A DNA stretch of 64,000 nucleotides from Candidatus Magasanikiibacteriota bacterium (lineage in GTDB: Bacteria > Patescibacteriota > Patescibacteriia > Magasanikbacterales > GWA2-37-8), in assembly GCA_041665405.1 (NCBI GenBank), contig JBAYIZ010000006.1, forward strand, positions 407-64,406. Reading direction: 5' to 3'. Below are positions 1 to 64,000 of the stretch, piece after piece. Both the position numbers and the translations under genes were made by a program. The notes under the pieces were generated by a model. The model was given only the letters and a program-made list of their open reading frames with translations. It was not told where the DNA came from and ran no database searches. Numbering within the stretch: the first letter of the stretch is position 1; the number at the start of each line of letters is the position of its first letter.

Positions 1-630
1 TTTATAAACCAGCTCTCGTAATGGCACACCATCAGTAGCCTCCCCGTCTTCCCAAGAATATTTAAATAAACCAGAAAGCTCATCGCGACGAGCCACAAAC
101 ATTTCTCCGTGCTTTTTTACATCATGAGTACCATCCGCTACCACACCTTGACCTCCACTACTAATTTCTGCCAGAATTCTTCCTTTTGGGTCTACTATAA
201 TATTTCCACCATATTTTTGTGGGCGCATTTCAACGATTGAAACATCATAATCTCCTACGTTTAATTCGTGCTGATTTATTGTGCTCTTAACAAATTCCAA
301 TATTTCTTCACGTTTCAGAGGTGTCTTTCTATATCTCATACCATCTTTCTTTTTGGGTTCTAAAAGCACAAACCAATCACTATCTCCAACTTCCGGTAAA
401 ATCTCTTCTGGACTGTTTAATAAATGTTCCAAAGAGCAAATTCTAGGCACGTCATTTGGAAGGCCTAATTTTTGGATCCTGTCCCATCCTGAAAATCTCG
501 AAGCCCCCAATGCGTTTGATAATTCTCTGACATTATCAACTCTATTTTTATCTGGTGTATCCACAGACCCCAAAGCTTTACCCCAAGCGTACATATTAGT
601 TTCGAGTTTTTTGCCAGCGTTTTCATCCAT
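1..630 (-). CDS. hypothetical protein; the C-terminal part runs off the window start
   Basis: My own minus-strand translation starts at ATG 630-628 (MDENAGKKLETNMYAWGK...) and stays open for 210 codons to position 1. It is absent from the supplied track because it is truncated. I recognise no family. Confidence 0.55.
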   Translation of the reverse strand, partial: MDENAGKKLETNMYAWGKALGSVDTPDKNRVDNVRELSNALGASRFSGWDRIQKLGLPNDVPRICSLEHLLNSPEEILPEVGDSDWFVLLEPKKKDGMRYRKTPLKREEILEFVKSTINQHELNVGDYDVSIVEMRPQKYGGNIIVDPKGRILAEISSGGQGVVADGTHDVKKHGEMFVARRDELSGLFKYSWEDGEATDGVPLRELVYK

Positions 631-713
631 ATATATAATATTAAAACTAATTTTAGTATAAACTTTTTAAACACCCTGGTCAACAAGGTAATTCAAATCA
701 AACATTTAAATAA

Positions 714-740
714 GCAAAAAGTGAGCGTTTAAACTCACTT
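714..740 (-). terminator. intrinsic terminator downstream of tRNA-Ser
   Basis: Hairpin AGTGAG-N8-CTCACT (720-739) is followed on the minus strand by a T-run (A-run 716-720 on plus). Confidence 0.55.
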
Positions 741-752
741 CGTTGCGAACTG

Positions 753-838
753 CGGAAGGGGCGGGATTCGAACTCGCGGTGCCTTTCGACACGACAGTTT
801 TCAAGACTGTTGCCGTAAACCACTTGGCTACCCTTCCA
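753..838 (-). tRNA. tRNA-Ser (anticodon UGA)
   Basis: Reverse complement is GGAAGGGTAGCCAAGTGGT...CAGTCTTGAAAACTG...GTTCGAATCCCGCCCCTTCCG. It has a 7-bp acceptor stem GGAAGGG/CCCTTCC, an anticodon loop CU-UGA-AA, a long variable arm typical of Ser, and a TTCGAAT T-loop. Confidence 0.9.
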
Positions 839-878
839 CTGATTACAAGACATAAACTATCACATATATTAATCTAAA

Positions 879-3386
879 TCAACCCCTCTTTATAATTCCT
901 GTCGCCAAACTGGCTACTTTTTTAATTCCCGCCATTAACAACGCCCCACGTGCTTTGGCTACAAAGCCCAACAGTAACGCCGTCAAACCACCAGCTGTAG
1001 TTGTAAAATACATTTTGGATGTTTCGGTTTGTTTATTTTGATCATTCGCTATGCGACTGGCCAGCACTTCATCGCTATAACCAACTACTTTGATATCAGA
1101 CAACGCTCGTGGCAAAATCTGCCAACCGTCTTTACCTTGATTTAATATCCCAATTATTTCCACCTTGTCTCCTTCTTTCAACTCCTGTTTATTAATTTGC
1201 GCTCCTTTTTTGAAATAAACCGCGACCTCGGTCACACCGTCATCTACGTACATCAGCGTGCTTTTTATTTCCGTTATATCACCAGATATTTTTACCAATC
1301 CGCCTAACATTTCCTCTGAGATATCTTCAATTTTCAAATCAATCGGTTCAATAATTTTATTTGTTGATAAAACATTGATTGCATATTTATTTTTTATCCT
1401 GATTCTTTTTACGCCGCCAACGATAGCAGCCTCTCCCCCGACAGAAATGTAATCACCAATTTTTAATTCTGGAAAATCTTTTTTATATTGATAAATTTGA
1501 AAACCGTTTTGATCATCATCGCTAACATAAAAAAATTGTTGACCAAAAGTCTTTGGCTCTACGGTTACTGATCCGCGTACGGACAACCAATTTACTGTCG
1601 TCTTGGCAGAAGTTGTTTTTGTTTCTTTGGTTGCACTTTTTTCTGTTTTTAATACAACTTTATATACTTCTTTATCATTGGGTGATATTAAAATTATTTC
1701 ATCACCATCTTTATCAAAACTAAGATGGTGAACTGCTCTAAAAAATTTTAAAGTTCCTGAAGCCACTATAGTGGTGTTTACTGGTATCTCATATTCCTTG
1801 CCACTTTTATTTTTTATTTTCCAACCAGATATATTTTGTGACTTATCCAAATAATTGGTGAGTTCAATATACTCTTCCATATCTTCTGTACTGGTAGTAT
1901 ACCAACCACTAATTTTCATATTGGCATTAGCCACAGAAAAGTTTGGCCCAACATAAACTTTAAATTCTTTTTTACCAGTTGTACCAGCGCTACTAGAAGC
2001 CGTCACTGAAACCAAATATATTCCTGAAGTGGCAAATGAATGCCCAGATAAATATCCTGTACTACTAAAGTTATCACCAAAATTCCAAAAATAATTTACT
2101 TCGCCACCGCGTGGATCGGCACTACCTTTGACACTAAAGATTCCTATCTCACCCACATCCAAACCATATGGGAAATCATATTTCCAACTAATGTTGACTG
2201 GGTCTTTTGTTTCAACAATATTAGTTTTTGTAGTGGTCGATGTTTTTGTTGTTTTTGTTGTTTTGGTTGATGTGGTTGAAGTAATTATATGTCCGTTGGT
2301 GTTATCATTCGCTGAGCTACCACCACTATTACCGCCAGTATTCAGATTGACGATAGGAACCACTAACTCGTTGGCAGTTCCTAGAGTTATCTTGTTGGTG
2401 ACCGCCCAATCACTATCCGTGCCAGTATCAAAACCGTCTATTTTTCTAATTAACGACTGTCCTTTATCAGTAATAAGTGAGTTGCTTTCACTATAATCAA
2501 TTCTATCCACGACAGCACCATTGTCATCCTTTAATATCACCGAATCACCACCATTATTAAGATAGCCTCCAGTCAACAAATCAACTATTAGCCAGTCATA
2601 ACCACCGATTCTGCCATTTGCTGGTTTACAATTACTATCCGAAGAATCACAAATCAAACCACTAGATAAATCTACTGTACTTGAACTATTATTATATAGC
2701 TCAATCTGTTCGTTTCCCTCAACTGGATCTGATACAATTTCATTTAATTTTATAAAACTCCAATCAAAAATACTGTCAGAAGAGGTAGACATGTCCATAG
2801 TAGAAGACGACTCTGCTGTAGTAGTAGCGGTGGTAGTAGTGAAATTAATATCAACTATTGAATAATTGCTATTTTGTGCACCCACAGTATTGCCAACAGA
2901 ATTTTCCTGCCAATTATCCAAACTATAATTATCTAAAAATGGATTTCTTCTTTCTAATGAAAAATTTGTGGTAGATACATAACTAAACTTTTCTACAAAA
3001 TTATCCATTTCATCCTTTAAACCAATCTCTTCGCTGTTTTCACTCAAACTTGTCCAAGAAGAATCAAATACTGAACCGATAAAATTGGGATGATCTAACA
3101 TAAATATATCGGCGTCCTGACAAATCACCCCATATTCACCAGACAATATCATACTATCAGTTGAAGTCGTCGCCTTGAGATTGTGTTTGGTACTATTTTC
3201 CCAAAATTTCCAATCTTTAATATCAATCGAGTCTGCTCCCCGATTCCAAATCTCAATCCATTCATGAGTGCTCGTTGGATAGGCACCAATCTCATTTATG
3301 ATAATATCCGTATTGGCCGCCAATAATTTTTGCCCAATAAAAAAACTGCCAAATATAAAGACAGCAACCAAAATAAAATATTTCAT
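879..3386 (-). CDS. large secreted surface protein: 3 lamin-tail-like domains, a PKD domain, 2 OB-fold-like domains and a C-terminal membrane anchor
   Basis: N-terminal signal/TM segment is present. LTD-like motifs: IINEI...EWIEIWN...IKDWKF, LNEIVSDP...EQIELYN, EEYIELTN...ISGWKI. PKD-like motif: NYFWNFGDN...GIYLVSVTASS. Thr/Ser-rich linkers are present, and the C-terminus is hydrophobic (GGLTALLLGFVA). Confidence 0.7.
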   Translation of the reverse strand: MKYFILVAVFIFGSFFIGQKLLAANTDIIINEIGAYPTSTHEWIEIWNRGADSIDIKDWKFWENSTKHNLKATTSTDSMILSGEYGVICQDADIFMLDHPNFIGSVFDSSWTSLSENSEEIGLKDEMDNFVEKFSYVSTTNFSLERRNPFLDNYSLDNWQENSVGNTVGAQNSNYSIVDINFTTTTATTTAESSSTMDMSTSSDSIFDWSFIKLNEIVSDPVEGNEQIELYNNSSSTVDLSSGLICDSSDSNCKPANGRIGGYDWLIVDLLTGGYLNNGGDSVILKDDNGAVVDRIDYSESNSLITDKGQSLIRKIDGFDTGTDSDWAVTNKITLGTANELVVPIVNLNTGGNSGGSSANDNTNGHIITSTTSTKTTKTTKTSTTTKTNIVETKDPVNISWKYDFPYGLDVGEIGIFSVKGSADPRGGEVNYFWNFGDNFSSTGYLSGHSFATSGIYLVSVTASSSAGTTGKKEFKVYVGPNFSVANANMKISGWYTTSTEDMEEYIELTNYLDKSQNISGWKIKNKSGKEYEIPVNTTIVASGTLKFFRAVHHLSFDKDGDEIILISPNDKEVYKVVLKTEKSATKETKTTSAKTTVNWLSVRGSVTVEPKTFGQQFFYVSDDDQNGFQIYQYKKDFPELKIGDYISVGGEAAIVGGVKRIRIKNKYAINVLSTNKIIEPIDLKIEDISEEMLGGLVKISGDITEIKSTLMYVDDGVTEVAVYFKKGAQINKQELKEGDKVEIIGILNQGKDGWQILPRALSDIKVVGYSDEVLASRIANDQNKQTETSKMYFTTTAGGLTALLLGFVAKARGALLMAGIKKVASLATGIIKRG

Positions 3387-3435
3387 ACCCCCAATAAAAA
3401 ATATATTAATGGTTTTAATTATATCAAATTTTAAT

Positions 3436-3469
3436 AAAAAAGAAAGCCTCTTATTTAAGAGGCTTTTTC
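3436..3469. terminator. bidirectional hairpin terminator
   Basis: GCCTCTT-attt-AAGAGGC is flanked by an A-run and a T-run. It overlaps the stop codon of the 3451..3900 ORF. Confidence 0.6.
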
Positions 3470-3900
3470 TTTAATTTTTTTAATATGTCCATCGGTTTTT
3501 CTTTGTGCAAATTTCCCAAATAAACACACTTTATTTTTTTAACAAGCACAGCTGGTAATGTTTTTTTAATATCCAACATGATTTCGGTTGGAGCAAACAA
3601 ATACACCGCACTAAATTTTTGTTCACCAGATATTTGTTTCACAAAGTCTTTAACCAAAACTAGAAAATCGCTATGTTTTGATCTCTTCATTTTTTCTATC
3701 TTTGAGCCAGATTCAAACACCAATGATCCACGTCTGCCAAAGTTTTCACGATCAGAATAATGGCTTTTTAATAAAGTGACCTGCCCCGCTTGCGCAATCT
3801 CTCCTTCGCTGGCGATATAAAAATTTGCCGCTTGAGTACCTGATACTACCAATAAGGCACTTTCATTTATAAACTGATGTAATTGTGCTGAAATTTTCAT
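3451..3900 (-). CDS. host-attachment-protein-like (eRF1-fold/Host_attach-like) small protein
   Basis: The 149-aa length and the C-terminal pattern VYLFAPTEIMLDIKKTLPAVLVKKIK...LHKEKPMDILKKL resemble my recollection of the Host_attach family (LVVVAPPRTLGELRK...DLTKHPVDEI). This is from memory only. Confidence 0.4.
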   Translation of the reverse strand: MKISAQLHQFINESALLVVSGTQAANFYIASEGEIAQAGQVTLLKSHYSDRENFGRRGSLVFESGSKIEKMKRSKHSDFLVLVKDFVKQISGEQKFSAVYLFAPTEIMLDIKKTLPAVLVKKIKCVYLGNLHKEKPMDILKKLKKKPLK

Positions 3901-3921
3901 ATAATCAATTCGAGATATGAA

Positions 3922-4905
3922 TTAATTTAATGGTTCAACTAATGGCATATCAGTATTGGCTGGTTTTGGTTTGTATAATTCCGGATCAATTTTGCGGTTA
4001 AAACAAGTACGTTCTGCTTGATGGCTCCAATTCTGGTTGAAGGAATCAAATGGCTTAGGATAGGCCGGAAGAGTGTTGAAATTATTATCACTCACTGTTA
4101 CAAAGTTAGCACACAACTCAAAATTATATTGATTAATAATGCGATATTCATAATCTAGTTTAGTTTGAGGATCGGTCGGTACCACAAAACCAGAGATGCT
4201 GTCGTTTAGCTGTATTACCTCTCCAGGCAATTCAGACTTTTGAGTCCAATAATTTAAAATCTGATTTTGTATTGTCTGCAAATCCTGTATGCGTTGTTCA
4301 TCAAAGCGGCGATTGCGTTGTTCAAATGGAGTGCCTACAACAAAAAATCCGGCCACTACACTTCCCAGCGCCAAAACCAATAAAATCCCTGCCAAAAGTT
4401 TTGGAACACGAGAAATTAATTCTTTGCGTTTCAAATCCCACATATAATATCCAAAGACTGCTCCCGCTACCAACAACACTATCAAAATCTTTAAAAAGAA
4501 ACGGGTAGTAATCTCACCGCTTAAGAAATTATAAACCAGAATAATCAAATCAACAATTATAGTAACTGCGGAAACAAAAAGTGTAAAATACACTAACCAT
4601 TTTCTTAATTTGAATTCGCGCTTTTCTGGATTAGCATATAAATCTTTGGCCAACAACCAGGCTGTTATCAAATATGCCGGCACCGCAATCAATAAAATAG
4701 ATGACGCCACCCGTACCGACTCGGCAATACCAGTATAATAATAATTCAATGCATCAGGAAATAGCGCATTGATATACTGAAGATACAATGTAATAAAACC
4801 AATAACACTCAAATAAAAAGTCAAAATGTTAAATAGGTGCAAAAACACATCTTTTGGTGTACTGCTCGCTTTTACGACACTCGGTTGCATGTTTGAGTTT
4901 TCCAT
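3922..4905 (-). CDS. polytopic membrane protein (DUF5671-like) with a C-terminal extracytoplasmic domain
   Basis: About 6 hydrophobic helices in the first 200 aa are followed by a soluble tail. This architecture is common in CPR genomes. Confidence 0.5.
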   Translation of the reverse strand: MENSNMQPSVVKASSTPKDVFLHLFNILTFYLSVIGFITLYLQYINALFPDALNYYYTGIAESVRVASSILLIAVPAYLITAWLLAKDLYANPEKREFKLRKWLVYFTLFVSAVTIIVDLIILVYNFLSGEITTRFFLKILIVLLVAGAVFGYYMWDLKRKELISRVPKLLAGILLVLALGSVVAGFFVVGTPFEQRNRRFDEQRIQDLQTIQNQILNYWTQKSELPGEVIQLNDSISGFVVPTDPQTKLDYEYRIINQYNFELCANFVTVSDNNFNTLPAYPKPFDSFNQNWSHQAERTCFNRKIDPELYKPKPANTDMPLVEPLN

Positions 4906-5046
4906 AAATTTATTTAATTATATTATAAGTTTATTATACCACAAATATAACTAGCCCACATCATGCTTGTGTGGGATAAATGGCTAACCATTGACAAAAG
5001 ACCGTTTTTATGCTATTATGGCAAGTTAATTTTAATCGTTATAACT

Positions 5047-6873
5047 ATGCGTTTTTCCTCTGTTTTAGTGACAATTTTGCTCTGTTTGGCCATAACATCT
5101 CCAGTAGAAGCAAAAATTGCTCTACCTGTTACACCAACTGGTTTTACCTATCAAGCTGTACCTACAGGCACTCTTTTGAAGTGGAGCAACCAAAAGTCCT
5201 CGATTGGATATTCTTGTCTTGTTTACAGATCAACATCGCCAAAAACCAAAGGAACCATGATAAAAAAACTTTCCTGTAAGAATGGCAACATGCTTGATAT
5301 TAGCGCGAAAAAGAACAAAGTATATTATTATTCAATTCAGGTACAAAATCTAAAATCATTTTCAAAGCTAACCAAAGCGACGAAGTTTGTTCCTAAAAAA
5401 ATATCCACAACAATTTTAAAAAAGGAATTACCAACGCCTAGTGATGTAAAAATATCAGCAACTCCAATTCCAACTACTACTGTTTTAATAAAGACGGCTG
5501 ACATAATCACTCCTCAACCGACAATCAGTGGTGGTGGCGGAGGCGGTGGTGGCGGATCATCTCAACCGGTTGCTACTCCAGAACCAGTTGTGGTTTCGGC
5601 CCCAGTCTCAAAACAGATTCCGCAAACTAATACCACCGTTATATTGGAGGTACCTAGCTCTACAATTGAAACTATAATTCCTTCCTCCACAACATCTACC
5701 ATTGTTGAGACAACATCGACACCTCCAGCACCAATCGTAGATACATCCGAAAAAACAATTTGCTCTTCTGCAAGCCAGAGAGTCGTTTTAATTGTTGATC
5801 CAAATTTAAGCACACAAATTCAATCAAATCTAACACAATTCGAAACTGATTTGTGTAAAGAATATAGTGTAATAGAAAAAACAAAAAAATTTAATAGCCC
5901 TCAGGAGCTGCGTTCCTATTTGAAGGACATTTATGACAAATCTTCTCTTGTTGGAACTATCTTAATTGGTGATTTTCCTCGCGTCTATCAAAATGTTTCA
6001 TTAAGTTTAGATTCACCAGAAGAAGCGCTAAGTCTTCAATATTACGAAGATTTGGATGGAAATTTTAGTACTTCCACAAACTATCAATCTCCAGGAAACC
6101 GTACATATTCTTATGATATTCATGACGGTGATGTTGATTGGGAAATATGGGTTGGTGTTTTGCCGTATTATAATGGTGACATCGATGCGACAGCTGACGC
6201 AATTAATCGCTTCCTTGTAAAAAACCATAATTATCGAACAAACGGGTCTCTCATACCAAGAGCATATGCTGAAATCGACGAACTTTCAGGGGCGAACCCG
6301 AAGGATTTGGCAGAATATGAACAAGCAAGAACATATCTACGTTCTGGCCAATACTCTTGGTCTCCATTCAGTCTCGCTACCACATCCAAAATATATTTTA
6401 ACGGAGATGGTGTCCCTGAGGAATTTTCAATCAGTAACGCCTACAAAGATTTGTCACTAGGTGTGGCTGATTTCACCGAGGTAGGTGCTCATGGTTATTG
6501 GGGTGGGAGCGGAAAAACTGATATCAGCTGGATAAACAATAATCCTATCAAAACAATATTTTATTGGAATGATGCGTGCTCTGTTGGAAATTTAGATTAT
6601 CAAGAAAACTTTTTGTCTTCCGTATTATATAATCAAAACAGCGAGGTTTTGGTAGCCAGAGGTTCGACTAATAGTTCCGGTGGTATGGGTAGTAATACTA
6701 ATGGTTATTTTGGCCACAACATTGCTACATCATTAACAAACGGAGAAAGCATCGGTCAGGCTATAGTCAACCATGTGAATGTTCCTTTGGTATCTCCATA
6801 TAATAAATCAAGAGAATTCCACTTTGCCCTATCTATCATTCTAGGCGACCCAACACTAAAACTAAGACAATAA
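5047..6873 (+). CDS. secreted FN3-like plus gingipain/C25-like cysteine peptidase domain protein
   Basis: An internal ATG at 5047 gives the signal peptide MRFSSVLVTILLCLAITSPVEA. A Gly10 and Thr/Ser/Pro linker follows. A His-Cys dyad context is present (EVGAHGYWGG ... about 30 aa ... NDACSVGNL), as in C25/clostripain-fold proteases. Confidence 0.55.
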   Translation: MRFSSVLVTILLCLAITSPVEAKIALPVTPTGFTYQAVPTGTLLKWSNQKSSIGYSCLVYRSTSPKTKGTMIKKLSCKNGNMLDISAKKNKVYYYSIQVQNLKSFSKLTKATKFVPKKISTTILKKELPTPSDVKISATPIPTTTVLIKTADIITPQPTISGGGGGGGGGSSQPVATPEPVVVSAPVSKQIPQTNTTVILEVPSSTIETIIPSSTTSTIVETTSTPPAPIVDTSEKTICSSASQRVVLIVDPNLSTQIQSNLTQFETDLCKEYSVIEKTKKFNSPQELRSYLKDIYDKSSLVGTILIGDFPRVYQNVSLSLDSPEEALSLQYYEDLDGNFSTSTNYQSPGNRTYSYDIHDGDVDWEIWVGVLPYYNGDIDATADAINRFLVKNHNYRTNGSLIPRAYAEIDELSGANPKDLAEYEQARTYLRSGQYSWSPFSLATTSKIYFNGDGVPEEFSISNAYKDLSLGVADFTEVGAHGYWGGSGKTDISWINNNPIKTIFYWNDACSVGNLDYQENFLSSVLYNQNSEVLVARGSTNSSGGMGSNTNGYFGHNIATSLTNGESIGQAIVNHVNVPLVSPYNKSREFHFALSIILGDPTLKLRQ

Positions 6874-6891
6874 ATTCATAAACTGCAGACT

Positions 6892-6917
6892 TAAAAAGCA
6901 CCTTGATGGTGCTTTTT
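6892..6917. terminator. bidirectional intrinsic terminator between convergent genes
   Basis: AAAAAGCACC-ttgat-GGTGCTTTTTT. Confidence 0.75.
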
Positions 6918-6984
6918 TGTCCGCTCATGATCTTGATCCACTTTTACAACATGGTGTTGTACCGCTCATCTCCCCAGGAAATAA

Positions 6985-7965
6985 TCACCGAATACCAACC
7001 ATTTTTCGCACTGCTTTCATGTTGGTCATAGCTACCTTTTGAGCTTTTTTAGAACCACCAACTAAAATTTTATCCAATTTTTTAGTATCCTTTAATAGTT
7101 TGGCACGTTTTGTCCTAAACGATTCAAAATGGTCAGCAATCGCTTCACCAAGTACTTTTTTCAGGTCACCATAGCGAATGTTTCCTTGTTTTTCGGCTTG
7201 CAAAAATTGGTCATAAATTTTTTTATCACCAAATTCTTTTAGTAATCCAAGCAGATTGGCAACACCTGGAGTAATAGCTCCACCAACCGTGGCTGTAACT
7301 GCCTTTTTTAACTTGTTTTCTATTTCTTCTGGTGTTTCACAGAGTTGAATTACATGCCCAAACCCCAAACTCTTGCTCATCTTCTTTTCTGGTTCCAACA
7401 AACTCATTACTTTTGGAACATTGGTCAACAAGTGTTTAGTCTCAGGGAAAAATTCACCGTATTTATTATTAAACCAACGAGCAATGTCGCGAGTCAACTC
7501 AACATGTTGAACCTGATCCTGTCCAACCGGCACCATGTCGCCTTTATATATCAAAATGTCGGCGGCTTGCAAAATCGGATAAGTAAACAATCCGGCGGTA
7601 GCCGAAATGTGTTGGGCGGTCTTATCTTTGTACTGCGTCATGCGATCCAATTCACCCATTGGTGTCACACAATTAAATACCCAAGCCAATTCAGCATGTT
7701 CTTGCACATGAGATTGTACAAAAAAGGTGGTTTTCTTTGGGTCTATGCCAGCGGCCAATAGTTCGGCAACTGTAATTCGAGTTTGTTCCCTCAATTGATC
7801 GGCTGTTTGTTTGCCAGTCAAAGAATGTAGGTCCGCAACAAAAATATAAAGTTGATATCTACCATAATTTTGCAATTCCACCCAATTTTTTACCGCTCCT
7901 AGATAATTACCAATATGGAGATTGCCGGTCGGCTGAATACCAGAAACGATTACAGGTTTAGACAT
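6985..7965 (-). CDS. trpS: tryptophan--tRNA ligase
   Basis: Class I aaRS motifs are present: a HIGH-like motif (TGNLHIGNYLGA) and KMSKS. The 326-aa length is typical of TrpRS. Confidence 0.93.
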   Translation of the reverse strand: MSKPVIVSGIQPTGNLHIGNYLGAVKNWVELQNYGRYQLYIFVADLHSLTGKQTADQLREQTRITVAELLAAGIDPKKTTFFVQSHVQEHAELAWVFNCVTPMGELDRMTQYKDKTAQHISATAGLFTYPILQAADILIYKGDMVPVGQDQVQHVELTRDIARWFNNKYGEFFPETKHLLTNVPKVMSLLEPEKKMSKSLGFGHVIQLCETPEEIENKLKKAVTATVGGAITPGVANLLGLLKEFGDKKIYDQFLQAEKQGNIRYGDLKKVLGEAIADHFESFRTKRAKLLKDTKKLDKILVGGSKKAQKVAMTNMKAVRKMVGIR

Positions 7966-8033
7966 AAAAAAACAAATATTATTACCTTAGTATTTTAAAC
8001 TACTTTACCTAGACTGTAAATGGCGACAAAAAA

Positions 8034-8513
8034 TTAATAATGATACTGTCGTCCACCAGATATCATAAAGGCTCGGTAAATCTGTTCCCACAAAAACACT
8101 CTCATCATTTGGTGGGTAAAAGTAAAAGCAGAAAAAGATAATTTTAAATTGGCCAATTGCAAAATCGATTGATCTAATCCACGCGGTCCGCCAATAATAA
8201 AAATAATTTCGCTAATCCCTTCATTGGATAGGCCAGATAATTTTTTAGAAAAGTCCACAGACGAAAATTGCTTACCATGCTCGTCCAACACGATAACATA
8301 CGCGCCCTTAGTTTTTTCTAGGGCGTTTTTTATTTTCTCTGCCTCTTTTGTTTTTATAATATCAGACGAGGTTTTTTCATCAAAACTTTCTTCTTTCAAT
8401 TCCAAAATTTCTACTTTTGCAAAAGCCTGTAAGCGTTTTAAATATTCTTCCTCTGCTTCACGCCAAAAACTTTCTTTCAATTTTCCCAAACAAATTAATT
8501 TCAAATGCAACAT
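8034..8513 (-). CDS. rlmH: 23S rRNA (pseudouridine1915-N3)-methyltransferase RlmH (SPOUT)
   Basis: 159 aa. The N-terminus (KLICLGKLKE...) and C-terminus (FTHQMMRVFLWEQIYRA) are typical of RlmH. Confidence 0.85.
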   Translation of the reverse strand: MLHLKLICLGKLKESFWREAEEEYLKRLQAFAKVEILELKEESFDEKTSSDIIKTKEAEKIKNALEKTKGAYVIVLDEHGKQFSSVDFSKKLSGLSNEGISEIIFIIGGPRGLDQSILQLANLKLSFSAFTFTHQMMRVFLWEQIYRAFMISGGRQYHY

Positions 8514-8514
8514 A

Positions 8515-9525
8515 CTATTTCTTAACCAAGTTATTTATAAAACTCTTGCCAGATTCTTCCCAAGAAAATTGTAATGCTTTTTCGCGGCATTTTTCACGTG
8601 ATAAATTCAAACAAGCCATAGCTGCTGTCTTCAAATCATCGTCAATAAATCCGTCTACACCAGGAGTAATAATGTCGCGCGGCCCCATCACATTGTGAGC
8701 TGCCACTGGCACACCACAGGCCAAAGCTTCCAGTATCACCAAACCAAATGTTTCCGTTAAAGAAGGAAAAACAAAAACATCGCAAATGGATAATAAATTT
8801 ACCAAATCCTCACCTTTTTTATATCCAACAAATTTTACTCTGTCTCCATATTCTTTCTCCAGTTCGTGGCGTTGTGGGCCATCGCCTATAACAAGTTTGG
8901 TGCCTGGTAAATCACATTCCAAAAATTCTTTGATGTTTTTTTCAATCGCTACGCGTCCACAAAAAACAAATACCGGAGATGGATAAGAAGCCGTGTCTGT
9001 AACTAAATTGTCTCTGCGTTTAAAAAATTCTGCATCTACTCCCAAAGGGCATATCGTAATATTTTTGAAGCCACGTAACTCCAATTCGCTTTTTAAGCTT
9101 TGAGTACTCACCATTAATGATTCTGACACACTATGAAACCAACGCAAATAGGCGTAGGTGGTATCAAAAAGAAAGCCCGTTCTAATTTTTAAATATAATG
9201 GTACATTGGTGTGATAAGAAGTTGAAAATTTATATTTTTTATGTAGACAAACCAATCTGGCGGCCAGACCTAGTGTCCCCTCAGAAGTAATATGGATAAA
9301 ATCTGGTTTTTCTTCTTCAAGGATCTTCTCAATCTTTTTTTGCGCAAAAACCGCCAGCTTTACCTCTGGATAAAAAAATACTGGAATGCTATGAAACATG
9401 CCTGGATGTATCAGAACTACCTCAAAACCATTTTTTTTGAGAAGTTCGATAGTTCTTTCTAAGGAAACAATCACCCCACTAACCCATGGATGCCAACCAT
9501 CCGTAAAAATAACTATTTTTTTCAT
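8515..9525 (-). CDS. glycosyltransferase family 4 (GT-B, retaining)
   Basis: A C-terminal EX7E-type region is present (FVFPSLTETFGLVILEALACGVPV). Confidence 0.8.
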   Translation of the reverse strand: MKKIVIFTDGWHPWVSGVIVSLERTIELLKKNGFEVVLIHPGMFHSIPVFFYPEVKLAVFAQKKIEKILEEEKPDFIHITSEGTLGLAARLVCLHKKYKFSTSYHTNVPLYLKIRTGFLFDTTYAYLRWFHSVSESLMVSTQSLKSELELRGFKNITICPLGVDAEFFKRRDNLVTDTASYPSPVFVFCGRVAIEKNIKEFLECDLPGTKLVIGDGPQRHELEKEYGDRVKFVGYKKGEDLVNLLSICDVFVFPSLTETFGLVILEALACGVPVAAHNVMGPRDIITPGVDGFIDDDLKTAAMACLNLSREKCREKALQFSWEESGKSFINNLVKK

Positions 9526-9554
9526 ACCAGGTAATTATATATTACTTTGGGGTT

Positions 9555-10769
9555 TTAAAAATTTATAAATTCTTTAAACCTATCTTCAAAAATAGCTTGC
9601 CGTGCCTGACGCATAAGCTCCAACATAAAATGCACATTATGGATGGTAGCCAAACGCAAACCAGTAATTTCTTGTGCTACAAATAAATGGTGTAAATAAG
9701 CGCGAGAATAATTTTTGCAAGTTGAACAAGCGCAGTCTTTACTAATTGGAGAAAAATCTTTGATAAACGCGGAGTTTTTTATATTCAAACGACGTTTCGG
9801 GTCCTCGGCAGTCGTAACAAACAACATACCGTGTCGAGCCAAACGAGTTGGTGCTACACAATCAAACATATCCGCACCACCAGCTACCACTTTGAGCAAA
9901 TCCTCTGGATCCAAACCGACACCCATAGTGTATCGTGGCTTATCTTTTGGTAATAATGGAGTAATCCAATCCAAAATATTTTTGGTAGCTTCCATGTTGT
10001 AGCCAATGCTTTCACCGCCAATTGCGATACCATCAAAATCTAAACTGGCAATATATTTAGCCGATTCTTTGCGCAGATCTTCATGATTGGCACCCTGAAT
10101 AATACCAAATAAAAATTGTTTGTATTCTTTCGGCACTGTCATCCCCGACTTGATCGGGGATCTATCATCACTAGATTCCCGCTTCTGCGGGAATGACAAA
10201 CGCTTATGTTCGTCCACACATCTTTTTGCCCAGCGATGAGTGCGATCCATAGCTTCCTTTGTATATTTATAATCTGCATCATCAGGGGTACATTCATCAA
10301 AAGCCATAATAATATCCGCACCAATCTTGTGTTGGCACAAAGTAGCGGACTCTGGTGTAAAACGATGAGTAGAGCCGTCAATATGAGATTGAAATGTCAC
10401 GCCGTCTTCATCTATTTTTACCAATTTACCTTGATCTTTGGTGTCGCTTTTTTCTTTTTGCAATCCTAATGAAAAAACCTGAAAACCACCAGAATCAGTC
10501 AAAATCGCCCGGTCCCAATTCATAAATTTGTGCAAACCACCAGATTGAGCAACCAAATCTTCACCCGGTCTCAAATGCAAATGATAGTTATTGGCCAAGA
10601 TAATTTTTGGGTCCAAAATAGCTAGGTCGTTTTGATCTAGGGTTTTAACTGTGGCCTGTGTGCCAACTGGCATAAAGACCGGAGTTTCAATATCTCCATG
10701 GTCGGTATGCAAAATACCGGCTCTGGCACCAGTTTTTTTATCTTCGTGGATTAGTTCAAAAAATGACAT
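9555..10769 (-). CDS. tgt: tRNA-guanine transglycosylase (queuine tRNA-ribosyltransferase) carrying a 20-aa in-frame repeat-derived insert
   Basis: Tgt hallmarks are present: TPVFMPVGT, LTDSGGFQV, and the zinc site CxCxxC...H (CACSTCKNYSRAYLHH). Confidence 0.93.
   Translation of the reverse strand: MSFFELIHEDKKTGARAGILHTDHGDIETPVFMPVGTQATVKTLDQNDLAILDPKIILANNYHLHLRPGEDLVAQSGGLHKFMNWDRAILTDSGGFQVFSLGLQKEKSDTKDQGKLVKIDEDGVTFQSHIDGSTHRFTPESATLCQHKIGADIIMAFDECTPDDADYKYTKEAMDRTHRWAKRCVDEHKRLSFPQKRESSDDRSPIKSGMTVPKEYKQFLFGIIQGANHEDLRKESAKYIASLDFDGIAIGGESIGYNMEATKNILDWITPLLPKDKPRYTMGVGLDPEDLLKVVAGGADMFDCVAPTRLARHGMLFVTTAEDPKRRLNIKNSAFIKDFSPISKDCACSTCKNYSRAYLHHLFVAQEITGLRLATIHNVHFMLELMRQARQAIFEDRFKEFINF
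10138..10197. repeat. double-hairpin palindromic mini-element (ATTCCCG family) inside tgt
   Basis: Sequence GTCATCCCCGActtgATCGGGGAT...ATTCCCGCttctGCGGGAATGAC is exactly 60 nt. On the minus strand it is translated as SFPQKRESSDDRSPIKSGMT. Confidence 0.8.
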
Positions 10770-11006
10770 ACTAATTATATTTAAGCCAATACTACGCTAT
10801 TTTGCACAAAAAATCAAGACAAACAAAAAACTTCCTATAAGAAGAAGTTTTTTCTATTCTCATGTCGTTAACAACAACAGGAAAATGGATGCCTGCTTTT
10901 TTGTACCGTGAGCGCAGGCGAATCTCACATATTTTCCTTGCGGCGACTAGCCACGCATTAATCACATGCGCAACTTATCAAGCCGAATTGTGTTGGTACG
11001 GCGCGA

Positions 11007-11420
11007 TCAGCGCGCCTTGGGGGCGGCTGCTTCTCGCAGTTCGGCCAGCTTCCTGTCTACCTTTGGGGTGCCGAGGTGTTGCTTGGCCGCGAACACGAGC
11101 TTTGCGCGGGCAGATTGCACCGCCCTGTTCGAAGGACGACGGCCGGGTGGAGTCAAAGCCACCACCGCCTGCAACATTGCCTCCGTCGTCTGCTCGTCAC
11201 CCTGCTTGTACTCCCTGAGCGTGAACAGGACCTTCTCCACCTTCTCGTGGAGATCCCAGGACTCGCGCCAATACGGCCTGTCTTCGCCGGAATGGAACTT
11301 GTCGAGCATGGAGTGAGCCCTCCTCGACCTGAAGTAGCAAAGGACCAACACAAGCATCGACACGATGTTCACCGCAACACTGATACTGTGCCACATAGAA
11401 ATCCCCACTTCCTTCACCAT
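11007..11420 (-). CDS. small single-pass membrane protein encoded in G+C-rich islet 1
   Basis: The frame has G/C-rich third positions. It has an N-terminal TM segment (ISMWHSISVAVNIVSMLVLVLCYF) and a helical charged tail. The start could be ATG 11420, or ATG 11396 (preceded by AAGGAAGTGG). The track start at 11486 is probably an over-extension. Confidence 0.5.
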   Translation of the reverse strand: MVKEVGISMWHSISVAVNIVSMLVLVLCYFRSRRAHSMLDKFHSGEDRPYWRESWDLHEKVEKVLFTLREYKQGDEQTTEAMLQAVVALTPPGRRPSNRAVQSARAKLVFAAKQHLGTPKVDRKLAELREAAAPKAR

Positions 11421-11571
11421 TGCTGACGAAGATGTTAGCTCTCTAGTTGGCGCGGGATGACACATCCACGCCCTTGCGACAAGCAAGCGGCAGCCCAGCT
11501 ACCTCTACTTTTTCCTTACCAAAAGAAAAACTAGCCGTAGCTTGGCCAAAATATATTTCAAAGAACGTGTA

Positions 11572-11600
11572 AATATAGCACAAAACAACAATTTTGTCAA
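11572..11600 (-). promoter_or_regulatory. sigma70-type promoter reading into G+C-rich islet 1
   Basis: Minus strand reads TTGACA-17 nt-TATATT (TTGACAaaattgttgttttgtgcTATATT). Confidence 0.6.
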
Positions 11601-11678
11601 CAATACTGAAATAATGCACCGCAAACATCCAGCGGCTTTTGATTTTCTCTTACAGGCATGTTAAAATGAAAACTCAAT

Positions 11679-13715
11679 ATGATAAATTTTGAACAAGAAC
11701 TCAACCCGCAACAGCTGGACGTCGTGAAAAATGGCGACGGGCCTTGTTTGGTTTTAGCTGGGGCGGGATCGGGGAAAACTCGCACTATTACTTATCGGGT
11801 TGCCTATTTGTTGGAACAAGGTGTTGGCCCAGAAAATATTTTGTTGGTAACTTTTACCAATCGAGCGGCGAATGAAATGATTGAACGGGTAAGAAATTTG
11901 ATGAGTGGGGATTCCCGTTTGCACGGGAATGACATGCCGTGGTCAGGAACATTTCACCACATTGCCAATAAAATTTTACGACACTACGCACCACATTTAG
12001 GATACAAAAATAATTTTACTGTTTTGGATTCCGACGACAGCCAGGCGTTGATAAAATTGTGTATCAAAGAATTTAAAACCACCGAAAAATTTCCTTCGGC
12101 GAAAGTTGTGGGCGCAATTATTAGTTTTGCTCGTAATTCTCAAAAAAGTATTGAAGAAGTAATTGAAGATAAATTTAATAGCTGGTGGCACCTGTCTAGA
12201 ACTATTGGCGATGTCAGCTCACGATACGAACAAAAGAAAAAAGAATCCAACGCAATGGATTTTGATGATCTACTAATTAATTTTGCATTGTTATTAAACA
12301 CCCCAGCAATTCAAGAAAAGTTTTCCAATCAATTCAAATATATTTTGGTAGATGAGTATCAAGACACCAACAAACTACAAGCGAATATTATTGATAAATT
12401 AGCCAAAATACACCGTAATTTGTTGGTAGTTGGTGATGACGCCCAAAGTATTTATTCTTTCCGTGCGGCTGATATAAAAAATATTTTAAATTTTGAAGAA
12501 AAATATTCTGATGCGAAAATTTTTCGTTTGGAAATAAATTATCGTTCTCACCAAGAAATTTTGTCTTTGGCCAATAATGTTATCGCCAACAATCGTCATC
12601 AATATCCAAAAAAATTAAAAGCAGTAAAAGAAAATGGCATAAAACCAAATTTATATCCAAAAAATGATCAATCCGACGAAGCGAGTTTTATTGTAAAAAA
12701 AATAAATGAACTGATTGAACAAGGAACTCCAGAACACAAAATCGCTGTGCTGTTTCGTGCCGCTCATCATTCTCAAATGCTCGAAATGGAATTAGCCAAA
12801 GCAGGAATCGCTTATGATTATCGTGGCGGTTTGCGATTTTTTGAACGCGCTCACATCAAAGATGTTTTGAGTTATCTCAGAATATTAAATAATTTATCTG
12901 ACACCTCTGCGTGGTTGCGTATTCTCCAACACGAAGAAGGAATCGGACCGTCGGCTGCCAATAAAATTATTTCTGCCGTGCAAAAACTAGAAAAAATTGA
13001 TGACATAAAAAATCTTGGGGAAGTTTTAGGTGGAAAAACCCAAACCGGTTTTAATAATTTCTTAAAAATTTTTAATGCTCTCTTGGAATCGTATATTCCA
13101 GAAAGCAGCCCTGGTGATTTAATCCAATCCATTATCAGTTCGAATTATAGCGACTATTTGGAAGCAGAATTCATAGATAGTGATGACCGAAAAAAGGATT
13201 TGGAACAAATGGCCACCTTTGCCACCAAACACAAAAATTTATCTGATTTTTTGGCCGAATCTAGTTTGCAAGAGTCGTTTGCCCACCCGACATCCAACCA
13301 AACACAGACAAACAACCAAAAAAGGTTGGTGCTTTCCACTATTCATCAGGCCAAAGGACTGGAGTGGGAAGCGGTTTTTATAATCAATGTAGCCAACGAC
13401 GCCTTTCCCAACAGTCGTGCTTTGGCCGAAAGTGAAGGTCTGGAAGAAGAACGCCGTTTGTTTTATGTCGCTATTACTCGTGCCAAAAAACACTTAATTT
13501 TGACTTATCCAATGTCAAATGAGGGTTGGGGCTCCTCGCTGGGCGGTCCAAGCTTGTTTTTGTCTGAAATTAGCCAAGATTTGATTGATGACCACTCATT
13601 ATTATCCTATAAAAGCACTGTTTTTGATAAAAATGAAGAAATTCAATATATTAACGAAGATGAACCAATAAATATCCAACCTGGTAGTTTTTTGCGCAGT
13701 ATTGATGACTTATAA
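11679..13715 (+). CDS. UvrD/PcrA/Rep-family ATP-dependent DNA helicase
   Basis: Walker A motif (AGAGSGKTRT), motif Ia (TFTNRAANEM), DEYQDT, motif VI (VAITRAKK). Confidence 0.92.
   Translation: MINFEQELNPQQLDVVKNGDGPCLVLAGAGSGKTRTITYRVAYLLEQGVGPENILLVTFTNRAANEMIERVRNLMSGDSRLHGNDMPWSGTFHHIANKILRHYAPHLGYKNNFTVLDSDDSQALIKLCIKEFKTTEKFPSAKVVGAIISFARNSQKSIEEVIEDKFNSWWHLSRTIGDVSSRYEQKKKESNAMDFDDLLINFALLLNTPAIQEKFSNQFKYILVDEYQDTNKLQANIIDKLAKIHRNLLVVGDDAQSIYSFRAADIKNILNFEEKYSDAKIFRLEINYRSHQEILSLANNVIANNRHQYPKKLKAVKENGIKPNLYPKNDQSDEASFIVKKINELIEQGTPEHKIAVLFRAAHHSQMLEMELAKAGIAYDYRGGLRFFERAHIKDVLSYLRILNNLSDTSAWLRILQHEEGIGPSAANKIISAVQKLEKIDDIKNLGEVLGGKTQTGFNNFLKIFNALLESYIPESSPGDLIQSIISSNYSDYLEAEFIDSDDRKKDLEQMATFATKHKNLSDFLAESSLQESFAHPTSNQTQTNNQKRLVLSTIHQAKGLEWEAVFIINVANDAFPNSRALAESEGLEEERRLFYVAITRAKKHLILTYPMSNEGWGSSLGGPSLFLSEISQDLIDDHSLLSYKSTVFDKNEEIQYINEDEPINIQPGSFLRSIDDL
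11911..11933. repeat. ATTCCCG palindromic mini-element inside the helicase gene
   Basis: ATTCCCGTttgcACGGGAATGAC, translated as (G)DSRLHGND between helicase motifs Ia and Ib. Confidence 0.7.
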
Positions 13716-13823
13716 AAAAACATAAATACCAACAATAAAACAAAAGGACTTCACTGAGGTCTTTTTTTATTCTAGTTTTCACATTTTTGTGGTATAATAT
13801 ATTCGTAATTAATTTATAATCAT

Positions 13824-14198
13824 GTGGCTGAAATTAAAAAACACATTTTGATTGTGGAGGATGAAAAACCGATGGCCAGAGCGCTCGAATTAAAGCTAAA
13901 TAAGTCCGGATATAATGCTATTGCTGTCTTTGATGGAGAGCAGGCATTGAATGCGCTCAAAAAAGAAAAGTTTGATTTGGTTTTGCTTGATTTAATTATT
14001 CCAAAAATTGACGGGTTCGGTGTTTTAGAAAAATTAAAAGACAATAATAACAAAACACCGGTAATTGTTTCTTCAAATCTTGGTCAGGAGGACGATATTA
14101 CTCGTGCCAAAGGACTTGGCGCCAAAGGATATTATGTAAAATCAAACACTTCTATCGCCGAAGTCATAGTACAAATCAAAAAAATATTAAACGCGTAA
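13824..14198 (+). CDS. single-domain response regulator (CheY/PilH-like receiver)
   Basis: GTG start. Motifs ILIVEDE...DLVLLDLIIP...K are typical of REC domains. It lies directly upstream of pilB. Confidence 0.85.
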   Translation: MAEIKKHILIVEDEKPMARALELKLNKSGYNAIAVFDGEQALNALKKEKFDLVLLDLIIPKIDGFGVLEKLKDNNNKTPVIVSSNLGQEDDITRAKGLGAKGYYVKSNTSIAEVIVQIKKILNA

Positions 14199-14210
14199 AC
14201 AACAAAAAAT

Positions 14211-15863
14211 ATGCAACTCGACGACAACAAAATTGAGAAAATTTTGCTTGACGGCAGTTATATTTCGGCGGATGACCTGAAAAAAGCACAACAATACGCC
14301 AAAGAGCATCATGCTACTTCATTGGTTTATTTACAAAACGAAGGGCTTATTAATCGCAATCTTTTGGGACAAGCAATTGCTGAATCACTTAATGTTGATT
14401 ACGCATCACTACCCGCACAACAACCAACCAAAGAACAAGTTTTGAAAATTCCCGAAGATATTGCCAACAAATATCATATTGTTTTATTTAAAGAAACACC
14501 AAAAGAAGTAGTTGTTGCTACCGACGATCCTGCGGCCACAGATTTATCCAAAGCATTAAAACAAATTTTCAAAACTCAAAAAATTTCTCTGGCTTATTCA
14601 TTGCCCGAAGATATTGATACTGCTTTTATTGCTTACCGCAAAACTTTGGAAACTCGTTTTGGTGATATTATAAAAAAACAAGAACACATTGCTCCGGAAA
14701 TTATTGATGAAATTATTGAAGATGCGATTGCCTACCACGCCTCGGATATTCACTTTGAACCACAAAGTAAAGAAGTGGTAATTCGTTTTCGTGTAGACGG
14801 CGTACTCAACGAAGCCGGCCGTATTCCCAAGGAATATTTTGGCAATGTTTTGAATCGTATCAAGGTACAATCACATTTACCGATCGATGAACATTATTCT
14901 GCTCAAGATGGGGCGATGCGTTTTGTCAAAGAAAACATGACGGCTGATTTGCGCGTGTCTATTTTGCCAACCTTGGACGGAGAAAAAGTGGTAATGCGTT
15001 TGTTGTCTCAATATGTGCGTGGTTTCAATTTACCGGATTTAGGATTATCGCCAGAAAATGAAATACTGTTAGAAAAAGCATACAAAAAACCGTTTGGGAT
15101 GATACTCATTACTGGCCCAACTGGCTCTGGAAAGACCACTTCTCTGTATGCACTACTTCGCATTTTGAATACTCCCAATGTAAACATCACCACCATTGAA
15201 GACCCGGTAGAATATCGAGTAGAAGGTATAAACCAAATTCAGGTTAACCCCAAAACCAATCTCACTTTTGCTGGCGGACTGCGTTCGATTGTACGCCAAG
15301 ATCCAGATATTATTTTGGTTGGTGAAATCCGCGACAATGAAACCGCTGAAATTGCCATCAATGCTTCACTCACAGGTCATTTATTATTATCCACTTTCCA
15401 TGCCAATGATTCTGCTACCGCTGTCCCGCGTTTACTCGACATGAAAATTGAACCATTCTTGTTGGCTTCAACTTTAGAATTACTTATCGCCCAGCGTTTG
15501 GTAAGAAAAATTTGTGAACAATGCAAAGTAAGTTCGGTGATAAAACAAATTGATATCAAAAAAACCGTGCCGGAATTAGCGAGAAAATATTTTACCGGCA
15601 AATCATATACTTTTTATAAAGGTAAAGGTTGTAGCGCGTGTGGCAATACTGGTTACAAAGGACGCCAAGCAATTTTTGAATTTATTCCCATCTCTCCGGA
15701 AATGAAAGAATTAATCTTAAAAAATCCTTCCACTCAAGAAATTTGGAAGGTTGCTCGCAAACAAGGATCAAAAACTTTGTTTGAAGATGGTTTAGAAAAA
15801 GTAAAAAACGGCATCACCACATTACAAGAATTATTACGCGTTGCAGAACCACCAAAATTTTAA
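14211..15863 (+). CDS. pilB: type IV pilus assembly ATPase (GspE/PilB family)
   Basis: Walker A (GPTGSGKTT), Asp box, His box, and a tetracysteine motif (CEQC...CSAC). Confidence 0.92.
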   Translation: MQLDDNKIEKILLDGSYISADDLKKAQQYAKEHHATSLVYLQNEGLINRNLLGQAIAESLNVDYASLPAQQPTKEQVLKIPEDIANKYHIVLFKETPKEVVVATDDPAATDLSKALKQIFKTQKISLAYSLPEDIDTAFIAYRKTLETRFGDIIKKQEHIAPEIIDEIIEDAIAYHASDIHFEPQSKEVVIRFRVDGVLNEAGRIPKEYFGNVLNRIKVQSHLPIDEHYSAQDGAMRFVKENMTADLRVSILPTLDGEKVVMRLLSQYVRGFNLPDLGLSPENEILLEKAYKKPFGMILITGPTGSGKTTSLYALLRILNTPNVNITTIEDPVEYRVEGINQIQVNPKTNLTFAGGLRSIVRQDPDIILVGEIRDNETAEIAINASLTGHLLLSTFHANDSATAVPRLLDMKIEPFLLASTLELLIAQRLVRKICEQCKVSSVIKQIDIKKTVPELARKYFTGKSYTFYKGKGCSACGNTGYKGRQAIFEFIPISPEMKELILKNPSTQEIWKVARKQGSKTLFEDGLEKVKNGITTLQELLRVAEPPKF

Positions 15864-15872
15864 AATACGACC

Positions 15873-17336
15873 ATGGCCAAAATAAAGGAGCCAAAAATTA
15901 TCAAGAAAAAAGATAGTCGGGTATCACGATTTGATACTTTTGGTTTGGGTGAAGAAAAAGAATATTTGGTAGAAAATCTTGGTGTGCTTTTGGCCTCGGG
16001 CATGGATATTATCGACGCTTTGGAATCAATAAAAATTGAAATCCGTTCTAAAATCCTAAAAAAAATAATTACCAACATCCAGGATGATATCAATGGTGGG
16101 TCTAGCTTGTGGGAAGCGTTGGAGAAATCATATCTTCTACCAAAGCATATTATTTCGCTGATAAAAATCGGCGAGTCCAGCGGACAACTCCAAGAAAGTT
16201 TGGCCGTCATTGTCGTTCAACAACAAAAAAACCGTTCGTTCCGTTCCAAAATTCGTTCGGCCATGATGTATCCCGTGTTTGTGATGGCGCTAGCACTGAT
16301 TGTCGGAATTGGAATTTCCTGGTTTATTTTACCGCGTCTAGCGACAGTGTTTTCACAATTAAATTTAGAGCTTCCATTGGTCACGCGAATTCTTATCGGC
16401 TTTGGGTCATTTTTATCTGCTGAGGGTGTTTGGGCCGTTCCCTCTTCTATCGCTACATTGCTAGTAATAATATATTTTATTTTTATTTTCAAACCGACAA
16501 AATTTTTAGGCCAAAAAATATTATTTCATTTACCAGGAATTAAAAAATTGATTTTAGAAATTGAGTTGTCGCGCATGGGGTATATTGTTGGGACATTATT
16601 ACAAGCCGGATTGCCAATAGTGGACACCATCGAATCCCTAAGCGACGCTTCGCCGTTGCATAATTATAAAAAACTATACTCGCAATTAGCTTTGTTTTTG
16701 AAAGATGGAAAATCATTTCAAGAATTTTTTGCCGCTAACAAAAAAATTAAAAAGATGATTCCAATTCCAGTACAAGGATTAATTGTGGTGGGTGAACGCT
16801 CTGGCAGATTGTCAGAAATTTTTCTAAATGTTGGAAAAACCTACGAGGAACGAACCGATTTAACTACGAAAAATTTGAGTGTGATTTTGGAACCAATTTT
16901 ATTGATAGTAGTTTGGCTCGGAGTAGTGGCTGTCGCTCTAGCGGTTATCCTTCCTATATATAGCTTGGTTGGAGGGCTAAACAAAAAACCGGCTGCCCGC
17001 CCACCAAGACCGGTGTCTACTATAATAACAGAAACAAACACCTCTACGATTGCCGTTGTGGATTTTTCTACCTCGACCACCAGCACAATCAAATTACCAA
17101 CCACCCCACCAGAAATAATGGCGGTGCCTGGTACACAAATGGTAACAATTTTGGATACTGGCATCGGCTATCTCAATGTCCGTAGCGAACCATCCACCCA
17201 AGCCAAAATTTTACAAAAGGTAAATGTTGGAACATCTTATCCATATTTAGATAAACAAAATGGTTGGTATAACATCATATTACCAGACGGCCAAATCGGT
17301 TGGGTCAGCGAACGCTACACCAAGCTCGTGCCGTAA
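15873..17336 (+). CDS. pilC: type IV pilus platform protein PilC/GspF fused to a C-terminal bacterial SH3 domain
   Basis: Two T2SSF-like repeats with TM helices, then a Thr/Pro linker and the SH3b-like sequence GYLNVRSEPS...GWYNIILPDGQIGWVSERY. Confidence 0.85.
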   Translation: MAKIKEPKIIKKKDSRVSRFDTFGLGEEKEYLVENLGVLLASGMDIIDALESIKIEIRSKILKKIITNIQDDINGGSSLWEALEKSYLLPKHIISLIKIGESSGQLQESLAVIVVQQQKNRSFRSKIRSAMMYPVFVMALALIVGIGISWFILPRLATVFSQLNLELPLVTRILIGFGSFLSAEGVWAVPSSIATLLVIIYFIFIFKPTKFLGQKILFHLPGIKKLILEIELSRMGYIVGTLLQAGLPIVDTIESLSDASPLHNYKKLYSQLALFLKDGKSFQEFFAANKKIKKMIPIPVQGLIVVGERSGRLSEIFLNVGKTYEERTDLTTKNLSVILEPILLIVVWLGVVAVALAVILPIYSLVGGLNKKPAARPPRPVSTIITETNTSTIAVVDFSTSTTSTIKLPTTPPEIMAVPGTQMVTILDTGIGYLNVRSEPSTQAKILQKVNVGTSYPYLDKQNGWYNIILPDGQIGWVSERYTKLVP

Positions 17337-17760
17337 AGGTTTCACTCTGCTTGAAGTGATGCTGGTGCTCGCTTTTTTTGCCTTGCTCACTAGTATGTCG
17401 GTCCCGATTATAAATTCTTTTCAGGCGGAAAATAGTGTGAATTTAACGACAGCAACGATCACCCAGTCTATTCACCGTGCTATTTTACTATCACAAGGAT
17501 TAATGTTCGATTCAGCTTGGGGGGTGAATTTAACCACTGGAAAAATTACTATTTTCAAAGGCACTTCTTTTGCGGCACGCGATATTTCGTTTGATGAATA
17601 TTATGAAACGCCTGCCAATATTACTATCGCCGGATTAACTGAGATTACTTTTGCTCCGCTCACTGGGCAGCCACAAAACATTGGTACCATCACCATTACT
17701 GCTCCAGACAACGATCCAAGAGAAATAAATATCAACGCCCGGGGAATGGTCGACTACTAA
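17260..17760 (+). CDS. pseudopilin with a prepilin-type N-terminal methylation motif (start uncertain)
   Basis: Motif KG|FTLLEVMLVLAFFALL is present. The only in-frame start upstream is ATG 17260. That gives a 26-aa leader and a 77-nt overlap with pilC. Confidence 0.65.
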   Translation: MVGITSYYQTAKSVGSANATPSSCRKGFTLLEVMLVLAFFALLTSMSVPIINSFQAENSVNLTTATITQSIHRAILLSQGLMFDSAWGVNLTTGKITIFKGTSFAARDISFDEYYETPANITIAGLTEITFAPLTGQPQNIGTITITAPDNDPREININARGMVDY

Positions 17761-17763
17761 TTT

Positions 17764-18234
17764 ATGCAAATATTAAAACAACAAAATAACCGTGGATTTT
17801 CTTTAATCGAAGTTATTCTAGCTAGCTCGGTTTTTGTTTTGTTGGGATTTATGTTGGTGGGTGGAATTGTATATGGCCAAGAAAGCTCGCTCAAAGGAGC
17901 TTTGCGATCCCGAGCGGCCATGTTGGCTGAGGAAGGGCTCGAGGCAGTGCGCAGTATTCGCAACCAAAATTTTTCTGATTTGAACGTTGGTACATTTGGT
18001 CTTTCTACTTCTACTGGACAATGGTCTCTGGTTGTAGCGGCGGAATATTCAGATAATTTTTTACGTGAAATCACTATCACAGACATAGATGTTCACCAAA
18101 AAAAAATTATTTCCAAAGTAATTTGGCTATCAGAAAATAATCTAGAAAATTCTGTTTCATTAACAACTTTTTTGACCGATTGGTCGTTTGTCACTCCTGA
18201 AAATTTGGATTCTGGTGTTTGTTCTACTTCATAA
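17764..18234 (+). CDS. pseudopilin (prepilin-type N-terminal cleavage/methylation domain)
   Basis: MQILKQQNNRG|FSLIEVILASSVFVLL. Confidence 0.8.
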   Translation: MQILKQQNNRGFSLIEVILASSVFVLLGFMLVGGIVYGQESSLKGALRSRAAMLAEEGLEAVRSIRNQNFSDLNVGTFGLSTSTGQWSLVVAAEYSDNFLREITITDIDVHQKKIISKVIWLSENNLENSVSLTTFLTDWSFVTPENLDSGVCSTS

Positions 18235-18236
18235 AT

Positions 18237-18731
18237 ATGAAAAATATTTACAATAAAAAATCTGGTTTTACACTTATCGAAGTTCTGCTATATGTGGGCA
18301 TTACTTCGTTTATGTTGTTAACTATAAACATTTTTATTGCCACTGTTTTACAATCACGGATAAAAAACCAAACTGTTTTGGTAGTTGAAAACAGCGGTGT
18401 TGCTATAATGCAAACTATCATACAGACATTGAGAAATGCGACACAAATAAATATTTCAAATCCACAAACAATTTCCGCCACTATGCCAGACGGCCAACAA
18501 ATAGTTTTTGGCCTAGAAAATCAAGTAATAAATTCAACTCAAAGTGGCACCATTTATCCACTAATACCAAGCGATGTTTCCGCCACCTCGCTACAGTTTA
18601 CTAATCTTGCACCCGCCGAAAAACCCGCTTCAATACAAATAATTTTTAATCTTGAGAACCTTAGTCCCGAAGGCAGAAACGAAACTACTTACTCACAAAC
18701 TTTTTATGATACTGCCACATTACGAAAATAA
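18237..18731 (+). CDS. pseudopilin (prepilin-type N-terminal cleavage/methylation domain)
   Basis: An internal ATG at 18237 gives MKNIYNKKSG|FTLIEVLLYVGITSFML. Confidence 0.8.
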   Translation: MKNIYNKKSGFTLIEVLLYVGITSFMLLTINIFIATVLQSRIKNQTVLVVENSGVAIMQTIIQTLRNATQINISNPQTISATMPDGQQIVFGLENQVINSTQSGTIYPLIPSDVSATSLQFTNLAPAEKPASIQIIFNLENLSPEGRNETTYSQTFYDTATLRK

Positions 18732-19125
18732 TCCAACCGAAAAAAACGGCTTTGTAATATTACTGAGCGTGCTTATCATGGGCTCGGTTGGTTTGGCTGT
18801 GGCATTGTATTTATTATCTGCCGGCCTTACTTCCTCTCAAAACGGCTCAGTTTTAGAATTATCTAATCAGGCGAAAGCTCTCTCGAATGCATGTGCAGAA
18901 ATTGGTTTAGCAAAAATCGCCAACTGTACATCTACTGTTGGAACTTTTGAGACAATCATCGATGAAAGTAAATGTTCATATTCTATAATCCAAACCGGTG
19001 ACAATGGCCGAACTTTGACCAGCCAAGCGACTCAAAATGATTTAACTAGAAAAATTAAGATTGAAGTTGGACAAGTCAGCCCGATAATAACTATTAATTC
19101 ATGGCAAGAAGTCGCTGGTTTTTAA
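18706..19125 (+). CDS. PilX/GspK-like minor pilin candidate (hydrophobic N-terminus, no G|FxxxE site)
   Basis: N-terminus NGFVILLSVLIMGSVGLAVALYLL. It sits within the pilin gene run. The start is uncertain (18652 or 18706). Confidence 0.5.
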   Translation: MILPHYENNPTEKNGFVILLSVLIMGSVGLAVALYLLSAGLTSSQNGSVLELSNQAKALSNACAEIGLAKIANCTSTVGTFETIIDESKCSYSIIQTGDNGRTLTSQATQNDLTRKIKIEVGQVSPIITINSWQEVAGF

Positions 19126-19175
19126 AATAAATACAAACTCTCCAAATTATGATATAATTTGTATGAGAAAATTTT

Positions 19176-20888
19176 ATGAAAAATAAGTTTGGTTTTACAT
19201 TGTTAGAAATTTTATTGGTTGTAGCTACTATGAGTGTGCTGGCAGGTATTGTGATTGTCGCTGTTAATCCCAGCAGACAGCTTGGAGCCGCCCGCAACGC
19301 TACACGCCAAGCGGATATGGGTTCAATTTTGGGTGCGCTTTATCAATATTCACTTGATCATGATAATTTCTTCCCTACCTCTACTGACAACACTTTGAGA
19401 ATGTTGGGCACGAACACGGCTGGATGCGCGATAGATTGTAGTGGGGCGTCCGACCAGGGAGTAGGAGAAACTCCTGCTGTTACCATCACTGACCAGACTC
19501 AAGCAGATTTTCTTCTTGGACCAAAGGCCTCTACATACTATGATTCAACTGGGGGTTATCTAAAACTATCTGCCAATGCTATTTCTGGCACATACACATC
19601 CAATATAAAAAATTCAAATGAATCTTTGGCGATTTGGAATACTCTAGGATGGACAACCAATCGCCCTATTCAAAAAGAACTACCAAATAATGGCCAAACT
19701 GAAACTGGATATCCATCTGGCAACGCCAACATGTCTGACAATGTTTTATTACTACATTTCAACGAACCAAGCGGTGCGGCTAGCTTCACTGATAGCTCAG
19801 GTAATGGTAACGATGCAAGTTGTGGTGGAGTTTGCCCAAACACTATTAACAATGGACTATTTAATAATTCCATAAATTTTTCTGACACCGCAGATGATTA
19901 TTTAGTTGTTGCCGATAGTGATAGTTTAGATCTTACTAATAAGGCGACAATTGAATTTTGGATAAAACCTAGTAAATTAACAATACCTGTTGTTAATGGT
20001 AATCAGTATGCCATAATACTTTATAAAGGCGCTCTTTATGCAAACAGGTCTCTTAATTTTGATAAAATAGCTTTTTGGTTAACAAGTTTTGGACAACATT
20101 ATCTGCGTATATATGTTGGCAATCCTGCGGGAGGGACAAAAATTTTCGACATTAAATATATATCTCCAACCAAGTGGAATCATGTAGTATTTACTTTTGA
20201 TAATGGTACAGCAAAAGCTTATGTTAATGGCATAAAGGGACCTTCCAATTTGGTCGGCACACCAGTTCCTGAGGAAAATAATTTTGGTTTTCCAGCAATG
20301 CAAGCAAATAACCATAATTTATACATAGCTGGAATAATAAGTGATAGATTAGATGCGGCTCTCGATGATGTTGCGATGTATAAACGAGCATTAACTCAAA
20401 CAGAAATTACGGATCATTATATTCGTGGTGCCGCCAGATTAAAATTCCAAACACGATTCTGCCAAGACGAAATTTGTTCCTCCAACCCTGGTTTTATCGG
20501 CCCAGATGGTACATCCAATAGTTATTTTTCTAATTCGCTTAATCCCGCTACACTTAGCGGAATGAATGGACAATATTTTCAATATAAAGCAACCTTGGAA
20601 AGCGATAAAGCTGGAGTTTCCCCAGAATTAAAGACTGTTTCTGCGTCCTACAAAATAGGCAGTGCTGAACCACAAGTAATAGGCACTTTTAGCTCTTCCT
20701 CCACGGCCGAATCCTGTTTAGATCTTTCGCCAGAATTGGTCAGCGACTATTTAAGCGCCATTCCGTTTGATCCAAAATTTGGTAGTCCAGCCAAAACTTA
20801 TTATGCAGTCCAAAAAGGCGCTGGCGGGAGAATGATGATGCAGGCTTGTGGATCGGAAAACGGAGAGAGTATAATAGTGTCACGCTAA
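19176..20888 (+). CDS. large pilin with a LamG/concanavalin-A-like lectin domain (candidate tip adhesin)
   Basis: N-terminus MKNKFG|FTLLEILLVVATMSVLAGIVIVAVNP. The central region is LamG-like (LDLTNKATIEFWIKP...WNHVVFTFDNGTAKAYVNG...LDDVAMYKRALTQTEI). Confidence 0.75.
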   Translation: MKNKFGFTLLEILLVVATMSVLAGIVIVAVNPSRQLGAARNATRQADMGSILGALYQYSLDHDNFFPTSTDNTLRMLGTNTAGCAIDCSGASDQGVGETPAVTITDQTQADFLLGPKASTYYDSTGGYLKLSANAISGTYTSNIKNSNESLAIWNTLGWTTNRPIQKELPNNGQTETGYPSGNANMSDNVLLLHFNEPSGAASFTDSSGNGNDASCGGVCPNTINNGLFNNSINFSDTADDYLVVADSDSLDLTNKATIEFWIKPSKLTIPVVNGNQYAIILYKGALYANRSLNFDKIAFWLTSFGQHYLRIYVGNPAGGTKIFDIKYISPTKWNHVVFTFDNGTAKAYVNGIKGPSNLVGTPVPEENNFGFPAMQANNHNLYIAGIISDRLDAALDDVAMYKRALTQTEITDHYIRGAARLKFQTRFCQDEICSSNPGFIGPDGTSNSYFSNSLNPATLSGMNGQYFQYKATLESDKAGVSPELKTVSASYKIGSAEPQVIGTFSSSSTAESCLDLSPELVSDYLSAIPFDPKFGSPAKTYYAVQKGAGGRMMMQACGSENGESIIVSR

Positions 20889-20920
20889 TAATTCAATTTA
20901 TAAATTAATAATTTTTATAT

Positions 20921-21367
20921 ATGCAAAATCAAAGAGGTTTTACGCTGTTGGAAATTTTGTTGGTGGTAGCGGCGATTGCCATCTTGGCAGGTATCGTCAT
21001 TGTGGCCATCAATCCAGCAAAACAATTGGCAGACACACGCAATGCGCAACGACGAGTGGATGTTAATACTATATTAAACGCCATTTACCAATATGCAATA
21101 GACAATAGAGGAAATATGCCTCCTGACATCACCACTACAAAAACTGAAATTTGTAAAAGTCAAAATGGTAGTGCGTGTGCAGACGCCGCCTTGGTTGATT
21201 TGTCTCCTGTAACTGTCAACGAGGTTTATATTACAGCCATCCCAAGCGATCCTAGCATTGCCACCACAAATGGCACCGGATATTTTATTTCTAAAACTGC
21301 CAATAATCGCATTACTGTTGAAGCAACCGGCGAACCAGCCAGTCAAATTATCTCCGTAACTAGATAA
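20921..21367 (+). CDS. pilA: type IV major pilin (PilA-like)
   Basis: MQNQRG|FTLLEILLVVAAIAILAGIVIVAINP, 148 aa, with a C-terminal Cys pair. Confidence 0.85.
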   Translation: MQNQRGFTLLEILLVVAAIAILAGIVIVAINPAKQLADTRNAQRRVDVNTILNAIYQYAIDNRGNMPPDITTTKTEICKSQNGSACADAALVDLSPVTVNEVYITAIPSDPSIATTNGTGYFISKTANNRITVEATGEPASQIISVTR

Positions 21368-21369
21368 TT

Positions 21370-22734
21370 ATGCCCTCTCCGGCACAAAAAAGAATTGACG
21401 GCGACATCCACATCACCCTATTAATATTAGGGTGGGTGTTTTTGTTAATCAATTTGATGCTGGCCTATTCATTCAAAAATATTTTAGACAGACAATTATC
21501 AATGTTGGTCGGTGGCGCCTTTTTGATGCAGGGACTTTTTCTTTTATTAACTGCCACATACTTTTCTCACACCATAAAAGCGGCCAAAAAAGTTACTGAA
21601 GAATTGGAATTGGCAAAAATAAAAATAGAAACCGAAAAAGCCAAAGATGAGGCACTATTAAACAGCATTGGCGATGGTGTGGTAGCGACTGATAATACTG
21701 GGGCAATTATTTTTATTAACAAAGTCGCCGAAGAAATGTTGTCTTGGACGGGTGCAGTAATAGGAGAAAAATTGGGTGAGATTTCCTTGTTGACTAACGC
21801 CAATGGAGAACATATTTCAATAGAAAAACACCCACTACACCTGAGTTTAGAAACAAAAAAACAAGTAGTTACCAAGGACTATCGATTTGTGCGTGAAGGC
21901 AAAGTGGATCTGGCAGTATACATCAGTGCCACACCAGTAATTCTCAAAGACGAGGTTGTCGGGGCTATCGAAGTTTTCCGTGATATTACCAAAGAAAAAG
22001 AAATAGACCAAGCCAAAAGTGAATTCGTCTCGTTGGCCTCACACCAATTACGCACTCCCCTATCTACTGTAAATTGGTATACAGAAATGTTGTTGGCCGG
22101 TGATGCAGGAAAAATGAATGCTGAACAAAAAAAATATTTGCGCGAAATCTATGATAGTAACAATCGCATGATTGATTTGGTAAACACGTTGCTAAATGTA
22201 TCGCGTATTGAAATGGGGACCTTCAAAGTAAAACCAGAACCAATAAAAATCAGCGAAGTAATAGAATCGCTTTTAAGTGAATTGTCCGTACAAACTTCCC
22301 AACATAAATTAAAAGTGGAAAAAAAGTTTGGCAAGGATGTTCCAACTATCAATGCCGACCCTAGCTTGATTAGAATTATTATACAAAATCTTTTATCCAA
22401 TGCGGTGAAATATACACCCGATGGTGGAAAAATATCCGCCGAAGTGATGCGTCGTCCACACGATGTCATGATTGAAATAAAAGATAGCGGTTATGGTATT
22501 CCAAAAAACCAGCAAGATAAAATTTTTAATAAAATGTTTCGCGCCGAAAATGTGAAGGATAAAATTACGGATGGCAACGGGCTAGGGCTTTATTCCACTA
22601 AAGCAATAGTGGAACAATCCGGTGGAAAAATTTGGTTTGAATCAGAAGAAAACAAAGGCACTTCGTTTTTTGTTACTATTCCGCTAACAGATCCAAAGAA
22701 AAAAATCGGCAAGAAAAATTTATCGGCCTTTTAA
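21370..22734 (+). CDS. membrane sensor histidine kinase with a PAS domain
   Basis: Two TM segments, a PAS-like region, H-box SEFVSLASHQLRTPL, and N/G boxes (NLLSNAVKYT, DSGYGI, GLGLY). Confidence 0.9.
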   Translation: MPSPAQKRIDGDIHITLLILGWVFLLINLMLAYSFKNILDRQLSMLVGGAFLMQGLFLLLTATYFSHTIKAAKKVTEELELAKIKIETEKAKDEALLNSIGDGVVATDNTGAIIFINKVAEEMLSWTGAVIGEKLGEISLLTNANGEHISIEKHPLHLSLETKKQVVTKDYRFVREGKVDLAVYISATPVILKDEVVGAIEVFRDITKEKEIDQAKSEFVSLASHQLRTPLSTVNWYTEMLLAGDAGKMNAEQKKYLREIYDSNNRMIDLVNTLLNVSRIEMGTFKVKPEPIKISEVIESLLSELSVQTSQHKLKVEKKFGKDVPTINADPSLIRIIIQNLLSNAVKYTPDGGKISAEVMRRPHDVMIEIKDSGYGIPKNQQDKIFNKMFRAENVKDKITDGNGLGLYSTKAIVEQSGGKIWFESEENKGTSFFVTIPLTDPKKKIGKKNLSAF

Positions 22735-22772
22735 TTTATTAAAAACTCCTACGGAGCTCGACCCTAGAAATT

Positions 22773-23159
22773 ATGAAAAATACCAAAAAAATTTTAATAG
22801 TGGAAGACGAAAAACCAATCGTCGAAGCTCTCACTATTAAACTTACTAAAGAAGGCTACGAGCCACATTTTGCCACAACTGGAGAAGCTGGGTTGGCTTT
22901 GACAAAAGATCTTCACCCAGACTTAATTTTGTTAGATTTCATTCTGCCAGATATGGACGGCTTGTCATTCCTCAAAACCCTGCGGCTGGATAAATGGGGC
23001 AAATCTGCTCAAGTGCTAATATTGACCAACCTCAGTGATGGCAAAATAGCCGACGAAGTGGCTGAATATGGGGTTTTTGACTATCTGATCAAAGCCGACT
23101 GGCGCCTAGACGATGTGGTGAAGAAGGTGAAAGAAAAAGTAGGCAGAGGAAACAAATAA
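22773..23159 (+). CDS. single-domain response regulator
   Basis: REC motifs ILIVEDE, DLILLDFILPDMDG, and K near the C-terminus. There is no output domain. Confidence 0.88.
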   Translation: MKNTKKILIVEDEKPIVEALTIKLTKEGYEPHFATTGEAGLALTKDLHPDLILLDFILPDMDGLSFLKTLRLDKWGKSAQVLILTNLSDGKIADEVAEYGVFDYLIKADWRLDDVVKKVKEKVGRGNK

Positions 23160-23348
23160 CTCCACAAACAAAAACATCCCGACTAAATCGAGATGTTTTA
23201 TTTTTAAAGCGTTTATATCACTCGCACAATCTGAAAACAAATTTTATTTTCAAATTGCGCGGCGAGTGACATCTACCGCGTCTGCCCCACCGCCCGCTTG
23301 TAGCGAGTGGGGCTACGATGGCTAGTCTCTACAAATTAGCCCTTCCAT

Positions 23349-23822
23349 CTAGAAGGTGCCCGCCCCCAAGGCGAGTTGGACCTCCCATCCGAAGGAGTTC
23401 TTCTCCACGACGTCCTGTTGCCAGCCGACAGGGGCTTTCAGGAAAACGCGGGCACGCCACAGCTTCATACTGACCATCGGACCAGCCCCGTACAACAGCC
23501 CGTCGTTGCCCTTCTGTCCAGAAAGGACCCCGCCGAAGTTGAACGTGAGCCCATCAACGATCACGTCATAGGTGACGCCGTAGGCCATGCCGTAGCCCGA
23601 TACTTGGGTCGGAACCCAGAACTGGGCGAAGTGGGTCGTGTGACCATCCGGCTGGACCAAGTAGAGGCCCATGCCGATGTCGGTGCCGTCCTCAAACCCG
23701 GCGTGTTGCACGAACAGGCCGGCCCCACCAGTCTCCGGACCAGGACCCTCAGCCAGGGCGACTGAAGGAACTGCGAAAAGGACGACGCTCACGATGACGA
23801 AAAACCACGCGATGTGCTTCAT
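23349..23822 (-). CDS. secreted small beta-barrel-like (OMP-like) protein encoded in G+C-rich islet 2
   Basis: ATG 23822 is preceded by GGAG at 7 nt. Signal peptide is MKHIAWFFVIVSVVLFAVPSVALA|EG. It has Gly/aromatic-rich alternating strands and a C-terminal ...LALGAGTF. Third codon positions are G/C-rich. The track start at 23957 lies in the AT-rich leader and is probably spurious. Confidence 0.6.
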   Translation of the reverse strand: MKHIAWFFVIVSVVLFAVPSVALAEGPGPETGGAGLFVQHAGFEDGTDIGMGLYLVQPDGHTTHFAQFWVPTQVSGYGMAYGVTYDVIVDGLTFNFGGVLSGQKGNDGLLYGAGPMVSMKLWRARVFLKAPVGWQQDVVEKNSFGWEVQLALGAGTF

Positions 23823-23994
23823 GGATTTACTCCGAAAACTAGAGTTCATCGGTACCCAGCCGACACACCACGCGACAATCATTGTCGAGAGGTAAGGGTG
23901 ATTATTTATTCCTATATACATTAGAAATACATAATTTCCTTTACCTCTTTGAGACATTATTTATCCATTATAATTTAAAAAGAACTAACTGAAC

Positions 23995-24023
23995 AGTATC
24001 ACACAAAACAATCAAATTGTCAA
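23995..24023 (-). promoter_or_regulatory. sigma70-type promoter reading into G+C-rich islet 2
   Basis: Minus strand reads TTGACAatttgattgttttgtgtGATACT (17-nt spacer). It sits back-to-back with the rpsL promoter. Confidence 0.55.
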
Positions 24024-24031
24024 CATCTCTA

Positions 24032-24060
24032 TTGACAAACCCGCCTAAATATTATATTAT
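24032..24060 (+). promoter_or_regulatory. sigma70-type promoter of the rpsL-rpsG-fusA operon
   Basis: TTGACA-17 nt-TATTAT, about 150 nt upstream of rpsL. Confidence 0.65.
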
Positions 24061-24207
24061 CTACACAGAACTAGTCCTAAACCATCGTATGTATCTGATA
24101 CTTTGGCTAGGGGCGGACCAAAAGAATCGTGGCTGATTATATATGGTCAGTTTTTTTGTTATATTAAATCCGGCAAATCATCTAAGATTAGCCAAATTAA
24201 TTAAATT

Positions 24208-24636
24208 ATGCCTACAGTAAACCAATTGGTTAAAAAGGGTCGCATTAGCAAAGCCCGCAAGACCAAAGTACCGGCATTGCAATTTACCATTGATAACTTG
24301 CACCGCCGAAAAACCGTATTCGCCAAAGGCTGCGCCTTCAAAAGAGGTGTTTGCACTAAGGTATATACAACAACTCCTAAAAAACCTAACTCTGCTTTGC
24401 GTAAAGTCGCCAAAGTTCGTATGAGCAATGGATCAGAAGTTATCGCATATATCCCAGGTGAAGGTCACAATCTACAGGAACACTCTATCGTGCTTTTGCG
24501 CGGTGGTCGTGTAAAAGATCTTCCAGGTGTACGTTACCATATTGTTCGTGGTGTTTATGATGCTCAAGGTATCGAAAAACGCCGCCGCAGTCGCAGTATT
24601 TATGGTACAAAACGTCCAAAAGCAGCAAAGAAATAA
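24208..24636 (+). CDS. rpsL: 30S ribosomal protein S12
   Basis: [12 protein letters not shown]...[18 protein letters not shown]... is canonical S12. Confidence 0.97.
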
Positions 24637-24669
24637 TTTAGTCACCTAAAAATTTGAATTTATTAAAAT

Positions 24670-25146
24670 ATGAGAGGAAAGCAATCAAAACAACGAGTTA
24701 TTGCTCCGGATCCAAAATATGGAAGCGTATTGGTGGCTAAATTCACCAACTTCTTGATGGAACGAGGCAAGAAATCAGTGGCTCAAGATATTTTTTATTC
24801 TGCTATGGATAAAATCGCTACTGATACAAAGAAAGATCCAATCAAAATTTTTGAAGAGGCAATCAATGTCATCCGCCCACAGGTAGAGGTTCGTTCTCGC
24901 CGTGTTGGTGGTGCCAACTACCAAGTACCACTTCCAGTTCGTGGTGAACGTCAAAATGCTTTGGCTTTCCGCTGGATTATCGGTGCTGCTCGCAACAAAA
25001 AAGGCCAACCAATGTTCCAAAAGCTTGCAACTGTATTAATGGATGCTCAACAAAATACTGGTGATGCCGTAAAGAAACGCGATGACGTACATCGCATGGC
25101 CGAAGCCAACAAGGCTTTTGCGCATTTCGCACGCTTTGCTAAATAA
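24670..25146 (+). CDS. rpsG: 30S ribosomal protein S7
   Basis: ...PDPKYGS...VEVRSRRVGGANYQVP... is canonical S7. Confidence 0.97.
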   Translation: MRGKQSKQRVIAPDPKYGSVLVAKFTNFLMERGKKSVAQDIFYSAMDKIATDTKKDPIKIFEEAINVIRPQVEVRSRRVGGANYQVPLPVRGERQNALAFRWIIGAARNKKGQPMFQKLATVLMDAQQNTGDAVKKRDDVHRMAEANKAFAHFARFAK

Positions 25147-25154
25147 AAATTCCG

Positions 25155-25240
25155 CAAAGGGTAACTTTTTCGCTTTTTTTGCCCGCGAGGGCAAAAGGAT
25201 GAGCCTCGGCTCATAACCCGCTCAAAAGTAACCCTTTGCT
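25155..25240 (+). ncRNA. candidate structured RNA / terminator-embedded repeat, copy 1
   Basis: Outer stem is GCAAAGGGT.../...ACCCTTTGC. It encloses the conserved core TTTTTCGCTTTTTTTGCCCGCGAGGGCAAAAGGATGAGCCTCGGCTCATAACCCGCTCAAAAG. Related copies are at 38645 and 48340. Confidence 0.5.
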
Positions 25241-25266
25241 CCATTTTAAATTAACATAACAAACTT

Positions 25267-27342
25267 ATGCCTCGTGAATATTCACTAGACAAAACACGTA
25301 ACATTGGTATTGCAGCTCACATCGACGCTGGTAAAACAACCACCACAGAACGTGTGCTTTTTTATACCGGTAAAAAACACAAAATTGGTGAGGTGCACGA
25401 AGGTGCCGCTGAAATGGACTGGATGGAACAAGAAAAAGAACGTGGTATTACTATTACTTCTGCCGCCACTACTTGTTTCTGGAAAGATCACCGCATCAAC
25501 ATCATCGACACTCCTGGACACGTAGACTTTACCGTAGAAGTAGAGCGCTCTTTGCGCGTGCTTGACGGTGCTGTCGCTGTGTTTGATGGATCTCAAGGTG
25601 TAGAACCACAGTCTGAAACTGTGTGGCACCAAGCTGACAAATATAATGTACCTCGCGTTCCTTTTATTAATAAAATGGATAAGTTGGGTGCAGATTTTTA
25701 TATGTGCATGGACTCAATCCATGAGCGTTTATCAAAAAACGCCTACGCCATTCAGTTACCACTTGGCGCTGATAGTACTTTTGAAGGTTTGATTGATGTG
25801 ATCGAAAGCAAAGCTTACCATTTCGAAGGAAAAAATGGTGAAATTGTTGTTGAGATTCCAATTCCAGCCGACATGGTAGAAAAAGTAAAAGAATATCGCA
25901 CAAAGTTGGTAGAAAAAGTTTCAGAGGCTAGTGACGAATTGATGGAAAAGTATTTGAATGGTCAAGAACTATCTGTCGACGAAATCAAAAAAGCTATCCG
26001 CACTTTAACTTTGAAAAATTTATTGTACCCAGTTATCTGTGGTTCTGCTTTGGCAAACATCGGCGTCCAATTTATGTTGGATGCAGTTGTAAGTTATTTG
26101 CCAGCCCCAACAGATTTGCCTCCAACCAAAGGTATTAATCCTGACACTGATGCTGAAGAAGTTCGCAATCCATCTGATGACGAGCCTTTCTCCGCTTTGG
26201 CTTTCAAGATCATGACCGATCCTTTTGTTGGTAAGTTGGTTTTCTTCCGCGTATACTCAGGACATGTTTCTGCTGGCAGTTATTTGCACAACGCTACAAC
26301 TGGCGAACGCAGTCGTTTGGGTCGCATTGTTCGTATGCATGCCAATCACCGTGAAGATGTGACTGACGTTTACTCTGGTGAAATTGCAGCTGCCATCGGT
26401 CTCAAGGATGTCACTACTGGCGATACTCTTTGTGACGAAGAACATCCAATCGTCTTAGAAAAAATTATCTTCCCAGAACCAGTTATTTCTGTGGCTATCG
26501 AACCAAAAACAAAACAGGACCAAGAGCGTATTGGTATGGCTATGCAGAAATTGGCTGAAGAAGACCCAACCTTCCGCATCAAGACTGATGAAGAAACTTT
26601 GCAAACCATTATTTCCGGCATGGGCGAGTTGCATTTGGACATTATCGTGGATCGCATGAAACGCGAGTTCAAGGTAGAAGCCAATGTTGGTGCCCCTCAG
26701 GTTGCCTACAAAGAAACTATCCGCACTACTGCCGAAGCTGAAGGAAAATACATCAAACAGTCTGGTGGTAAGGGTCAATTTGGCCATTGTTATCTCACTG
26801 TTGAGCCCCAAGAAGCTGGCAAAGGATTCGAGTTTGTCGATGAAATCAAAGGCGGAACAATTCCTCGTGAATTTATCCCTGCCATTGAAAAAGGTGTTAA
26901 AGAATCCCTAACTCGCGGTATTCAAGCTGGTTACCCGGTAGTAGACATCAAAGTAACTGTTACTGATGGCTCATACCATGAGGTGGATTCCTCTGAAATG
27001 GCTTTCAAAATGGCCGGATCGATGGCTTTCCAGACAGCTTGTAAAAAGGCCAACCCGGTGATTATGGAGCCTATTATGAAAGTCGAGGTAGTTACCCCAG
27101 AACAATATATGGGTGACTGCATCGGCGACTTAAACAGTAAACGTGGCCAAATACAAGAAATGTTTGACCGTGGCCAGATGAAGGTTGTGAAGGCAATGGT
27201 GCCTCTTGCGTCCATGTTTGGCTATGTCACCTCTTTGCGCTCTATGTCACAAGGTCGCGCTAGTTCCTCTATGGAATTCGATCACTATGCAGATGTTCCA
27301 GGTAATGTGGCTCAAAACATTGTCGCTGGAAAACAGAAATAA
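25267..27342 (+). CDS. fusA: elongation factor G
   Basis: G-domain motifs [18 protein letters not shown]. 691 aa. Confidence 0.97.
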
Positions 27343-27364
27343 TACACAAATTCAACTAAACAAT

Positions 27365-27394
27365 ACCCACTTTCTAGACGAGGTGGGTTTTTGT
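27365..27394 (+). terminator. intrinsic terminator after fusA
   Basis: ACCCAC-N12-GTGGGT followed by TTTTTG. Confidence 0.7.
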
Positions 27395-27419
27395 TTATCA
27401 AACAATGATAATTACTAAA

Positions 27420-27567
27420 TTTGTATACACTAGTCTATACAAAAGTGGATAAGTGTGTGCACAACTCCACTCTTGTGTGTATAACTTTTAACTGTTCGCC
27501 TTCTTAGCCACCCTTTTCTTGGCTAACCACAAAAGAAACTCTGTTTGTATAGACTAGTGTATACAAA
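27420..27567. repeat. 148-bp unit bounded by perfect 24-nt inverted repeats (MITE-like element or paired operators)
   Basis: TTTGTATACACTAGTCTATACAAA (27420-27443) has its exact reverse complement TTTGTATAGACTAGTGTATACAAA at 27544-27567. Each copy is itself quasi-palindromic around ACTAGT. Confidence 0.6.
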
Positions 27568-27570
27568 TGG

Positions 27571-27599
27571 TTGACAAAACTCCGTTTGTGTGCTATACT
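27571..27599 (+). promoter_or_regulatory. strong sigma70-type promoter of the unassigned transcript
   Basis: TTGACA-17 nt-TATACT, starting 3 nt after the right inverted repeat. Confidence 0.65.
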
Positions 27600-27605
27600 T
27601 AAATT

Positions 27606-27937
27606 GTAGTTCTTTACTACAATTTATATGTCCACTTATCAGTGGACCAAACCCATCGAACTGCTAAATAGAGAAGGGGATTCACAACTGCTGTACAAAT
27701 ATATTGAAGCGGTAGTGGCGAATCCAAACTTCTTGTCCGGTAACCTCAATCTTTGCGTCAATCTGACCTTTTGTGTCAGAATTACGCCTGAGGTATTACC
27801 TTCAAGCGGTCGGGGGTATCACTGTCTTGGTCTATGACAGCTCATCTATATGGTGACTGCTCTGATCATGTACAGCGCCTATAAGGGCAAGAGCCTTAAA
27901 ACTATGTTTATCGGGTTACTATGCCCTTATTTTTTTA
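27606..27937 (+). ncRNA. candidate about 330-nt noncoding RNA (class not recognised)
   Basis: It is bounded by a consensus promoter and a hairpin (AAGGGCA...TGCCCTT) plus T-run. Local hairpins: AAATTGTAG/CTACAATTT, GTCCAC/GTGGAC, CTGAC/GTCAG. Long-range pairing is possible between GCTGTACA (27690-97) and TGTACAGC (27869-76). The only ORF (69 aa) has no SD. Confidence 0.4.
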
Positions 27938-28004
27938 TAAATATTTTTACTTGACTACATCCGCTAATCTGTTATAATTATCCCATTGAAAATAATTAAT
28001 ATAT

Positions 28005-28391
28005 ATGGCCAAAACGACTTTTAGCAAAGAATTTGTTACAAAAATAAAAACCTTACTACTAAAGGAAAAAGAGACCTTGGAAAAAGAACTAGGTAAATTT
28101 TCTCAAAAAAATAGTCGTGTAGCTGGAGATTATAATAGTAATTTCCCAGAATACGGTGACAAAGACGATGAGAATGCCGCTGAAGTTGCAGAATATGCCA
28201 CTGAACTTCCTTTAGAAGAAAGCTTTGAAAAAACTTTGCGCGATAACATCCAAGCCTTAACGCGCTTGGAAAATGATACTTACGGAATTTGCAAGTATTG
28301 CAAAAAACCAATCGATGAAAAACGATTGCTGGCTCGTCCAACTTCCAACGCTTGTATTACTTGTAAAAAAGCCATCACTCAAGAAATCTAA
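28005..28391 (+). CDS. DksA/TraR-family C4 zinc-finger protein
   Basis: C-terminal CKYCKKPI...CITCK. It has its own TTGACT-16-TATAAT promoter at about 27950-27977. Confidence 0.8.
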   Translation: MAKTTFSKEFVTKIKTLLLKEKETLEKELGKFSQKNSRVAGDYNSNFPEYGDKDDENAAEVAEYATELPLEESFEKTLRDNIQALTRLENDTYGICKYCKKPIDEKRLLARPTSNACITCKKAITQEI

Positions 28392-28392
28392 T

Positions 28393-28839
28393 ATGCAAAC
28401 AAAAGCCCGTCAGTTAATTATTTTTATTGGCGGCTTTTTTTTATTTTGTTTTGACCAAATATTAAAGTATTTTTCTTTACATACTCTCTCTGATGGTCAT
28501 GTGTTCTTCAACTTTTTTGGTTGGGGACCTTTTCAAAACCACGGGGTGGCTTTTAGTTTGCCGCTACCAAATACCCTTACTATAATATTCACTGCACCTA
28601 TAATTATAATTTTGTTGTGGTTTTTGATTAAATATTATTTTATTCCATCAAAACTAAATTTTTTTACAGGTCTGACATTAATTTTTTGGGGGGCTTTATC
28701 AAACCTAATCGACCGTGTTGTTTATCATGCGACCATTGATTATTTTGTGTTTGGAAGAGGGGTTATTAATTTGGCTGACATTCTAATCATTTTGGGTTTC
28801 CTTTTTTATTTATTACCATATAAATTTTTTAAACAATAA
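28393..28839 (+). CDS. lspA: lipoprotein signal peptidase (signal peptidase II)
   Basis: An internal ATG at 28393 gives a 148-aa, 4-TM protein with motifs NHGVAFS and NLIDRVVYHATIDYF. The track start at 28273 overlaps the upstream gene. Confidence 0.85.
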   Translation: MQTKARQLIIFIGGFFLFCFDQILKYFSLHTLSDGHVFFNFFGWGPFQNHGVAFSLPLPNTLTIIFTAPIIIILLWFLIKYYFIPSKLNFFTGLTLIFWGALSNLIDRVVYHATIDYFVFGRGVINLADILIILGFLFYLLPYKFFKQ

Positions 28840-28841
28840 CT

Positions 28842-30350
28842 ATGTTCGTCAAACTTCGGTCGGCGGCTCCAGTGGGGTTGAGCTGTTTGCCGGTGGAGGT
28901 GGAGGTTGACATCAACAAGGGACAAACAAATTTTGGAATAATCGGACTCACAGACACTTCAATCCAAGAGGCAAAAGATAGAATTCATTCGGCTATAAAA
29001 AACTCTGGGTATAAATTCCCTTTTAATTTTCGAATTTTAATTAATCTTGCTCCAGCAAATTTGAACAAAGAGGGGTCGGCTTATGATTTGCCGATGGCCG
29101 TAGGAATTGTGATGGCCAGTATTGGGTCTGAAAAAAATATTTCTGACACACTGATGATTGGTGAACTGGCGCTGGATGGTTCTTTGCGTCCTGTAAATGG
29201 GATTTTACCTATTGCTTTATTTGCCAAAGAAAAAAATATTAAAAACTTAATTGTTCCTTTGGAAAATGCGGATGAGGCTGTGTTGATAGAGGGAGTTTGT
29301 GTTTTGCCAGCAAAAAATTTGAAAGAGGTGGCGCAACATATTTTAGACGAATCTTTGATCGCTCCATATACAAAAACACCGGAAACAGCCAACGAAGAAA
29401 TTTTTAGTCTAGACATGTCACAAGTAAAAGGACAGGAATTCACCAAACGAGCGCTGGAAATAGCGGCCAGTGGGGGACATAATATTTTACTTTCTGGTCC
29501 ACCTGGTTCGGGAAAAACATTGTTAGCTCGCACTCTTCCAACAATTTTGCCCCCTCTTATTGAAAAAGAAATACTAGAAATTACTAAAATATATTCTATC
29601 GCCGGACTGCTTCGTGGTGGATTAATTAAAAAGCGCCCCTTTCGTTCGCCCCATCATTCTATTTCAAACGTGGCTCTGGTGGGTGGCGGAAAATATCCGC
29701 GTCCTGGAGAAATTTCTTTAGCCCATCGTGGGGTTTTGTTTTTGGATGAATTTCCAGAATTTAGCAGAAGTGTTTTGGAGGCCTTGAGACAACCGCTCGA
29801 AGATGGAACTATTTCGATTTCACGTGCACGTGGTAGCCTGCAATTTCCCGCTCAATTTATTTTGGTCGCCAGCCAAAATCCTTGTCCGTGTGGATATGCC
29901 AGCGACCCCGATCAGTTTTGCAATTGTTCTGCATCTACACTTTTAAAATATCAAAAGAAAATTAGCGGACCAATATTGGATCGCATTGATTTACATGTAG
30001 AAGTTCCAAGATTAAAATTTGAAAAACTTTCTTCTAATGAAAGTGGGGAGTTGTCTAGCGACATTCGAAAACGAGTAGAGTCGGCTAGGAAAATTCAGGC
30101 GACTCGTTTTTCAAATTTAAATATTATCACCAACGCAGAAATGGGAAATAATGAAATAAAAAAATTCTGTCAGCTAAATTCTGAATCTATAAATTTATTA
30201 GGTGAAGCGGTAGAAAAAATGCATTTGTCTGCTCGCGCTTATAATAGAATTTTGAAAATCTCGCGAACCATCGCAGACCTAGCAGGTGAACAAAATATTT
30301 CTTTAAACCATCTGGCTGAAGCTCTACAGTTTCGGGTGAAAACTCAATAA
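28842..30350 (+). CDS. comM: YifB/ComM-family Mg-chelatase-like AAA+ ATPase
   Basis: Lon-like N-terminal domain, Walker A GPPGSGKT, FLDEFPEF, and the C-terminal ChlI-C region. Confidence 0.9.
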   Translation: MFVKLRSAAPVGLSCLPVEVEVDINKGQTNFGIIGLTDTSIQEAKDRIHSAIKNSGYKFPFNFRILINLAPANLNKEGSAYDLPMAVGIVMASIGSEKNISDTLMIGELALDGSLRPVNGILPIALFAKEKNIKNLIVPLENADEAVLIEGVCVLPAKNLKEVAQHILDESLIAPYTKTPETANEEIFSLDMSQVKGQEFTKRALEIAASGGHNILLSGPPGSGKTLLARTLPTILPPLIEKEILEITKIYSIAGLLRGGLIKKRPFRSPHHSISNVALVGGGKYPRPGEISLAHRGVLFLDEFPEFSRSVLEALRQPLEDGTISISRARGSLQFPAQFILVASQNPCPCGYASDPDQFCNCSASTLLKYQKKISGPILDRIDLHVEVPRLKFEKLSSNESGELSSDIRKRVESARKIQATRFSNLNIITNAEMGNNEIKKFCQLNSESINLLGEAVEKMHLSARAYNRILKISRTIADLAGEQNISLNHLAEALQFRVKTQ

Positions 30351-30427
30351 CTATTATATTGTTTATTTATAAATACAGAGCGGCCTAAACAAAAAGACAC
30401 TCTCACAAAGGTGTCTTTTTAAATTTA

Positions 30428-30949
30428 TTATATACGATCAATCTTGGCCACCTTTATAGACTTTTCCACAAAATATATTTCTACTGGGGCACGTTTTACT
30501 CCAAACTTTTTTACCTGCGCTATCGGGGCATCCATCCAAATATCCATGCGGCCATAACCATAGCGAGGATTCATACGGTCATCTACCGTGAATACTTTAT
30601 CTCCATAAAGAGCCGGGATTTTAATTTTTGTTCCCAACGGCAACCAGTTGGCCGCCACCATACCGTCATAAACATGTTTCCCAGAAGCGGCTATAAACGG
30701 ATCGCTGTCTGTTTGGTCGGGGGTGCTAGAATAAGCAGTTAAAACGGTCATTACAGTTTTACTTGGAAGTTTGACAATTTGGGCTGGTTGAAATAGTTTA
30801 CCTCCTGAGCTTTCTGTGAACAAAAGCTCTGCCCCGCTATTTTTAGCCAAACTATCAGTTTCTGCAGCAATTACTATTACGGGAAAGACGTTTTGTAAAA
30901 GCAAAGAGGCCAAAACAAGTGTAATTTTGATTGTCTGAATTCTTTTCAT
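30428..30949 (-). CDS. secreted 3D-domain (MltA/RlpA-like double-psi barrel) cell-wall protein
   Basis: Signal peptide, then TPDQTDSDPFIAASGKHV...GTKIKIP...FTVDDRMNPRY...MDIWMD (3D domain aspartates). Confidence 0.75.
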   Translation of the reverse strand: MKRIQTIKITLVLASLLLQNVFPVIVIAAETDSLAKNSGAELLFTESSGGKLFQPAQIVKLPSKTVMTVLTAYSSTPDQTDSDPFIAASGKHVYDGMVAANWLPLGTKIKIPALYGDKVFTVDDRMNPRYGYGRMDIWMDAPIAQVKKFGVKRAPVEIYFVEKSIKVAKIDRI

Positions 30950-31105
30950 CTTGCTTTTTGGCTAACCAAAGCCAGTTTTATGAATAAAAAAAGATACCTT
31001 CGTTGGGTACCCCTCCCTTAATACCGCATTATTGTAGGCCAAAAAGGCAAGTTTGTCAACAACGAAGGGGCGTAGTATAATGTAAGATATAATAATCAAA
31101 AATTC

Positions 31106-33946
31106 ATGCCTATCCAATTCTTAAAAATTAAACACCCATTCAATCGCCGTTTAGACGAAGGCAGAGAACCGGAGAACGGTCGTAAACAAAAACTGGGTGG
31201 CAAAAAACTGTTCTCCTTAATTGGAATAATTGTTCTGGCTAGTTTTATATTAGGGACGATAGCGGTCGTCTGGATTAGCAAAGACCTACCAGACCCAAAC
31301 CGCCTCAGCGACCGCCAGGTTGCTCAAAGCACCAAAATATACGATCGCACTGGCGAACATTTGTTATACGAAGTTTATCAAAACCAAAAAAGAACCTTGG
31401 TTGAACTCGACCAAATGTCTTCGTTTTTGCCAAAGGCGGTGGTATCGGTGGAAGATAAAAAATTTTATGAACACAGTGGTATCCGTGTAGTCAGTATTAT
31501 ACGTGCTGGTTTTAACAATTTGATTGGACGAAAGTCTGGGTCTGGGGGGGCATCCACTCTCACTCAACAGTTGATAAAAATAACTATGGTGGGTGATGAA
31601 CGTTCTATTTTTAGAAAAATCAAAGAAGCGGTTTTGGCTTTGCGTTTAGAAAAAAAATATACCAAAGACGAAATCATCAAAATGTATTTAAACGAAATAC
31701 CTTTTGGGTCAACTAATTATGGTGTTGAATCGGCCAGCCAGAGTTATTTTCATAAAAAAGCAAAAGATATCAGTTTGTCCGAATCGGCCACACTGGCGGC
31801 TCTGATTCAAGCCCCCAGTAGATATTTAAACGACATCAACACTTTGCGCAACCGCCGTGACACTATTTTACGTTTAATGAATGAACAAGGATATATTACA
31901 CTAGAAGAAAAAACCCAAGCCCAAAATGAAGCGTTAAGAATATACCGAAGTGGAGGAATTATGGATGCTCCTCATTTTGTATTATATGTAAAACAACTTT
32001 TGGCCGATCAGTTTGGAGAAAAAATAGTTGATGACGGCGGTTTAAAAGTTATTACCACAATTGATTATGAAAAACAAAAGGCGGCTGAAAAAATAGTAAA
32101 AGAAAATGGAGACAAGTTTGCCAAACAATATAATGCCAACAATGCTGCATTGGTAGCTCTCGATCCTAAAACAGGACAAATTTTGGCCATGGTCGGTTCT
32201 CGTGATTTTGAAAACGAAGAAATCGATGGGCAGTTTAATGTGGCCATACTAGGAAAACGCCAGCCGGGCTCATCCTTTAAACCATTTGTTTATGCCGCCG
32301 CTTTTGAAAAAGGATTTACTCCAGACACAGTTGTCTATGACACGGTGACTAATTTTGATCTTGGTGTCGGTGGTAATTACACACCAAAAAACTATGACGG
32401 CAAAGAACACGGGCTAGTTACTTTCCGAAAATCTCTACAAGGTTCTCTAAACATTCCTGCCGTAAAAGCATTATATTTGGTTGGAACAAATGAAACAATA
32501 GAATTTGCCAAACGGTTTGGTTACACAACCTTTACCGGCAACCCAGGACTAACTTTGGTTTTGGGTGGTGCTGAGGTGAATTTGCTTGAACACACCAATG
32601 CTTATGCCACTTTGGCTGACAATGGAGTCTACCACACTCCTGTAAGTATCCTGAAAGTTACCGATCCAAAAGAAAATGTCCTAGTAGAATGGAAAGAAAA
32701 TTCTGGTTCGGAAGCGATAAAACCAGAGCTCGCTGCCACTGTTTCAAACATACTTTCAGATGATCTGGCTCGTGCCTATATGTTTGGTAGAAATGGTTCG
32801 CTCACTTTGCCTGGCAGACCAGTCGCGGCCAAAACTGGTACTACCAATGATTATAAAGATGCCTGGACACTGGGGTATACTCCTTCGCTTGCCGCGGGTG
32901 TTTGGGTGGGAAATACTACTCCCTCAACAATGAAGGGCGGTGGAAATACTTTGGCTGGCCTTATTTGGAATCAATTTATGCGTGAGTCCACAAAAAATAC
33001 TCCTGTAGAAACTTTTCCAATTCCACCAGCAAACGATGCCACCAAACCAGTTCTACGCGGCGCCGATGGTGGAATTAAATTAAAAATAAATACTGTCAGC
33101 GGACGCATTGCTACCCCTTCTACTCCTTCTGCTTTGATTGTCGAAAAAACATATTTGCCACCGCATGACATTTTATATTATGTAAATAAAGACGATCCTC
33201 GTGGACCCGCGCTTATAAATCCTTTCTCAGACCCTCAATATCAAAACTGGGAAAATTCCTTAGCCGACTGGGTACAAAGAGAAAATAATGCTGGGCGCGA
33301 AGTGTCTTTTGAAGAACCTCCGACTGAATACGACGATGTAAATTATAGCCCTGAACTAATACCCCAAGTACAAATTATTTCACCCACTTCTAATGAAATC
33401 ATAAATGGCCGACAAATTGATATTGAAATAAAAGCCACTGCCCCCCGGGGAATAAAGCAGGTGTTTTACACCATAGACAAAGAACAGATTGGATCTAGTG
33501 AACAATTTCCTTTTAGCTTTTCCTATACACTTACAAAACTTTATTCTGAGCAACATGTTTTAAAGGTGTCCGCCATAGACGACCAGGGTAATGCCGGTCA
33601 AGCACAGGTGGTTTTTTTGACTAACACCCCTTATGACCCAGCTACTTTTAGTTGGACAGAAGAAGCTGGTATCAAGTTGGTAAAAGAAGATTTTCCACGA
33701 ACAATCCAAATCAAGCCGGTTCGTTGGGATGATATTAAAAATATCAAAATTCAACTTATCAACTCCAAAGGGGTGACAAAAAATATTTTTGATTTTAACC
33801 ACAAAGAAGATTCTTTGACCGACACTGGATTGCTCGAGTTTGTCTGGAAAACCTATCCTGGTGTCGGACAATACACACTCAAAGCAACCTTGTTAAACAA
33901 TGGGGGACAGACTGAAGAAAAAAGCATTATGGTTGAAATAAAATAA
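31106..33946 (+). CDS. bifunctional class A penicillin-binding protein (glycosyltransferase/transpeptidase) with C-terminal Ig-like domains
   Basis: GT51 motifs EDKKFYEHSG and GASTLTQQL. Transpeptidase motifs SSFKP, SLN, KTGT. Confidence 0.93.
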   Translation: MPIQFLKIKHPFNRRLDEGREPENGRKQKLGGKKLFSLIGIIVLASFILGTIAVVWISKDLPDPNRLSDRQVAQSTKIYDRTGEHLLYEVYQNQKRTLVELDQMSSFLPKAVVSVEDKKFYEHSGIRVVSIIRAGFNNLIGRKSGSGGASTLTQQLIKITMVGDERSIFRKIKEAVLALRLEKKYTKDEIIKMYLNEIPFGSTNYGVESASQSYFHKKAKDISLSESATLAALIQAPSRYLNDINTLRNRRDTILRLMNEQGYITLEEKTQAQNEALRIYRSGGIMDAPHFVLYVKQLLADQFGEKIVDDGGLKVITTIDYEKQKAAEKIVKENGDKFAKQYNANNAALVALDPKTGQILAMVGSRDFENEEIDGQFNVAILGKRQPGSSFKPFVYAAAFEKGFTPDTVVYDTVTNFDLGVGGNYTPKNYDGKEHGLVTFRKSLQGSLNIPAVKALYLVGTNETIEFAKRFGYTTFTGNPGLTLVLGGAEVNLLEHTNAYATLADNGVYHTPVSILKVTDPKENVLVEWKENSGSEAIKPELAATVSNILSDDLARAYMFGRNGSLTLPGRPVAAKTGTTNDYKDAWTLGYTPSLAAGVWVGNTTPSTMKGGGNTLAGLIWNQFMRESTKNTPVETFPIPPANDATKPVLRGADGGIKLKINTVSGRIATPSTPSALIVEKTYLPPHDILYYVNKDDPRGPALINPFSDPQYQNWENSLADWVQRENNAGREVSFEEPPTEYDDVNYSPELIPQVQIISPTSNEIINGRQIDIEIKATAPRGIKQVFYTIDKEQIGSSEQFPFSFSYTLTKLYSEQHVLKVSAIDDQGNAGQAQVVFLTNTPYDPATFSWTEEAGIKLVKEDFPRTIQIKPVRWDDIKNIKIQLINSKGVTKNIFDFNHKEDSLTDTGLLEFVWKTYPGVGQYTLKATLLNNGGQTEEKSIMVEIK

Positions 33947-33950
33947 AAAT

Positions 33951-33987
33951 AAAAAAAACGCCGCATTTATTCTTGCGGCGTTTTTTT
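33951..33987. terminator. bidirectional intrinsic terminator
   Basis: AAAAAAAACGCCGCA-N8-TGCGGCGTTTTTTT lies between convergent genes. Confidence 0.8.
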
Positions 33988-33990
33988 ATA

Positions 33991-34440
33991 TTATTTTTTT
34001 ATATTATCCAGCACAGTAATCATGGCCAGTGCGGTGTTGGCCGCTTCAACACCACGATTGTCTTTCACTTGAGTAGATCTGTCTATGGCGTCCTGGATAT
34101 CATATACCGCTAATACTTCAAAAATTACAGGAACCTCAAATTCCAAAGACAAATTCATACACGCTCGCGCGCACTCGTTGGCAACTAACTCGAAATGATA
34201 GGTTTTGCCTTTGTGTATAGCCCCAAAGGTGATTATCACATCATAGATGTTTTTCTCGGCCAGCTTTTTTACGGCCAATGGTATTTCAAATGAGCCTGGA
34301 ACTCGAAATATTTCTATTTGGGAAGCTTCCACCCCTTTACGCAACAGGGTTTCAACACAGTGTTTTTCCAAGTTTCCGACAATTTCTTCCCAGAAAGCCC
34401 CACTCACTATTACAATTTTTAGTTCTTTTTCTGCCTTCAT
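33991..34440 (-). CDS. ribH: 6,7-dimethyl-8-ribityllumazine synthase
   Basis: 149 aa. VPGSFEIPLAVKKL and G...HFE...V patterns are typical of RibH. Confidence 0.85.
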   Translation of the reverse strand: MKAEKELKIVIVSGAFWEEIVGNLEKHCVETLLRKGVEASQIEIFRVPGSFEIPLAVKKLAEKNIYDVIITFGAIHKGKTYHFELVANECARACMNLSLEFEVPVIFEVLAVYDIQDAIDRSTQVKDNRGVEAANTALAMITVLDNIKK

Positions 34441-34452
34441 AAAAGATAAAAA

Positions 34453-35034
34453 TTATTTTTCTAAAAACTTTTTTAAATATTTACCCAAAATGTCTGTTTC
34501 AATGTTTATTGAATCGCCAATTTTAATATCATGTAACATTGTCTTTTCCCATGTGAAGGGAATAATTCCAACCGTAAAAAACTTTGTATCTACGGAAATT
34601 ACTGTAAAAGAAATCCCGTTGATTGCGACTGATCCTTTTTTTACCACAAACTCTAAAACGTCACCAGGTGCTTTTATTTTTAACAAATGACTGTTGCCAT
34701 CACTTTCGATGGTTTGAACTGTCCCAACCCCATCCACGTGTCCTTGAACCACATGCCCAGACAAAAACGTGTTTACAGTTGCTGGTAGTTCGAAATTTAC
34801 CGTGTCTTTTATTTTTAATTTACCCAACATGGTTTTTTTCTGAGTTTCTGGCATTATTTCAACCAAAAAACTTTTTTTGCTTGGTTTTTTTACTATCGTC
34901 AAACAAACACCATTGATTGAAACGCTAGTTCCTTTTTTTAGTTTGTTACAAAAACTTTGGTCAGCAGAAAAAACAAACGACACGCCGTTCGTTTTTTCCA
35001 ACTTTCCCAAATTTTCTATAATTCCTGTAAACAT
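34453..35034 (-). CDS. ribE: riboflavin synthase alpha chain
   Basis: MFTGIIE N-terminus, with duplicated lumazine-binding repeats (SINGVCLT / AINGISFT). Confidence 0.9.
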   Translation of the reverse strand: MFTGIIENLGKLEKTNGVSFVFSADQSFCNKLKKGTSVSINGVCLTIVKKPSKKSFLVEIMPETQKKTMLGKLKIKDTVNFELPATVNTFLSGHVVQGHVDGVGTVQTIESDGNSHLLKIKAPGDVLEFVVKKGSVAINGISFTVISVDTKFFTVGIIPFTWEKTMLHDIKIGDSINIETDILGKYLKKFLEK

Positions 35035-35047
35035 AAAGAAAAAAACA

Positions 35048-36172
35048 TTATTGTCTTATCGGCATCACTATATAAACAAAACTGTCGTCGTTGGTTGGTA
35101 CAAAGAGACACGGGCTGTCTGCGTTTATCATTTTCAGCATACTGGTTTCTGATTTAATATTATTTAAACCATCCAAAACATATCGGTGGTTCAACATAAT
35201 AGCATTGTCGTCGCCGTTTGTTTCCGCACTTATTTCAGAACTATATTCACCCGTCTGGGAAGAAGTGGAGGAAAGTTTTACGACGCCTTCTTTACTACTA
35301 ATTATACAAGATATAGCGTTTACACCTATTGTGGTAAACAAACTGGCCATTTTAATTTCTTTACTCATCTTTCCAGTATCAAACATCGCAGATGTTTTGA
35401 ATTCTTTTGGTATAATTTGTGCATAGTCTGGATAATTTCCTTCTACTAAGCGAGAAACTAGTTGAATATTACCGTAGTGCATAGCAATTTGATTCTCTCC
35501 AACTAATATTCTAACGTTTTTTTCTTTTTCTTCATTATCCGCTAACGACAGTATGTGGATTATTTCTTGAGCAGTTCTACCCGGAACAATAATTTTAAAA
35601 TCTCCTTCTCCTTGTTGAATTTTAATTTTCTTTTCAGCCAATCTATAACTATCTGTAGCCGCCAATATTAAACCGGCATAATATGAAGTATTAAATCCAA
35701 AATACATTCCTGATAATTCCGGTCTTATTTCTGATTTAGCCAAAGAGGAAACAGTTTGTCCTAGTCCGCTCTTTAGTTGTTCTGCATCAAACAAAAATCC
35801 ATTTCCATCACTTACAGAAGGAATAACTGGAAATTCGTCAGCTGGTATTCCTTTTATTTTCGTTGATGATTTTCCACAGGTTATAACTAGCTCATTTTCT
35901 TTTAATTCCATTTCAATCTTTTCGTCAGAAAGTAAACTAACAAATTCACTAAGTGTTTTGGAAGGAACTGTAAACGAACCAGATTCATCCACTTTTGATC
36001 TCACGTGAGCAACTATTGCCAATTCTAGATTGGTTGCAATTATTTCTGTTTTTTGATCATCTGCTTTAATCAATATATTTCCCAGTATTGGAAGATTCAC
36101 ATTTTTATTTGCTATCCCTCCTACTATAGAAAGTGCTTTCGATAAATTATCTTTTGTACAAGTTATTTTCAT
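35048..36172 (-). CDS. dnaN: DNA polymerase III beta sliding clamp
   Basis: 374 aa, three-domain clamp pattern, located downstream of dnaA. Confidence 0.92.
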   Translation of the reverse strand: MKITCTKDNLSKALSIVGGIANKNVNLPILGNILIKADDQKTEIIATNLELAIVAHVRSKVDESGSFTVPSKTLSEFVSLLSDEKIEMELKENELVITCGKSSTKIKGIPADEFPVIPSVSDGNGFLFDAEQLKSGLGQTVSSLAKSEIRPELSGMYFGFNTSYYAGLILAATDSYRLAEKKIKIQQGEGDFKIIVPGRTAQEIIHILSLADNEEKEKNVRILVGENQIAMHYGNIQLVSRLVEGNYPDYAQIIPKEFKTSAMFDTGKMSKEIKMASLFTTIGVNAISCIISSKEGVVKLSSTSSQTGEYSSEISAETNGDDNAIMLNHRYVLDGLNNIKSETSMLKMINADSPCLFVPTNDDSFVYIVMPIRQ

Positions 36173-36447
36173 AAAGGATGGTGCGGGTTACATTATTTAA
36201 TTAAGTATATATATAAAATAATAATAGTAATAAGGCTGTGGAAAGGGTTAATAAGTCGTTTTTTGTTTTCAAATTAGCCAAGTTTAAGGTGAATAATTTT
36301 TTAACAGTTTGGTATAAAAGTGTGTGTGAAAAACGATTTATTTAAGTTTATTTATTTTCTGTTGATAAGTGGTTGACTTGTTCTTTTTATATTAACAACT
36401 TATTAACATTCTTTGCACACCATTTAGCGAAGAAAAAAAACCATGTT
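36173..36447. other. oriC candidate, part 1 (dnaA-dnaN spacer): AT-rich unwinding region plus degenerate DnaA boxes
   Basis: 275-nt noncoding spacer. AT-only tract at 36205-36232. TGTTGATAA (36360-68, 8/9 match to TGTGGATAA) and TGTGGAAAG (36237-45). Confidence 0.55.
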
Positions 36448-37842
36448 TTAGATATTATTGATATATAAACGCTGTCTTATTAATTCTAGTTCTTGTTTTA
36501 GTTTTAAATCATTATCTATTTCTTTGGTAATTTTTTCGTTGGCATGCATCGCTGTGGTGTGATCGCGTCCGCCCAGCTCATCGCCAATGGAAGGGAAAGA
36601 CATTTTAAGATCATTACGCAAAATATACATAATAATCTGGCGAGGATAAGAGAGCTTCTTTTCTCGGCTTTTACCACAAACATTTTCGGTGGAAACATTG
36701 AAAAAGGTGCAAACAGTCTCTATGGTCTGTTGTGATGTGACTGAACGTCTAGCCGAAGCAGAATCAAAACTAGAAAGAATTGATTTTACTGATTCGGCTG
36801 TCGGGGCCATATTTTTTAATTGATGATAAGCAATAATTTTATTTAGGGCGCCTTCAAGCTCACGAATGTTGCTCTGAACAATAGTAGCAACTGTATTTAG
36901 GGTTTTGTCGTCCAAAACAAAATTCTTTTCTTGGCACTTTTTGCCCAAAATAGCGACACGTGTTTCAAAATCAGGGGCAGAAACATCCACAATCATTCCC
37001 CACTCGAAGCGAGATTTGAGGCGATCCTCAAGGGCAGGGATGGCTTTTGGTGGGCGGTCAGAAGTTAAAATTACCTGCTTGTTTGCCTGGTGGAGCTCGT
37101 TAAAAGTATGAAAAAACGATTCTTGGCTGGCATCTTTGCCAGCGATGAACTGAATATCATCAATTAACAAAGCGTCGATAGTACGATAGCGGTTTTGGAA
37201 GTCTCTCGCTCCACCACTACGCAAAGAAGTAATAAAATCGTTGGTAAATTTCTCAGCACTAACATACAAGATATTGGTTTGAGGGTTTTTTTTCAACAAT
37301 TCATTGCCAACCGCCTGTAAAAGATGGGTTTTCCCCAAACCTACACCACCGTAGATAAACAGTGGATTGTAGGCCTCACCAGGACGGTCTGCCACTGCCT
37401 TGGCGGCGGTGAAAGCCAATTCGGAGCCTTTGCCAACCACAAAACTATCAAAATTGTATTTTGGGTTAATGGTAAATCCATGAGAAGCGACAGATTGGTG
37501 ACTAGTTTGTTGAGAGTATGAAGGTGTTTTTTCGTTTTCATGAGATACCGACGGGGAAGGAGGGGTGTTTATTGGTTGTTCCACAACATTTTTGATATTT
37601 TCGATCTTGTATTCCATCCTTCTAATAGGAAGGGCGGTGACCCTCTCTAAAGATTGGATGATTTGGTGGTGGTGTTTTTTTTCAATCCACGCCTGATTAA
37701 AGGTGTTTGGGACGCAGACAATAACATGGCCTTCTTGAAAACTAACAATACCAGTATTTTTGAACCAGGTGTTAAAATTCGCTTTGGAAATGGTTAATTC
37801 TAATTCAGATAAAACAGCCTGCCAAATTTCATTATTAGTCAT
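36448..37842 (-). CDS. dnaA: chromosomal replication initiator DnaA
   Basis: AAA+ Walker A GGVGLGKTHL, a sensor region, and the C-terminal DnaA signature (GGRDHTTAMHA). Confidence 0.96.
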   Translation of the reverse strand: MTNNEIWQAVLSELELTISKANFNTWFKNTGIVSFQEGHVIVCVPNTFNQAWIEKKHHHQIIQSLERVTALPIRRMEYKIENIKNVVEQPINTPPSPSVSHENEKTPSYSQQTSHQSVASHGFTINPKYNFDSFVVGKGSELAFTAAKAVADRPGEAYNPLFIYGGVGLGKTHLLQAVGNELLKKNPQTNILYVSAEKFTNDFITSLRSGGARDFQNRYRTIDALLIDDIQFIAGKDASQESFFHTFNELHQANKQVILTSDRPPKAIPALEDRLKSRFEWGMIVDVSAPDFETRVAILGKKCQEKNFVLDDKTLNTVATIVQSNIRELEGALNKIIAYHQLKNMAPTAESVKSILSSFDSASARRSVTSQQTIETVCTFFNVSTENVCGKSREKKLSYPRQIIMYILRNDLKMSFPSIGDELGGRDHTTAMHANEKITKEIDNDLKLKQELELIRQRLYINNI

Positions 37843-38017
37843 AGATTGATAGTTTTATAAAACTTTTATGTTATTTTAGCACAGAAACACATCTATTAAA
37901 ACGTCGGAAATTAGCTAAAAGTGCAAAATATGTGGATAAACTGGGGATACTGTGGATTGTTGACTAAAAGCCGTTTATATGGTAATATATTCAACATAAT
38001 ACATTAAATAAAAAGGT
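37843..38017. other. oriC candidate, part 2 / dnaA promoter region with DnaA boxes
   Basis: Perfect TGTGGATAA at 37931-37939 and TGTGGATTG at 37951-37959. Confidence 0.6.
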
Positions 38018-38197
38018 ATGGCAACTAAACGAACTTATCAACCAAGTAAAAAACATCGTGCAAAAGCACACGGATTCATGGAAAGAATGTCCACAAAGAA
38101 TGGACGGACAGTACTTTCTAGACGTCGTGCCAAGGGGCGCAAGAAGCTAACAGTGTCAGATGAAAAATCTGGAAAATTGTTAAGAAAAGCCAAATAA
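38018..38197 (+). CDS. rpmH: 50S ribosomal protein L34 with a C-terminal extension
   Basis: My own translation: [59 protein letters not shown] (59 aa). It is below the track cutoff. A hairpin terminator follows at 38202-38227. Confidence 0.9.
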
Positions 38198-38245
38198 TCT
38201 TAAACCCCCGATTGAATCGGGGTTTTTATTTGGTATAATATTGTT

Positions 38246-38641
38246 ATGTATAGAAAAGAAAACCATTTGACCAAGGTGCGAGATTTCAATCTCGTTTTAA
38301 AACAAGGATATTGGATAAATGATCTGTTTTTTAGTTTAAAAGTATTAGACTTAGCCAAAAAAGAGGCTTATTTTCCACCCAAAGAAGATAAGGATAAGTT
38401 CAAAAAACAGCTTAAGTTAGCGGTGAATGTTGGGTTAAAGGTGTCTAAAAGTGCTGTTGTGCGCAATCGGGCAAAAAGGCAGGTTGTGGAGGTGTTGAGG
38501 GCGATGATGGCCAAAGATGAAATATTGGAAGGGTATTATTTGTTTTTTGTGGCGAAGCCGAATATCAAGGAGAAAAGTTTTGCTGAGATAAGCGATGAAG
38601 TGAAACTATTATTGCAAAAGGCAAACGTGCTAAAGAGGTAA
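38246..38641 (+). CDS. rnpA: ribonuclease P protein component
   Basis: Position after rpmH. The RNR motif context is present (VVRNRAKRQVVEVLR). Confidence 0.85.
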   Translation: MYRKENHLTKVRDFNLVLKQGYWINDLFFSLKVLDLAKKEAYFPPKEDKDKFKKQLKLAVNVGLKVSKSAVVRNRAKRQVVEVLRAMMAKDEILEGYYLFFVAKPNIKEKSFAEISDEVKLLLQKANVLKR

Positions 38642-38644
38642 TTT

Positions 38645-38739
38645 AAAAAACTTTTATTTTATTTCGCTTTTTTTGCCCGCGAGGGCAAAAGGATGAAGCC
38701 GCGGCTTCATAACCCGCTCAATTAAAATAAAAGTTTTTT
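38645..38739 (+). ncRNA. candidate structured RNA / terminator-embedded repeat, copy 2
   Basis: A 17-bp outer stem (AAAAAACTTTTATTTTA/TAAAATAAAAGTTTTTT) encloses the core TTTCGCTTTTTTTGCCCGCGAGGGCAAAAGGATGAAGCCGCGGCTTCATAACCCGCTCAA. Confidence 0.5.
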
Positions 38740-38744
38740 AAATT

Positions 38745-39020
38745 ATGCCTAAAAACCTTCTTTATTACATTAAACAAGCAACTATATTTTTGGGAATGCC
38801 GATTGTTTTTTTGATTTGGGTTTATCAAAAAACATTTTCGCCGGATCATGGGCCGTTGAAAAGATTTTTTCCTTATGGGTATTGTCGGTTTTATCCTAGT
38901 TGTAGTGAATATGGAAAACAATCTATAAAAAAACACGGCCTGTTTGTTGGAACAATCAAGGCCGGGTGGAGATTGCTAAGATGTAATCCATGGAATAAAG
39001 GGGGGATGGATTTGCCGTGA
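38745..39020 (+). CDS. yidD: membrane protein insertion efficiency factor YidD
   Basis: YQKTFSP...CRFYPSCSEYGKQSIKKHG...G...RLLRCNPW is the canonical YidD pattern. Confidence 0.9.
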   Translation: MPKNLLYYIKQATIFLGMPIVFLIWVYQKTFSPDHGPLKRFFPYGYCRFYPSCSEYGKQSIKKHGLFVGTIKAGWRLLRCNPWNKGGMDLP

Positions 39021-39022
39021 TT

Positions 39023-39069
39023 GTCATTCCCGTGAAAGCTTGTCCCCACGAAAGTGGGGACGGGAATCC
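39023..39069. repeat. nested-hairpin palindromic mini-element (ATTCCCG family), intergenic
   Basis: GTCATTCCCGtgaaagcttGTCCCCACgaaaGTGGGGACGGGAATCC lies between the convergent stops of yidD and the DUF167 gene. Confidence 0.75.
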
Positions 39070-39073
39070 GTTC

Positions 39074-39301
39074 CTAATTTTCAATCTCAATCATTTTATT
39101 TTTGCTCGTGTTGCCGGACACGATTTTTATTTTGCTTTTTGAAATATTAAAATAATCGGCGAGTAATTTTATTAAGGCGTCGTTCGCTTTTCCATCGACG
39201 GGTGGAGCGGTGAGTTTTATTTTTAAAGTGCCATCGGACATTTTTCCGATGACTTCATTTTTTGAAGAGCGGGGGAGGACGCGGATTTTTAATTTTGGCA
39301 T
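39074..39301 (-). CDS. DUF167/YggU-family protein
   Basis: 75 aa. ...LKIKLTAPPVDGKANDALIKLLADYF...I..G..S..K is typical of UPF0235. Confidence 0.8.
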   Translation of the reverse strand: MPKLKIRVLPRSSKNEVIGKMSDGTLKIKLTAPPVDGKANDALIKLLADYFNISKSKIKIVSGNTSKNKMIEIEN

Positions 39302-39431
39302 ATGTTTTACGCTTTTGTAATATGAATTTTCTTGCGCTCAGACTTGCACCGAATTTATATTACTACAGACAGCCTAGTTTGGTTCTCGGTGCTTCAGACA
39401 ATTCGCGCGGCGAAAATTAATATTAAAAAAG

Positions 39432-40280
39432 CTATTTGTTATTCCTGATGTCTTTTAAAATTTGCAAATCTTCGCGGACTTTGTCGTGTTCGGTTTCTAA
39501 GTAGTAATTTATTTTTTGAAGTCGTTTGTTTGTCAACAGAGCCTCAAAACCCGTCTTGCCAATTAGGCCTTCGCCTAAATGTTCATGACGATCTTTGTGT
39601 CCGCCTAGCTCTATTTTGCTGTCGTTGCAGTGAGACATTTTTAGCTTGTCTATACCGATTAGTTGATCAAATTTTTTGAATGTTTCTTCAACTGCTTTTG
39701 GGGTGCGAATGTCATATCCTGAGGCAAAACCATGTTGGGTATCATAGCAGACACCGATATCATATTTTTTTAATTTTTTATGATTTATAATTTCGGCAAT
39801 TTCTTCAAAAGTGTCACCAATAATTGCGCCGGCACCAGCAGAAATTTCTATTAAAAATTGGGCGCTGCCTTTGTAGCCATTTAGCATTTTTTCTAAACCG
39901 TCTACGAGCTGTGTCAGTCCTTCTTTTTCGCCAAGGTCTTTGTAACTACCTAGATGAGCCATAACATACGCCGCGCCAAGTAGAGAAGCGCGTTCGAGCT
40001 CTTCACGAACAACAGTGATTGACCCATGTTTGATTCGTGGGTTGGCACTGGCGAAGTTTATAAAATATGGGGCGTGAACCACCCATTCTTTTTGGTTATA
40101 TTCCTTGCACAAACCTCTGAATTCGTCGGCAAGTTTCTTGTTTAACGGTGCGACAAAACCACCCTGTGGAGAACGGGTAAATATTTGAAAAACTTCACAG
40201 CCAAGAGCGGCCGAGTTTTTTGGGGCGTTGGTTAGTCCGCCAGCGATAGAGACGTGGGCGCCAAAATACATAGACAACAA
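39432..40280 (-). CDS. nfo: deoxyribonuclease IV (AP endonuclease family 2)
   Basis: TIM-barrel Nfo motifs: HAPYFINFAS, HLGSY, and H..D/E metal ligands through the C-terminus. Confidence 0.88.
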   Translation of the reverse strand: MLSMYFGAHVSIAGGLTNAPKNSAALGCEVFQIFTRSPQGGFVAPLNKKLADEFRGLCKEYNQKEWVVHAPYFINFASANPRIKHGSITVVREELERASLLGAAYVMAHLGSYKDLGEKEGLTQLVDGLEKMLNGYKGSAQFLIEISAGAGAIIGDTFEEIAEIINHKKLKKYDIGVCYDTQHGFASGYDIRTPKAVEETFKKFDQLIGIDKLKMSHCNDSKIELGGHKDRHEHLGEGLIGKTGFEALLTNKRLQKINYYLETEHDKVREDLQILKDIRNNK

Positions 40281-40394
40281 GTTAAAACAGTGTTAAAATT
40301 AATCTACTTGTTTGTGAAACATGAAGTCAAACAGATATTGATATAATAACACAATATTCGAAATAATAAAAAATTAATTATTAATAATGAACAT

Positions 40395-40841
40395 ATGGAA
40401 GACACCTGCAAAGTGTGTGGTGGAAGGCATAAAACCGGCGAGTGTACCGAAAAATCGTCCAAAAAAGAAGGAAACAAAAAACGCGAACTATTTAAAGACG
40501 CCATCTGCAAAAAAATAGAAGAAAAGCTTGCCAAAATAAACTTTGGAAGTTATGATGCCGCCGAAAATTATGGTGGTGGTGATAGCGTAGACCTGTACGA
40601 TGAAGCCGACAACATAGAAGAGGTGTTAGACGAAGCAGAAGAGACTATTGATTTAGCATACAAAGAAGACTGGTCAACAGACAAGCTAATAGCAGAATTA
40701 AACAAAATAATAGTAAAGATAGACACCGAGCCCCAGGAAAAACACCTTAGCTTTGTTTCATATGGTATGGAAGAAAAACCGCTTTCGTATTATGTAGACA
40801 TAAGTGAAGAAGTGGAAAGTCACTACGGGAAACGCGGCTAG
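40395..40841 (+). CDS. hypothetical acidic protein with an N-terminal CxxC...H....C knuckle-like motif
   Basis: The motif is CKVCGGRHKTGEC. No family recognised. Confidence 0.4.
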   Translation: MEDTCKVCGGRHKTGECTEKSSKKEGNKKRELFKDAICKKIEEKLAKINFGSYDAAENYGGGDSVDLYDEADNIEEVLDEAEETIDLAYKEDWSTDKLIAELNKIIVKIDTEPQEKHLSFVSYGMEEKPLSYYVDISEEVESHYGKRG

Positions 40842-40845
40842 TTTT

Positions 40846-42840
40846 ATGAATCTTTTTTCAGGAATTAAAATTTTAGATCTCACGCGCGTTTTTAGCGGGC
40901 CTTTTGCGACCAGGCATTTTTCTGATTTTGGGGCAGAGGTGATCAAGATAGAGCCATCACAAGGAGATGACAGCCGAAAATTTCCGCCACACATTGGCAA
41001 TTGGAGCGGATATTTTGAGATTTTAAATAGGAACAAAAAATCTATTATATTGGATTTAAAAAACGACAAAGACTTGGAGAAGTTTTATAAGCTTTGCAAA
41101 AACTGCGATGTAGTGGTTGAAAATTTTTCGCCCGATGTTGCCAAAAGATTGAAAATCGATTATCAAACAATCGCAAAAATAAACTCGAACGTTATTTACG
41201 CCTCTATTTCTGGTGTCAGCGAAAATATTGTAAAAAAATATTATGATGTTATCGCGCAGGCTGAGTCTGGGTTGATATCGCTCAACGGAGAATGTGAGGA
41301 CATGAAAAATGCAACATCAGTCGTAGATGCATTTTCTGGCATGAAGTTGGCCTTTGCCATTTCATCGGCCTTGTATGGTAGAGAAAAAACAAAAAGAGGC
41401 TGTAAAATTAATGTTTCTATGAAAGGGACGGCTTTTGATCTGCTCGAACAAAACCTCATCAACACTTCAGTAACAAATATAAATCCAAAAAAAGTAGGAA
41501 ATATGGATAGTGCCATTGCACCATTTGGCGTGTTCAAAACAAAGAACGGGGCGGTAGTGGTTGCGATCGGGAACAATGATCAATGGGAAAGATTTGAAGC
41601 ATTTTTGTTAAAGCACGGACCCAAAAGAATTTTTAAACACTTTGCAACAAATATTCTTAGACTTAAAAATATTCAAAATTTAAAAACAGAAATAGAGCAG
41701 GTATTTTCTCTATATTTATCAAAAAATATAATAAAAATACTTGAAGAAAAAAATATACCATGCGGACAAGTAAAAACCATGCGCGACGTAATTAATGATG
41801 AGGAAAACTACGAGGAAAATTTGTTGGAAAAAATAAAGCACCCTATAGTGGGAGATATTGTGGTTCCAACTGGAGGTATATTTTTCTCAAAATTTAAAAA
41901 AGAAAAATATCGAATAGCCCCAGCTCTAAACATGGAATATAAGGAATATAAACAGGAACACACGAGCCAAGTGGTTGAATTACTTAACAAGTGTTTTCCT
42001 AATAAAAAAGTTACTGAAAAATCTTTCTTGTGGAAACACTTTGATAAATTTTTTAATAATAAATCAGTCGGCATAGTCGCACTCGAAGAGGGTGTGGTAT
42101 GTGCGTTTGTGTGTTTTACTCCAATTGCTATTGTAAATGGAGAAAATATTTATAATCATTTTTATTCTTGCGCGATTCAAGCCACTCACCCAGATTTCAG
42201 GCGCCAGGGGATTGTTTCCAAACTTACATTGATGGTTGAAGACAAACTTGGCCCCGCCGTTGAATATATAGGATTTTCCAATAGCGAAGGGGTTAAAATC
42301 GATAAATTTTCAAAAAAAATTAACTACGAAATTTTAGGACAAATGGCCACTAAATATGTTGTTTCGTTGCCATATTTTTCAAATTTTCATATAAAACAAA
42401 TAGACGAAATTAATTTCCAACCGAAATCTCAACACAACACAAGTGGGTTTCTTATATTGAAGAATAATGAATACTTAAAATGGAGATACAAAAATAACCC
42501 CAAAAATATATACGAATATTTTGAAATATCTAAAGAAGACGTTGTCGCCGGTTATATTATTTGTAAAAACAGCAAGTTGAAATACGAAGTTAACGAAGTG
42601 GCATTGTTTGAAAACAAAGAAAAGACATACAAAGAGGCTATTAAAGCATTTTCAAAATTTTCAATTAACAGGGGAAAGTTTTTTGTTTCTTATTCATATT
42701 TACAAAATAAATTTTGGAAGCAATGTTTTCCATTACTATCGTTTACAAAAAAAATCAACATTTATTTCACTATAAAGACCGCGGACACCAACCTAGAAGA
42801 TGTTGATAAGTGGAGAATTCAAGGCGGAGATGTCCAATAA
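40846..42840 (+). CDS. family III CoA-transferase (CaiB/BaiF-like) fused to a GNAT/FemAB-like acyltransferase domain
   Basis: An internal ATG at 40846 gives MNLFSGIKILDLTRVFSGPFATRHFSDFGAEVIKIEP, the CoA_transf_3 N-terminus. The C-terminal half has a GNAT-like FRRQGIVSKL motif. Confidence 0.65.
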   Translation: MNLFSGIKILDLTRVFSGPFATRHFSDFGAEVIKIEPSQGDDSRKFPPHIGNWSGYFEILNRNKKSIILDLKNDKDLEKFYKLCKNCDVVVENFSPDVAKRLKIDYQTIAKINSNVIYASISGVSENIVKKYYDVIAQAESGLISLNGECEDMKNATSVVDAFSGMKLAFAISSALYGREKTKRGCKINVSMKGTAFDLLEQNLINTSVTNINPKKVGNMDSAIAPFGVFKTKNGAVVVAIGNNDQWERFEAFLLKHGPKRIFKHFATNILRLKNIQNLKTEIEQVFSLYLSKNIIKILEEKNIPCGQVKTMRDVINDEENYEENLLEKIKHPIVGDIVVPTGGIFFSKFKKEKYRIAPALNMEYKEYKQEHTSQVVELLNKCFPNKKVTEKSFLWKHFDKFFNNKSVGIVALEEGVVCAFVCFTPIAIVNGENIYNHFYSCAIQATHPDFRRQGIVSKLTLMVEDKLGPAVEYIGFSNSEGVKIDKFSKKINYEILGQMATKYVVSLPYFSNFHIKQIDEINFQPKSQHNTSGFLILKNNEYLKWRYKNNPKNIYEYFEISKEDVVAGYIICKNSKLKYEVNEVALFENKEKTYKEAIKAFSKFSINRGKFFVSYSYLQNKFWKQCFPLLSFTKKINIYFTIKTADTNLEDVDKWRIQGGDVQ

Positions 42841-42876
42841 AAAAACCACCGACTAAGCGGTGGTTTTTTGATATTA

Positions 42877-44157
42877 TTATTTCAATATTTTTTCTTTCAG
42901 CCAGGCGACCACTTTTTTGTTTTGAATAGTGGCGGCTAGAGTGTCTAGGACTTCTTGGCGCTTGAGAGCCTCTTCTACTTTTGGATCGTTCTTGTATGTT
43001 ACTTTGATAAGTTCGATTTCTTTGTTGAGTTCTTCTTTTTCTACTTTGATATTGTTTTCTTTGGCGATCTGACGAGAAATAATGGCGGCCTTCACGCGAG
43101 TGAGAGCACGCTCGGCAAAATCATTGGCAATTTCTTCCTCAGTCTTTTTTACATCCTTCAAATATTTTTCAAATTCTATTCCTTGTTCCTGCAAACTGTT
43201 TTTTAATTCATAAAACATTTTTTGTTTTTCTGAAGTTATCAAAACATCTGGCACCTCACTAAACTCACTGGCCAAAATTACTTTTTCCAAAAGTTCCGCT
43301 TCGATGCGTTGGTCTTCTTTGCTCTCCGCTTCTTGTTTTAGGTTGGTCATCAAAATGTCTTTCAAAGCCTCAACGCTTTTTTGTCCAAGCTTGGCGGCAA
43401 GCTCGTCGTTGATTTCTGGGTATTCGATTGAATATACTTCGTTTACCTTGATATTGAAATCAACATTTTTTCCAGCCAAATGTTTTTGGTAATGTTCGTC
43501 TGGAAATTTTAGAGAAAATTCTTTAACTTCATCTTTTTTCAAACCAACCAATTGTTCAGCAAATCCTGGAATATAGTGTGGTTCGTTCAAATATACTTGA
43601 TGTTTTGGAGCTTGACCACCCTCAACACCCACTTTGTCGATAGACATGTTCATCGCTACTTCTACCTTATCTTCTTTGGTAGCGGAGCCTTCCTTGATCA
43701 CTTCTATCGCTTGCATTTTGCGCAAGTTGTCCAACACGTCATTAATTTCTTTGTCTCCAACCACCACTTCTTTTTTCTTGGCATTAATTTTTGTTAAGTC
43801 AGCCAATTTTACAGAAGGCAAAAGTGCGGCCACAGCTTTGAAAACAAAATCATTGTTTGGAGCCATTTTTTCAATAGTAATTTCTGGCATACCAACAGTT
43901 TCTAACTTTTCTGCCTTTACTGCTTCAAAAAAATTCTTTTCAACAATGGACTGTAACGCTTCTTCCAAAATTTTAATCTCACCAAGAGATTGTTTCACAA
44001 TATCATAAGGAGCTTTGCCTGGACGGAAACCGTGAATGGCGGCGCGCTGGGAAAGACGACCGGCGGCATCCTCCATGTTTTTTTGGTAATCGGTAGGAGT
44101 GACAGTGATCACCAGTTCTACTTGTGATTTTGGTAGTTGTTTTAAAACGTGAGCCAT
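42877..44157 (-). CDS. tig: trigger factor
   Basis: The internal start MAHVLKQLPKSQVELVITV... and GFRPGKAP (ribosome-binding signature) are present. The track start at 44202 is probably an extension. Confidence 0.9.
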   Translation of the reverse strand: MAHVLKQLPKSQVELVITVTPTDYQKNMEDAAGRLSQRAAIHGFRPGKAPYDIVKQSLGEIKILEEALQSIVEKNFFEAVKAEKLETVGMPEITIEKMAPNNDFVFKAVAALLPSVKLADLTKINAKKKEVVVGDKEINDVLDNLRKMQAIEVIKEGSATKEDKVEVAMNMSIDKVGVEGGQAPKHQVYLNEPHYIPGFAEQLVGLKKDEVKEFSLKFPDEHYQKHLAGKNVDFNIKVNEVYSIEYPEINDELAAKLGQKSVEALKDILMTNLKQEAESKEDQRIEAELLEKVILASEFSEVPDVLITSEKQKMFYELKNSLQEQGIEFEKYLKDVKKTEEEIANDFAERALTRVKAAIISRQIAKENNIKVEKEELNKEIELIKVTYKNDPKVEEALKRQEVLDTLAATIQNKKVVAWLKEKILK

Positions 44158-44271
44158 ATATGTATGATTAAAAATACTTCGCAATATTATCTTAAAACAC
44201 AAAAAAAGTCAATTTTATGGCTGTGGTATTGCTTTTTTGAGGATGTTGGTGTATATTTTTTAAATCCACCC

Positions 44272-44529
44272 GTGGCCAGGTCGTGTTATATAGACACAGC
44301 CTCGGCGACTATAGCGAAAGAGGGGAAACCATGGCGCGAGCCAAACCGGCAACGGACACGTGTTGAGGTACATGTTCGATTCCAGTTCAACCTCAGGCCG
44401 CAACAACGGGCTGAGGAGGCCACGCAGAAGGCCAAGAAGTGGCAGAGGGACAACCCGGGCTGGGGCTGTGATCCCAACCCCACGACGATCGGCAACGGCT
44501 ACGCTACCTTCAGGGCTCGTCGCACCTGA
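44272..44529 (+). pseudogene. G+C-rich islet 3 ORF with unresolved start (possibly frameshifted or a gene fragment)
   Basis: G/C-rich third positions mark this frame from about 44380 to TGA 44527-29 (...QQRAEEATQKAKKWQRDNPGWGCDPNPTTIGNGYATFRARRT). The only SD+ATG (GAGGGG-N6-ATG 44331) is in another frame and stops after 11 codons. The in-frame candidates are GTG 44272, or the AT-rich extension at 44149. Confidence 0.3.
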
Positions 44530-44660
44530 CGACGATCAACCTCTTCGACGCACACCCCCAGTCGAGCACAAGTTGCTCCTGGGGGCGGGGCTTAGATGAA
44601 ATTATCCTTCCTGTCCTAAGTAGAAAAAATATTTTCTTTTTAGGACAAGGATAATTTCTT

Positions 44661-44698
44661 AAAATAAAAAATCTCGACGTTATGGTCGAGATTTTTTT
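44661..44698. terminator. bidirectional intrinsic terminator
   Basis: AAAAAATCTCGAC-gttatg-GTCGAGATTTTTTT. Confidence 0.75.
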
Positions 44699-44707
44699 GT
44701 GTTTGAG

Positions 44708-44731
44708 GATTCCCGCTTTCGCGGGAATGAC
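44708..44731. repeat. ATTCCCG palindromic mini-element, intergenic
   Basis: GATTCCCGCtttcGCGGGAATGAC, about 20 nt from the hppA stop. Confidence 0.75.
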
Positions 44732-44752
44732 AACACACGAAGAATGGTGTTT

Positions 44753-46747
44753 TTATTTTAGTAATAACCCTACAATTAACAGTGCTACGATATTAGCCAC
44801 CTTTATCATCGGATTGATAGATGGACCAGCAGTGTCTTTATATGGATCACCAACAGTGTCACCAGTGACAGCGGCTTGATGTGCAAAAGAACCCTTGCCA
44901 CCATAATTTCCAAGTTCAATATATTTTTTTGCATTATCCCAAGCGGCACCACCAGTAGTCATAGAAATAGCTACGAAAATACCAGTGACAATTGTTCCTA
45001 CCAACAAACCACCCAACGCTTCGATACCCAAGAAGTAACCAACCAAAATTGGCACGACCACAGGAATCAAAGATGGCACAATCATTTGTCCGATAGCTCC
45101 TTTGGTAACAATATCTACAGCTTTGCCGTAGTCTGGTTTTCCAGTGCCCTCCATAATTCCAGCGATTTCACGGAACTGACGACGAACTTCTTCAACTACT
45201 TGTCCGGCAACTTTACCAACAGATTCCATCAACATAGCACCAAACAAATATGGCAACAAACCACCAATAAATAATCCAACTAAAACTTTTGGATCATTAA
45301 TTAAAAATTGATATGAATCAGGAAGCTTGTGAGTGAAGTCAGCAAACAAAACTAGTGAAGCCAAACCAGCAGAGGCAATCGCATATCCTTTGGTCACAGC
45401 TTTGGTAGTATTACCAACTGCGTCTAGAGGATCAGTAACATTGCGTACGTCTTGAGACAGCTCAGCCATCTCTGCGATACCACCAGCATTATCAGTGATA
45501 GGTCCAAAAGCATCAATAGTAACGATAATACCAGCCAAAGACAACATACTAACTGCGGCCACAGCCACGCCGTACAAACCAGCTAAATAGTGAGAACCCA
45601 TCATGGCGGCCATAATCAAAAGTACTGGCAAAGCAGTGGACTTCATGGAAACAGCCAAACCAGCAATCACATTGGTACCATGACCAGTAGTACTAGCTTT
45701 GGCAATATGTTGAACTGGAGAATATTTTGTTGAAGTATAATAATCTGTCAAAGCTACCATCAAAGCAGTGAGTACCAAACCGATAATAGCACAATAAAAA
45801 ATGTTCATTACACTATATCCAACCAAACCACTCATCAACCATTTTGTAGCTGGATAAAAACCAATCAAAGCAATTACGCCAGCGGCAATTAATCCCTTGT
45901 ACAATGCTTTCATTACATTTTTGTCTTCACCTAATCGGATGAAGAATGTTCCTAATATAGAAGCGACGATAGAAATACCACCAAGCACAATTGGATAAAC
46001 TGCAACTTTATCATTGCTTGGGAAAAGTAATCCGCCCAAAATCATTGCGGCGATAGTAGTGATAGCATAAGTTTCAAAAAGATCGGCGGCCATACCAGCA
46101 CAGTCACCAACATTGTCCCCGACGTTGTCGGCAATCACAGCTGGATTGCGTGGATCATCTTCTGGAATTCCTTTTTCTACTTTGCCAACCAAGTCTGCAC
46201 CCACATCAGCGGCTTTGGTAAAGATACCACCACCGATACGAGCAAAAATTGAAATTAAACTTCCGCCAAAACCTAAACCAATCAAAGCGGACAAATCATG
46301 TGTTAAATAATAAAAACCAGAAACACCGAGTAGCCCCAAACCAGAAACTAACAAGCCAGTAACCGAACCACCTTTTACAGCCACATCAAGCGCTGGTTTG
46401 AAACCTTTTTTTGCGGCCTCAGCAGTACGCACGTTGGCTTTGACCGAAACCAACATACCAATAGTACCTGCCAAGCCAGAAAATACTGCACCCACTACGA
46501 AACCAAAAGCAGTAATCCAATCGATAGATAGTCCTAATAAAATAAAAACGATTACAGCGACATAAGCGATTGTCTTGTATTGTCGAGAAAGATAAGCTTT
46601 GGCACCATCTTGGATGGCACGAGCGATTGCCTGCATGCGATCATCGCCAGCTGGCTGTTTGAGAACCCAACGAATAAGCACACCGCCGTAAATGATGGCG
46701 ATAAGTGCTGGTAAAATTCCGCCTAACACTATAATCATAAGTGTCAA
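44753..46747 (-). CDS. hppA: membrane-bound proton/sodium-translocating pyrophosphatase
   Basis: 664 aa and polytopic. Signature motifs GGG(I/L)(F/Y)[24 protein letters not shown] and AAWDNAKK are present. Confidence 0.95.
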
Positions 46748-46843
46748 AGTTAAGATTTAAAAATTAAATTAAGAAGCAACGATGATTGGCTACAAGGTTG
46801 CCTCAGCCGATATCTTATGATAAAATAGCCCAATCGTCAAGGT

Positions 46844-48190
46844 ATGAAATATAACCTTTTATTAAAAATTTTGCGCTTTTTAGTGCATATTAAGCGATTC
46901 TCCTGGTGGATAGGTTCCGGCCTGTTTTTTGTGTCATCCGAGTTTATTGGGAAAACTTACCGGTTTTTTGCTTATTTTGGATTTAAAATCAATTTCTATT
47001 TAAAAAAAATAGGAATCGGTGGTGAGGCGGGATTGATAGCTCGCGACATTATTCAGCCCATAATTTTTATTTTATTGTTTATAGTAGCTATCCCACAAAC
47101 CAAACTTTTTACCCAAAAGAACGTTTTTTTGCCAGGCCAAAAAACACTAGCATTTAATTTGTTTGGTGGAACAGAAGAATATGAATTCGAGGAAGTGTCT
47201 GCCGAAGCCCCCCAGAGCAACATTACCCCTACTTACAATTGGAGAGCAGGTATAATTAGTGCAGATAATATTTCGAACCAATCCGAGCCAATAATTTTTG
47301 ATCAGGATTTGGCGGGGACATATGCTGGCGGTATGGCAATAAACAAACCACATATCATGACCGGAAGTATCACAACTGGTGGTTCTGGTAGAAAACAGAC
47401 GGTGGATTATGTGGTAGTGGCCGGCGATTCTCTCAGTGGTATTGCTAGTCGGTTTGGAGTGAACGTTGCCACTATTTTATGGGAAAATGGTCTGACATCA
47501 AAGGCTACATTAAAATTGGGACAAAAAATTAGTATTCCTCCTGCTAGTGGCGTGATGCATGTGGTGAAAAAGGGAGATACGCTTTTGAGAATTGCGAAAG
47601 TATACGGTGCCAAAGTTGAAGACATTGTTCAATTTAATAATTTGGATGAAGGCGGAAAAGATTTGCGTATTGGAGAAAAAATAATGGTGCCAGGTGGTGT
47701 GAAGGCAGAAGCAAAAGTGGCAGTGACGACGGTGAAGAATGGGAAAACTTATGTGACCGAACAAACAAGTTATAGTGCGGTGATTCGTCCGCCGGCTTCT
47801 TCACGTTCGGCTAGTGCGTCTGGTTTTGTGTGGCCGTCTGGAGTGAAAACTATTACTCAGTATTTTGGTTGGAAACACAATGGCCTAGATATTGCCGGTC
47901 CTTTTGAAACACCAAACTATGCCGCCAAAGCGGGCACGGTAGAATTTGCACAGTGTGGATGGAATCGCGGCTATGGTTGTTATGTGCAGATTAATCATGG
48001 CAATGGCGTGAAGACTTTGTATGGACACCACTCTCGTTTGTTAGTGTCGGCAGGTGAATATGTTGAGGCTGGACAGGTGATTGGTTTGATGGGCAATACT
48101 GGAAATGTACGCGGACGCACGGGTATTCATTTGCATTTTGAGGTGCAGGTGAATGGTGTGAGAGTGAATCCACTGGGGTATGTGAGATAG
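46844..48190 (+). CDS. LysM-domain M23 peptidoglycan metalloendopeptidase
   Basis: Two LysM repeats (YVVVAGDSLSGIA, HVVKKGDTLLRIA). M23 motifs HNGLDIA and GNTGNVRGRTGIHLHFEV. Confidence 0.9.
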   Translation: MKYNLLLKILRFLVHIKRFSWWIGSGLFFVSSEFIGKTYRFFAYFGFKINFYLKKIGIGGEAGLIARDIIQPIIFILLFIVAIPQTKLFTQKNVFLPGQKTLAFNLFGGTEEYEFEEVSAEAPQSNITPTYNWRAGIISADNISNQSEPIIFDQDLAGTYAGGMAINKPHIMTGSITTGGSGRKQTVDYVVVAGDSLSGIASRFGVNVATILWENGLTSKATLKLGQKISIPPASGVMHVVKKGDTLLRIAKVYGAKVEDIVQFNNLDEGGKDLRIGEKIMVPGGVKAEAKVAVTTVKNGKTYVTEQTSYSAVIRPPASSRSASASGFVWPSGVKTITQYFGWKHNGLDIAGPFETPNYAAKAGTVEFAQCGWNRGYGCYVQINHGNGVKTLYGHHSRLLVSAGEYVEAGQVIGLMGNTGNVRGRTGIHLHFEVQVNGVRVNPLGYVR

Positions 48191-48241
48191 TAAAAACTTT
48201 GACTTTTTATTTAAAAGTGGTATTATTTGAATACAAAATTT

Positions 48242-48312
48242 GGTACCGTTGCCAAGCAGTAAGGCAGAGCTCTGCAAAAGCTCTATGCGTGGGTGCAATT
48301 CCCACCGGTACC
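48242..48312 (+). tRNA. tRNA-Cys (anticodon GCA)
   Basis: Acceptor stem GGTACCG/CGGTACC, anticodon stem GAGCT/AGCTC with loop CU-GCA-AA, T-arm GTGGG-TGCAATT-CCCAC. A TTGACT-16-TATTAT promoter lies upstream. Confidence 0.85.
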
Positions 48313-48339
48313 TCGAAATAGCAGTAGTGCTGTAGAACA

Positions 48340-48437
48340 AACATCCCAGACAATGACTTTTTCGCTTTTTTCGACCGCGAGGTCGAAAGGATGAGCCTCG
48401 GCTCATAACCCGCTCAAAAGTAATTGTCTGGGATGTT
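48340..48437 (+). ncRNA. candidate structured RNA / terminator-embedded repeat, copy 3
   Basis: A 15-bp perfect outer stem (AACATCCCAGACAAT/ATTGTCTGGGATGTT) is followed by a T7 run. It encloses the core TTTTTCGCTTTTTTCGACCGCGAGGTCGAAAGGATGAGCCTCGGCTCATAACCCGCTCAAAAG. Confidence 0.55.
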
Positions 48438-48453
48438 TTTTTGTACCATAAAA

Positions 48454-48482
48454 TTGACTTTGTGTTTTTTATCAAGTAAAAT
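48454..48482 (+). promoter_or_regulatory. sigma70-type promoter reading into G+C-rich islet 4
   Basis: TTGACT-17 nt-TAAAAT. The composition switches to G+C-rich about 6 nt downstream. Confidence 0.6.
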
Positions 48483-48576
48483 ATTTTTGTGTCCCAAACG
48501 ACCGACGGTTCGCCGTTCGGTCACAACGACCACTTGCACCGCTCATCGGTGGTGGTCTCGAAAAGGAGAGAGAGCC

Positions 48577-48798
48577 ATGCGTGTGCTTCCCTCGATCCTG
48601 AACCAGAGCCGGAGACGGAGCGACAATTCCGCCGATTGCGGGCAGGTCGCGAGCTCCGAGGCCGACTTCATCCACAGGCAACTGCTCGAGCATGGCTTCT
48701 GCTCGGACATGAAGGAGGGCGCCGTCGGCACCGCCAACATGGTCGGCATCGTCTGTTCGACCGCGGCCGGCCGCGGAGCAGTAGTCCTCCTGGTGTAG
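48577..48798 (+). CDS. 73-aa protein of unknown function encoded in G+C-rich islet 4
   Basis: AAGGAG sits 8 nt before the ATG. By my codon-by-codon read, G/C at codon position 3 is very high in this frame only. Sequence: MRVLPSILNQSRRRSDNSADCGQVASSEADFIHRQLLEHGFCSDMKEGAVGTANMVGIVCSTAAGRGAVVLLV. Confidence 0.55.
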   Translation: MRVLPSILNQSRRRSDNSADCGQVASSEADFIHRQLLEHGFCSDMKEGAVGTANMVGIVCSTAAGRGAVVLLV

Positions 48799-48827
48799 GG
48801 CTCAGCTTCGTACGAGACAACCAGTGC

Positions 48828-48881
48828 GGCCGGACCGGGAGCTCCTTCGGGGGTTTCTGGTCCGGCCGTCGTTTCCTTTTT
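48828..48881 (+). terminator. GC-rich hairpin terminator after the islet 4 ORF
   Basis: GGCCGGACC...GGTCCGGCC (9 bp), followed by gtcgTTTCCTTTTTATT. Confidence 0.55.
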
Positions 48882-48962
48882 ATTATATTTAATACTCAAA
48901 GCGGGTATTTTTTTATTGCTCAAAAAAGGGTTTGCGTGTAAAATAAGAACGAATAATATTTT

Positions 48963-51638
48963 ATGTCAAAATTTGTAATTATTGATGGGAACGCTATTGT
49001 GCATCGTGCTTATCACGCTTTGCCTCCGATGAACACCAAAGACGGGGTGATGGTGAATGCGGTGTATGGATTTACTTCCATGTTGCTCAAGGTTTGGAAA
49101 GATTTGAGGCCCACGCATTTGTGTGTGAGTTTTGATGTGGCCGGTGGGACTTTTCGTCATGAGAAATTTGAGCAATACAAAGGTACGCGCGTGAAGGCGG
49201 ATCAGGAATTGTATGATCAGATGCCTTTGGTGCATGAAGTGGTGGAGGCGTTTAGTATTCCGATTTATGAAATGAAAGGGTATGAGGCGGATGATGTGAT
49301 TGGAACTGTGGTGCGTAGGATTGAAAACGAAGTGGACGAGGTGTATATTGTGACGGGTGATATGGACACCCTGCAATTGGTGGATGAAAAAATAAAAGTT
49401 TATACTTTGCGCAAAGGCATGAGCGATATTGTGATATATAATCCAGAAGAAGTAAAAAAGCGTTTTGGTTTTGGACCGGAATTGGTAATAGATTACAAAG
49501 CTTTGCGCGGAGATCCTTCGGATAATATTCCGGGGGTGCCTGGAATTGGTGAAAAAACAGCGACGGATTTGATTTTGAAATTTGGTGATTTGAAAGAAAT
49601 ATATAAAGTGGTAAACGCAGAAAAAGATAAAAAGAAAAGTGATTTATTTAGTTCGTCGGTTTTGAATAAATTATCGCAGGGTGAAAAAAGTGCACAGATG
49701 AGTTATGAATTGGCGACGATAGATTGTGCCGTACCGGGTTTGAATTTTAGTTTGGAAAATTGTGCGATGAGTGAATTTGATCATGATAAAATTTTGAAAT
49801 TATTTCAGAAATTTGAGTTTGTGTCTTTGATGAAACGGATTCCTGGGTTTGATAAGTATGATGTGGTGGAACCAGAAAAAACTACGACAGTAAAAAGCAA
49901 GAAAATGGCTGAATTAAATTTTAAAGAACTAGGGAATAAAAGCGAGGCAAAAGAATTGGTGGAGAAAATAAAAAAGAACGGGCAGTTTGCCTGTCGGGCG
50001 GCGATGAGTGGGAAAGATGTTTTGACCAGTGACTTTTTTGGGTTGGTGGTGATTGTGGAAAGTGAAGGGTATTTTGTTAAAAATAATTTGGTGGAAGAAT
50101 TTTTGCCGATTTTTGACGATGAAAAAATTGAATTGGTGGGGCATGATTTGAAACAATTGGTGAAGGTTTTATTATTGCAAAAACAGGAAATAAAAAACTC
50201 TTTGTTTGATGTAATGGTGGGGTCGTATCTGCTCAACCCAGGCAGTCGTGCTCATGATAGTGCCAGTGTGGTGTTGAAAATATTGGATAAAGAATTAAAG
50301 GTGGGTAGTGGGCAAGAAAGTTTATTCGGGGTAGATGCAAAAGCGTTGGCGGCGGAGTTATATTTAATATTACAAACTGTTGAAAAAATTAAAACTGAAT
50401 TGAACAAGACAGATAATTTGGGTTTGTTACAAAAAATAGAAATGCCGTTACTTTTGGTGTTGGCACAGATGGAATTAAATGGGATTGCGGTGGATTTGGA
50501 GATGCTCCAAAAATTATCGGTAGAAGTAAATGATAGTATTAAAAAAGTTTCCAAAAAGATTTTTGATTTAGCCGGAATGGAATTTAATATTTCTTCACCG
50601 TTGCAATTGAGGGAAGTATTATTTGAAAAACTGGATATTCCTGTCGAGGGAATAAAAAAAGGCAAGACCGGTTTATCTACTTCGGCTGAACAATTGGAAA
50701 AAATGCACGGGCTACATCCGATTATTAAAGAAATTGAAATTTATCGTGAGTTGGCTAAATTGCAAAATACTTATGTGGACGTATTACCGACTTTGATTAA
50801 TAAAAAAACAGGACGAATTCACACCACCTTTAATCAGGCGGTGACGGCCACCGGCAGGCTGTCTAGTTCTGAACCGAATTTACAGAACATTCCAATTCGT
50901 ACCGAGATCGGTCGTGAAGTGCGCAAGGCGTTTGTGTCTGAAAAGGGTAACGTGTTGATTAGTGCAGATTACTCACAGATTGAATTGCGAATTGTGGCTT
51001 CGATGGCGCAAGACAAACGGATGATGGAAATTTTTGAAAAAGATTTAGATATTCATAGAGCCACAGCGGCGGCGATCAATGGAGTTCCGCTAGAAGAAGT
51101 CACCAAAGAAATGCGTCGCGCGGCCAAAGAAATTAATTTTGGTGTGTTGTATGGTATGGGAACATACGGTCTAAGTTGGCGCGCGGAAATTTCTCATGCT
51201 CAGGCGAAAGAATTTATCCAAAAATATTTTGAACAATTTAGCGGGGTAAAGCAGTATATAGATCAGACATTGGAATTCACTAAGACAGAAGGATATTGTG
51301 AAACGCTATTTGGGCGCCGAAGATATTTGCCAGAATTGAGATCACAAAATTTTCAGATGCGCAGTGCGGCCGAACGCATGGCGATTAACCACCCTATCCA
51401 AGGCACAGCTGCCGATCTGATCAAGATGGCGATGATTGAAGTGGGAAAAAAATTGAAAGAATATCCAGAGGTAAGAATGCTTTTGCAAGTACACGACGAA
51501 TTGGTGTTAGAAGTGAAAAAAGGTGAAGAAGAAAAGATCGGCAAGATTCTCAAAGAGACGATGGAAAATGTGGTGAAGCTGAGGGTGCCGGTAAAGGTAG
51601 AGGTGAACATCGGACATAGTTGGGGGGAGATGAAATAA
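48963..51638 (+). CDS. polA: DNA polymerase I
   Basis: 5'-nuclease domain, central domain, and family A polymerase motifs (DYSQIELR, RRAAKEINFGVLYG, QVHDELV). Confidence 0.95.
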   Translation: MSKFVIIDGNAIVHRAYHALPPMNTKDGVMVNAVYGFTSMLLKVWKDLRPTHLCVSFDVAGGTFRHEKFEQYKGTRVKADQELYDQMPLVHEVVEAFSIPIYEMKGYEADDVIGTVVRRIENEVDEVYIVTGDMDTLQLVDEKIKVYTLRKGMSDIVIYNPEEVKKRFGFGPELVIDYKALRGDPSDNIPGVPGIGEKTATDLILKFGDLKEIYKVVNAEKDKKKSDLFSSSVLNKLSQGEKSAQMSYELATIDCAVPGLNFSLENCAMSEFDHDKILKLFQKFEFVSLMKRIPGFDKYDVVEPEKTTTVKSKKMAELNFKELGNKSEAKELVEKIKKNGQFACRAAMSGKDVLTSDFFGLVVIVESEGYFVKNNLVEEFLPIFDDEKIELVGHDLKQLVKVLLLQKQEIKNSLFDVMVGSYLLNPGSRAHDSASVVLKILDKELKVGSGQESLFGVDAKALAAELYLILQTVEKIKTELNKTDNLGLLQKIEMPLLLVLAQMELNGIAVDLEMLQKLSVEVNDSIKKVSKKIFDLAGMEFNISSPLQLREVLFEKLDIPVEGIKKGKTGLSTSAEQLEKMHGLHPIIKEIEIYRELAKLQNTYVDVLPTLINKKTGRIHTTFNQAVTATGRLSSSEPNLQNIPIRTEIGREVRKAFVSEKGNVLISADYSQIELRIVASMAQDKRMMEIFEKDLDIHRATAAAINGVPLEEVTKEMRRAAKEINFGVLYGMGTYGLSWRAEISHAQAKEFIQKYFEQFSGVKQYIDQTLEFTKTEGYCETLFGRRRYLPELRSQNFQMRSAAERMAINHPIQGTAADLIKMAMIEVGKKLKEYPEVRMLLQVHDELVLEVKKGEEEKIGKILKETMENVVKLRVPVKVEVNIGHSWGEMK

Positions 51639-51683
51639 AATTAAAAAAATCGACCACACAAAGTAGTCGGTTTTTTTGTTTGT

Positions 51684-53282
51684 TTATTTTTTTATACTTC
51701 TCAACATTATTCTTTTAAAATCTTGCGCAATTTCATAACGCAAGCCTTTTCTATTTAAGTTAACCTTGTTTCTAAGAGTTTCTAAGTATGTTTTATGTTC
51801 TGAACTTGTTAAGTATTCTCGCATGATTTCATCCCTTAATTTTGCCCAATCCTCAGAGTTTTTAAGCCATTGTTTTTCTAGAGGGACACCTAATGTTTTG
51901 TACATTTTTGCTGGATCCATTACGCTATGCATAGTATCATGTTTTCTAAAAAGTTTTGGATTCTCTCGGGCGTTTTTTTCTTTTTCAAACATGTTACTAT
52001 ACATACCAAAATCGATAGTTCCAACGATAGGTGTCCAAATATTTATACGGTAGTTGGTTTGAGGATTTTTTTTCATAAATGTAAGCATGGTCTTCTTTAT
52101 TTCATCTTTTGTATATCGAAAATGTTCGGGTAACCCTAAGATTAGCAAGGTTCTCACCATGAGAAATTTTTTTGCAGAATTAATAAACTCTGTAGCCACT
52201 TCAAGACTATCGCCTTTTGCTAAATCTTTTCTATTGCCGATAACATCTTCTACACCAACGGCAATTTCAATACAGCCAGCTTCAGCCATTTCTTTAAATT
52301 TTCTTAAACCCTCAAACTGCTTGACGCTCATAAAAGCAACCCACCCCATCTTATTTTTATGTTGCTGATTGAAGTGTTTCATAAAATTTATAAAATCTTC
52401 AAAGTGTTTCGGGTTGGCATTTAGTAAGGCATCACGTACAAAAACAAAATCCTTACCTTGTTTATAAAGTTTTTTTATTTCATTTTTGGCTGTGTCAAGA
52501 CAAGACACATATCCACCATAAAAAGAATCACTAGTGCAGAAAGTGCATTTATGAATACATCCGGCGCTAGTAGCTGTCGAACCGGCATTTTTGAAGTGTT
52601 TGTCTAATTCTAAAAAAGGCATTTTATTTATTTGAGAGCCATCGGTAGAAGCCGCTACAGGTATCAATATCTCAAGAGCATTGTTTTCTGTTAGCCGAGG
52701 AAAATTTTTACCAGTTTTTTTAGTGTTTTCAACAATACATAAATTTGTGTTTGTATCCTTTGTTGTATACGCAATTGAGCCTATTTTTTTCAAAGGAACC
52801 CCTAACGATAGAGCCAACATTGGCAATTCTCCTTGTCCGGTACAACAAATATCTATCCCAGTAATTTCTGGGTGTTGTAAAATCCATTTATAATCAAGCG
52901 CAAAATGTTCAGCCCCTCCGATTACTGTTTTTTGAGGATACTTGTTTTTTATTTTACGACACAACTCAAAGGATTCATTTATACTAGTAGACTGACTACT
53001 AATGCCAATAATTTCGGATTGTTGAATAAGATTTTCCATTGCGGACGTTTTTTGGTCTTGAAGATATGCTATGTCCACCGATATGCCAAATTTTTTTAAG
53101 TATCCAGCTATTCTTTTGATGCCGAGATTTTCTAATCTTAAATGATATTCGTCGGCTTCATATTTGGATTCGGTTATGTTGCCGTCAATAAGTAGAACCC
53201 TTTTTCTGGGTAGTTTTTTGTTGAAAGCCATTTTTTGCAGAGCATTCAATGAAATAATTTGTGTTGTTGTCGAAGTTTCCAT
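51684..53282 (-). CDS. B12-binding-domain radical SAM enzyme (class B rSAM)
   Basis: N-terminal Rossmann-like B12-binding region, then CIHKCTFC (CX3CX2C). 532 aa. Confidence 0.75.
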   Translation of the reverse strand: METSTTTQIISLNALQKMAFNKKLPRKRVLLIDGNITESKYEADEYHLRLENLGIKRIAGYLKKFGISVDIAYLQDQKTSAMENLIQQSEIIGISSQSTSINESFELCRKIKNKYPQKTVIGGAEHFALDYKWILQHPEITGIDICCTGQGELPMLALSLGVPLKKIGSIAYTTKDTNTNLCIVENTKKTGKNFPRLTENNALEILIPVAASTDGSQINKMPFLELDKHFKNAGSTATSAGCIHKCTFCTSDSFYGGYVSCLDTAKNEIKKLYKQGKDFVFVRDALLNANPKHFEDFINFMKHFNQQHKNKMGWVAFMSVKQFEGLRKFKEMAEAGCIEIAVGVEDVIGNRKDLAKGDSLEVATEFINSAKKFLMVRTLLILGLPEHFRYTKDEIKKTMLTFMKKNPQTNYRINIWTPIVGTIDFGMYSNMFEKEKNARENPKLFRKHDTMHSVMDPAKMYKTLGVPLEKQWLKNSEDWAKLRDEIMREYLTSSEHKTYLETLRNKVNLNRKGLRYEIAQDFKRIMLRSIKK

Positions 53283-53288
53283 AGTATT

Positions 53289-53978
53289 TTATTTTTTACA
53301 CACAATCAAAGCGGTGTTGGTGCGCAAGAATTTGAGTTCGACTTTGAATCCGACATTCTTTAACCATTTAATCTGATCTTCAATTGGAGCAAGATCGTTT
53401 AAGAACATGTGGTGGTATGCCCACTCGGTCAAAGTTTTTTTGTCTGTCGCATTTTCCACCAAGTGATGAAAGTGCAAAGCGTTATTAAGCGCGGCGGTAT
53501 GTTTGTCTTGGTAAGTCACCAAATCTCCAAAAATAAATACGCCGCCTGATTTAAGCAAAGAATATATTTTTTTGAATAATTTCTTTTTACCGGCTGTGTT
53601 TTGGTGATGAATGCCGATTACTGAAACTATTAAATCATATTTAATATCAAATTTAATTTTGGAGTAATCACCATAAACATATTTTACATTTTTGCCAAGT
53701 TTTTTCTTGGCACTGTTTATCATTTGTCTGGAGAAATCCACCACCGTTAGTTTGCTATTTGGTAGAACATCTTTTATTAATTTGCTAGTAAGACCAGTAC
53801 CAACTCCAAGATCCAACATTTTAATATTTTTGTTCACAAAAGCTTTTTTTGCGTAATTCAAAATATTATAATGAATTTCTAAGTGGTGCGGAATGGAATT
53901 TACAATATCTCGGTCATATTTGTTTAATGAATAATGGTCGTAATTCAACTGAGACGGTTTTACATTGGTTGTTTTCAT
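53289..53978 (-). CDS. class I SAM-dependent methyltransferase
   Basis: Motif I MLDLGVGTGLTS, followed by post-I/II acidic residues. Confidence 0.8.
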   Translation of the reverse strand: MKTTNVKPSQLNYDHYSLNKYDRDIVNSIPHHLEIHYNILNYAKKAFVNKNIKMLDLGVGTGLTSKLIKDVLPNSKLTVVDFSRQMINSAKKKLGKNVKYVYGDYSKIKFDIKYDLIVSVIGIHHQNTAGKKKLFKKIYSLLKSGGVFIFGDLVTYQDKHTAALNNALHFHHLVENATDKKTLTEWAYHHMFLNDLAPIEDQIKWLKNVGFKVELKFLRTNTALIVCKK

Positions 53979-53980
53979 AT

Positions 53981-55336
53981 TTATGAGGTTATTTTATTTA
54001 TAGCGACGATCAACCGTTCGATATCATTGTTTGTATTGCATAGAGCGATAGAGGCGCGAATTAGGGCTGGAATGGTTTTGACGTTGCCATGTTTAACTGA
54101 ATCGACAATGGCATTATCGTTCTTTATTCCTAAAAGTTTTCGTATTACGTGATAGGTACAGAAACTTCCCGCTCTTACACCGATTCCGTATTCGCTATTA
54201 AGTCTTTCGGCCACTTCGTTGGAATCCATATTTTTTATACGAAACGGTATAACGGTTCCTAATTTTTCTTTTTTAACAAACATTTCTACGTTGGGGTTTT
54301 TCTTTAGTGCATCAAACAGTTTGTTTGTTAAAGTTGATTCATACTGACAAATTTTATCTATGCCAATTTTTTTGAGTTGCTCAAGTGCAATAGCCATGGT
54401 AACCGCACCGATAGCATTAGGCGTGCCTGGATCGTGTGCGAGTTGATTTCTGTATCGCAAGAACTCGCCAGTTTTTGTTATGTAAGGAAGATTACCGCCA
54501 CCAATTTGATAAGGTAAAAAAGAATCAAGAAAGTTTTTTGGTCCGATTAAGAAACCTCCGCCATATGGGGCGTAAAACTTATGACCAGAAGCGGCCAAAA
54601 AATCTATTCCCATTTCTTTCATATCCAATTTGTGATGTTGTAAAAATTGGCAGGCGTCAACCAGAAAATATGCGCCATATCGGTGAGCAAGCATTCCAAT
54701 TTTTTTAATATCAGGACAATATCCCGTAACATTTGAAGAAGCAGTAAGAACTAATACTTTGATATGATTTTTTTTGAGTAAATTTTCTATTATGTCTAAA
54801 TCAAATTCAAAATTTTCATTAACATCATATTGTAATACTTGGCGACGTCCTAAGTATTGAATTTGTTCGTTGACGCTATCCATTTCTCCAAAAGTATTTT
54901 GTTGTCCACCCAAAGCTTTGATACCTTCAGATTTTATCCAAGGCAACCAAGATGAACTATGCTCAATAGACGACACAGCGATTTTTCCTTTTAGGAAAGA
55001 AAAAAAGTGGGCGGCTGTATTGATTGCCCCAGTAGTATTATTGGTAAACAAAACATATGAATCAGACGGAGCATTAACAAAGGATTTGATTATCTCGCGA
55101 CTGTTTTCATATACATCGGTGGAGATTTTTGATTTTTTCCCCGCGCCACGATGTACCGATCCGTAGCTAGTTATGTATTTTGATAGTCCGCGTTCGACTG
55201 TTTTAAGGGGAGGAGTGGTGGCAGCATTGTCCAAGTTCACATAATCAACTTTTCCTAAAATTGAGGTTGTGACTGCGTATTTTAGGATTTTGGTTGAAAA
55301 CAGTTTGGTAGGGTCAATTTGGCTTGGTTTGTTCAT
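53981..55336 (-). CDS. class V aminotransferase / cysteine desulfurase-like PLP enzyme
   Basis: The PLP-lysine context ASGHKFYAPYGGGFLIG is present. The fold-type I pattern runs throughout. Confidence 0.8.
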   Translation of the reverse strand: MNKPSQIDPTKLFSTKILKYAVTTSILGKVDYVNLDNAATTPPLKTVERGLSKYITSYGSVHRGAGKKSKISTDVYENSREIIKSFVNAPSDSYVLFTNNTTGAINTAAHFFSFLKGKIAVSSIEHSSSWLPWIKSEGIKALGGQQNTFGEMDSVNEQIQYLGRRQVLQYDVNENFEFDLDIIENLLKKNHIKVLVLTASSNVTGYCPDIKKIGMLAHRYGAYFLVDACQFLQHHKLDMKEMGIDFLAASGHKFYAPYGGGFLIGPKNFLDSFLPYQIGGGNLPYITKTGEFLRYRNQLAHDPGTPNAIGAVTMAIALEQLKKIGIDKICQYESTLTNKLFDALKKNPNVEMFVKKEKLGTVIPFRIKNMDSNEVAERLNSEYGIGVRAGSFCTYHVIRKLLGIKNDNAIVDSVKHGNVKTIPALIRASIALCNTNNDIERLIVAINKITS

Positions 55337-55485
55337 ATATGCTATTTGTTATTAAATAACGCGTTATAATAGCATTTTTTACACATTCCGTCAATCATTT
55401 GGGACACACAAACTTGACAAAAGATAGTAAATAAGCTAAAATACAGAATATATTATTCCGTGTCGTAAATTATTGACAACTAAAT

Positions 55486-56220
55486 ATGGAAAATTTGAAT
55501 ATTCTAAAAGAACTCGGTTTAGACGACCAAGAAGCGAGTGTATATATGGCTTTATTAAAATTGGGTGGATCTCAAGCCAGTGTTGTAGCCAAAGATGTTG
55601 GCATTAAACGGACAACAGTTTACCCTGTTTTGCAGGCGTTGGCGGCCAAAGGGATGGTAAATGTTTATTTTCGAAAAAACCGCCATTTCTATTATGCTCA
55701 AAAACCAAATAGAGTGGTGGGTATTTTCAAAAAGAAAATAGAATCATTTGAAAGTATTATTCCAATGTTGGAACTAGTTGAAAAAAAACAAGTGATGGCC
55801 ACGGGTTTGCGCTTTATTGAAACAGTTGAAGAATTAAAACAATTTTATAACGGAATTTTAGATGAGTATAAAGGGAAGCAATATCTGGCAATTGGAAATA
55901 CGGCGGCATGGGAGGGATTGGAACCAGAATTTTTTGTAAACTTTCGTAGACAAAGAGCAGAAAATAAAATTAAAACGAAATTACTATTAACATTTAATTC
56001 TGTCGAAATAAATCCAATAGAAACCTCGCTATTAAGAGAGTGGAAATATCTTCCTGAAAAATATAAATTTCAAAGTACGATAGATATTTTTAATGATAAA
56101 ATTTTGATTGTGAGTCCGGAGCTAAGTTCGTTGGCGGTGGTGATCGCGGTGCCGGCGATGACGGATATTTTTAAATCTGTTTTTGAGATGTTGTGGCAGA
56201 TGTTGCCGGAGGTGAAATAA
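55486..56220 (+). CDS. TrmB-family winged-HTH transcriptional regulator (paralog 1, short form)
   Basis: N-terminus LKELGLDDQEASVYMALLKLGGSQASVVAKDVGIKRTTVYPVLQALAAKGMV. A TTGACA-17-TAAAAT promoter lies at about 55413-55441. Confidence 0.8.
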   Translation: MENLNILKELGLDDQEASVYMALLKLGGSQASVVAKDVGIKRTTVYPVLQALAAKGMVNVYFRKNRHFYYAQKPNRVVGIFKKKIESFESIIPMLELVEKKQVMATGLRFIETVEELKQFYNGILDEYKGKQYLAIGNTAAWEGLEPEFFVNFRRQRAENKIKTKLLLTFNSVEINPIETSLLREWKYLPEKYKFQSTIDIFNDKILIVSPELSSLAVVIAVPAMTDIFKSVFEMLWQMLPEVK

Positions 56221-56226
56221 TTAAAA

Positions 56227-56261
56227 CAAAAAACCGATTGCAATATGCAGTCGGTTTTTTT
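56227..56261 (+). terminator. conserved terminator shared by the TrmB-like modules (copy 1)
   Basis: AAAAAACCGATTGCaataTGCAGTCGGTTTTTTT. Near-identical copies are at 61129 and 63042. Confidence 0.8.
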
Positions 56262-56269
56262 AGTTTATT

Positions 56270-57910
56270 TTACTCAATAAAAAGATTTTCCGTAGAATAA
56301 TTATTTTTTATTAATTTATCATTTATTAAAACTTTTATAATTTCATCAACCACTGAATTAAAATCATCTGGAATTGTATCAAAGAATTCTATCTTTTTTA
56401 ATGATTCGGTTAATTCGCGCTCAGGTATCCCAACATGAGATGAGGCAATATTTATTACCTCTTTTTCTTGTTTTTTCCATATCGCGACGGATTGATTCCA
56501 CACCTTCTTAATTTTTTCAATCTCTTTGGTTTTTTGTTGTAGTAATTTATTGTTTACAATCAATACATCATATAGGATAGGATAATCGTTTGTGGTTTTT
56601 AAAATATTTATATTTGAAAGTTCAAGCGCTTTTTCAAGCCATGGCTCCCAAATAATTCCAGCTTCAATATTACCCGCGATAATTCCAGCTCCAATTTCAG
56701 AGCATTGCATATCTTTAATTTTTACATCTTTAGAGGTCATCCCTTCTTTTTGGAGAATATATGAGAGAAAAAATTCCGCCACCGATCCTTTTTCGAGTCC
56801 TATGGTTTTACCTTTTAATTCAATTACGGATTTTATATTTGACTGTGCAACTAACGCATCGCCACCGACGGAGCGATTCAATACCTTTACTATTCTAAGA
56901 TCTGTTATTTTTGAGTGTAATTCGATGGCTTTATCTAGGGTAACATTTATTGCGTCTAGCTTTCCTTGCTCCCACAGCTCAACTTTTTTCTTGTTATCTT
57001 CAAAATTGATTTGTTCCACATCAAGCGACTCGTCGATAAACAGACCGCTATCTTTTGCATAGTAAAGGGGGGTGTTTCCAGACCAAATATATAATCCCAT
57101 TTTGAAAACATCAGTATCAGTAACAATCCCTTCTTCCAAGCTCGCCTTGATTGATTCTGAACGAATAATGTAACTGATGAACTTTTTTAGTTTTATAAAA
57201 TCTTCATGGAATCTGATTTCAGGTTTTCGTGGTCGTTTGATATTTACTTTTACTACCTGTTTGACAGTTCCTGGATTTAGTCCTAAGACAATAATTCTAT
57301 CCGCTAAGTATATTGCTTCATCAATGTCATGGGTGACTAAAATCATTGTTTTTTGTTCTTCTTCCCATAGTCTTGCTAAAAATTCTTGCATTTGAGATCT
57401 CGTTTGTACATCAAGAGCGCCAAAAGGTTCGTCAAATGCAATTAGGTCAGTCTGTTGTGCTATTGCTCTGGCAATAGCGATTCTTTGTTGCATGCCTCCT
57501 GAAAGCTTGTTGGGGAAATAATCTTTGACCTTGTAAAGGCCAACTCGTTTAAGTAATTTGTTAGTTTCAGTACGTACTTCAGTCTCAGACATATTTTTAC
57601 CGTAAAATCCAATGGCAATATTTTCGAAAACATTCAACCAAGGAAAATTAGAGTATTGCTGAGAAACTAATGCAATTCTATTATTTTCTAAATATTTGGA
57701 GCTGTCTAAACCATTGATTTTTATATTTCCTTCGAATACAGTGTCCAAACCTGTTACGCATTTTAAAATAGTGCTTTTACCTGAGCCGCTTGGGCCAACT
57801 ATACACACTATCTCCCCCTTTTTTATATCAAAAGAGATATCATTTATTGCGATAAAAGATTTATTTTCGCGATCATAATAATGTTTAGTTAGTTTGTGGA
57901 CTTCAATCAT
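56270..57910 (-). CDS. ABC transporter ATPase (NitT/TauT-type) fused to a C-terminal periplasmic-binding-protein-like domain
   Basis: An internal ATG at 57910 gives MIEVHKLTKHY... Walker A GPSGSGKST, signature LSGGMQQR, Walker B LIAFDEP. About 300 further aa resemble an NMT1/SsuA-like fold. Confidence 0.8.
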   Translation of the reverse strand: MIEVHKLTKHYYDRENKSFIAINDISFDIKKGEIVCIVGPSGSGKSTILKCVTGLDTVFEGNIKINGLDSSKYLENNRIALVSQQYSNFPWLNVFENIAIGFYGKNMSETEVRTETNKLLKRVGLYKVKDYFPNKLSGGMQQRIAIARAIAQQTDLIAFDEPFGALDVQTRSQMQEFLARLWEEEQKTMILVTHDIDEAIYLADRIIVLGLNPGTVKQVVKVNIKRPRKPEIRFHEDFIKLKKFISYIIRSESIKASLEEGIVTDTDVFKMGLYIWSGNTPLYYAKDSGLFIDESLDVEQINFEDNKKKVELWEQGKLDAINVTLDKAIELHSKITDLRIVKVLNRSVGGDALVAQSNIKSVIELKGKTIGLEKGSVAEFFLSYILQKEGMTSKDVKIKDMQCSEIGAGIIAGNIEAGIIWEPWLEKALELSNINILKTTNDYPILYDVLIVNNKLLQQKTKEIEKIKKVWNQSVAIWKKQEKEVINIASSHVGIPERELTESLKKIEFFDTIPDDFNSVVDEIIKVLINDKLIKNNYSTENLFIE

Positions 57911-57914
57911 AATT

Positions 57915-58664
57915 TTAAATTTTGTATTTGAAGATGTGTGGGTATAGTTTTTTGAAAATATAATCTGAGAAAAAACCAATTATTCCAATGACAACGATTC
58001 CGACATATAAATCCGGTATATTAGAAAACCTTTGTGCTTCCTTGATCATGTGACCAATACCAGAATTTGCGGCAACCAACTCTGCAATTACGAGATAAGT
58101 CCAACACCACCCCAATGTTATTCGGGAATTATTAAATAATTGCGGAGCGATACTCGATAGTTTTATCTTTAGCACTTTATATTTACTAAAATTTAAGGTA
58201 TGAGATAAATCTAGATATTCTTTAGGAACATTATTTAAATCATCTATTACTAATAAGATAAGTTGAAAAAAAGTGCCAATGAATAAAAGTGATATTTTAG
58301 CACCTTCTCCTATACCAAAAAATAAAATTGTTAATGGGATTAAGGCTGGCACGGGTAAATATCTAATAAAGTCTATATATGGCGAAAGTAAATCGTGTAG
58401 TTTTTTCCACGAACTCATCAATAGCGCGAGCGAAAGAGCAATAACAAAAGCTAACAAGAACGCTACTAAAACTCGAAAAATAGAAATACCAATATCTAAC
58501 ACAAAGGATTTTTCTAAAAACAATTTTTGTGTCGCTGTTAAAAAATCCTGTATTGTCGGAAAGAATATGGGGTTTATAAGTTTAATCCATGAACCCAAAA
58601 TCCACAGTGATAATAAAATCACTATGGAAATTGGGAAGATATAATTTCCTCTAAACAGTTTCAT
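57915..58664 (-). CDS. ABC transporter permease (NitT/TauT family)
   Basis: 6-TM BPD_transp_1-type protein with an EAA-like loop. It lies between the SBP and ATPase genes. Confidence 0.85.
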   Translation of the reverse strand: MKLFRGNYIFPISIVILLSLWILGSWIKLINPIFFPTIQDFLTATQKLFLEKSFVLDIGISIFRVLVAFLLAFVIALSLALLMSSWKKLHDLLSPYIDFIRYLPVPALIPLTILFFGIGEGAKISLLFIGTFFQLILLVIDDLNNVPKEYLDLSHTLNFSKYKVLKIKLSSIAPQLFNNSRITLGWCWTYLVIAELVAANSGIGHMIKEAQRFSNIPDLYVGIVVIGIIGFFSDYIFKKLYPHIFKYKI

Positions 58665-58676
58665 GGAGATATTAAT

Positions 58677-59678
58677 TTACTTATAACTTGTAATTGTCTT
58701 GTCTGATAATTTATCGCTTGATTTTACCCTTACTCCTGCCGAGTTGTTGCTTTCTAAAATATTACCCACAAGATCAAAAGTTAAATAAGCATTGTTGACT
58801 TGTTTCTTGTCAAACAATTTTTGATTATCTTCTAGCGTCAGCCAACTAACTCCTGATTTGATATCATTCATTTCAGCCTTATCTACACCAAAGGCGTCAG
58901 CCATAATTTGCATTGATTCATCTGGATTCTTTTGCCAATAATCGACAGCTGAAAACCAACCATCCGAAATCTTTTTAAGAACTTCTTGGTCGTTTTTAAC
59001 TAAATTTTCTGAGGCAAATAATAAATCGACAATTAAACCTGGTGTATCTGCACTTGAAACCAATATCTTTGCTCCGGCTCTTTTATCTGCGCTAATAGAT
59101 AAATAAGGTTCATAAGTAGCAGCAACATCTACCTGGCTCGCAACAAATGCATTTCCTGCGTCTGCTGAAGGAAGGTCTTTGAAGCTTACATCTGCCAAGC
59201 TTAATCCTTCTTTATTTAACAAATATTGTAAGATGAAATAAGGAGGAAAACCAGGTTCAGCGGCGACTGTTTTACCTTTTAAGTCTTTCAGTTCTGAAAT
59301 GTTACTAGAAACAACCACGCCATCGCCACCATGTGATTCGTCTATAGCAAGGAATCCAACCCCTGGAGGTTCATTACCTTCTACAGCTTGAAAAATATCA
59401 TACGTTGCAGCGTACATGTCGATCTGTCCGCTGTTCATAGCGGCCCTAAGATCACCGATTGATTCAATTCGAACCAAATTTACATCTACATCATTAAAAA
59501 AATTTTTTTCTTTTGCTAAGTATAGCGGTGCATATCCAGGAAATGTAACCATCCCGATAGTAACTGATTTTTTAGATTGTAGATTTTTTGTGTCATTCTT
59601 GTTACTTTGTGTAAAAACAATTACTAACACAACCACGACGAATAGGGCAACGATTGTCCTGATGATTTTCTTATTCAT
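58677..59678 (-). CDS. ABC transporter substrate-binding protein (NMT1/THI5/SsuA-like)
   Basis: N-terminal anchor or signal sequence, type 2 PBP pattern, first gene of the operon. Confidence 0.8.
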   Translation of the reverse strand: MNKKIIRTIVALFVVVVLVIVFTQSNKNDTKNLQSKKSVTIGMVTFPGYAPLYLAKEKNFFNDVDVNLVRIESIGDLRAAMNSGQIDMYAATYDIFQAVEGNEPPGVGFLAIDESHGGDGVVVSSNISELKDLKGKTVAAEPGFPPYFILQYLLNKEGLSLADVSFKDLPSADAGNAFVASQVDVAATYEPYLSISADKRAGAKILVSSADTPGLIVDLLFASENLVKNDQEVLKKISDGWFSAVDYWQKNPDESMQIMADAFGVDKAEMNDIKSGVSWLTLEDNQKLFDKKQVNNAYLTFDLVGNILESNNSAGVRVKSSDKLSDKTITSYK

Positions 59679-59809
59679 ACTTTTTATGTTAATTAAGGAA
59701 TTATTTGATTATGTGTTTATTGTAGCATTTTTTTTGGCAGTTGAAAAACAGCGGTAGACGTTAACATTGTTAACAGAACATAATATCACAAAACTAAGGT
59801 TTTGTCAAT

Positions 59810-59909
59810 GGTGTCACTTGACTTATGGTGACACTTATGATATGATAGTATTGCCTCTGTAAAGAGCAAAAACAACACAGTGTGTCACTGGTATGGTGAC
59901 AAATGTGAC
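59810..59909. promoter_or_regulatory. GTGTCAC/GTGACA(C) operator cluster overlapping the promoter of TrmB-like paralog 2
   Basis: GGTGTCACttgacttatGGTGACAC (IR, 59810-59833) overlaps TTGACT-17-TATGAT. A second set is GTGTCACtggtatgGTGACAaatGTGACA (59882-59909). Confidence 0.55.
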
Positions 59910-59948
59910 AAAAACCATGTTATTCTATAATTTTTATCCACACCATTT

Positions 59949-61118
59949 ATGCTGATAAAAGACCTCCAATCTATCGGTTTTACCAAGAATCTATCTGAGG
60001 TTTATTTGTCTTTAGCCCAATTGGGAGGCCAGGCCAAAGCTGGGGAAATCATCAAAAAGACAGGTTTACACCGAAATATCGTTTATATTTGTTTAGACAA
60101 ACTAATAGAAAAGCAATTATTAACTAAAACCGAAGAACGCGGTGTTACTATTTATAAAACACTAGATCCAGCCCGACTAATGAATGAAATTCGAGAAAAA
60201 GAACAATTAACAACAAATATTATTGAAGAAATTGAAGCATTAAAAAAGCATCCAGACACTCAAGAAATAATTGTCCACGAAGGTTTGGAAGGTTTTAGAA
60301 ATTTCAATCTCTATACTTTGAAAAAAATCGAAGAAGGTGGCACATTGCAAGTGCTTGGTTCCATTGGAGATAAATGGTTTGAATACATGGGTGAAGAAAA
60401 GTACAAAGAATATATAAAAATACAAAACAAGAAAAAAATTAAGTGGGAGATGATTACTTATTTTGATTCAAAACGCGACAAACAATTTATTAATGACTAT
60501 CCAGAATTATGCGAGGTAAAATTATTACCGCAGACATATGATAATCCGGCCAGCATTTATATTTTTGGAGATACAATTTCAATAAATATTTTTACCGAAC
60601 CATTTTCGGTGATTGAAATAAAAAATCGCGCGGTGGCGGATGTATATAGAAATTATTTTAGTTTGTTGTGGAACCAAGAAGTGTTTACCTATCGCGGTTG
60701 GGATGCGATTGATAAAATTTTGTGTGCGAATTTGGAAGATGGATTTACTTATGATGTTTTTGGGGCAACATATGGTGTGGGTACAAAAGAGGAACAAGAT
60801 CGCGTGTTGGAATTTTTTATGGAGAACCACAGAAAGACCGCACACTTTAAACCAAATAGACGATTGATATTTTTTGAACAAGATCGTGAGCAGGCGGCTA
60901 AAGAAGTTTCTCCGTTGGATGCAGACACTCGTAAAAATGTTCGTTTGCGTTTTCTGTCAGACAAATATTTTTCGCCGATGGAGACACATTTGTTTAAAGA
61001 TAAAGTAATTTTAATTTTTTCTTTTGGCGAACCAATCGCGACAGTTTATACCAATCCAAAAATAATTGAAGTTTACAAAAAACAATTTGAGTTGTGGTGG
61101 GGGATGTCGGTGGAATAA
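59949..61118 (+). CDS. TrmB-like wHTH regulator with a large C-terminal domain (paralog 2)
   Basis: N-terminus LQSIGFTKNLSEVYLSLAQLGGQAKAGEIIKKTGLHRNIVYICLDKLIEKQLL. It shares GLHRN(I/L)VY and (L/F)WNQE with paralog 3. Confidence 0.75.
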   Translation: MLIKDLQSIGFTKNLSEVYLSLAQLGGQAKAGEIIKKTGLHRNIVYICLDKLIEKQLLTKTEERGVTIYKTLDPARLMNEIREKEQLTTNIIEEIEALKKHPDTQEIIVHEGLEGFRNFNLYTLKKIEEGGTLQVLGSIGDKWFEYMGEEKYKEYIKIQNKKKIKWEMITYFDSKRDKQFINDYPELCEVKLLPQTYDNPASIYIFGDTISINIFTEPFSVIEIKNRAVADVYRNYFSLLWNQEVFTYRGWDAIDKILCANLEDGFTYDVFGATYGVGTKEEQDRVLEFFMENHRKTAHFKPNRRLIFFEQDREQAAKEVSPLDADTRKNVRLRFLSDKYFSPMETHLFKDKVILIFSFGEPIATVYTNPKIIEVYKKQFELWWGMSVE

Positions 61119-61128
61119 AATTTAAAAA

Positions 61129-61162
61129 CAAAAAACCGATTGCAGATTGCAGTCGGTTTTTT
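61129..61162 (+). terminator. conserved TrmB-module terminator (copy 2)
   Basis: AAAAAACCGATTGCagatTGCAGTCGGTTTTTTG. Confidence 0.8.
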
Positions 61163-61308
61163 GATAACTTCTTGAGCTCAACAAGATGTTGGAGTGAATG
61201 AGCGGTCACTACCAGCCGCGTGACTTTTTGTTTTACCGGTAGTCACAAACCGGATGATCCCAGACCCCTCATCAGCGGACCATTGAATTGTCCTGAAACT
61301 TTGCACCT

Positions 61309-61707
61309 CTACGCCTGTTCGCGACAGGGCAGGCATTCGTAGCCCACCCAAAGGCCGTTGGCAAAGGTGAAGTCGAAGTCCCAGCGGTTGTCACCACCGT
61401 ACCAGCAGAGGCTGGCAGTGTATTTGAATCCATTGGGGGCGAGAAGAGTGGTGCCAGTGAGCACGATCTTCTTCTTACGCATTTTCATCGGAATCTGGTC
61501 TTGGTGGTCAAGCAGTTGCTGGCCGTCACGCACTCCAAGGACGCCATTCCGACGACGTGCGCGTTCGCGCAATTCGGAGCCCTTGATGCATTCCTCGCCA
61601 CGCTTGAGGCACGACTCGATCCGGAGCTTGTTGATGTGAAGATCTGCAATTGGATCACAGTCTTCCACAACCTTAAACTCCACCCTGTTCCAAACGAATG
61701 TATTCAC
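61309..61707 (-). CDS. 132-aa cytoplasmic protein of unknown function encoded in G+C-rich islet 5
   Basis: The GTG start is preceded by AAGGAGG at 6 nt. The frame is open across the whole G+C-rich segment. No signal peptide and no family recognised. Confidence 0.6.
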   Translation of the reverse strand: MNTFVWNRVEFKVVEDCDPIADLHINKLRIESCLKRGEECIKGSELRERARRRNGVLGVRDGQQLLDHQDQIPMKMRKKKIVLTGTTLLAPNGFKYTASLCWYGGDNRWDFDFTFANGLWVGYECLPCREQA

Positions 61708-61775
61708 CTTTCACCTCCTTGCGGTTCTGACAGGTTGGTTGCTCTGAAGAGAGCAATTGTTGTTAACAACTCAAT

Positions 61776-61804
61776 AAAATATCATATTTCACTTTATTGG
61801 TCAA
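61776..61804 (-). promoter_or_regulatory. sigma70-type promoter reading into G+C-rich islet 5
   Basis: Minus strand reads TTGACC-17 nt-TATTTT. It is homologous to the islet 6 promoter. Confidence 0.5.
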
Positions 61805-61865
61805 TCATTTTATCCCTAAAATTAGCAAAAAAATCAGATAAAAGCTGACAAAATTATGTTGGGGG

Positions 61866-61894
61866 TTGACTTTTTGGCTAAATTCATATAAAAT
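61866..61894 (+). promoter_or_regulatory. promoter of TrmB-like paralog 3
   Basis: TTGACT-17 nt-TAAAAT, followed by the shared TCATAAATAATATGAcAAT-ATG leader. Confidence 0.6.
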
Positions 61895-61918
61895 AATCAT
61901 CATAAATAATATGACAAT

Positions 61919-63031
61919 ATGTTAGAACAAAAACTAGAAAAACTTGGTTTTGGAAAAAACGAAGTGAAAGTATATCTAGCTCTTTTTGATTTGGGTAAAT
62001 GTAAAGCCAAACAAATCATTGATAACACAGGTCTTCATCGTAATCTTGTCTACACGGCACTTGATGATTTGATTGGAAAGAAATTAATTTCAAAAGTCGA
62101 GAGTAATGGAATTTTTTTATTTTGGGTTAATAGCCCTGAACTTTTGAACGAAATAATAGAAGAAAAAGCTATAACGGCAAAAGAAGTGATTGAACAATTA
62201 AAAAAGAAAAGCGCCAGTCAACCTCGTGAGATATTAATTTATGAAGGTGAAGAGGGTGTGAAGAAAAGTCGCACCAAAGTTTTAACATATGGAAAAGGAG
62301 ATACATTTTATATGTTAGGAACAAAAGCGAGTTTCTCGCCTTCGATGGAAAAATTTTCAAAGGAGTTTGATTCGCTAAGAATTAAAAAGGGAATTTATTC
62401 AAAAATTTTAGTCGAACATGATGTGAATAAAGATGAACTTAAACATCTTAATAAAATGCCACTTAGTGAAGCCAAGCACCTTCCTCTTGATTTGGAAATG
62501 CCTATTTGGTTTTCAGTTATTCAAGATTATTTGGAAATTGGCATCCCAGGCGTTGATCCACTGATTTTTTCGATAAAAAATAAAGCGGTGGCTGGGGCAA
62601 TAAAAAAATTTATAGATTTTTTCTGGAATCAAGAATCCGAAGTTGTTACAGGCGCAAAGGCTTTACAAGAGATTATGTTGGAATCCATTGATTATGGTGA
62701 GTTGAAAGGTATCGGCGCAAAAGGCAATTTTTTTGAAAATTATCCGGGATTTTTTAATGATATAAAAAAGCGAGCAGTAATGAAACAAGGACTGGTCTGG
62801 AGAAACATTGTTGATCCAAGTATGAAAGGGCATGAGATTACAAAATTTTTGTGGACTAAAACAAAATATAATTTATCCGATACAAAAAATCCCAATGTTG
62901 TTTGGTTGTATGGCCCGAAAGCTGTGATTATAAATTGGGCGGATAAAGAACCTGTGATGTTTGTTTCTACAAATAAGGCGCTAGTGCAAAGTTATAATGA
63001 TTATTTTGAGGAGATGTGGGGTAAAGATTAA
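61919..63031 (+). CDS. TrmB-like wHTH regulator with a large C-terminal domain (paralog 3)
   Basis: N-terminus MLEQKLEKLGFGKNEVKVYLALFDLGKCKAKQIIDNTGLHRNLVYTALDDLIGKKLI. Confidence 0.75.
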   Translation: MLEQKLEKLGFGKNEVKVYLALFDLGKCKAKQIIDNTGLHRNLVYTALDDLIGKKLISKVESNGIFLFWVNSPELLNEIIEEKAITAKEVIEQLKKKSASQPREILIYEGEEGVKKSRTKVLTYGKGDTFYMLGTKASFSPSMEKFSKEFDSLRIKKGIYSKILVEHDVNKDELKHLNKMPLSEAKHLPLDLEMPIWFSVIQDYLEIGIPGVDPLIFSIKNKAVAGAIKKFIDFFWNQESEVVTGAKALQEIMLESIDYGELKGIGAKGNFFENYPGFFNDIKKRAVMKQGLVWRNIVDPSMKGHEITKFLWTKTKYNLSDTKNPNVVWLYGPKAVIINWADKEPVMFVSTNKALVQSYNDYFEEMWGKD

Positions 63032-63041
63032 CACTAAGAAC

Positions 63042-63075
63042 AAAAAACCGATTGCGATATGCAGTCGGTTTTTTA
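63042..63075 (+). terminator. conserved TrmB-module terminator (copy 3)
   Basis: AAAAAACCGATTGCgataTGCAGTCGGTTTTTTA. Confidence 0.8.
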
Positions 63076-63168
63076 ATTACTTCTTGAACCAAAATGATTT
63101 AGTTCGAAAAGTAGCTGCGCGTCTTTTTGACCGGGACGCGCAACCGGGTGAGAGGGTGGAACCGGACG

Positions 63169-63660
63169 TCACAGGAATGCGATTCCCAGTGACGGCTGGA
63201 ACAGCAACGAGTAATCGCCGCCATCCAGGGTCTTCGCCAGTCCAAATGCCATGGACAGCGACAGACCGTTTCCGATTCCGTAGGCCAGGCCGGTGCCCAG
63301 ACCAACCAAGTCGGAAGACGGCTTGCCGCCGTAACCGACATTGCGCTGGTAGAGCACGCTGGCCTGGGTGGACCAACGATCAGTCAGTCCCAGCGACACA
63401 CCTGCAGAGAGGCGTGGGCTGGGCTTGCAACTGTCGTTGGGGGTGGCCAGCCCGATTCCGCCCGCGATGGACACCTTGTTGGAGACCTTCTCCGACAGCG
63501 AGATGTCGTAGCGGGTGGAGGCCGAGGCGGGGGTGAGCCCGTCCTTCAGGAGGACGACGTAGCCCTCCCGGATGTTGAAGACCGGGGTCAGGGCGCTGGC
63601 CGAAGCCGAGACACCGCTCAGAACCACGGCCACCAGGACGATCAGGGTGGAGATCTTCAT
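63169..63660 (-). CDS. secreted small beta-barrel-like (OMP-like) protein encoded in G+C-rich islet 6
   Basis: GAGGTG lies 4 nt before the ATG. Signal peptide is MKISTLIVLVAVVLSGVSASASA|L. The protein has Gly-rich alternating strands and a C-terminal ...QPSLGIAFL. Confidence 0.6.
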   Translation of the reverse strand: MKISTLIVLVAVVLSGVSASASALTPVFNIREGYVVLLKDGLTPASASTRYDISLSEKVSNKVSIAGGIGLATPNDSCKPSPRLSAGVSLGLTDRWSTQASVLYQRNVGYGGKPSSDLVGLGTGLAYGIGNGLSLSMAFGLAKTLDGGDYSLLFQPSLGIAFL

Positions 63661-63736
63661 GGGACACCTCTGCAGACCAGAAGGCCTGCCATCTGCATTA
63701 GTCAGTCAGGTTGCATTTGCGAACCCATACTGCTTT

Positions 63737-63786
63737 TGCCAGACGAAATAGTTCACAATAGATCTTATGGACTATTTCGTCTGGCA
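63737..63786 (-). promoter_or_regulatory. 16-bp perfect hairpin in the 5' leader of the islet 6 gene
   Basis: TGCCAGACGAAATAGT-N18-ACTATTTCGTCTGGCA lies between the promoter (63829-57) and the ATG (63660). No T-run follows it. Confidence 0.5.
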
Positions 63787-63828
63787 GTTGTAAAGAACAG
63801 TGTTACGGGTTATTGATCGTAACAAGCC

Positions 63829-63857
63829 AGTATATCATATATTTGTATACTTGTCAA
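63829..63857 (-). promoter_or_regulatory. sigma70-type promoter reading into G+C-rich islet 6
   Basis: Minus strand reads TTGACA-17 nt-TATACT. Confidence 0.6.
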
Positions 63858-63920
63858 GGGTTTTTTGGCTAAAACTAGCTAAAAACAAGCATAAATAAGG
63901 ATGACAAAAAAATCATAAAC

Positions 63921-63949
63921 TTGACAAATTTGGCTAATCATAGTATAAT
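63921..63949 (+). promoter_or_regulatory. promoter of TrmB-like paralog 4
   Basis: TTGACA-17 nt-TATAAT, followed by the shared TCATAAATAATATGAtAAT-ATG leader. Confidence 0.6.
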
Positions 63950-63975
63950 AATATTGTCATAAATAATATGATAAT

Positions 63976-64000
63976 ATGTTAGAAAACGAGCTTTTAAAAC
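63976..64000 (+). CDS. start of a fourth TrmB-like paralog (truncated by the window end)
   Basis: ATG TTA GAA AAC GAG CTT TTA AAA gives MLENELLK, compared with MLEQKLEK in paralog 3. The upstream region is homologous. Confidence 0.5.

Follow-up and report, generated by a model that had tools for sequence, protein, structure and literature searches.

A paired-palindrome unit with DnaA-type boxes, a probable control region of a conserved structured RNA gene in Candidatus Magasanikbacteria

Introduction

Regulation by DNA loops between auxiliary operators is known from the lac (O1/O2/O3), gal (OE/OI), deo, ara (araO2/I1) and lambda CI (OL-OR) systems. The unit described here, located in a 64-kb stretch of DNA (the whole stretch analyzed, hereafter the window), resembles these systems in having at least two copies of one dyad-symmetric putative operator, one of which lies over the core promoter at the candidate regulator's own gene, and in that the separation of the copies is held to integral helical turns. 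Unlike in the systems mentioned above, the candidate regulator belongs to a different family, the putative loop is of very small size (about 78-121 bp from site to site) and encloses an array of DnaA-type boxes instead of a promoter, and the 24-bp operator is almost invariant over a class-level lineage; looping itself is here predicted from sequence.

The second group of related systems comprises clusters of DnaA boxes combined with the sites of another regulator, i.e., datA/DARS2 of E. coli (IHF/Fis), Cori of Caulobacter (CtrA) and oriC of B. subtilis (Spo0A), together with the DnaA-regulated promoters of dnaA and nrd. The unit shares with these clusters co-oriented 9-mers matching TTATCCACA, interleaved with the putative sites of another protein, and an origin-proximal position. 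It is unlike them in that its second sites are phased palindromes bracketing the boxes, that it is coupled to the promoter of a non-coding RNA, that the association of palindromes and boxes is found also at other genes, and that the binding of DnaA is putative. A third comparison is offered by the NrdR boxes (16 bp, about 31-32 bp apart), which serve in the control of nrd genes by a regulator of the ATP-cone type. These are likewise paired palindromes of fixed helical phase, placed upstream of target promoters and conserved over wide phylogenetic distances, although the sequence, the spacing (10-14 turns) and the targets of the present palindromes are different.

In this work, we argue that the unit is probably the upstream control region of a non-coding RNA gene conserved among Candidatus Magasanikbacteria and their Patescibacteria relatives, in which paired operators and DnaA boxes would act jointly.

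Results and Discussion

Anatomy of the palindrome pair

The features distinguished within the locus (window coordinates) were as follows:

27365..27388, + strand: intrinsic terminator of fusA, 9-bp stem and T-run; the upstream boundary, outside the module
27420..27443, no strand: pal1, putative distal operator, a 24-bp near-palindrome TTTGTATACACTAGTCTATACAAA, based on sequence and conservation in relatives
27444..27452, + strand: DnaA-box-like 9-mer 1, AGTGGATAA, abutting pal1; its consensus TGTGGATAA is the reverse complement of TTATCCACA
27456..27464, + strand: DnaA-box-like 9-mer 2, TGTGCACAA, degenerate; at a fixed offset of +12/13 in most loci
27476..27484, + strand: DnaA-box-like 9-mer 3, TGTGTATAA, at a fixed offset of +32/33; the "degenerate -10" of the initial annotation
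27519..27526, - strand: TTGGCTAA motif (reverse complement TTAGCCAA), conserved in the alignment of relatives
27544..27567, no strand: pal2, putative proximal operator, TTTGTATAGACTAGTGTATACAAA, 124 bp start-to-start from pal1
27571..27599, + strand: sigma-70-type promoter TTGACA-17-TATACT with an extended -10 TG, 11/12 match
27606..27936, + strand: unclassified structured RNA gene, about 331 nt; terminal stem 27883-27928, T-run 27930-27936
27951..27978, + strand: separate promoter of a dksA/traR-like gene (28005-28391), 11/12 match; outside the module

As initially annotated, the arm at 27420-27443 and its exact reverse complement at 27544-27567 are separated by 100 nt, and each 24-mer differs from its own reverse complement at two positions only; the inverted repeat in fact reaches 25 nt (27419-27443 and 27544-27568). 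Beyond this locus, no further copy of the 24-mer with up to three mismatches was found in the window, and no match appeared in 100 dinucleotide-preserving shuffles. The distance from the end of pal2 to the -35 hexamer (TTGACA, 27571-27576) is 3 nt (TGG), the value given originally. The gene located 5' of the module varies among homologous loci, and the module stays with the RNA gene.

As each arm is self-palindromic, the pair is equally a direct repeat. When the arms were compared within 46 distinct homologous units, the inverted match was the better one in 11 units, equal to the direct match in 22 and worse in 13; a conserved mirror asymmetry of inner and outer half-sites, which was also considered, is unsupported by this comparison. 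The degenerate copy of the promoter reported inside the unit turned out to be 9-mers 2 and 3, which have no -35 partner, and the corresponding position in relatives is occupied by TGTGGATAA or TGGGGATAA, not by a -10. Judging from these alignments, both the exact mirror symmetry of the arms and the apparent promoter copy are incidental. The interior hairpin was described correctly as to its stem (TTAGCCA/TGGCTAA, 27504-27526), but its loop has 9 nt, not 10, and relatives keep only the right arm (TTGGCTAA).

The RNA gene downstream of the unit

The -10 of the RNA promoter (TATACT, 27594-27599) is preceded by TG, and both TTGACAAAA and TGnTATAmT are kept in all aligned loci. The transcript predicted downstream folds with an MFE z-score of -6.3, and within the alignment of 23 sequences compensatory changes were found in 15 of 30 pairs, with 95.8% of cells paired versus 32-53% in slid controls, values reached by none of 500 shuffles; relatedness of the sequences inflates their apparent independence in this statistic, as in that of the palindrome spacing. 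Both an invariant U:G pair and the changes from G:C to G:U are consistent with the + strand. No Rfam 15 family was matched by the RNA of the window, of 16 homologous loci or of a divergent homolog, at either gathering or permissive thresholds (up to an E-value of 10, only scattered sub-threshold chance matches appeared), and ARAGORN found no tmRNA. The 69-aa ORF at 27628-27837 was rejected as a gene, as it has no Pfam match and indels break its frame in relatives, which argues against it. The next gene (28005-28391) has Pfam PF01258 and NCBIfam DksA-like matches, both below cutoff, and its promoter (CTTGACTA...TATAAT) is conserved.

Homologs of the RNA, collected by nhmmer, are present at 24 palindrome-ascertained loci, in each case directly 3' of a palindrome pair. 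In an independent sample of 30 loci, found through RNA positions only, the palindrome occurs at all 30 and forms a clear pair at 27, the other three comprising one locus with a degenerate distal copy, one without a distal copy and one cut by a contig end. Pal1 is found at the same position in the 24 palindrome-ascertained loci; of the RNA-ascertained loci, 29 extend far enough upstream, and about 28 of these also have it. These data suggest that the RNA is a previously undescribed structured class of about 330 nt, with strong covariation, and the best-conserved target of the palindrome.

Distribution and conservation of the palindrome

The 22-mer core of the palindrome, used to scan public genomes, was found in at least 118 stretches, with several loci per metagenome-assembled genome (MAG); the counts per genome are lower bounds. 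The matches listed all come from MAGs of Magasanikbacteria/Patescibacteria, except for one in Gracilibacillus, which adjoins an AbrB/MazE-like gene and, being the sole match listed from outside the Candidate Phyla Radiation (CPR), was treated as unrelated. Some of the palindrome-bearing MAGs are mistitled "Gammaproteobacteria".

The sites are intergenic in 229 of 242 cases (95%) and occur in clusters of 1-7. Their consensus is TTTGTATA(C/G)ACTAGT(G/C)TATACAAA, and operator variants form clades with GTATAC or GTGTAC (as in L002, L137 and L149). At the homologous RNA loci, positions 1-8 and 17-23 of pal1 are conserved at 86-100%; the same range applies to the outer positions of both palindromes in the unit, the interior and the flanks being mostly variable. 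Recurrent neighbors of the palindrome include genes of an ECF-type sigma factor (36), RmuC (17), a TPR membrane protein (7), Vut_1, holA and dCMP deaminase, as well as an HTH_17/ECF sigma pair and the RNA, i.e., unrelated genes with a regulon-like spread, and several locus types co-occur within the same MAGs (e.g., L003/L024/L055 and L028/L011/L007). The palindrome is therefore a conserved dyad-symmetric site located upstream of several unrelated genes per genome, as in the operator reading of the initial annotation, which is further favored by the small number of loci (a handful per MAG among those listed). We found nothing relevant in the literature on Magasanikbacteria palindromes, Patescibacteria ncRNA or DnaA boxes, CPR structured RNA or a TGTATACA operator.

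The initial annotation had proposed, as the other possibility, MITE-like terminal repeats. Perfect 25-nt inverted repeats around a short non-coding interior, with the 24-mer recurring at many places in related genomes, would indeed fit a MITE (or a REP/BIME-like element) whose 24-25-nt arms are the terminal inverted repeats of a non-autonomous mobile element. This explanation is nevertheless contradicted on several grounds and we regard it as extremely improbable. The unit has no target-site duplication (the flanks read ...TTACTAA / A-arm ... arm-T / GGTTGAC), and a precise empty site is absent among the 30 independently sampled RNA loci, all of which have the palindrome, the unit being always syntenic, 5' of the same RNA gene. 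The arms are self-palindromic, and the sites are not defined pairs, but occur singly, in threes and up to sevens. When pairs from different loci within one MAG are compared, their interiors show no more similarity than shuffled sequences do (z from -1.3 to 2.6), and the spacing is quantized in helical turns. Finally, the 64 kb contain a single locus, each MAG has a handful among the matches listed, and the real dispersed element of these genomes is a different repeat of about 68 nt.

The conservation pattern bears also on the idea that the palindromes act at the RNA level, as transcribed hairpins for processing, termination or translation control, and not as DNA sites. Each 24-mer is able to form a 10-12-bp hairpin, and at the HTH_17 gene discussed below the palindrome would belong to the 5' UTR, immediately ahead of the ATG. 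However, in the window and at the homologous RNA loci both copies lie between the preceding terminator and the RNA promoter, so they are probably not transcribed; moreover, it is the sequence of the outer positions that is conserved and not just the pairing potential, and a T-run is missing. We consider such a role highly unlikely.

Helical phasing of the pair

Within 46 distinct units, the spacing of pal1 and pal2 takes only the values of 101-105, 113-115, 122-125, 134-137 and 145 bp, the gaps between these classes being empty. For the first 25 loci, the phasing of the five classes gave R = 0.98 at 10.6 bp per turn (P of about 0.001, with the reservation on related sequences made above). Operator separation is thus limited to integral helical turns, which implies cooperative binding or looping. 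Together with the occurrence of the palindrome at unrelated genes and its overlap with the core promoter of the HTH_17 gene, this phasing suggests that the palindromes are protein-binding operators and upholds in substance the proposal of two looping dimer-binding operators about 124 bp apart. The enclosed DNA is, however, the array of DnaA-type boxes and not the promoter, which lies outside the palindrome pair. The gap between pal2 and the -35 varies: about half of the loci have 3-9 nt there, the others 40-105 nt. As this distance is not fixed, a direct contact of the pal2-bound protein with the polymerase cannot be the conserved mechanism.

Inverted repeats flanking a short segment beside a promoter might also form an invertible switch, in which a site-specific recombinase flips the 100-bp segment and alters expression. 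This is hardly credible here: the promoter is outside the segment, no recombinase gene is found among the neighbors, the arms are equally good as direct repeats, and the boxes are always placed by the distal arm in the same orientation, with no flip in 25 palindrome-ascertained and 30 RNA-ascertained loci.

A candidate regulator

One conserved protein family recurs beside the palindrome: at 31 loci, its ATG follows the outermost site by 1-23 nt. The family belongs to Pfam HTH_17 (PF12728; E = 2e-9, 38.0 bits versus a cutoff of 27); the score against NCBIfam TIGR01764 (24.3) is below the cutoff of 28.8. Measured start to start, the -35 and the operator are 26-28 nt apart in 20 of the 31 loci, so that the operator overlaps with the transcription start as well as with the last part of the -10; one or two more operators are present 70-130 bp upstream. 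The palindrome overlaps, therefore, the core promoter of a gene for a DNA-binding protein, an autoregulatory layout. No copy of this protein was found by tblastn in the window. The search for a regulator matching the palindrome has thereby provided a candidate, and, given its adjacency and the promoter overlap in other genomes, the palindrome binder is most likely this HTH_17 protein of about 100-140 aa, which would be autoregulated.

The structural model of the protein contains a winged-helix core (beta-H-H-beta-beta-H, pLDDT 80-86), for which the nearest solved folds indicated by Foldseek are Xis, BldC, RacA and MerR-type proteins, with Xis and BldC at the top (weak E-values from 6e-3 to 0.1); a sequence search of the PDB gave no significant match. 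The likeness to BldC/Xis/MerR-type binders (PDB 6ama, 4j2n, 5d8c, 5i44) consists in the HTH_17 match and in a core TM-score of 0.63-0.75 (relative to target) on Xis and BldC, and, like BldC, the candidate is small and has no obvious sensor domain. Whereas BldC and Xis line up head-to-tail along direct repeats, the putative site of the candidate is a palindrome; moreover, the strongly conserved C-terminal extension of the candidate, KGIGQFVxxWKIKNPLYSPNPK (a low-confidence part of the model), is missing from the PDB structures listed above. The candidate family comprises about 1,200 sequence clusters, whose annotations have so far gone no further than "excisionase family" or "HTH domain".

DnaA-type boxes and the proximity of the origin

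The DnaA-box-like sequence noticed originally inside the unit, GTGGATAAG, was confirmed at 27445-27453, and three co-oriented 9-mers matching TTATCCACA with at most 1-2 mismatches are clustered within about 50 bp. For box 1, the offset relative to pal1 is 0/1 in 22 of 25 loci, and in most relatives this box is a perfect TGTGGATAA; box 2 is TGTGTATAA, TGGGTATAA or TGTGGAAAA in most loci, and box 3 in relatives is TGTGGATAA or TGGGGATAA. In the window, boxes 1 and 2 differ from TGTGGATAA by one and two mismatches, respectively. Box motifs with up to one mismatch are enriched 37.6-fold within 70 nt of palindromes at RNA loci and 11.9-fold at other loci (P of about 1e-73). The three boxes are putative binding sites of DnaA. 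For the TTAGCYAAR motif, the enrichment near palindromes is 24-fold at RNA loci but drops to 1.8-fold at the other palindrome loci; the motif occurs also in the dnaA-dnaN and dnaA-rpmH spacers (dnaA is located at 36448-37842 in the window).

These observations raise the question of whether the unit might be a site of replication control or chromosome organization, i.e., an origin-proximal DnaA-box cluster similar in logic to datA/DARS or to the regulator sites within oriC. The palindromes would then bind an architectural or origin-regulating protein, the main output would be DnaA availability or the timing of initiation, and the RNA promoter would be a neighbor or a secondary target. Apart from the fixed positions of the three co-oriented boxes and the general character of their enrichment near palindromes, such a role is favored by the distance of the unit from dnaN/dnaA (7-10 kb, in the window and at L008), by the palindrome pair of L067, which encloses four DnaA-like boxes 1.8 kb from dnaN, and by the three palindromes of L074, about 2 kb from dnaN. 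The TTAGCYAA motif common to the unit and both dnaA-flanking spacers, the presence among the fold relatives of RacA, an origin-region anchoring protein, and the neighboring holA, rmuC and dCMP deaminase genes point in the same direction. On the other hand, the palindrome at the HTH gene overlaps the -10 and the start site, which is a transcriptional position, the RNA promoter accompanies the unit in every case, and in the window the oriC candidates by dnaA carry DnaA boxes without the palindrome. We therefore regard a primary role in replication as rather unlikely; it should be stressed that the replication and transcription readings are compatible with each other. The unit was also considered as oriC itself, an idea that we retain only within the replication-control reading: the dnaA-flanking spacers are more origin-like (GC of 0.26, a box triplet of their own), and the unit has no AT-rich unwinding stretch. 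A canonical parS is absent.

Proposed mechanism

In the control region that we propose, a dimer of a lineage-specific regulator would occupy each copy of the palindrome. This would most likely be the HTH_17 protein (Xis/BldC/MerR-like winged-helix), which is encoded elsewhere in the genome, divergently from the gene of an ECF-type sigma factor, and apparently uses the same palindrome to repress its own promoter. As the operators are integral helical turns apart, dimers on the same face of DNA could interact, closing a loop of about 100 bp. The loop would enclose the three co-oriented DnaA-type boxes next to the distal operator and the TTGGCTAA motif, and the strong sigma-70 promoter of the RNA starts 3 nt past the proximal operator. 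The regulator and DnaA might jointly set the output of this promoter, with looping either excluding or trapping DnaA and restricting the access of polymerase or its upstream element; both the formation of the loop and the sign of the regulation are inferred. At about 100 bp, a loop comes at a high energetic cost unless some factor bends the DNA, and the TTAGCCAA motif is no more than a candidate site for such a factor.

It is conceivable, if rather unlikely, that the palindrome, the HTH_17 protein, DnaA and the RNA of about 330 nt form a replication-linked, cell-cycle-like circuit specific to this branch of the CPR. If so, origin-proximal DNA would be looped around a DnaA-box array by a master regulator whose gene adjoins that of an ECF sigma factor; this regulator would gate DnaA occupancy in a datA/DARS-like manner and, at once, control a new, abundant structured RNA.

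Significance

Gene regulation in CPR bacteria is almost unknown, because these bacteria are uncultivated. The locus described here yields a nearly invariant 24-bp putative operator with a candidate family of cognate regulators, and the set of palindromes constitutes a small candidate regulon, including an ECF sigma factor and DNA-metabolism genes. Moreover, operator and DnaA-type boxes are physically coupled in a conserved manner, with a helical phasing which predicts looping, and a new class of structured RNA of about 330 nt would be the fourth testable outcome. Synthetic DNA and recombinant proteins would suffice to test the protein-DNA predictions in vitro, with no need of cultures.

The 148-bp unit and its surroundings

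The unit consists of two arms, i.e., TTTGTATACACTAGTCTATACAAA at 27420-27443 (the distal palindrome, pal1) and its exact reverse complement at 27544-27567 (the proximal palindrome, pal2), located 100 nt apart, as described in the initial annotation; when extended, the inverted repeat reaches 25 nt. Each arm is nearly palindromic, differing from its own reverse complement at two positions, as was also claimed, and the arm pair is therefore a 92% direct repeat too. No match to the 24-mer was found in the shuffled window, nor any further copy (up to three mismatches) within the 64-kb window. The near-consensus promoter (TTGACA, a 17-nt spacer and TGcTATACT; 11 of 12 positions matching) begins 3 nt beyond the right arm, exactly as proposed. 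Within the interior, the predicted hairpin is present with a loop of nine rather than ten nucleotides (TTAGCCA-N9-TGGCTAA), and the supposed degenerate promoter copy corresponds instead to boxes 2 and 3 of the unit's DnaA-like boxes. The features of this region are:

25267-27342, fusA, upstream of the unit and preceded by rpsL and rpsG
27365-27388, intrinsic terminator closing rpsL/rpsG/fusA
27444-27452, box 1, AGTGGATAA
27456-27464, box 2, TGTGCACAA
27476-27484, box 3, TGTGTATAA
27606-27936, structured RNA gene (about 331 nt) with its own consensus promoter and terminator
27951-27978, second promoter, after the T-run terminator

The unit and its promoter are followed by about 335 nt without a credible gene (a 69-aa ORF within it has no Pfam match) and by the T-run terminator. 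Downstream of the second promoter, a dksA/traR-like gene, lspA and a comM-like gene were found, and dnaN and dnaA are localized 7-10 kb downstream of the unit.

The structured RNA and its conserved upstream region

The stretch of about 335 nt is much more stably folded than its shuffled versions (z = -6.3). It matched no Rfam family at any threshold, and neither did 16 homologous loci and one divergent homologue. The consensus structure from an alignment of 23 sequences has six helices with 30 base pairs in total, and compensatory double changes were found in 15 of these pairs. The share of paired cells was 95.8%, against 32-53% when the partners were slid by 1-3 columns; cells changed on both sides numbered 78, against 2-10 in the slid versions, and none of 500 shuffles equalled the observed covariation values. 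Consistent with the + strand, one U:G pair is invariant and G:C is frequently replaced by G:U. The homologues keep the consensus promoter, the terminal stem and the T-run, and the RNA is conserved across Magasanikbacteria, always upstream of a dksA/traR-like gene. We regard this region as an unclassified structured RNA of about 295-355 nt, the class of which is probably new.

Homologues of the RNA region were identified in 24 palindrome loci, each directly 3' of a palindrome pair. The gene upstream of the unit varies among them (fusA in some, others elsewhere); the downstream order, i.e., RNA, dksA-like, lspA, comM, orf173, PBP, is kept. As these loci had been found through the palindrome, an independent metagenome sample was drawn with a pattern built from conserved RNA positions only. 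A palindrome was present upstream in 30/30 RNA-ascertained loci, and a clear pair in 27 of them; of the other three, one has a degenerate distal copy, a second lacks this copy and the third is truncated at the contig end. The unit of the window corresponds to a conserved region upstream of a single RNA gene.

The elements are arranged in the order pal1, three 9-mers, a variable stretch, a TTGGCTAA/TTAGCCAAA motif, pal2, promoter and RNA. The co-oriented 9-mers start at +0/1, +12/13 and +32/33 from pal1; box 1 is in most loci TGTGGATAA, the reverse complement of the universal DnaA box TTATCCACA, and boxes 2 and 3 are TGTGTATAA, TGGGTATAA or TGGGGATAA. The -35 follows pal2 either after 3-9 nt or after an additional segment of 40-105 nt that contains a second TTAGCCAAAA. 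Within 70 nt of palindromes, DnaA-box motifs (at most one mismatch) are enriched 37.6-fold at the RNA loci and, at all the remaining palindrome loci, 11.9-fold (P about 1e-73), which indicates that the palindrome and DnaA-like motifs travel together generally; the locked box offsets are specific to the RNA locus.

Helical phasing of the palindrome pair

In 46 distinct units, the start-to-start spacing of pal1 and pal2 falls into the classes 101-105 (15 units), 113-115 (8), 122-125 (13), 134-137 (9) and 145 (1), with none in between, and the variation in unit length is confined to the interval from box 3 to pal2. For the first 25 loci, with the five classes taken as independent values, the vector strength at 10.6 bp per turn was 0.98, equalled by random spacings in about 0.1% of trials; the compared sequences are phylogenetically related, hence these and the covariation statistics overstate independence. 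Such classes are expected if proteins on both sites must face each other, by cooperative binding or looping.

The mirror match of the arms was better than the direct match in 11 of the 46 units, equal in 22 and worse in 13; the exact mirror relation in the window is thus incidental. An invertible switch was rejected: the promoter lies outside the segment, a recombinase was not found nearby, and no flipped version occurs among the homologous units.

Distribution of the palindrome

In a scan of 185,579 species-representative genomes, TTGTATANACTAGTNTATACAA was present in at least 118 stretches, and among the matches listed all but one (Gracilibacillus) belong to MAGs of Candidatus Magasanikbacteria or related Patescibacteria, with several loci per MAG (lower bounds on copies per genome). 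At up to four mismatches these stretches contain 242 sites, 229 of them intergenic; they stand alone or in groups of two, three or up to seven, with typical separations of 70-135 bp. Across this lineage, the 24-mer is an intergenic site of low copy number. The MITE alternative of the initial annotation is refuted: the unit has no target-site duplication, the segments enclosed by palindrome pairs at separate loci of one MAG resemble each other no more than shuffled sequence does, loci are few per genome, and the unit is syntenic, with empty sites not found.

Recurrent neighbours of palindrome clusters include rmuC (17), a 590-aa protein of unknown function (9), a TPR membrane protein (7), the Vut_1 transporter, holA and dCMP deaminase. 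The densest array, seven palindromes in 360 bp (locus L068, 5998-6357), lies upstream of an rmuC-like gene. The gene of Vut_1, a putative queuosine-precursor/vitamin uptake transporter, is placed between two palindromes 751-783 bp apart (loci L023, L035, L112, L026 and L066), one about 22 nt before the ATG and the other past the gene end. Dozens of TPA MAGs titled 'uncultured Gammaproteobacteria bacterium' (L001, L003-L005, L008 and many others) match the window in gene order, and the FusA of many is 85-94% identical to that of the window; given this identity and common gene order, these titles appear mis-assigned.

A candidate regulator

A candidate regulator is one strongly conserved protein of about 100-140 aa, which has the outermost palindrome 1-23 nt before its ATG in 31 loci and matches Pfam HTH_17 (an NCBIfam excisionase domain match was below cutoff). 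In its AlphaFold model, the winged-helix core is predicted with confidence (pLDDT 80-86) and the conserved C-terminal tail is of low confidence; the closest solved folds, with weak E-values, are mycobacteriophage Xis, BldC, RacA and MerR-type DNA-binding domains. By Pfam and model, the protein belongs to the HTH_17/Xis/BldC-like fold class, from which it differs in its palindromic predicted site and distinct conserved tail. The family comprises 1,224 sequence clusters, and among the matches listed, the named members are almost all from Magasanikbacteria/Patescibacteria and bear generic labels only. The 64-kb window contains no coding copy.

The promoter of the HTH_17 gene has a uniform layout (TTGACAAAA, a 17-nt spacer and an extended -10). 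In 20/31 loci the palindrome starts 26-28 nt from the -35 start, and hence overlaps the -10 end and the transcription start. An operator placed over the regulator's own core promoter is the textbook hallmark of autorepression. One or two extra palindromes are located 70-130 bp upstream, with spacings of a similar, noisier pattern than at the RNA. Genomic association thus suggests the HTH_17 protein as the candidate palindrome-binding regulator.

In 36 loci, an ECF-type sigma-70 gene (Sigma70_r2 + r4_2) is transcribed away from the HTH_17 gene. Directly before its ATG, a conserved TGTAACA-N16-CGTCT was noticed by eye (L013, L037, L058, L079, L089, L103 and other HTH_17 loci), which looks like an ECF-type autoregulated promoter with a very short leader.

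Other features of the window

A dispersed repeat of about 68 nt (…TTTTTTCGACCGCGAGGTCGAAAGGATGAGCCTCGGCTCATAACCCGCTC…), folding into two tandem hairpins and matching no Rfam family, occurs in the window just after three genes:

25164-25231, after rpsG
38662-38721, after rnpA
48356-48423, after tRNA-Cys

It was also found in at least seven other Magasanikbacteria loci (L053, L108, L042, L019, L118, L011 and L022), and fits the role of a REP/MITE-like or terminator-like repeat better than the palindrome unit does. The region after tRNA-Cys (48330-48960) is GC-richer (0.44), ORF-poor and strongly folded (z = -6.65), with a hairpin of about 100 nt (48339-48440) and a perfect 20-bp GC-rich hairpin near the 3' end. 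Another gap of 0.9 kb (10770-11678; GC 0.49, window average about 0.38; fold z -2.9) contains only short overlapping ORFs on both strands and lies between tgt (-) and a uvrD-like gene (+), where gene orientation switches. Neither region matched an Rfam family.

The dnaA-rpmH spacer (37911-37965) contains TTAGCTAAA followed by three tandem DnaA-like boxes (TGTGGATAA, TGGGGATAC and TGTGGATTG) adjoining a TTGACT -35, and the dnaA-dnaN spacer (36173-36447; GC 0.26) contains TTAGCCAAG and degenerate boxes. Both are likely parts of oriC; neither contains the palindrome. TTAGCYAAR is over-represented window-wide (14 copies, 3.9 expected; 0/100 shuffles reach 14), e.g., at 24188, 27518, 30957, 36274, 37911, 61873, 63864 and 63929, several copies being intergenic or promoter-proximal. 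Its enrichment near palindromes is limited to the RNA loci.

A model of the unit

The proposal that the arms are paired operators is supported by their distribution and phased spacing; looping over the promoter is not, the promoter being outside the segment. The unit may thus be seen as phased operators bracketing a DnaA-box array. HTH_17 dimers would sit on both palindromes and contact one another over a whole number of helical turns, and the loop would enclose the DnaA boxes. The RNA promoter begins just past pal2, and the regulator would be positioned to repress its own gene. The geometry of pal1 relative to the boxes and to pal2 is conserved and the distance from pal2 to the -35 is variable, which points to interplay with a box-binding factor, most plausibly DnaA, and not to direct polymerase contact. 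The main rival, a chiefly replication-control, DnaA-handling site, is favoured by origin proximity and by the TTAGCYAA motif common to the unit and the dnaA-flanking spacers; we consider it unlikely, and it is compatible with part of the operator model.

The predicted phased-operator unit would work like the auxiliary-operator looping systems (lac, gal, deo, ara and lambda CI), and its DnaA-box combination recalls datA/DARS2 or oriC regulator sites. A literature search returned no description of the palindrome motif, the regulator or the RNA. The unit would represent a phased-operator/DnaA-box variant, accompanied by an RNA whose class is probably new, in a phylum in which gene regulation is practically uncharted.

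What the first reader, a model, noticed from the sequence alone, without database searches (positions are those of the whole stretch)
27571..27937. Promoter-to-terminator unit of about 330 nt without a credible ORF, in the slot where tuf usually follows fusA
Seen:
- The unit runs from TTGACA-17-TATACT to AAGGGCA...TGCCCTT plus a T-run.
- Several local hairpins are present, along with a possible long-range helix GCTGTACA/TGTACAGC (27690-97 with 27869-76).
- The only ORF (27628-27837, 69 aa) has no SD and an implausible, Cys/Leu-rich sequence.
- I looked for hallmark strings and found none: RNase P RNA (GAGGAAAGUCCGG, ACAGAANCCGGCUUA), tmRNA (tRNA-like ends, a tag ending in AA), SRP RNA (GGAA-capped helix 8, AGCAGC), and T-box (AGGGUGGNACCGCG).

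Established knowledge: rpsL-rpsG-fusA is normally followed by tuf. Here fusA ends with its own terminator.

Inference: this is an unclassified, probably abundant sRNA, or a divergent housekeeping RNA that sequence motifs alone cannot reveal.
Basis: partly seen in the sequence, partly recalled or inferred. Interest (0 to 1): 0.65.

Follow-up and report, generated by a model that had tools for sequence, protein, structure and literature searches.

The report
Unclassified structured RNA gene beside dksA
This is a real gene for a folded, non-protein-coding RNA of about 330 bases, with its own promoter and terminator, found only in one small group of ultra-small (CPR/Magasanikbacteria) bacteria; it matches no known RNA family, always sits just upstream of the RNA-polymerase-factor gene dksA, and its function is unknown.

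Summary
The promoter-to-terminator unit is real. The window comes from a Candidatus Magasanikbacteria (Patescibacteria/CPR) genome. I found 15 distinct homologues, 41-87% identical to the window copy. All keep the TTGACA-17-(TG)TATAmT promoter, a 3-way-junction core, a variable 3' domain and a long intrinsic terminator.

- **Structure:** covariation supports the fold. In the core, 31 of 57 pairs change on both sides and 83% of cells pair, against about 40% when partners are slid.
- **Coding:** the 69-aa ORF is broken by indels in relatives.
- **Known families:** no Rfam family matches, even at E<10, and ARAGORN finds no tmRNA.
- **Context:** the link to fusA/tuf is incidental. The upstream neighbour varies, but the RNA is always upstream of a TraR/DksA-family gene (dksA-lspA-comM) on the same strand.
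- **dksA promoter:** dksA keeps its own promoter after the terminator. One relative has dksA with neither the RNA nor its upstream elements.
- **Upstream module:** the RNA promoter carries two 24-bp palindromes, DnaA-box-like 9-mers and a further inverted repeat, found nowhere else in the DNA held.

Best reading: a new, lineage-restricted, independently transcribed structured sRNA, probably trans-acting. A cis-acting leader role is the main rival.

The parts
27420..27443 (.). Pal1: 24-bp palindrome TTTGTATACACTAGTCTATACAAA, the upstream operator-like site of the RNA gene module.
   Evidence: Two copies lie upstream of the RNA promoter in all 15 loci. None occurs elsewhere in the window or in the 1.56 Mb of held loci. 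It is absent from L102, which lacks the RNA.
27444..27484 (.). DnaA-box-like 9-mers: AGTGGATAA at 27444-52 and TGTGTATAA at 27476-84. Each has one mismatch to TGTGGATAA/TTATCCACA.
   Evidence: The box directly abutting Pal1 is a perfect TGTGGATAA in 10 of 15 loci. There are 2-5 boxes in L090, L092, L094, L099 and L101. Identification as a DnaA box rests on the consensus recalled from knowledge, not on a binding test.
27504..27526 (.). Inverted repeat TTAGCCA-N9-TGGCTAA between the DnaA-like boxes and Pal2.
   Evidence: A GGCTAA/TAGCC motif recurs at this place in the homologous loci. This was read from the sequences and not tested statistically.
27544..27567 (.). Pal2: the second copy of the 24-bp palindrome (TTTGTATAGACTAGTGTATACAAA), ending 3 nt before the -35 hexamer.
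27571..27599 (+). Promoter of the RNA: TTGACA, 17 nt, TG-n-TATACT (extended -10).
   Evidence: 11 of 12 consensus matches. TTGACAA and TGnTAT are invariant in the 13-sequence alignment and present in L100 and L101.
27604..27647 (+). 5' hairpins H1 (27604-27622) and H2 (27630-27647) of the transcript. The predicted start is about 27605.
   Evidence: H1 shows an A-U to U-A change in L010. The H2 pair at columns 65/78 is CG in 8 sequences, UA in 5 and AU in 1. The start site is inferred from the -10 position.
27650..27819 (+). Conserved three-way-junction core. P3 is 27651-65 with 27805-17 and contains an invariant U-G pair. P4 is hairpin 27671-27734. P5 is hairpin 27739-27800. The junction sequences GUCC and UUCAA are conserved.
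   Evidence: Covariance model R1 scores 75-181 bits in all 15 homologues, on the + strand only. It finds nothing in 1.34 Mb of other loci.
27820..27881 (+). Variable 3' domain. It holds hairpin H6 (CUGUC 27822-26 / GACAG 27836-40), hairpin H7 (CAUC 27843-46 / GGUG 27852-55), and a single-stranded stretch with element U (27859-67) and UGUACAGCGCC.
   Evidence: H7 shows A-U/G-C and U-A/C-G exchanges. The H7 loop is a GNRA tetraloop in L010, L096, L087, L100 and L101. The exact fold is unresolved because alternative pairings of 'ACAG' exist.
27882..27936 (+). Long intrinsic terminator hairpin (27882-27929) plus a U7 tract. The interior sequence CCUUAAAA...UUUAUCGGG is conserved.
   Evidence: 18 pairs, 87% of cells paired, 7 pairs with changes on both sides. 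Hairpin energy is -13.6 to -22.3 kcal/mol in all 15 homologues.
27951..27978 (+). Separate promoter of the dksA-like operon: TTGACT, 16 nt, TATAAT.
   Evidence: An equivalent promoter lies after the terminator in the other loci. It is also present in L102, which has no RNA.
28005..28391 (+). TraR/DksA-family C4 zinc-finger gene, the conserved downstream neighbour. It is followed by lspA (28273-28839) and the YifB/ComM-type ATPase gene (28842-30350).
   Evidence: for the protein families. Synteny is shown.

Best explanation
The unit is the gene of a previously unclassified structured non-coding RNA of about 330 nt. So far it is seen only in Magasanikbacteria-like Patescibacteria.

Shown:
- It is transcribed on the + strand from its own near-consensus sigma-70 promoter with an extended -10.
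- It is ended by its own strong intrinsic terminator.
- It folds into one or two 5' hairpins, a conserved three-way-junction core, a variable hairpin domain and a long terminator hairpin.
- It does not encode a protein.
- Its promoter carries a dedicated upstream module made of two 24-bp palindromes, DnaA-box-like 9-mers and a further inverted repeat.
- It is kept directly upstream of, and co-oriented with, the dksA-lspA-comM operon. That operon has its own promoter, and in one relative it exists without the RNA.

Inferred:
- The RNA is made as a discrete, stable transcript, capped by a 5' stem and a 3' terminator stem.
- Its synthesis is controlled at initiation by a DNA-binding protein on the palindromes, and possibly by DnaA.
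- It acts in trans through its folded core as a partner for a protein, or possibly a ligand, rather than as a simple antisense RNA.
- Because its one constant neighbour encodes an RNA-polymerase secondary-channel factor, a role in modulating the transcription machinery (functionally like 6S or Ms1 RNA) is the most specific guess. Nothing here shows this.
For: Real and conserved:
- 15 distinct homologues were found, 41-87% identical to the window copy.
- Promoter and terminator are conserved in all of them.

Structured:
- The + strand folds with z = -8.8.
- Core: 83% of cells pair against 36-49% when partners are slid. 31 of 57 pairs change on both sides against a shuffled mean of 17.2 (0 of 500 shuffles as high). 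Covariation score is 0.239 against 0.151.
- Terminator and 3' hairpins: covariation score 0.217 against 0.112, 0 of 500 shuffles as high.

Non-coding:
- The ORF is disrupted by 1-, 2- and 3-nt indels in L010.
- No conserved ORF exists across the homologues, and L097 has no ORF of 30 aa or more.
- Pfam gives no hit for the 69-aa ORF.

Not a known family:
- cmscan is negative at gathering score and at E<10 for the window and seven homologues.
- ARAGORN finds no tmRNA.
- No similarity in the phage or plasmid collections or in IMG/VR.

Independent unit:
- dksA has its own promoter after the terminator.
- The terminator-to-ATG distance runs from about 70 nt to about 420 nt. L100 has an intervening 79-aa ORF and L098 a spacer of about 250 nt.
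- L102 has dksA with its promoter but no RNA and no palindromes.

Linkage to dksA:
- The upstream neighbour is fusA, a methyltransferase, an MFS transporter, a cold-shock gene or an LTD protein, depending on the locus.
- dksA is always downstream.
Against: - No expression data were available, so transcript ends, abundance and stability are inferred from sequence signals only.
- Twelve of the 15 loci were found through dksA homologues. 'Always next to dksA' is therefore partly built into the sampling, and RNA copies elsewhere in genomes could not be searched for.
- Strict co-orientation and adjacency to one operon is the classic signature of a cis-regulatory leader rather than a trans-acting RNA.
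- The 5' arm of the terminator is partly complementary to an upstream element (75% of cells paired against 32-44% when slid). This could form an antiterminator.
- The covariation alignment A7 was fitted to the model, so its counts lean towards the structure.
- The proposed link to RNA polymerase rests on gene neighbourhood alone. The fold does not resemble 6S RNA.
Confidence: 0.5

Rival explanations
1. It is a cis-acting leader (riboswitch or protein-dependent attenuator) of the dksA-lspA-comM operon. The three-way-junction core would sense a ligand or protein. An antiterminator between element U (27859-67) and the 5' arm of the terminator would then let transcription from the strong upstream promoter read into dksA. 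The dksA promoter would provide only basal expression.
For: - The RNA is invariably directly upstream of dksA and co-oriented with it, despite changing upstream neighbours.
- The U / 5'-arm complementarity is 75% paired against 32-44% in slid controls. One column shows A-U, C-G, U-A, G-C and U-G.
- The predicted antiterminator reaches -14.6 kcal/mol in L084 and L086, and -13.6 in L099, where it equals the terminator.
Against: - A near-consensus promoter sits between the terminator and dksA in the loci examined. L102 expresses dksA from it without any RNA.
- Antiterminator potential is weak or absent in the window (-8.5), L090, L092, L010, L100 and L101 (-3 to -7). The terminator is -13.6 to -22.3 in every homologue.
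- Covariation for the U / 5'-arm helix is marginal: 0.180 against 0.144, with 31 of 500 shuffles as high.
- The spacing to dksA is variable, and L100 has another ORF in between.
- A variable domain of about 60 nt separates the conserved core from the terminator.
- The elaborate upstream operator module points to control at initiation.
Confidence: 0.22
2. It is a highly diverged housekeeping RNA, namely a functional 6S-type RNA-polymerase-binding RNA, or RNase P, tmRNA or SRP RNA, that sequence and structure models fail to recognise in this lineage.
For: - Strong constitutive-looking promoter, a size of about 330 nt and a stable fold.
- It neighbours an RNA-polymerase-binding factor gene.
- No 6S, RNase P, tmRNA or SRP gene lies in this 64-kb window. 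This is expected by chance in any case.
Against: - No Rfam hit at E<10 in eight divergent members, and ARAGORN is negative.
- The 5' and 3' ends do not pair with each other, whereas 6S, RNase P, SRP and tmRNA all close with an end-to-end helix.
- There is no tRNA-like domain, no conserved tag frame and no P4-type motifs.
- The family was found only in a narrow clade. It is absent from a close relative's dksA locus (L102) and from the fusA loci of other CPR. A universal RNA would be expected to be traceable more widely.
Confidence: 0.1
3. It is an origin- or DnaA-linked transcript. The DnaA-box-like cluster flanked by palindromes would be a replication-control element (part of oriC or a DnaA-titrating or DnaA-regulated site). 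The strongly transcribed structured RNA would serve replication control, for example by transcriptional activation or as an RNA cofactor, rather than gene regulation.
For: - A conserved TGTGGATAA abuts Pal1 in all loci, with up to five boxes in both orientations.
- The locus lies 7-10 kb from dnaN-dnaA in the window, L086, L087 and L010. It falls within the broad cumulative GC-skew minimum.
- In L097-L101 the module sits at a divergent gene-orientation switch.
Against: - In the window and its closest relatives the highly expressed rpsL-rpsG-fusA genes run towards the element. The gene-strand switch is at about 11.5 kb, not at 27.4 kb.
- A more conventional oriC candidate exists upstream of dnaA: a 1.6-kb gap with a perfect box at 37931.
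- The window copy has only two imperfect boxes.
- The window-wide excess of DnaA-box-like 9-mers is modest: 33 found against 19.5 expected.
- DnaA also acts as an ordinary transcription factor (own knowledge), which would explain the boxes more simply.
Confidence: 0.08
4. It is a small protein gene, the 69-aa ORF at 27628-27837.
For: An ATG-initiated ORF of 69 codons exists in the window.
Against: - The start codon and reading frame are not conserved. Frameshifting indels occur in L010.
- No equivalent ORF exists in the 14 other homologues, and L097 has none of 30 aa or more.
- There is no Pfam hit.
- Substitutions follow base-pairing rather than codon position.
Confidence: 0.01

Closest known systems
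6S RNA (SsrS) and mycobacterial Ms1 RNA
   Same: It is an independently transcribed, stable, highly structured RNA of a few hundred nucleotides made from a strong sigma-70 promoter. Here it is also genomically tied to an RNA-polymerase-binding factor gene. Ms1 is of similar size, about 300 nt (own knowledge).
   Different: - There is no rod-like fold with a central bubble and no pairing of the 5' end with the 3' end. The core is a three-way junction.
- No Rfam 6S hit appears at E<10.
- RNA-polymerase binding is untested.
Orphan large structured bacterial ncRNAs found by comparative genomics (raiA motif RNA, OLE, ROOL, GOLLD)
   Same: - It is a multi-helix, covariation-supported fold of unknown function with a narrow phylogenetic range and conserved junction nucleotides.
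- Some members carry GNRA-capped hairpins.
- It has a conserved gene neighbourhood, as raiA and OLE do (own knowledge; PMC12286853 and PMC12054373 describe this class of RNAs).
   Different: - No sequence or structure match to any of them in Rfam 15.
- It is smaller than OLE, ROOL and GOLLD.
- It occurs in Patescibacteria.
- It carries its own elaborate promoter-operator module.
Riboswitch-containing stand-alone sRNAs (EutX/Rli55) and transcription-attenuating leaders such as the T-box upstream of B. subtilis ileS-ylyA-lspA
   Same: - It is a structured RNA ending in an intrinsic terminator directly upstream of an operon.
- It has a possible alternative pairing of the terminator's 5' arm.
- The downstream pair, a DksA-like gene followed by lspA, recalls the Bacillus order ylyA-lspA behind a T-box-controlled ileS (own knowledge).
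   Different: - No T-box or other riboswitch model matches.
- The antiterminator is not conserved across the family.
- The downstream operon keeps its own promoter and can exist without the RNA.

Membership tests
Any Rfam 15 family (including 6S, tmRNA, RNase P classes A and B, small and large SRP, T-box, known riboswitches, raiA, OLE, ROOL, GOLLD) | A score against the family covariance model at or above the gathering threshold. | tested here: not met
   - Searches (window; seven divergent homologues) give no hit on the RNA, even at E<10.
- The only hits in 27350-28050 are spurious microRNA or snoRNA matches to the upstream palindromes.
tmRNA | A tRNA-like domain formed by the 5' and 3' ends, plus a tag reading frame. 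| tested here: not met
   - ARAGORN finds none, and it also covers permuted forms.
- The ends form separate hairpins.
- No conserved reading frame exists.
6S RNA | A long irregular hairpin closed by 5'-3' end pairing, with a large central bubble. | tested here: not met
   MFE and consensus folds give 5' hairpins, a three-way junction and a 3' terminator.
6S RNA | Binding of RNA-polymerase holoenzyme and templating of product RNA. | not testable with these tools
   This needs biochemistry. Only the dksA neighbourhood hints at an RNA-polymerase link.
RNase P RNA | A P1 closing helix and a P4 pseudoknot with the conserved CR-I and CR-V sequences. | tested here: not met
   - No RNase P model hit.
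- No end-to-end helix.
Independently transcribed structured sRNA gene | Its own promoter and its own intrinsic terminator, both conserved among relatives. | tested here: met
   Both are present in 15 of 15 homologues.
Independently transcribed structured sRNA gene | A secondary structure supported by compensatory changes, and no conserved ORF. | tested here: met
   for covariation. for the ORF not being conserved.
Independently transcribed structured sRNA gene | A discrete transcript detected in vivo. | not testable with these tools
   No expression data were available.
Cis-regulatory leader (riboswitch or attenuator) | It lies in the 5' untranslated region of the regulated gene, with no promoter between the element and the gene. 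| tested here: not met
   - A TTGACT-16-TATAAT promoter lies between the terminator and dksA. It is conserved and is used alone in L102.
- L100 has an ORF in between.
Cis-regulatory leader (riboswitch or attenuator) | A conserved, mutually exclusive pair of terminator and antiterminator. | tested here: inconclusive
   - Complementarity is above the slid controls, but covariation is marginal.
- The antiterminator is energetically weak or absent in 6 of 15 sequences.
Protein-coding gene | A reading frame conserved among homologues. | tested here: not met

The most novel reading that the evidence does not exclude
The RNA would be a new class of complex-folded functional RNA specific to a CPR lineage. 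It could be a protein-binding regulator of the transcription machinery that works with DksA, or a catalytic or ligand-binding RNA. Its synthesis would be gated by DnaA and a palindrome-binding repressor in the origin-proximal region, so that replication-initiation status is coupled to global transcription in bacteria with very few regulators.
Probability: 0.12. Interest if true: 0.85.

Novelty: new variant of a known kind. Interest (0 to 1): 0.6.

Why it matters
- **Rarity.** Patescibacteria/CPR bacteria have tiny genomes and few known regulators, and almost no lineage-specific non-coding RNAs have been described for them. Covariation-supported RNAs longer than 300 nt with multi-helix junctions are rare, and such RNAs have repeatedly turned out to be ribozymes, riboswitches or ribonucleoprotein scaffolds.
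- **Handles for experiment.** This RNA has a fixed partner operon (dksA-lspA-comM), a dedicated operator module with DnaA-box-like sites, and a graded series of homologues. Together these give concrete starting points for finding its function and its regulator.
- **Annotation.** The region is currently liable to be called as spurious ORFs. For example, 93- and 107-aa 'genes' are called over the RNA in L088, L099 and L100.

Tried and rejected
- **Rfam.** Scans at gathering score and at E<10 on the window and on seven homologues gave nothing relevant. ARAGORN was also negative.
- **Other CPR fusA loci.** Eighty loci fetched with EF-G contained only one homologue, L010. The others carry a small conserved ORF and tuf after fusA, and neither the covariance model nor nhmmer finds the RNA there.
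- **Metagenome pattern scan.** It gave 7 hits. Three are true homologues (L084, L086, L087). Four are chance matches inside unrelated sequence (L081-L083, L085) and were discarded.
- **Phage, plasmid and IMG/VR searches.** No match.
Rejected for lack of covariation, in favour of a local helix.
- **Antiterminator idea.** Kept only as a rival because it is not conserved across the family.
- **Origin of replication at the palindrome module.** Considered, and judged unlikely for the window because of gene orientation and the dnaA-proximal gap.
- **Similarity to a T-box leader (Bacillus ileS-ylyA-lspA).** A lead from memory. No model hit and no T-box sequence.
- **Literature searches.** Searches for CPR/Patescibacteria structured RNAs and for a dksA-associated RNA found no description of this element.
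- **3' domain.** The exact fold of 27820-27881 could not be settled. 'ACAG' at 27873-76 can pair with three different partners.

Full report
**Source and observation**

The window belongs to a Candidatus Magasanikbacteria (Patescibacteria/CPR) genome. Its DksA-like protein is 100% identical to a protein that NCBI names from such a MAG. The nearest EF-G relatives are Patescibacteria, Magasanikbacteria and Falkowbacteria MAGs.

- The promoter is TTGACA (27571-76), a 17-nt spacer, then TATACT (27594-99), preceded by TG. This is 11 of 12 consensus matches.
- A long hairpin (27882-27929) is followed by seven T.
- fusA has its own terminator at 27365-88.
- A single 69-codon ORF lies at 27628-27837.
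- The + strand RNA (27600-27937) folds at -118.1 kcal/mol, z = -8.8 against shuffles. The - strand gives z = -5.3.

**Not a known RNA and not a protein**

- Rfam 15 finds only two tRNAs in the whole window at gathering score.
- With permissive filters on 27350-28050 it finds only spurious microRNA and snoRNA matches caused by upstream palindromes.
- Seven divergent homologues also give no hit on the RNA at E<10.
- ARAGORN finds no tmRNA.
- The ORF has no Pfam hit.
- In the closest independent relative (L010) the ORF is broken by 1-, 2- and 3-nt indels. No frame is shared among the 15 homologues, and L097 has no ORF of 30 aa or more.

**Homologues**

| Route | Loci with the RNA |
|---|---|
| EF-G-based scan of species genomes | L010 |
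| Two-block DNA pattern scan of metagenomes (four other hits were chance matches) | L084, L086, L087 |
| Contigs encoding homologues of the downstream DksA-like protein | L088, L090, L092, L094, L096-L101 |

- nhmmer profiles detected the RNA in all of these except L102.
- Identity to the window copy falls from 87% to 41%.
- A covariance model of the core (R1, 170 positions) scores 75-181 bits in all 15 loci, on the + strand only. It finds nothing in 1.34 Mb of other loci, including 18 other CPR fusA loci.
- Phage, plasmid and IMG/VR collections contain nothing similar.

**Structure**

- The conserved architecture is one or two 5' hairpins, a three-way junction, a variable domain with two hairpins, and the terminator hairpin.
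- In the junction, P3 is 27651-65 with 27805-17 and includes an invariant U-G pair. P4 is 27671-27734 and P5 is 27739-27800.
- On the model-guided core alignment, 83% of cells pair, against 36-49% when partners are slid. 31 of 57 pairs change on both sides, against 17.2 in shuffles (0 of 500 as high). The covariation score is 0.239 against 0.151. This alignment leans towards the model.
- An independent MAFFT alignment of the 3' part gives the same picture for hairpins H6 and H7 and the terminator: 0.217 against 0.112, 0 of 500 as high.
- The middle of P5 changes sequence completely between groups yet stays paired. This was read from the sequences.
The competing local extension of P4 does.

**Context**

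- The fusA/tuf framing is incidental. In other CPR genomes fusA is followed by a small conserved ORF and tuf. The window holds no tuf at all.
- Among RNA-bearing loci the upstream gene varies. It is fusA, a methyltransferase, an MFS transporter, a cold-shock gene with an inverted rpsL-rpsG-fusA, or a large LTD-domain protein.
- The downstream gene is always the TraR/DksA-family zinc-finger gene, followed by lspA and usually the YifB/ComM ATPase gene.
- dksA keeps its own near-consensus promoter after the RNA terminator.
- The distance from terminator to ATG ranges from about 70 nt to about 420 nt. L100 has a 79-codon ORF in between.
- L102 has dksA behind that promoter with no RNA at all.

**Upstream module**

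Every RNA promoter is preceded by:
- two copies of a 24-bp palindrome (window 27420-43 and 27544-67);
- a 9-mer equal or nearly equal to the DnaA-box consensus directly after the first palindrome, with up to five such boxes in some loci;
- an inverted repeat TTAGCC...GGCTAA.

The palindrome occurs nowhere else in the window or in the 1.56 Mb of held DNA. It is missing from L102. It therefore belongs to the RNA gene and not to dksA.

dnaN and dnaA lie 7-10 kb downstream. The region sits in a broad GC-skew minimum. Gene orientation, together with a 1.6-kb gap upstream of dnaA that contains a perfect DnaA box, makes that gap the more likely oriC.

**Interpretation**

Shown: this is a conserved, structured, non-coding transcription unit with its own regulated promoter and terminator. 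It is restricted, as far as could be searched, to a Magasanikbacteria-like clade, and it is genomically coupled to dksA.

Inferred: it is a discrete, stable, trans-acting RNA whose folded core binds a protein or ligand. A role connected with RNA polymerase and DksA is the most specific guess and rests only on neighbourhood.

The main rival is a cis-acting attenuator.
- For it: the 5' arm of the terminator is complementary to an upstream element more often than slid controls allow (75% against 32-44%). One column shows five different pair types.
- Against it: the covariation is marginal, and the predicted antiterminator is weak or absent in six homologues while the terminator is always strong. 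The internal promoter and the RNA-less L102 also argue against dependence of dksA on read-through.

A diverged housekeeping RNA, an origin-linked RNA and a protein gene are each less likely. The reasons are given under the rival explanations.

**Limits**

- No expression data were available.
- Most loci were reached through dksA, so RNA copies elsewhere would have been missed.
- The fold of 27820-27881 is unresolved.
- Literature searches found no prior description. The library is incomplete, however, and Rfam holds only curated families.

Noticed in passing
window 27420-27567, and the equivalent stretch in L010, L084, L086-L092 and L094-L101: Two copies of a 24-bp perfect or near-perfect palindrome TTTGTATACAC-TA-GTGTATACAAA lie 103-185 bp apart. 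They bracket DnaA-box-like TGTGGATAA 9-mers and a TTAGCC...GGCTAA inverted repeat. They are found only upstream of the RNA promoter, which suggests an unknown repressor or activator site, possibly together with DnaA.
   Followed up: partly
window 37843-39431: A 1.6-kb stretch without a long ORF lies upstream of dnaA (36448-37842, - strand; dnaN is at 35048-36172). It holds a perfect DnaA box at 37931-39, and cumulative GC skew rises from about 36 kb onwards. This is the probable oriC. It was not examined for further boxes, an AT-rich unwinding element or small genes such as rpmH and rnpA.
   Followed up: no
window 11500-34000: GC skew is flat across about 23 kb in which nearly all genes are on the + strand, including rpsL-rpsG-fusA. 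These genes run towards the presumed origin near dnaA. This may reflect a past inversion next to the origin. In L098 rpsL-rpsG-fusA are on the opposite strand relative to dksA.
   Followed up: no
L002 12130-12438, L004 12087-12419, L006 12207-12452, L007 3897-4319, L009 12750-13124, L001 4073-4456: Many other CPR genomes carry a conserved small ORF of about 80-140 aa between fusA and tuf. Its N-terminus reads like M..LKK.I.L.KKTGDR.I..D....V.M.L.EYE. Its function is unknown and it is absent from the window.
   Followed up: no
L088 3682-3963 (-), L099 2709-2990 (+), L100 2566-2889 (+): Public gene calls of 93-107 aa overlap the RNA or its flank in several metagenome records. Those over the RNA are probably spurious ORF predictions. 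The 79-codon ORF at L100 2650-2889, between the RNA and dksA, looks like a real small protein but has no family hit.
   Followed up: partly
L098 3690-4664: An IS110-family transposase gene is inserted between dksA and lspA in this relative. In L103 (10842-15361) six genes, including WYL, NYN, HNH and a C39 peptidase, are inserted between lspA and comM. The dksA-lspA-comM operon therefore tolerates insertions.
   Followed up: no
window 14211-18731: Genes for a type IV pilus or type II secretion ATPase and platform protein (T2SSE, and T2SSF with a C-terminal SH3 domain) are followed by three small ORFs without family hits, which may be pilins. Together with comM this fits the competence and pilus repertoire typical of CPR.
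   Followed up: no

Follow-up and report, generated by a model that had tools for sequence, protein, structure and literature searches.

We studied the spacer between rnpA and yidD in a window of 64,000 nucleotides (the whole stretch of DNA analysed) from a Candidatus Magasanikiibacteriota contig; positions without a locus label (an L number) refer to this window. A preliminary description, made from the letters of the sequence, held that a structured element fills the 103-nt gap between the two genes (38642-38744), and this was borne out. It gave the element outer arms of 17 nt, which are exact at 38645-38661 / 38723-38739, but the real stem is longer: an inverted-repeat search found arms of 26 nt each, 38639-38664 / 38720-38745, that are 96% complementary. 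This outer stem, P1, reaches into both genes. The rnpA TAA (38639-38641) forms its first three bases and the A of the yidD ATG its last; the helix begins 0 nt past the first base of the stop codon and stops 2 nt short of the final base of the start codon. The segment 38639-38745 folds as a three-way junction, with P1 carrying two inner hairpins, P2 (UUUUGCCC-GCGA-GGGCAAAA) and P3 (AUGAAGC-CGCG-GCUUCAU). The features of the locus are as follows.

38246..38641, + strand: rnpA (RNase P protein); open reading frame with Pfam PF00825 Ribonuclease_P, E = 1e-15
38639..38663, + strand: P1 5' arm; A/T-rich and locus-specific; found as an inverted repeat and in folds, with compensatory differences among orthologs
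38664..38667, + strand: UCGC, the junction-proximal 5' side of P1; tandem U.C/C.U mismatches, then a G-C and C-G clamp
38668..38690, + strand: junction U-run and P2 (UUUUGCCC / GGGCAAAA), with the GCGA (GNRA-type) loop at 38679-38682
38691..38715, + strand: GG, P3 (38693-38710; AUGAAGC-CGCG-GCUUCAU), AA bulge and CCC
38716..38719, + strand: GCUC, the junction-proximal 3' side of P1; part of the AACCCGCUC block, from invariant columns and pair counts
38720..38745, + strand: P1 3' arm, with a U6 run at 38734-38739; its terminal base is the A of the yidD ATG
38745..39020, + strand: yidD (membrane protein insertion efficiency factor); open reading frame with Pfam PF01809 YidD, E = 1e-23

The minimum free energy of the RNA fold is -40.4 kcal/mol (z = -6.9), a stability equalled by 0 of 200 shuffles, and the three-way fold is also the centroid structure within a 271-nt context. 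The opposite strand is nearly as stable (-39.9 kcal/mol).

The preliminary description had called this element copy 2, and the label is correct: the window holds exactly three copies. A covariance model (R1) was built from 57 copies and recovered at least 72 in the loci examined. Used to search the window with filters off, it matched 25158-25235, 38652-38731 and 48350-48427, all on the + strand, at 85-100 bits, while the next-best match scored only 12 bits. Every copy is intergenic, at a density of about one per 20 kb. The other two copies are these.

25154..25239, + strand: copy 1, in the rpsG-fusA spacer (S7 and EF-G confirmed by Pfam); 99.6 bits
48336..48447, + strand: copy 3, 22 nt after a tRNA gene (48242-48313); P1 with 26-nt arms, followed by T7; 98.7 bits

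Copy 3 has a terminator-like shape, and the equivalent site after tRNA-Cys is also filled in L030, L053 and L078. A little beyond it lies a 390-nt segment (48490-48880) of 60-70% G+C, against about 37% for the genome; L053 and L078 lack it in their orthologous spacers between tRNA-Cys and polA. This segment is preceded by TTGACT-17-TAAAAT and encloses a 73-aa open reading frame (48577-48798) that, in contrast to the host genes, has a strong Shine-Dalgarno motif, AAGGAGAG, in front of it. The segment had no Pfam or Rfam match, and from its composition and signals it could be foreign DNA or a structured RNA. Two more families of repeated hairpins occur in the window: AAAAAACCGATTGC..GCAGTCGGTTTTTT, of terminator-like look, and GATTCCCGC-NNNN-GCGGGAATGACA. 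Their sites are 51637-51689, 56221-56273, 61123-61175 and 63035-63087, and 10174-10199, 11910-11935, 44708-44733 and 39020-39076, the last being a related nested hairpin that directly follows the yidD stop. Another inverted repeat, ATTTGTATACACTAGTCTATACAAA, has perfectly matched arms of 25 nt (27419-27443 / 27544-27568) separated by 100 nt; it lies about 80 nt downstream of fusA and is outside the three-armed family.

Family members elsewhere were sought with a loose pattern in one genome per species and the matches were extracted, so that the range and copy numbers given here are lower bounds. Among the matches listed, at least about 60 are true members, nearly all in Candidatus Magasanikbacteria assemblies and a few in other Patescibacteria. 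Several third-party assemblies named 'uncultured Gammaproteobacteria' carry the element (CAYZHG (L070), CAZXEV, CAZHYJ, CAYXJO and CAYNEQ; the loci include L019, L036, L048 and L055). For CAYZHG this label looks wrong, since its RnpA is 87% identical to that of labelled Magasanikbacteria. At one locus two copies stand in tandem (L031:2231-2309 and 2355-2432), 46 nt apart, in the same orientation and with separate outer stems. An association of the repeat with phages was rejected, as all five pattern matches in viral contigs fail the covariance model. At gathering thresholds, Rfam 15 matched only two tRNAs in the whole window and assigned the element to no family; at E <= 10 the only matches were generic long hairpins (microRNA precursors at 20-25 bits, against thresholds of 70-90). 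A literature search found no paper describing the three-armed repeat. We therefore regard it as well supported that the segment 38639-38745 is a member of a dispersed structured repeat family of Candidatus Magasanikbacteria (Patescibacteria) that had not been described before.

The fold of the family is real, conserved and strongly covarying, in all three helices. In an alignment of 72 copies, 89.8% of the cells in paired columns can pair, against 38-53% when the partners are slid by 1-3 columns; changes on both sides occur in 28 of 32 pairs, and the covariation score was reached by 0 of 500 shuffles. What is conserved is the hairpin tip, a module about 56 nt long, below which P1 has a different sequence at each locus. 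From 5' to 3' the module consists of a UC/CU tandem mismatch, a GC clamp, a U-run, P2 with its GNRA loop, P3 with a stable tetraloop and an AA bulge, and AACCCGCUC. The junction strands are UCGCUUU, GG and AACCCGCUC, and the AACCCGCUC block is invariant in the 57-copy alignment. About 25 near-invariant nucleotides cluster in this way at a junction between freely covarying helices. The clamp is nearly constant (columns 15-79 are GC in 70 of the 72 copies and AU in two; columns 16-78 are CG in 71), and in the few copies where the U.C positions are altered they have become Watson-Crick pairs.

The helices vary far more in sequence. All 12 P1 pairs change on both sides across the family; only the 6-10 bp of P1 beside the core are similar among copies, the distal arms being locus-specific, and P1 usually has a purine-rich mismatch 6-8 bp from the core. 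In the inner part of P2, 97.8% of the cells pair and each of the 5 pairs varies on both sides; P2 keeps a constant stem length, and its loop is usually GCGA, with GUGA in a few copies. P3 is 98.4% paired, with changes on both sides in 7 of 8 pairs, and is closed across the family by CUCG, CUUG, UUCG or UCG. A divergent subtype (type II) has CCU/AGG in place of UUU/AAA at the base of P2.

Several other readings of these columns were tried and dropped. A pseudoknot between UCGC and the GCGA loop, although pairable in 97% of copies, would need four loop bases to pair across an 8-bp stem without a linker, and UCGC is better explained as the strand opposite GCUC. A mini-ORF (AUG...UAA) in P3 fails because the P3 length of 16-18 nt shifts the frame and an A-U pair covaries to G-C. 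A CsrA-like site, or a Shine-Dalgarno sequence with an AUG, in AAAGGAUG was rejected since the bases are paired and covary (CCU/AGG in type II). A DNA-uptake sequence was rejected as well: about one copy per 20 kb is too sparse, and the covariation would be left unexplained.

The signs of which strand folds point in both directions. The as-given (+) strand is favoured by the GNRA and YNMG/UUCG loops, and in predicted energies the core alone is slightly more stable on it in 47 of the 72 copies. The complement is favoured by the P1 mismatches (41 A.C versus 3 G.U), by the UC/CU mismatch, which becomes tandem G.A on the opposite strand, and by the predicted energy of the whole element, more stable as the complement in 50 of the 72. 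The A.C versus G.U argument is weakened because the conserved mismatch site, columns 4-7, accounts for about two thirds of the A.C cases and shows A.A and G.A just as often. G.U wobbles in P3 were discarded as strand evidence, since columns 49-59 and 50-58, first read as pairs, belong to loops of the UUCG type.

Most family copies begin within about 40 nt of a stop codon. Those in co-directional contexts number about 27 sense and 14 antisense to the host genes, nearer to even when orthologs are counted once. Antisense copies lie inside operons such as groES-groEL (L113) and rpsB-tsf (L068), and before and after a pnp-like gene of 743 aa (L095, L097). At five orthologous sites the element has opposite orientations in different genomes; examples are L089:3230-3309 versus L097:1643-1721, L097:4048-4126 versus L095:6979-7058, and L113:5209-5286 versus L016:4463-4540. 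Between L089 and L097 the 12-bp proximal stem and the core are exact reverse complements, mismatches included, and these alignments show that the element flips in place through the inverted repeat of its own stem, with the proximal stem and core as a unit. Antisense copies stay at the consensus: of 54 core positions just 1 differs between L095 and L097, two genomes whose four-fold degenerate sites are only 0.55 identical. Stem variants are shared within genomes more often than between them (P2, 22% versus 7%; P3, 53% versus 20%; permutation p <= 0.0005), a pattern that points to copying or gene conversion, as in selfish repeats.

Two other accounts of orientation were considered. Orientation does not follow the direction of replication: the cumulative GC-skew minimum lies at about 36-38 kb, so that copy 1 is on the opposite side from copies 2 and 3 and all are +, and in L113 + and - copies occur within 8 kb while the genes are all +. 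(dnaA, on the - strand, and rpmH, on the + strand, diverge at 36448-38018 in the region of this minimum, and the replication origin is probably at about 37.85-38.0 kb.) Nor does the core look like a promoter acting as an invertible switch, since neither strand has a convincing -35/-10 pair by eye or in the promoter scan.

Because the antisense and inverted copies remain at the consensus, much of the conservation of the core cannot come from a strand-specific role in host mRNA; being antisense in groES-groEL and rpsB-tsf and flipped at orthologous sites, the conserved core is not a dedicated coupling or insulating device. Either orientation, inversion in place and the sharing of variants within genomes are the behaviour of a REP-like dispersed repeat, and taken as a whole the family therefore behaves as one, not as a dedicated regulator. 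These same observations feed the main competitor of the interpretation developed below, in which the element would be a dispersed palindromic repeat like REP elements or miniature inverted-repeat transposable elements (MITEs), selfish or neutral and without a role for either rnpA or yidD. Such a repeat would be tolerated between the two genes only because its hairpin leaves their stop and start adjacent, and its conserved junction would be a requirement for spreading. That dozens of copies are confined to one lineage, among the matches listed, fits this account too. We nevertheless think it rather unlikely, mainly for reasons that come from the rnpA-yidD site itself.

Metagenome contigs were scanned with a YidD alignment to find orthologs of the site, and the spacers were then analysed. 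They fall into five groups.

L121, L125-L128, L039, L040, L070, L088: element present in the same orientation; spacer about 102 nt, stop paired with start
L129, L145: type II element; spacer 85 nt, with a short P1 and without stop/start pairing
L120: a different nested-hairpin element, recurring in L027; spacer 184 nt, the outer stem likewise starting from the stop codon
L123, L124: no element; spacer 73-83 nt, A/T-rich, with apparent remnants of P1 arms
Roughly 35 loci with a distant YidD (49-70% identical): spacer -11 to +29 nt

A comparison of this spacer in relatives with and without the element had been proposed in the preliminary description, and the spacing does change with the element. 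The same geometry is found in the type-I sequences of the window itself, L039, L040, L070/L127/L128, L088/L121, L125 and L126. These make up about nine distinct type-I sequences, all of which have the element in one orientation. In every one, position 1 of the rnpA stop codon is paired to position 1 of the yidD start, despite compensatory changes in the stem, and among family sites this exact pairing was found at rnpA-yidD alone. Among six type-I orthologs identity is 0.90 in the core and 0.80 in the P1 arms, while the flanking genes reach 0.52 at their four-fold degenerate sites; all core changes fall in P2 or P3, the junction strands are unchanged, and the changes in P1 are compensatory. The alignments thus argue for fixation and purifying selection at this site. 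Selection in place on core and junction strands counts against a purely selfish repeat, as do the uniform orientation of the type-I orthologs, whereas other sites flip, and a P2 variant that is stable here across species. The outer stems count against it as well, being locus-specific, whereas MITEs have conserved ends.

The distant relatives, with spacers of -11 to +29 nt, indicate that tight coupling of rnpA and yidD is the ancestral state. The element would therefore be a lineage-specific insertion, and one that can be lost (L123, L124) or replaced (L120). Both the element and its geometry are therefore dispensable: the near relatives L123 and L124 do without the element, L120 has a different one, and stop and start are not paired in L129 and L145. 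Loss and replacement at this very site are what a selfish repeat would be expected to undergo, and the replacing element adds a further point for that account: it belongs to an unrelated family with the same nested-hairpin architecture. This family B is a repeat of about 150 nt (L120:2801-2991, L027:4960-5180); its outer stems are specific to each locus and enclose conserved sequences, CTCTCACTAT..GCTCTGRCCGTG..CACGGYCAGCCACGC..

We then turned to signals for expression at the locus. According to the preliminary description, any Shine-Dalgarno sequence of yidD would lie in or against the stem. The argument does not apply, as yidD has no such motif, and an SD-like motif precedes only 3 of the 52 genes of the window. 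What P1 would hide in the predicted fold is the yidD start codon and the entire leader upstream of it. The same description treated rpmH-rnpA-yidD as a conserved unit, from which rpmH has to be removed: it has its own terminator-like site (38206-38222, followed by a T-run), and rnpA has its own promoter-like site, TTGAAT-16-TATAAT (38212-38239). The latter ends 7 nt before the ATG, which suggests that the rnpA message is leaderless. Several genes of the window, rnpA included, have a TATAAT-like box that stops about 7 nt short of the ATG, which suggests that leaderless or short-leader mRNAs are widespread in this genome. Upstream of yidD the promoter scan gave no site above 9/12, and hence no convincing promoter of its own.

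The possibility that the element insulates the two genes was weighed against these signals. Here it would be a signal for RNA 3'-end formation, processing or stability: P1 and its U-run would act as a partial intrinsic terminator, or the stem as a nuclease site (for example, for RNase III), with the effect that yidD is uncoupled from rnpA or that the rnpA message is shielded from 3' exonucleases. E. coli REP elements are mRNA stabilisers placed after stop codons, and the position of our element right after stop codons recalls them. Many members also resemble bidirectional intrinsic terminators, with an A-tract, a G+C-rich distal stem and a U-tract, at convergent-gene or post-tRNA sites. The copies between convergent genes, or after tRNA-Cys or tRNA-Leu, have a P1 of 20-38 bp with an A-tract and a U-tract, the bidirectional-terminator shape, and other members, copy 3 and the convergent-gene copies among them, have a G+C-rich stem followed by a U-tract. 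They differ from intrinsic terminators in that a 56-nt branched module replaces the loop.

Copy 2 differs further, having an A/U stem and lying inside an operon. It does carry U6 (38734-38739) at the 3' end of its stem, but the 13 bp beside this run include only one G-C pair and the U6 itself is paired to an A6 on the upstream side. Copy 2 is not called in the terminator scan, though the loop limit of the scan would exclude such large-loop stems anyway. In orthologs the U-runs are just 4-7 bases long and lie within A/T palindromes. Also against insulation, yidD has no convincing promoter of its own, and the exact, conserved pairing of stop with start is something that a plain terminator does not need. 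We consider a 3'-end signal at this site improbable. The preliminary description had inferred that the element could couple or insulate expression. Coupling is favoured by the conserved orientation, the stop/start pairing and the 0.90 identity of the core, while insulation finds little support because the stem beside U6 is nearly all A-U; the inference is in this sense partly supported, coupling being the more plausible of the two and neither demonstrated.

A third alternative gives the junction an activity of its own, independent of the neighbouring genes, as a new class of self-cleaving ribozyme or a lineage-specific protein-binding site, which here would cut or mark the rnpA-yidD transcript. 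Small ribozyme classes are recognised by a near-invariant junction with covarying helices and by many copies. The repeat shows this pattern: its near-invariant nucleotides at the junction, the conserved GNRA loop on a P2 of constant length, the conserved purine-rich mismatch in P1, and many copies per genome without a match to a known family. Its likeness to the hammerhead and the purine riboswitch extends to size (about 55-80 nt), a closing stem with two hairpins, a conserved junction and a loop placed for tertiary contact. There is no sequence or model match to either: the hammerhead core strands CUGANGA and GAAA are absent, and no ribozyme family was found in Rfam at E <= 10. Nor does the element lie in 5' leaders or keep an orientation tied to genes, as a riboswitch or other cis-regulatory leader would; copies follow stop codons and stand antisense in operons. 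Equal conservation of the antisense copies is unexpected for a strand-specific RNA, unless both strands are transcribed. We rate this alternative lowest of those considered, as very unlikely.

Comparison with other repeats places the family as a kind of dispersed intergenic palindromic repeat with an unusual conserved branched tip. The REP/BIME elements of enterobacteria are likewise dispersed in many copies, intergenic, found after stop codons, in operons and between convergent genes, in either orientation, and form hairpins in mRNA, which can attenuate transcription or stabilise the message upstream of them. Unlike our element, whose outer stem differs at each locus, they are simple palindromes, about 35 nt long, that share a conserved stem sequence and are linked to RAYT-type (TnpA-REP) transposases. 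No shared palindromic stem of about 35 nt was found, the outer stems being unrelated between loci, and the conserved part is instead the 56-nt three-way junction at the tip, with freely covarying stems. Conserved terminal inverted repeats of the MITE kind were not seen either: the distal arms are locus-specific and no direct repeat flanks copy 2. The stem ends (AAAAAAC / GTTTTTT) misfit the integron attC pattern (RYYYAAC / GTTRRRY), and the neighbours are housekeeping operons, with the element in both orientations.

Three further systems resemble particular aspects of the element. The MIRU repeats of mycobacteria, reportedly described by Supply and colleagues in 1997, are intercistronic and inside operons, keep the flanking stop and start linked and are thought to preserve coupling; they are tandem direct repeats with small ORFs overlapping their neighbours, whereas here a helix joins stop and start and there is no ORF. 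Small inversions in hairpin loops of chloroplast non-coding DNA, which Kelchner and Wendel are said to have described in 1996, likewise flip a segment between inverted repeats in related lineages, as in L089 versus L097. The flipped chloroplast loops are short and unconserved, while the flipped segment of the element is a conserved structured module. In MS2 coat-replicase coupling and in the shunt of the CaMV 35S leader, long-range helices are opened or shunted by ribosomes, and the mechanism proposed below is similar in that a ribosome ending at the foot of a helix would expose, or reach, a start beyond the structure. MS2 uses an operator that contains a Shine-Dalgarno sequence, shunting in CaMV is eukaryotic and neither is a dispersed repeat; in our case the mechanism is proposed from sequence.

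The explanation that we prefer, tentatively and with somewhat less than even confidence, is that the element is a dispersed repeat whose P1, at this one site, keeps the translation of yidD coupled to that of rnpA. We infer this coupling from geometry and conservation. The form is that of a coupling hairpin, with the downstream start held in a helix and the opposite strand on the path of ribosomes that end the upstream gene: in all type-I orthologs the 5' arm opens with the three bases of the stop codon and the 3' arm closes with the A of the AUG. In this model the element would have inserted into an ancestrally overlapping rnpA/yidD junction in the ancestor of one Magasanikbacteria subclade and would have been kept there since by purifying selection. 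rnpA, the element and yidD would be co-transcribed as a single mRNA from the promoter-like site just upstream of rnpA. P1 would juxtapose the rnpA UAA and the yidD AUG at the base of the helix and bury the AUG with its leader. A ribosome finishing rnpA would melt the lower 12-15 bp of P1, expose the neighbouring AUG and re-initiate there. As the organism barely uses Shine-Dalgarno sequences, yidD would be translated mainly when a ribosome terminating on rnpA opens P1. Because that opening frees the AUG, the ancestral translational coupling would outlast an insertion of 103 nt.

The conserved junction module is not specific to this task. It may cap intergenic and terminator hairpins, either recognised by a protein or docking on itself, or it may be needed for the spread of the repeat itself. 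A bolder combination joins two claims: that P1 supports an analogue of shunting, in which a ribosome ending at the rnpA UAA would re-initiate at the yidD AUG held across a 100-nt folded insert, and that the junction is a Patescibacteria-specific class of catalytic or protein-binding RNA, which recombination between the two arms of its own stem could invert in place. That both hold together seems to us a long shot.

For annotation, the family calls for caution. In-place inversions and the sharing of variants within genomes indicate that it is still dynamic, and a copy should not be read as a dedicated regulator of the genes that flank it. Patescibacteria have tiny genomes with little non-coding DNA, yet dozens of copies are kept in the Magasanikbacteria lineage. 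The 56-nt module, conserved far above neutral sites, is a candidate for studies of RNA motifs, ribozymes and RNA-protein recognition in an uncultured phylum. If the shunting analogue were true, structured repeats would be tolerable inside the operons of an organism that makes little use of Shine-Dalgarno sequences. The rnpA-yidD copy may serve as a model of how a 100-nt insertion between ancestrally overlapping genes can be accommodated by a stem that restores the closeness of stop and start, and so offers a testable model of translational coupling without a Shine-Dalgarno sequence.
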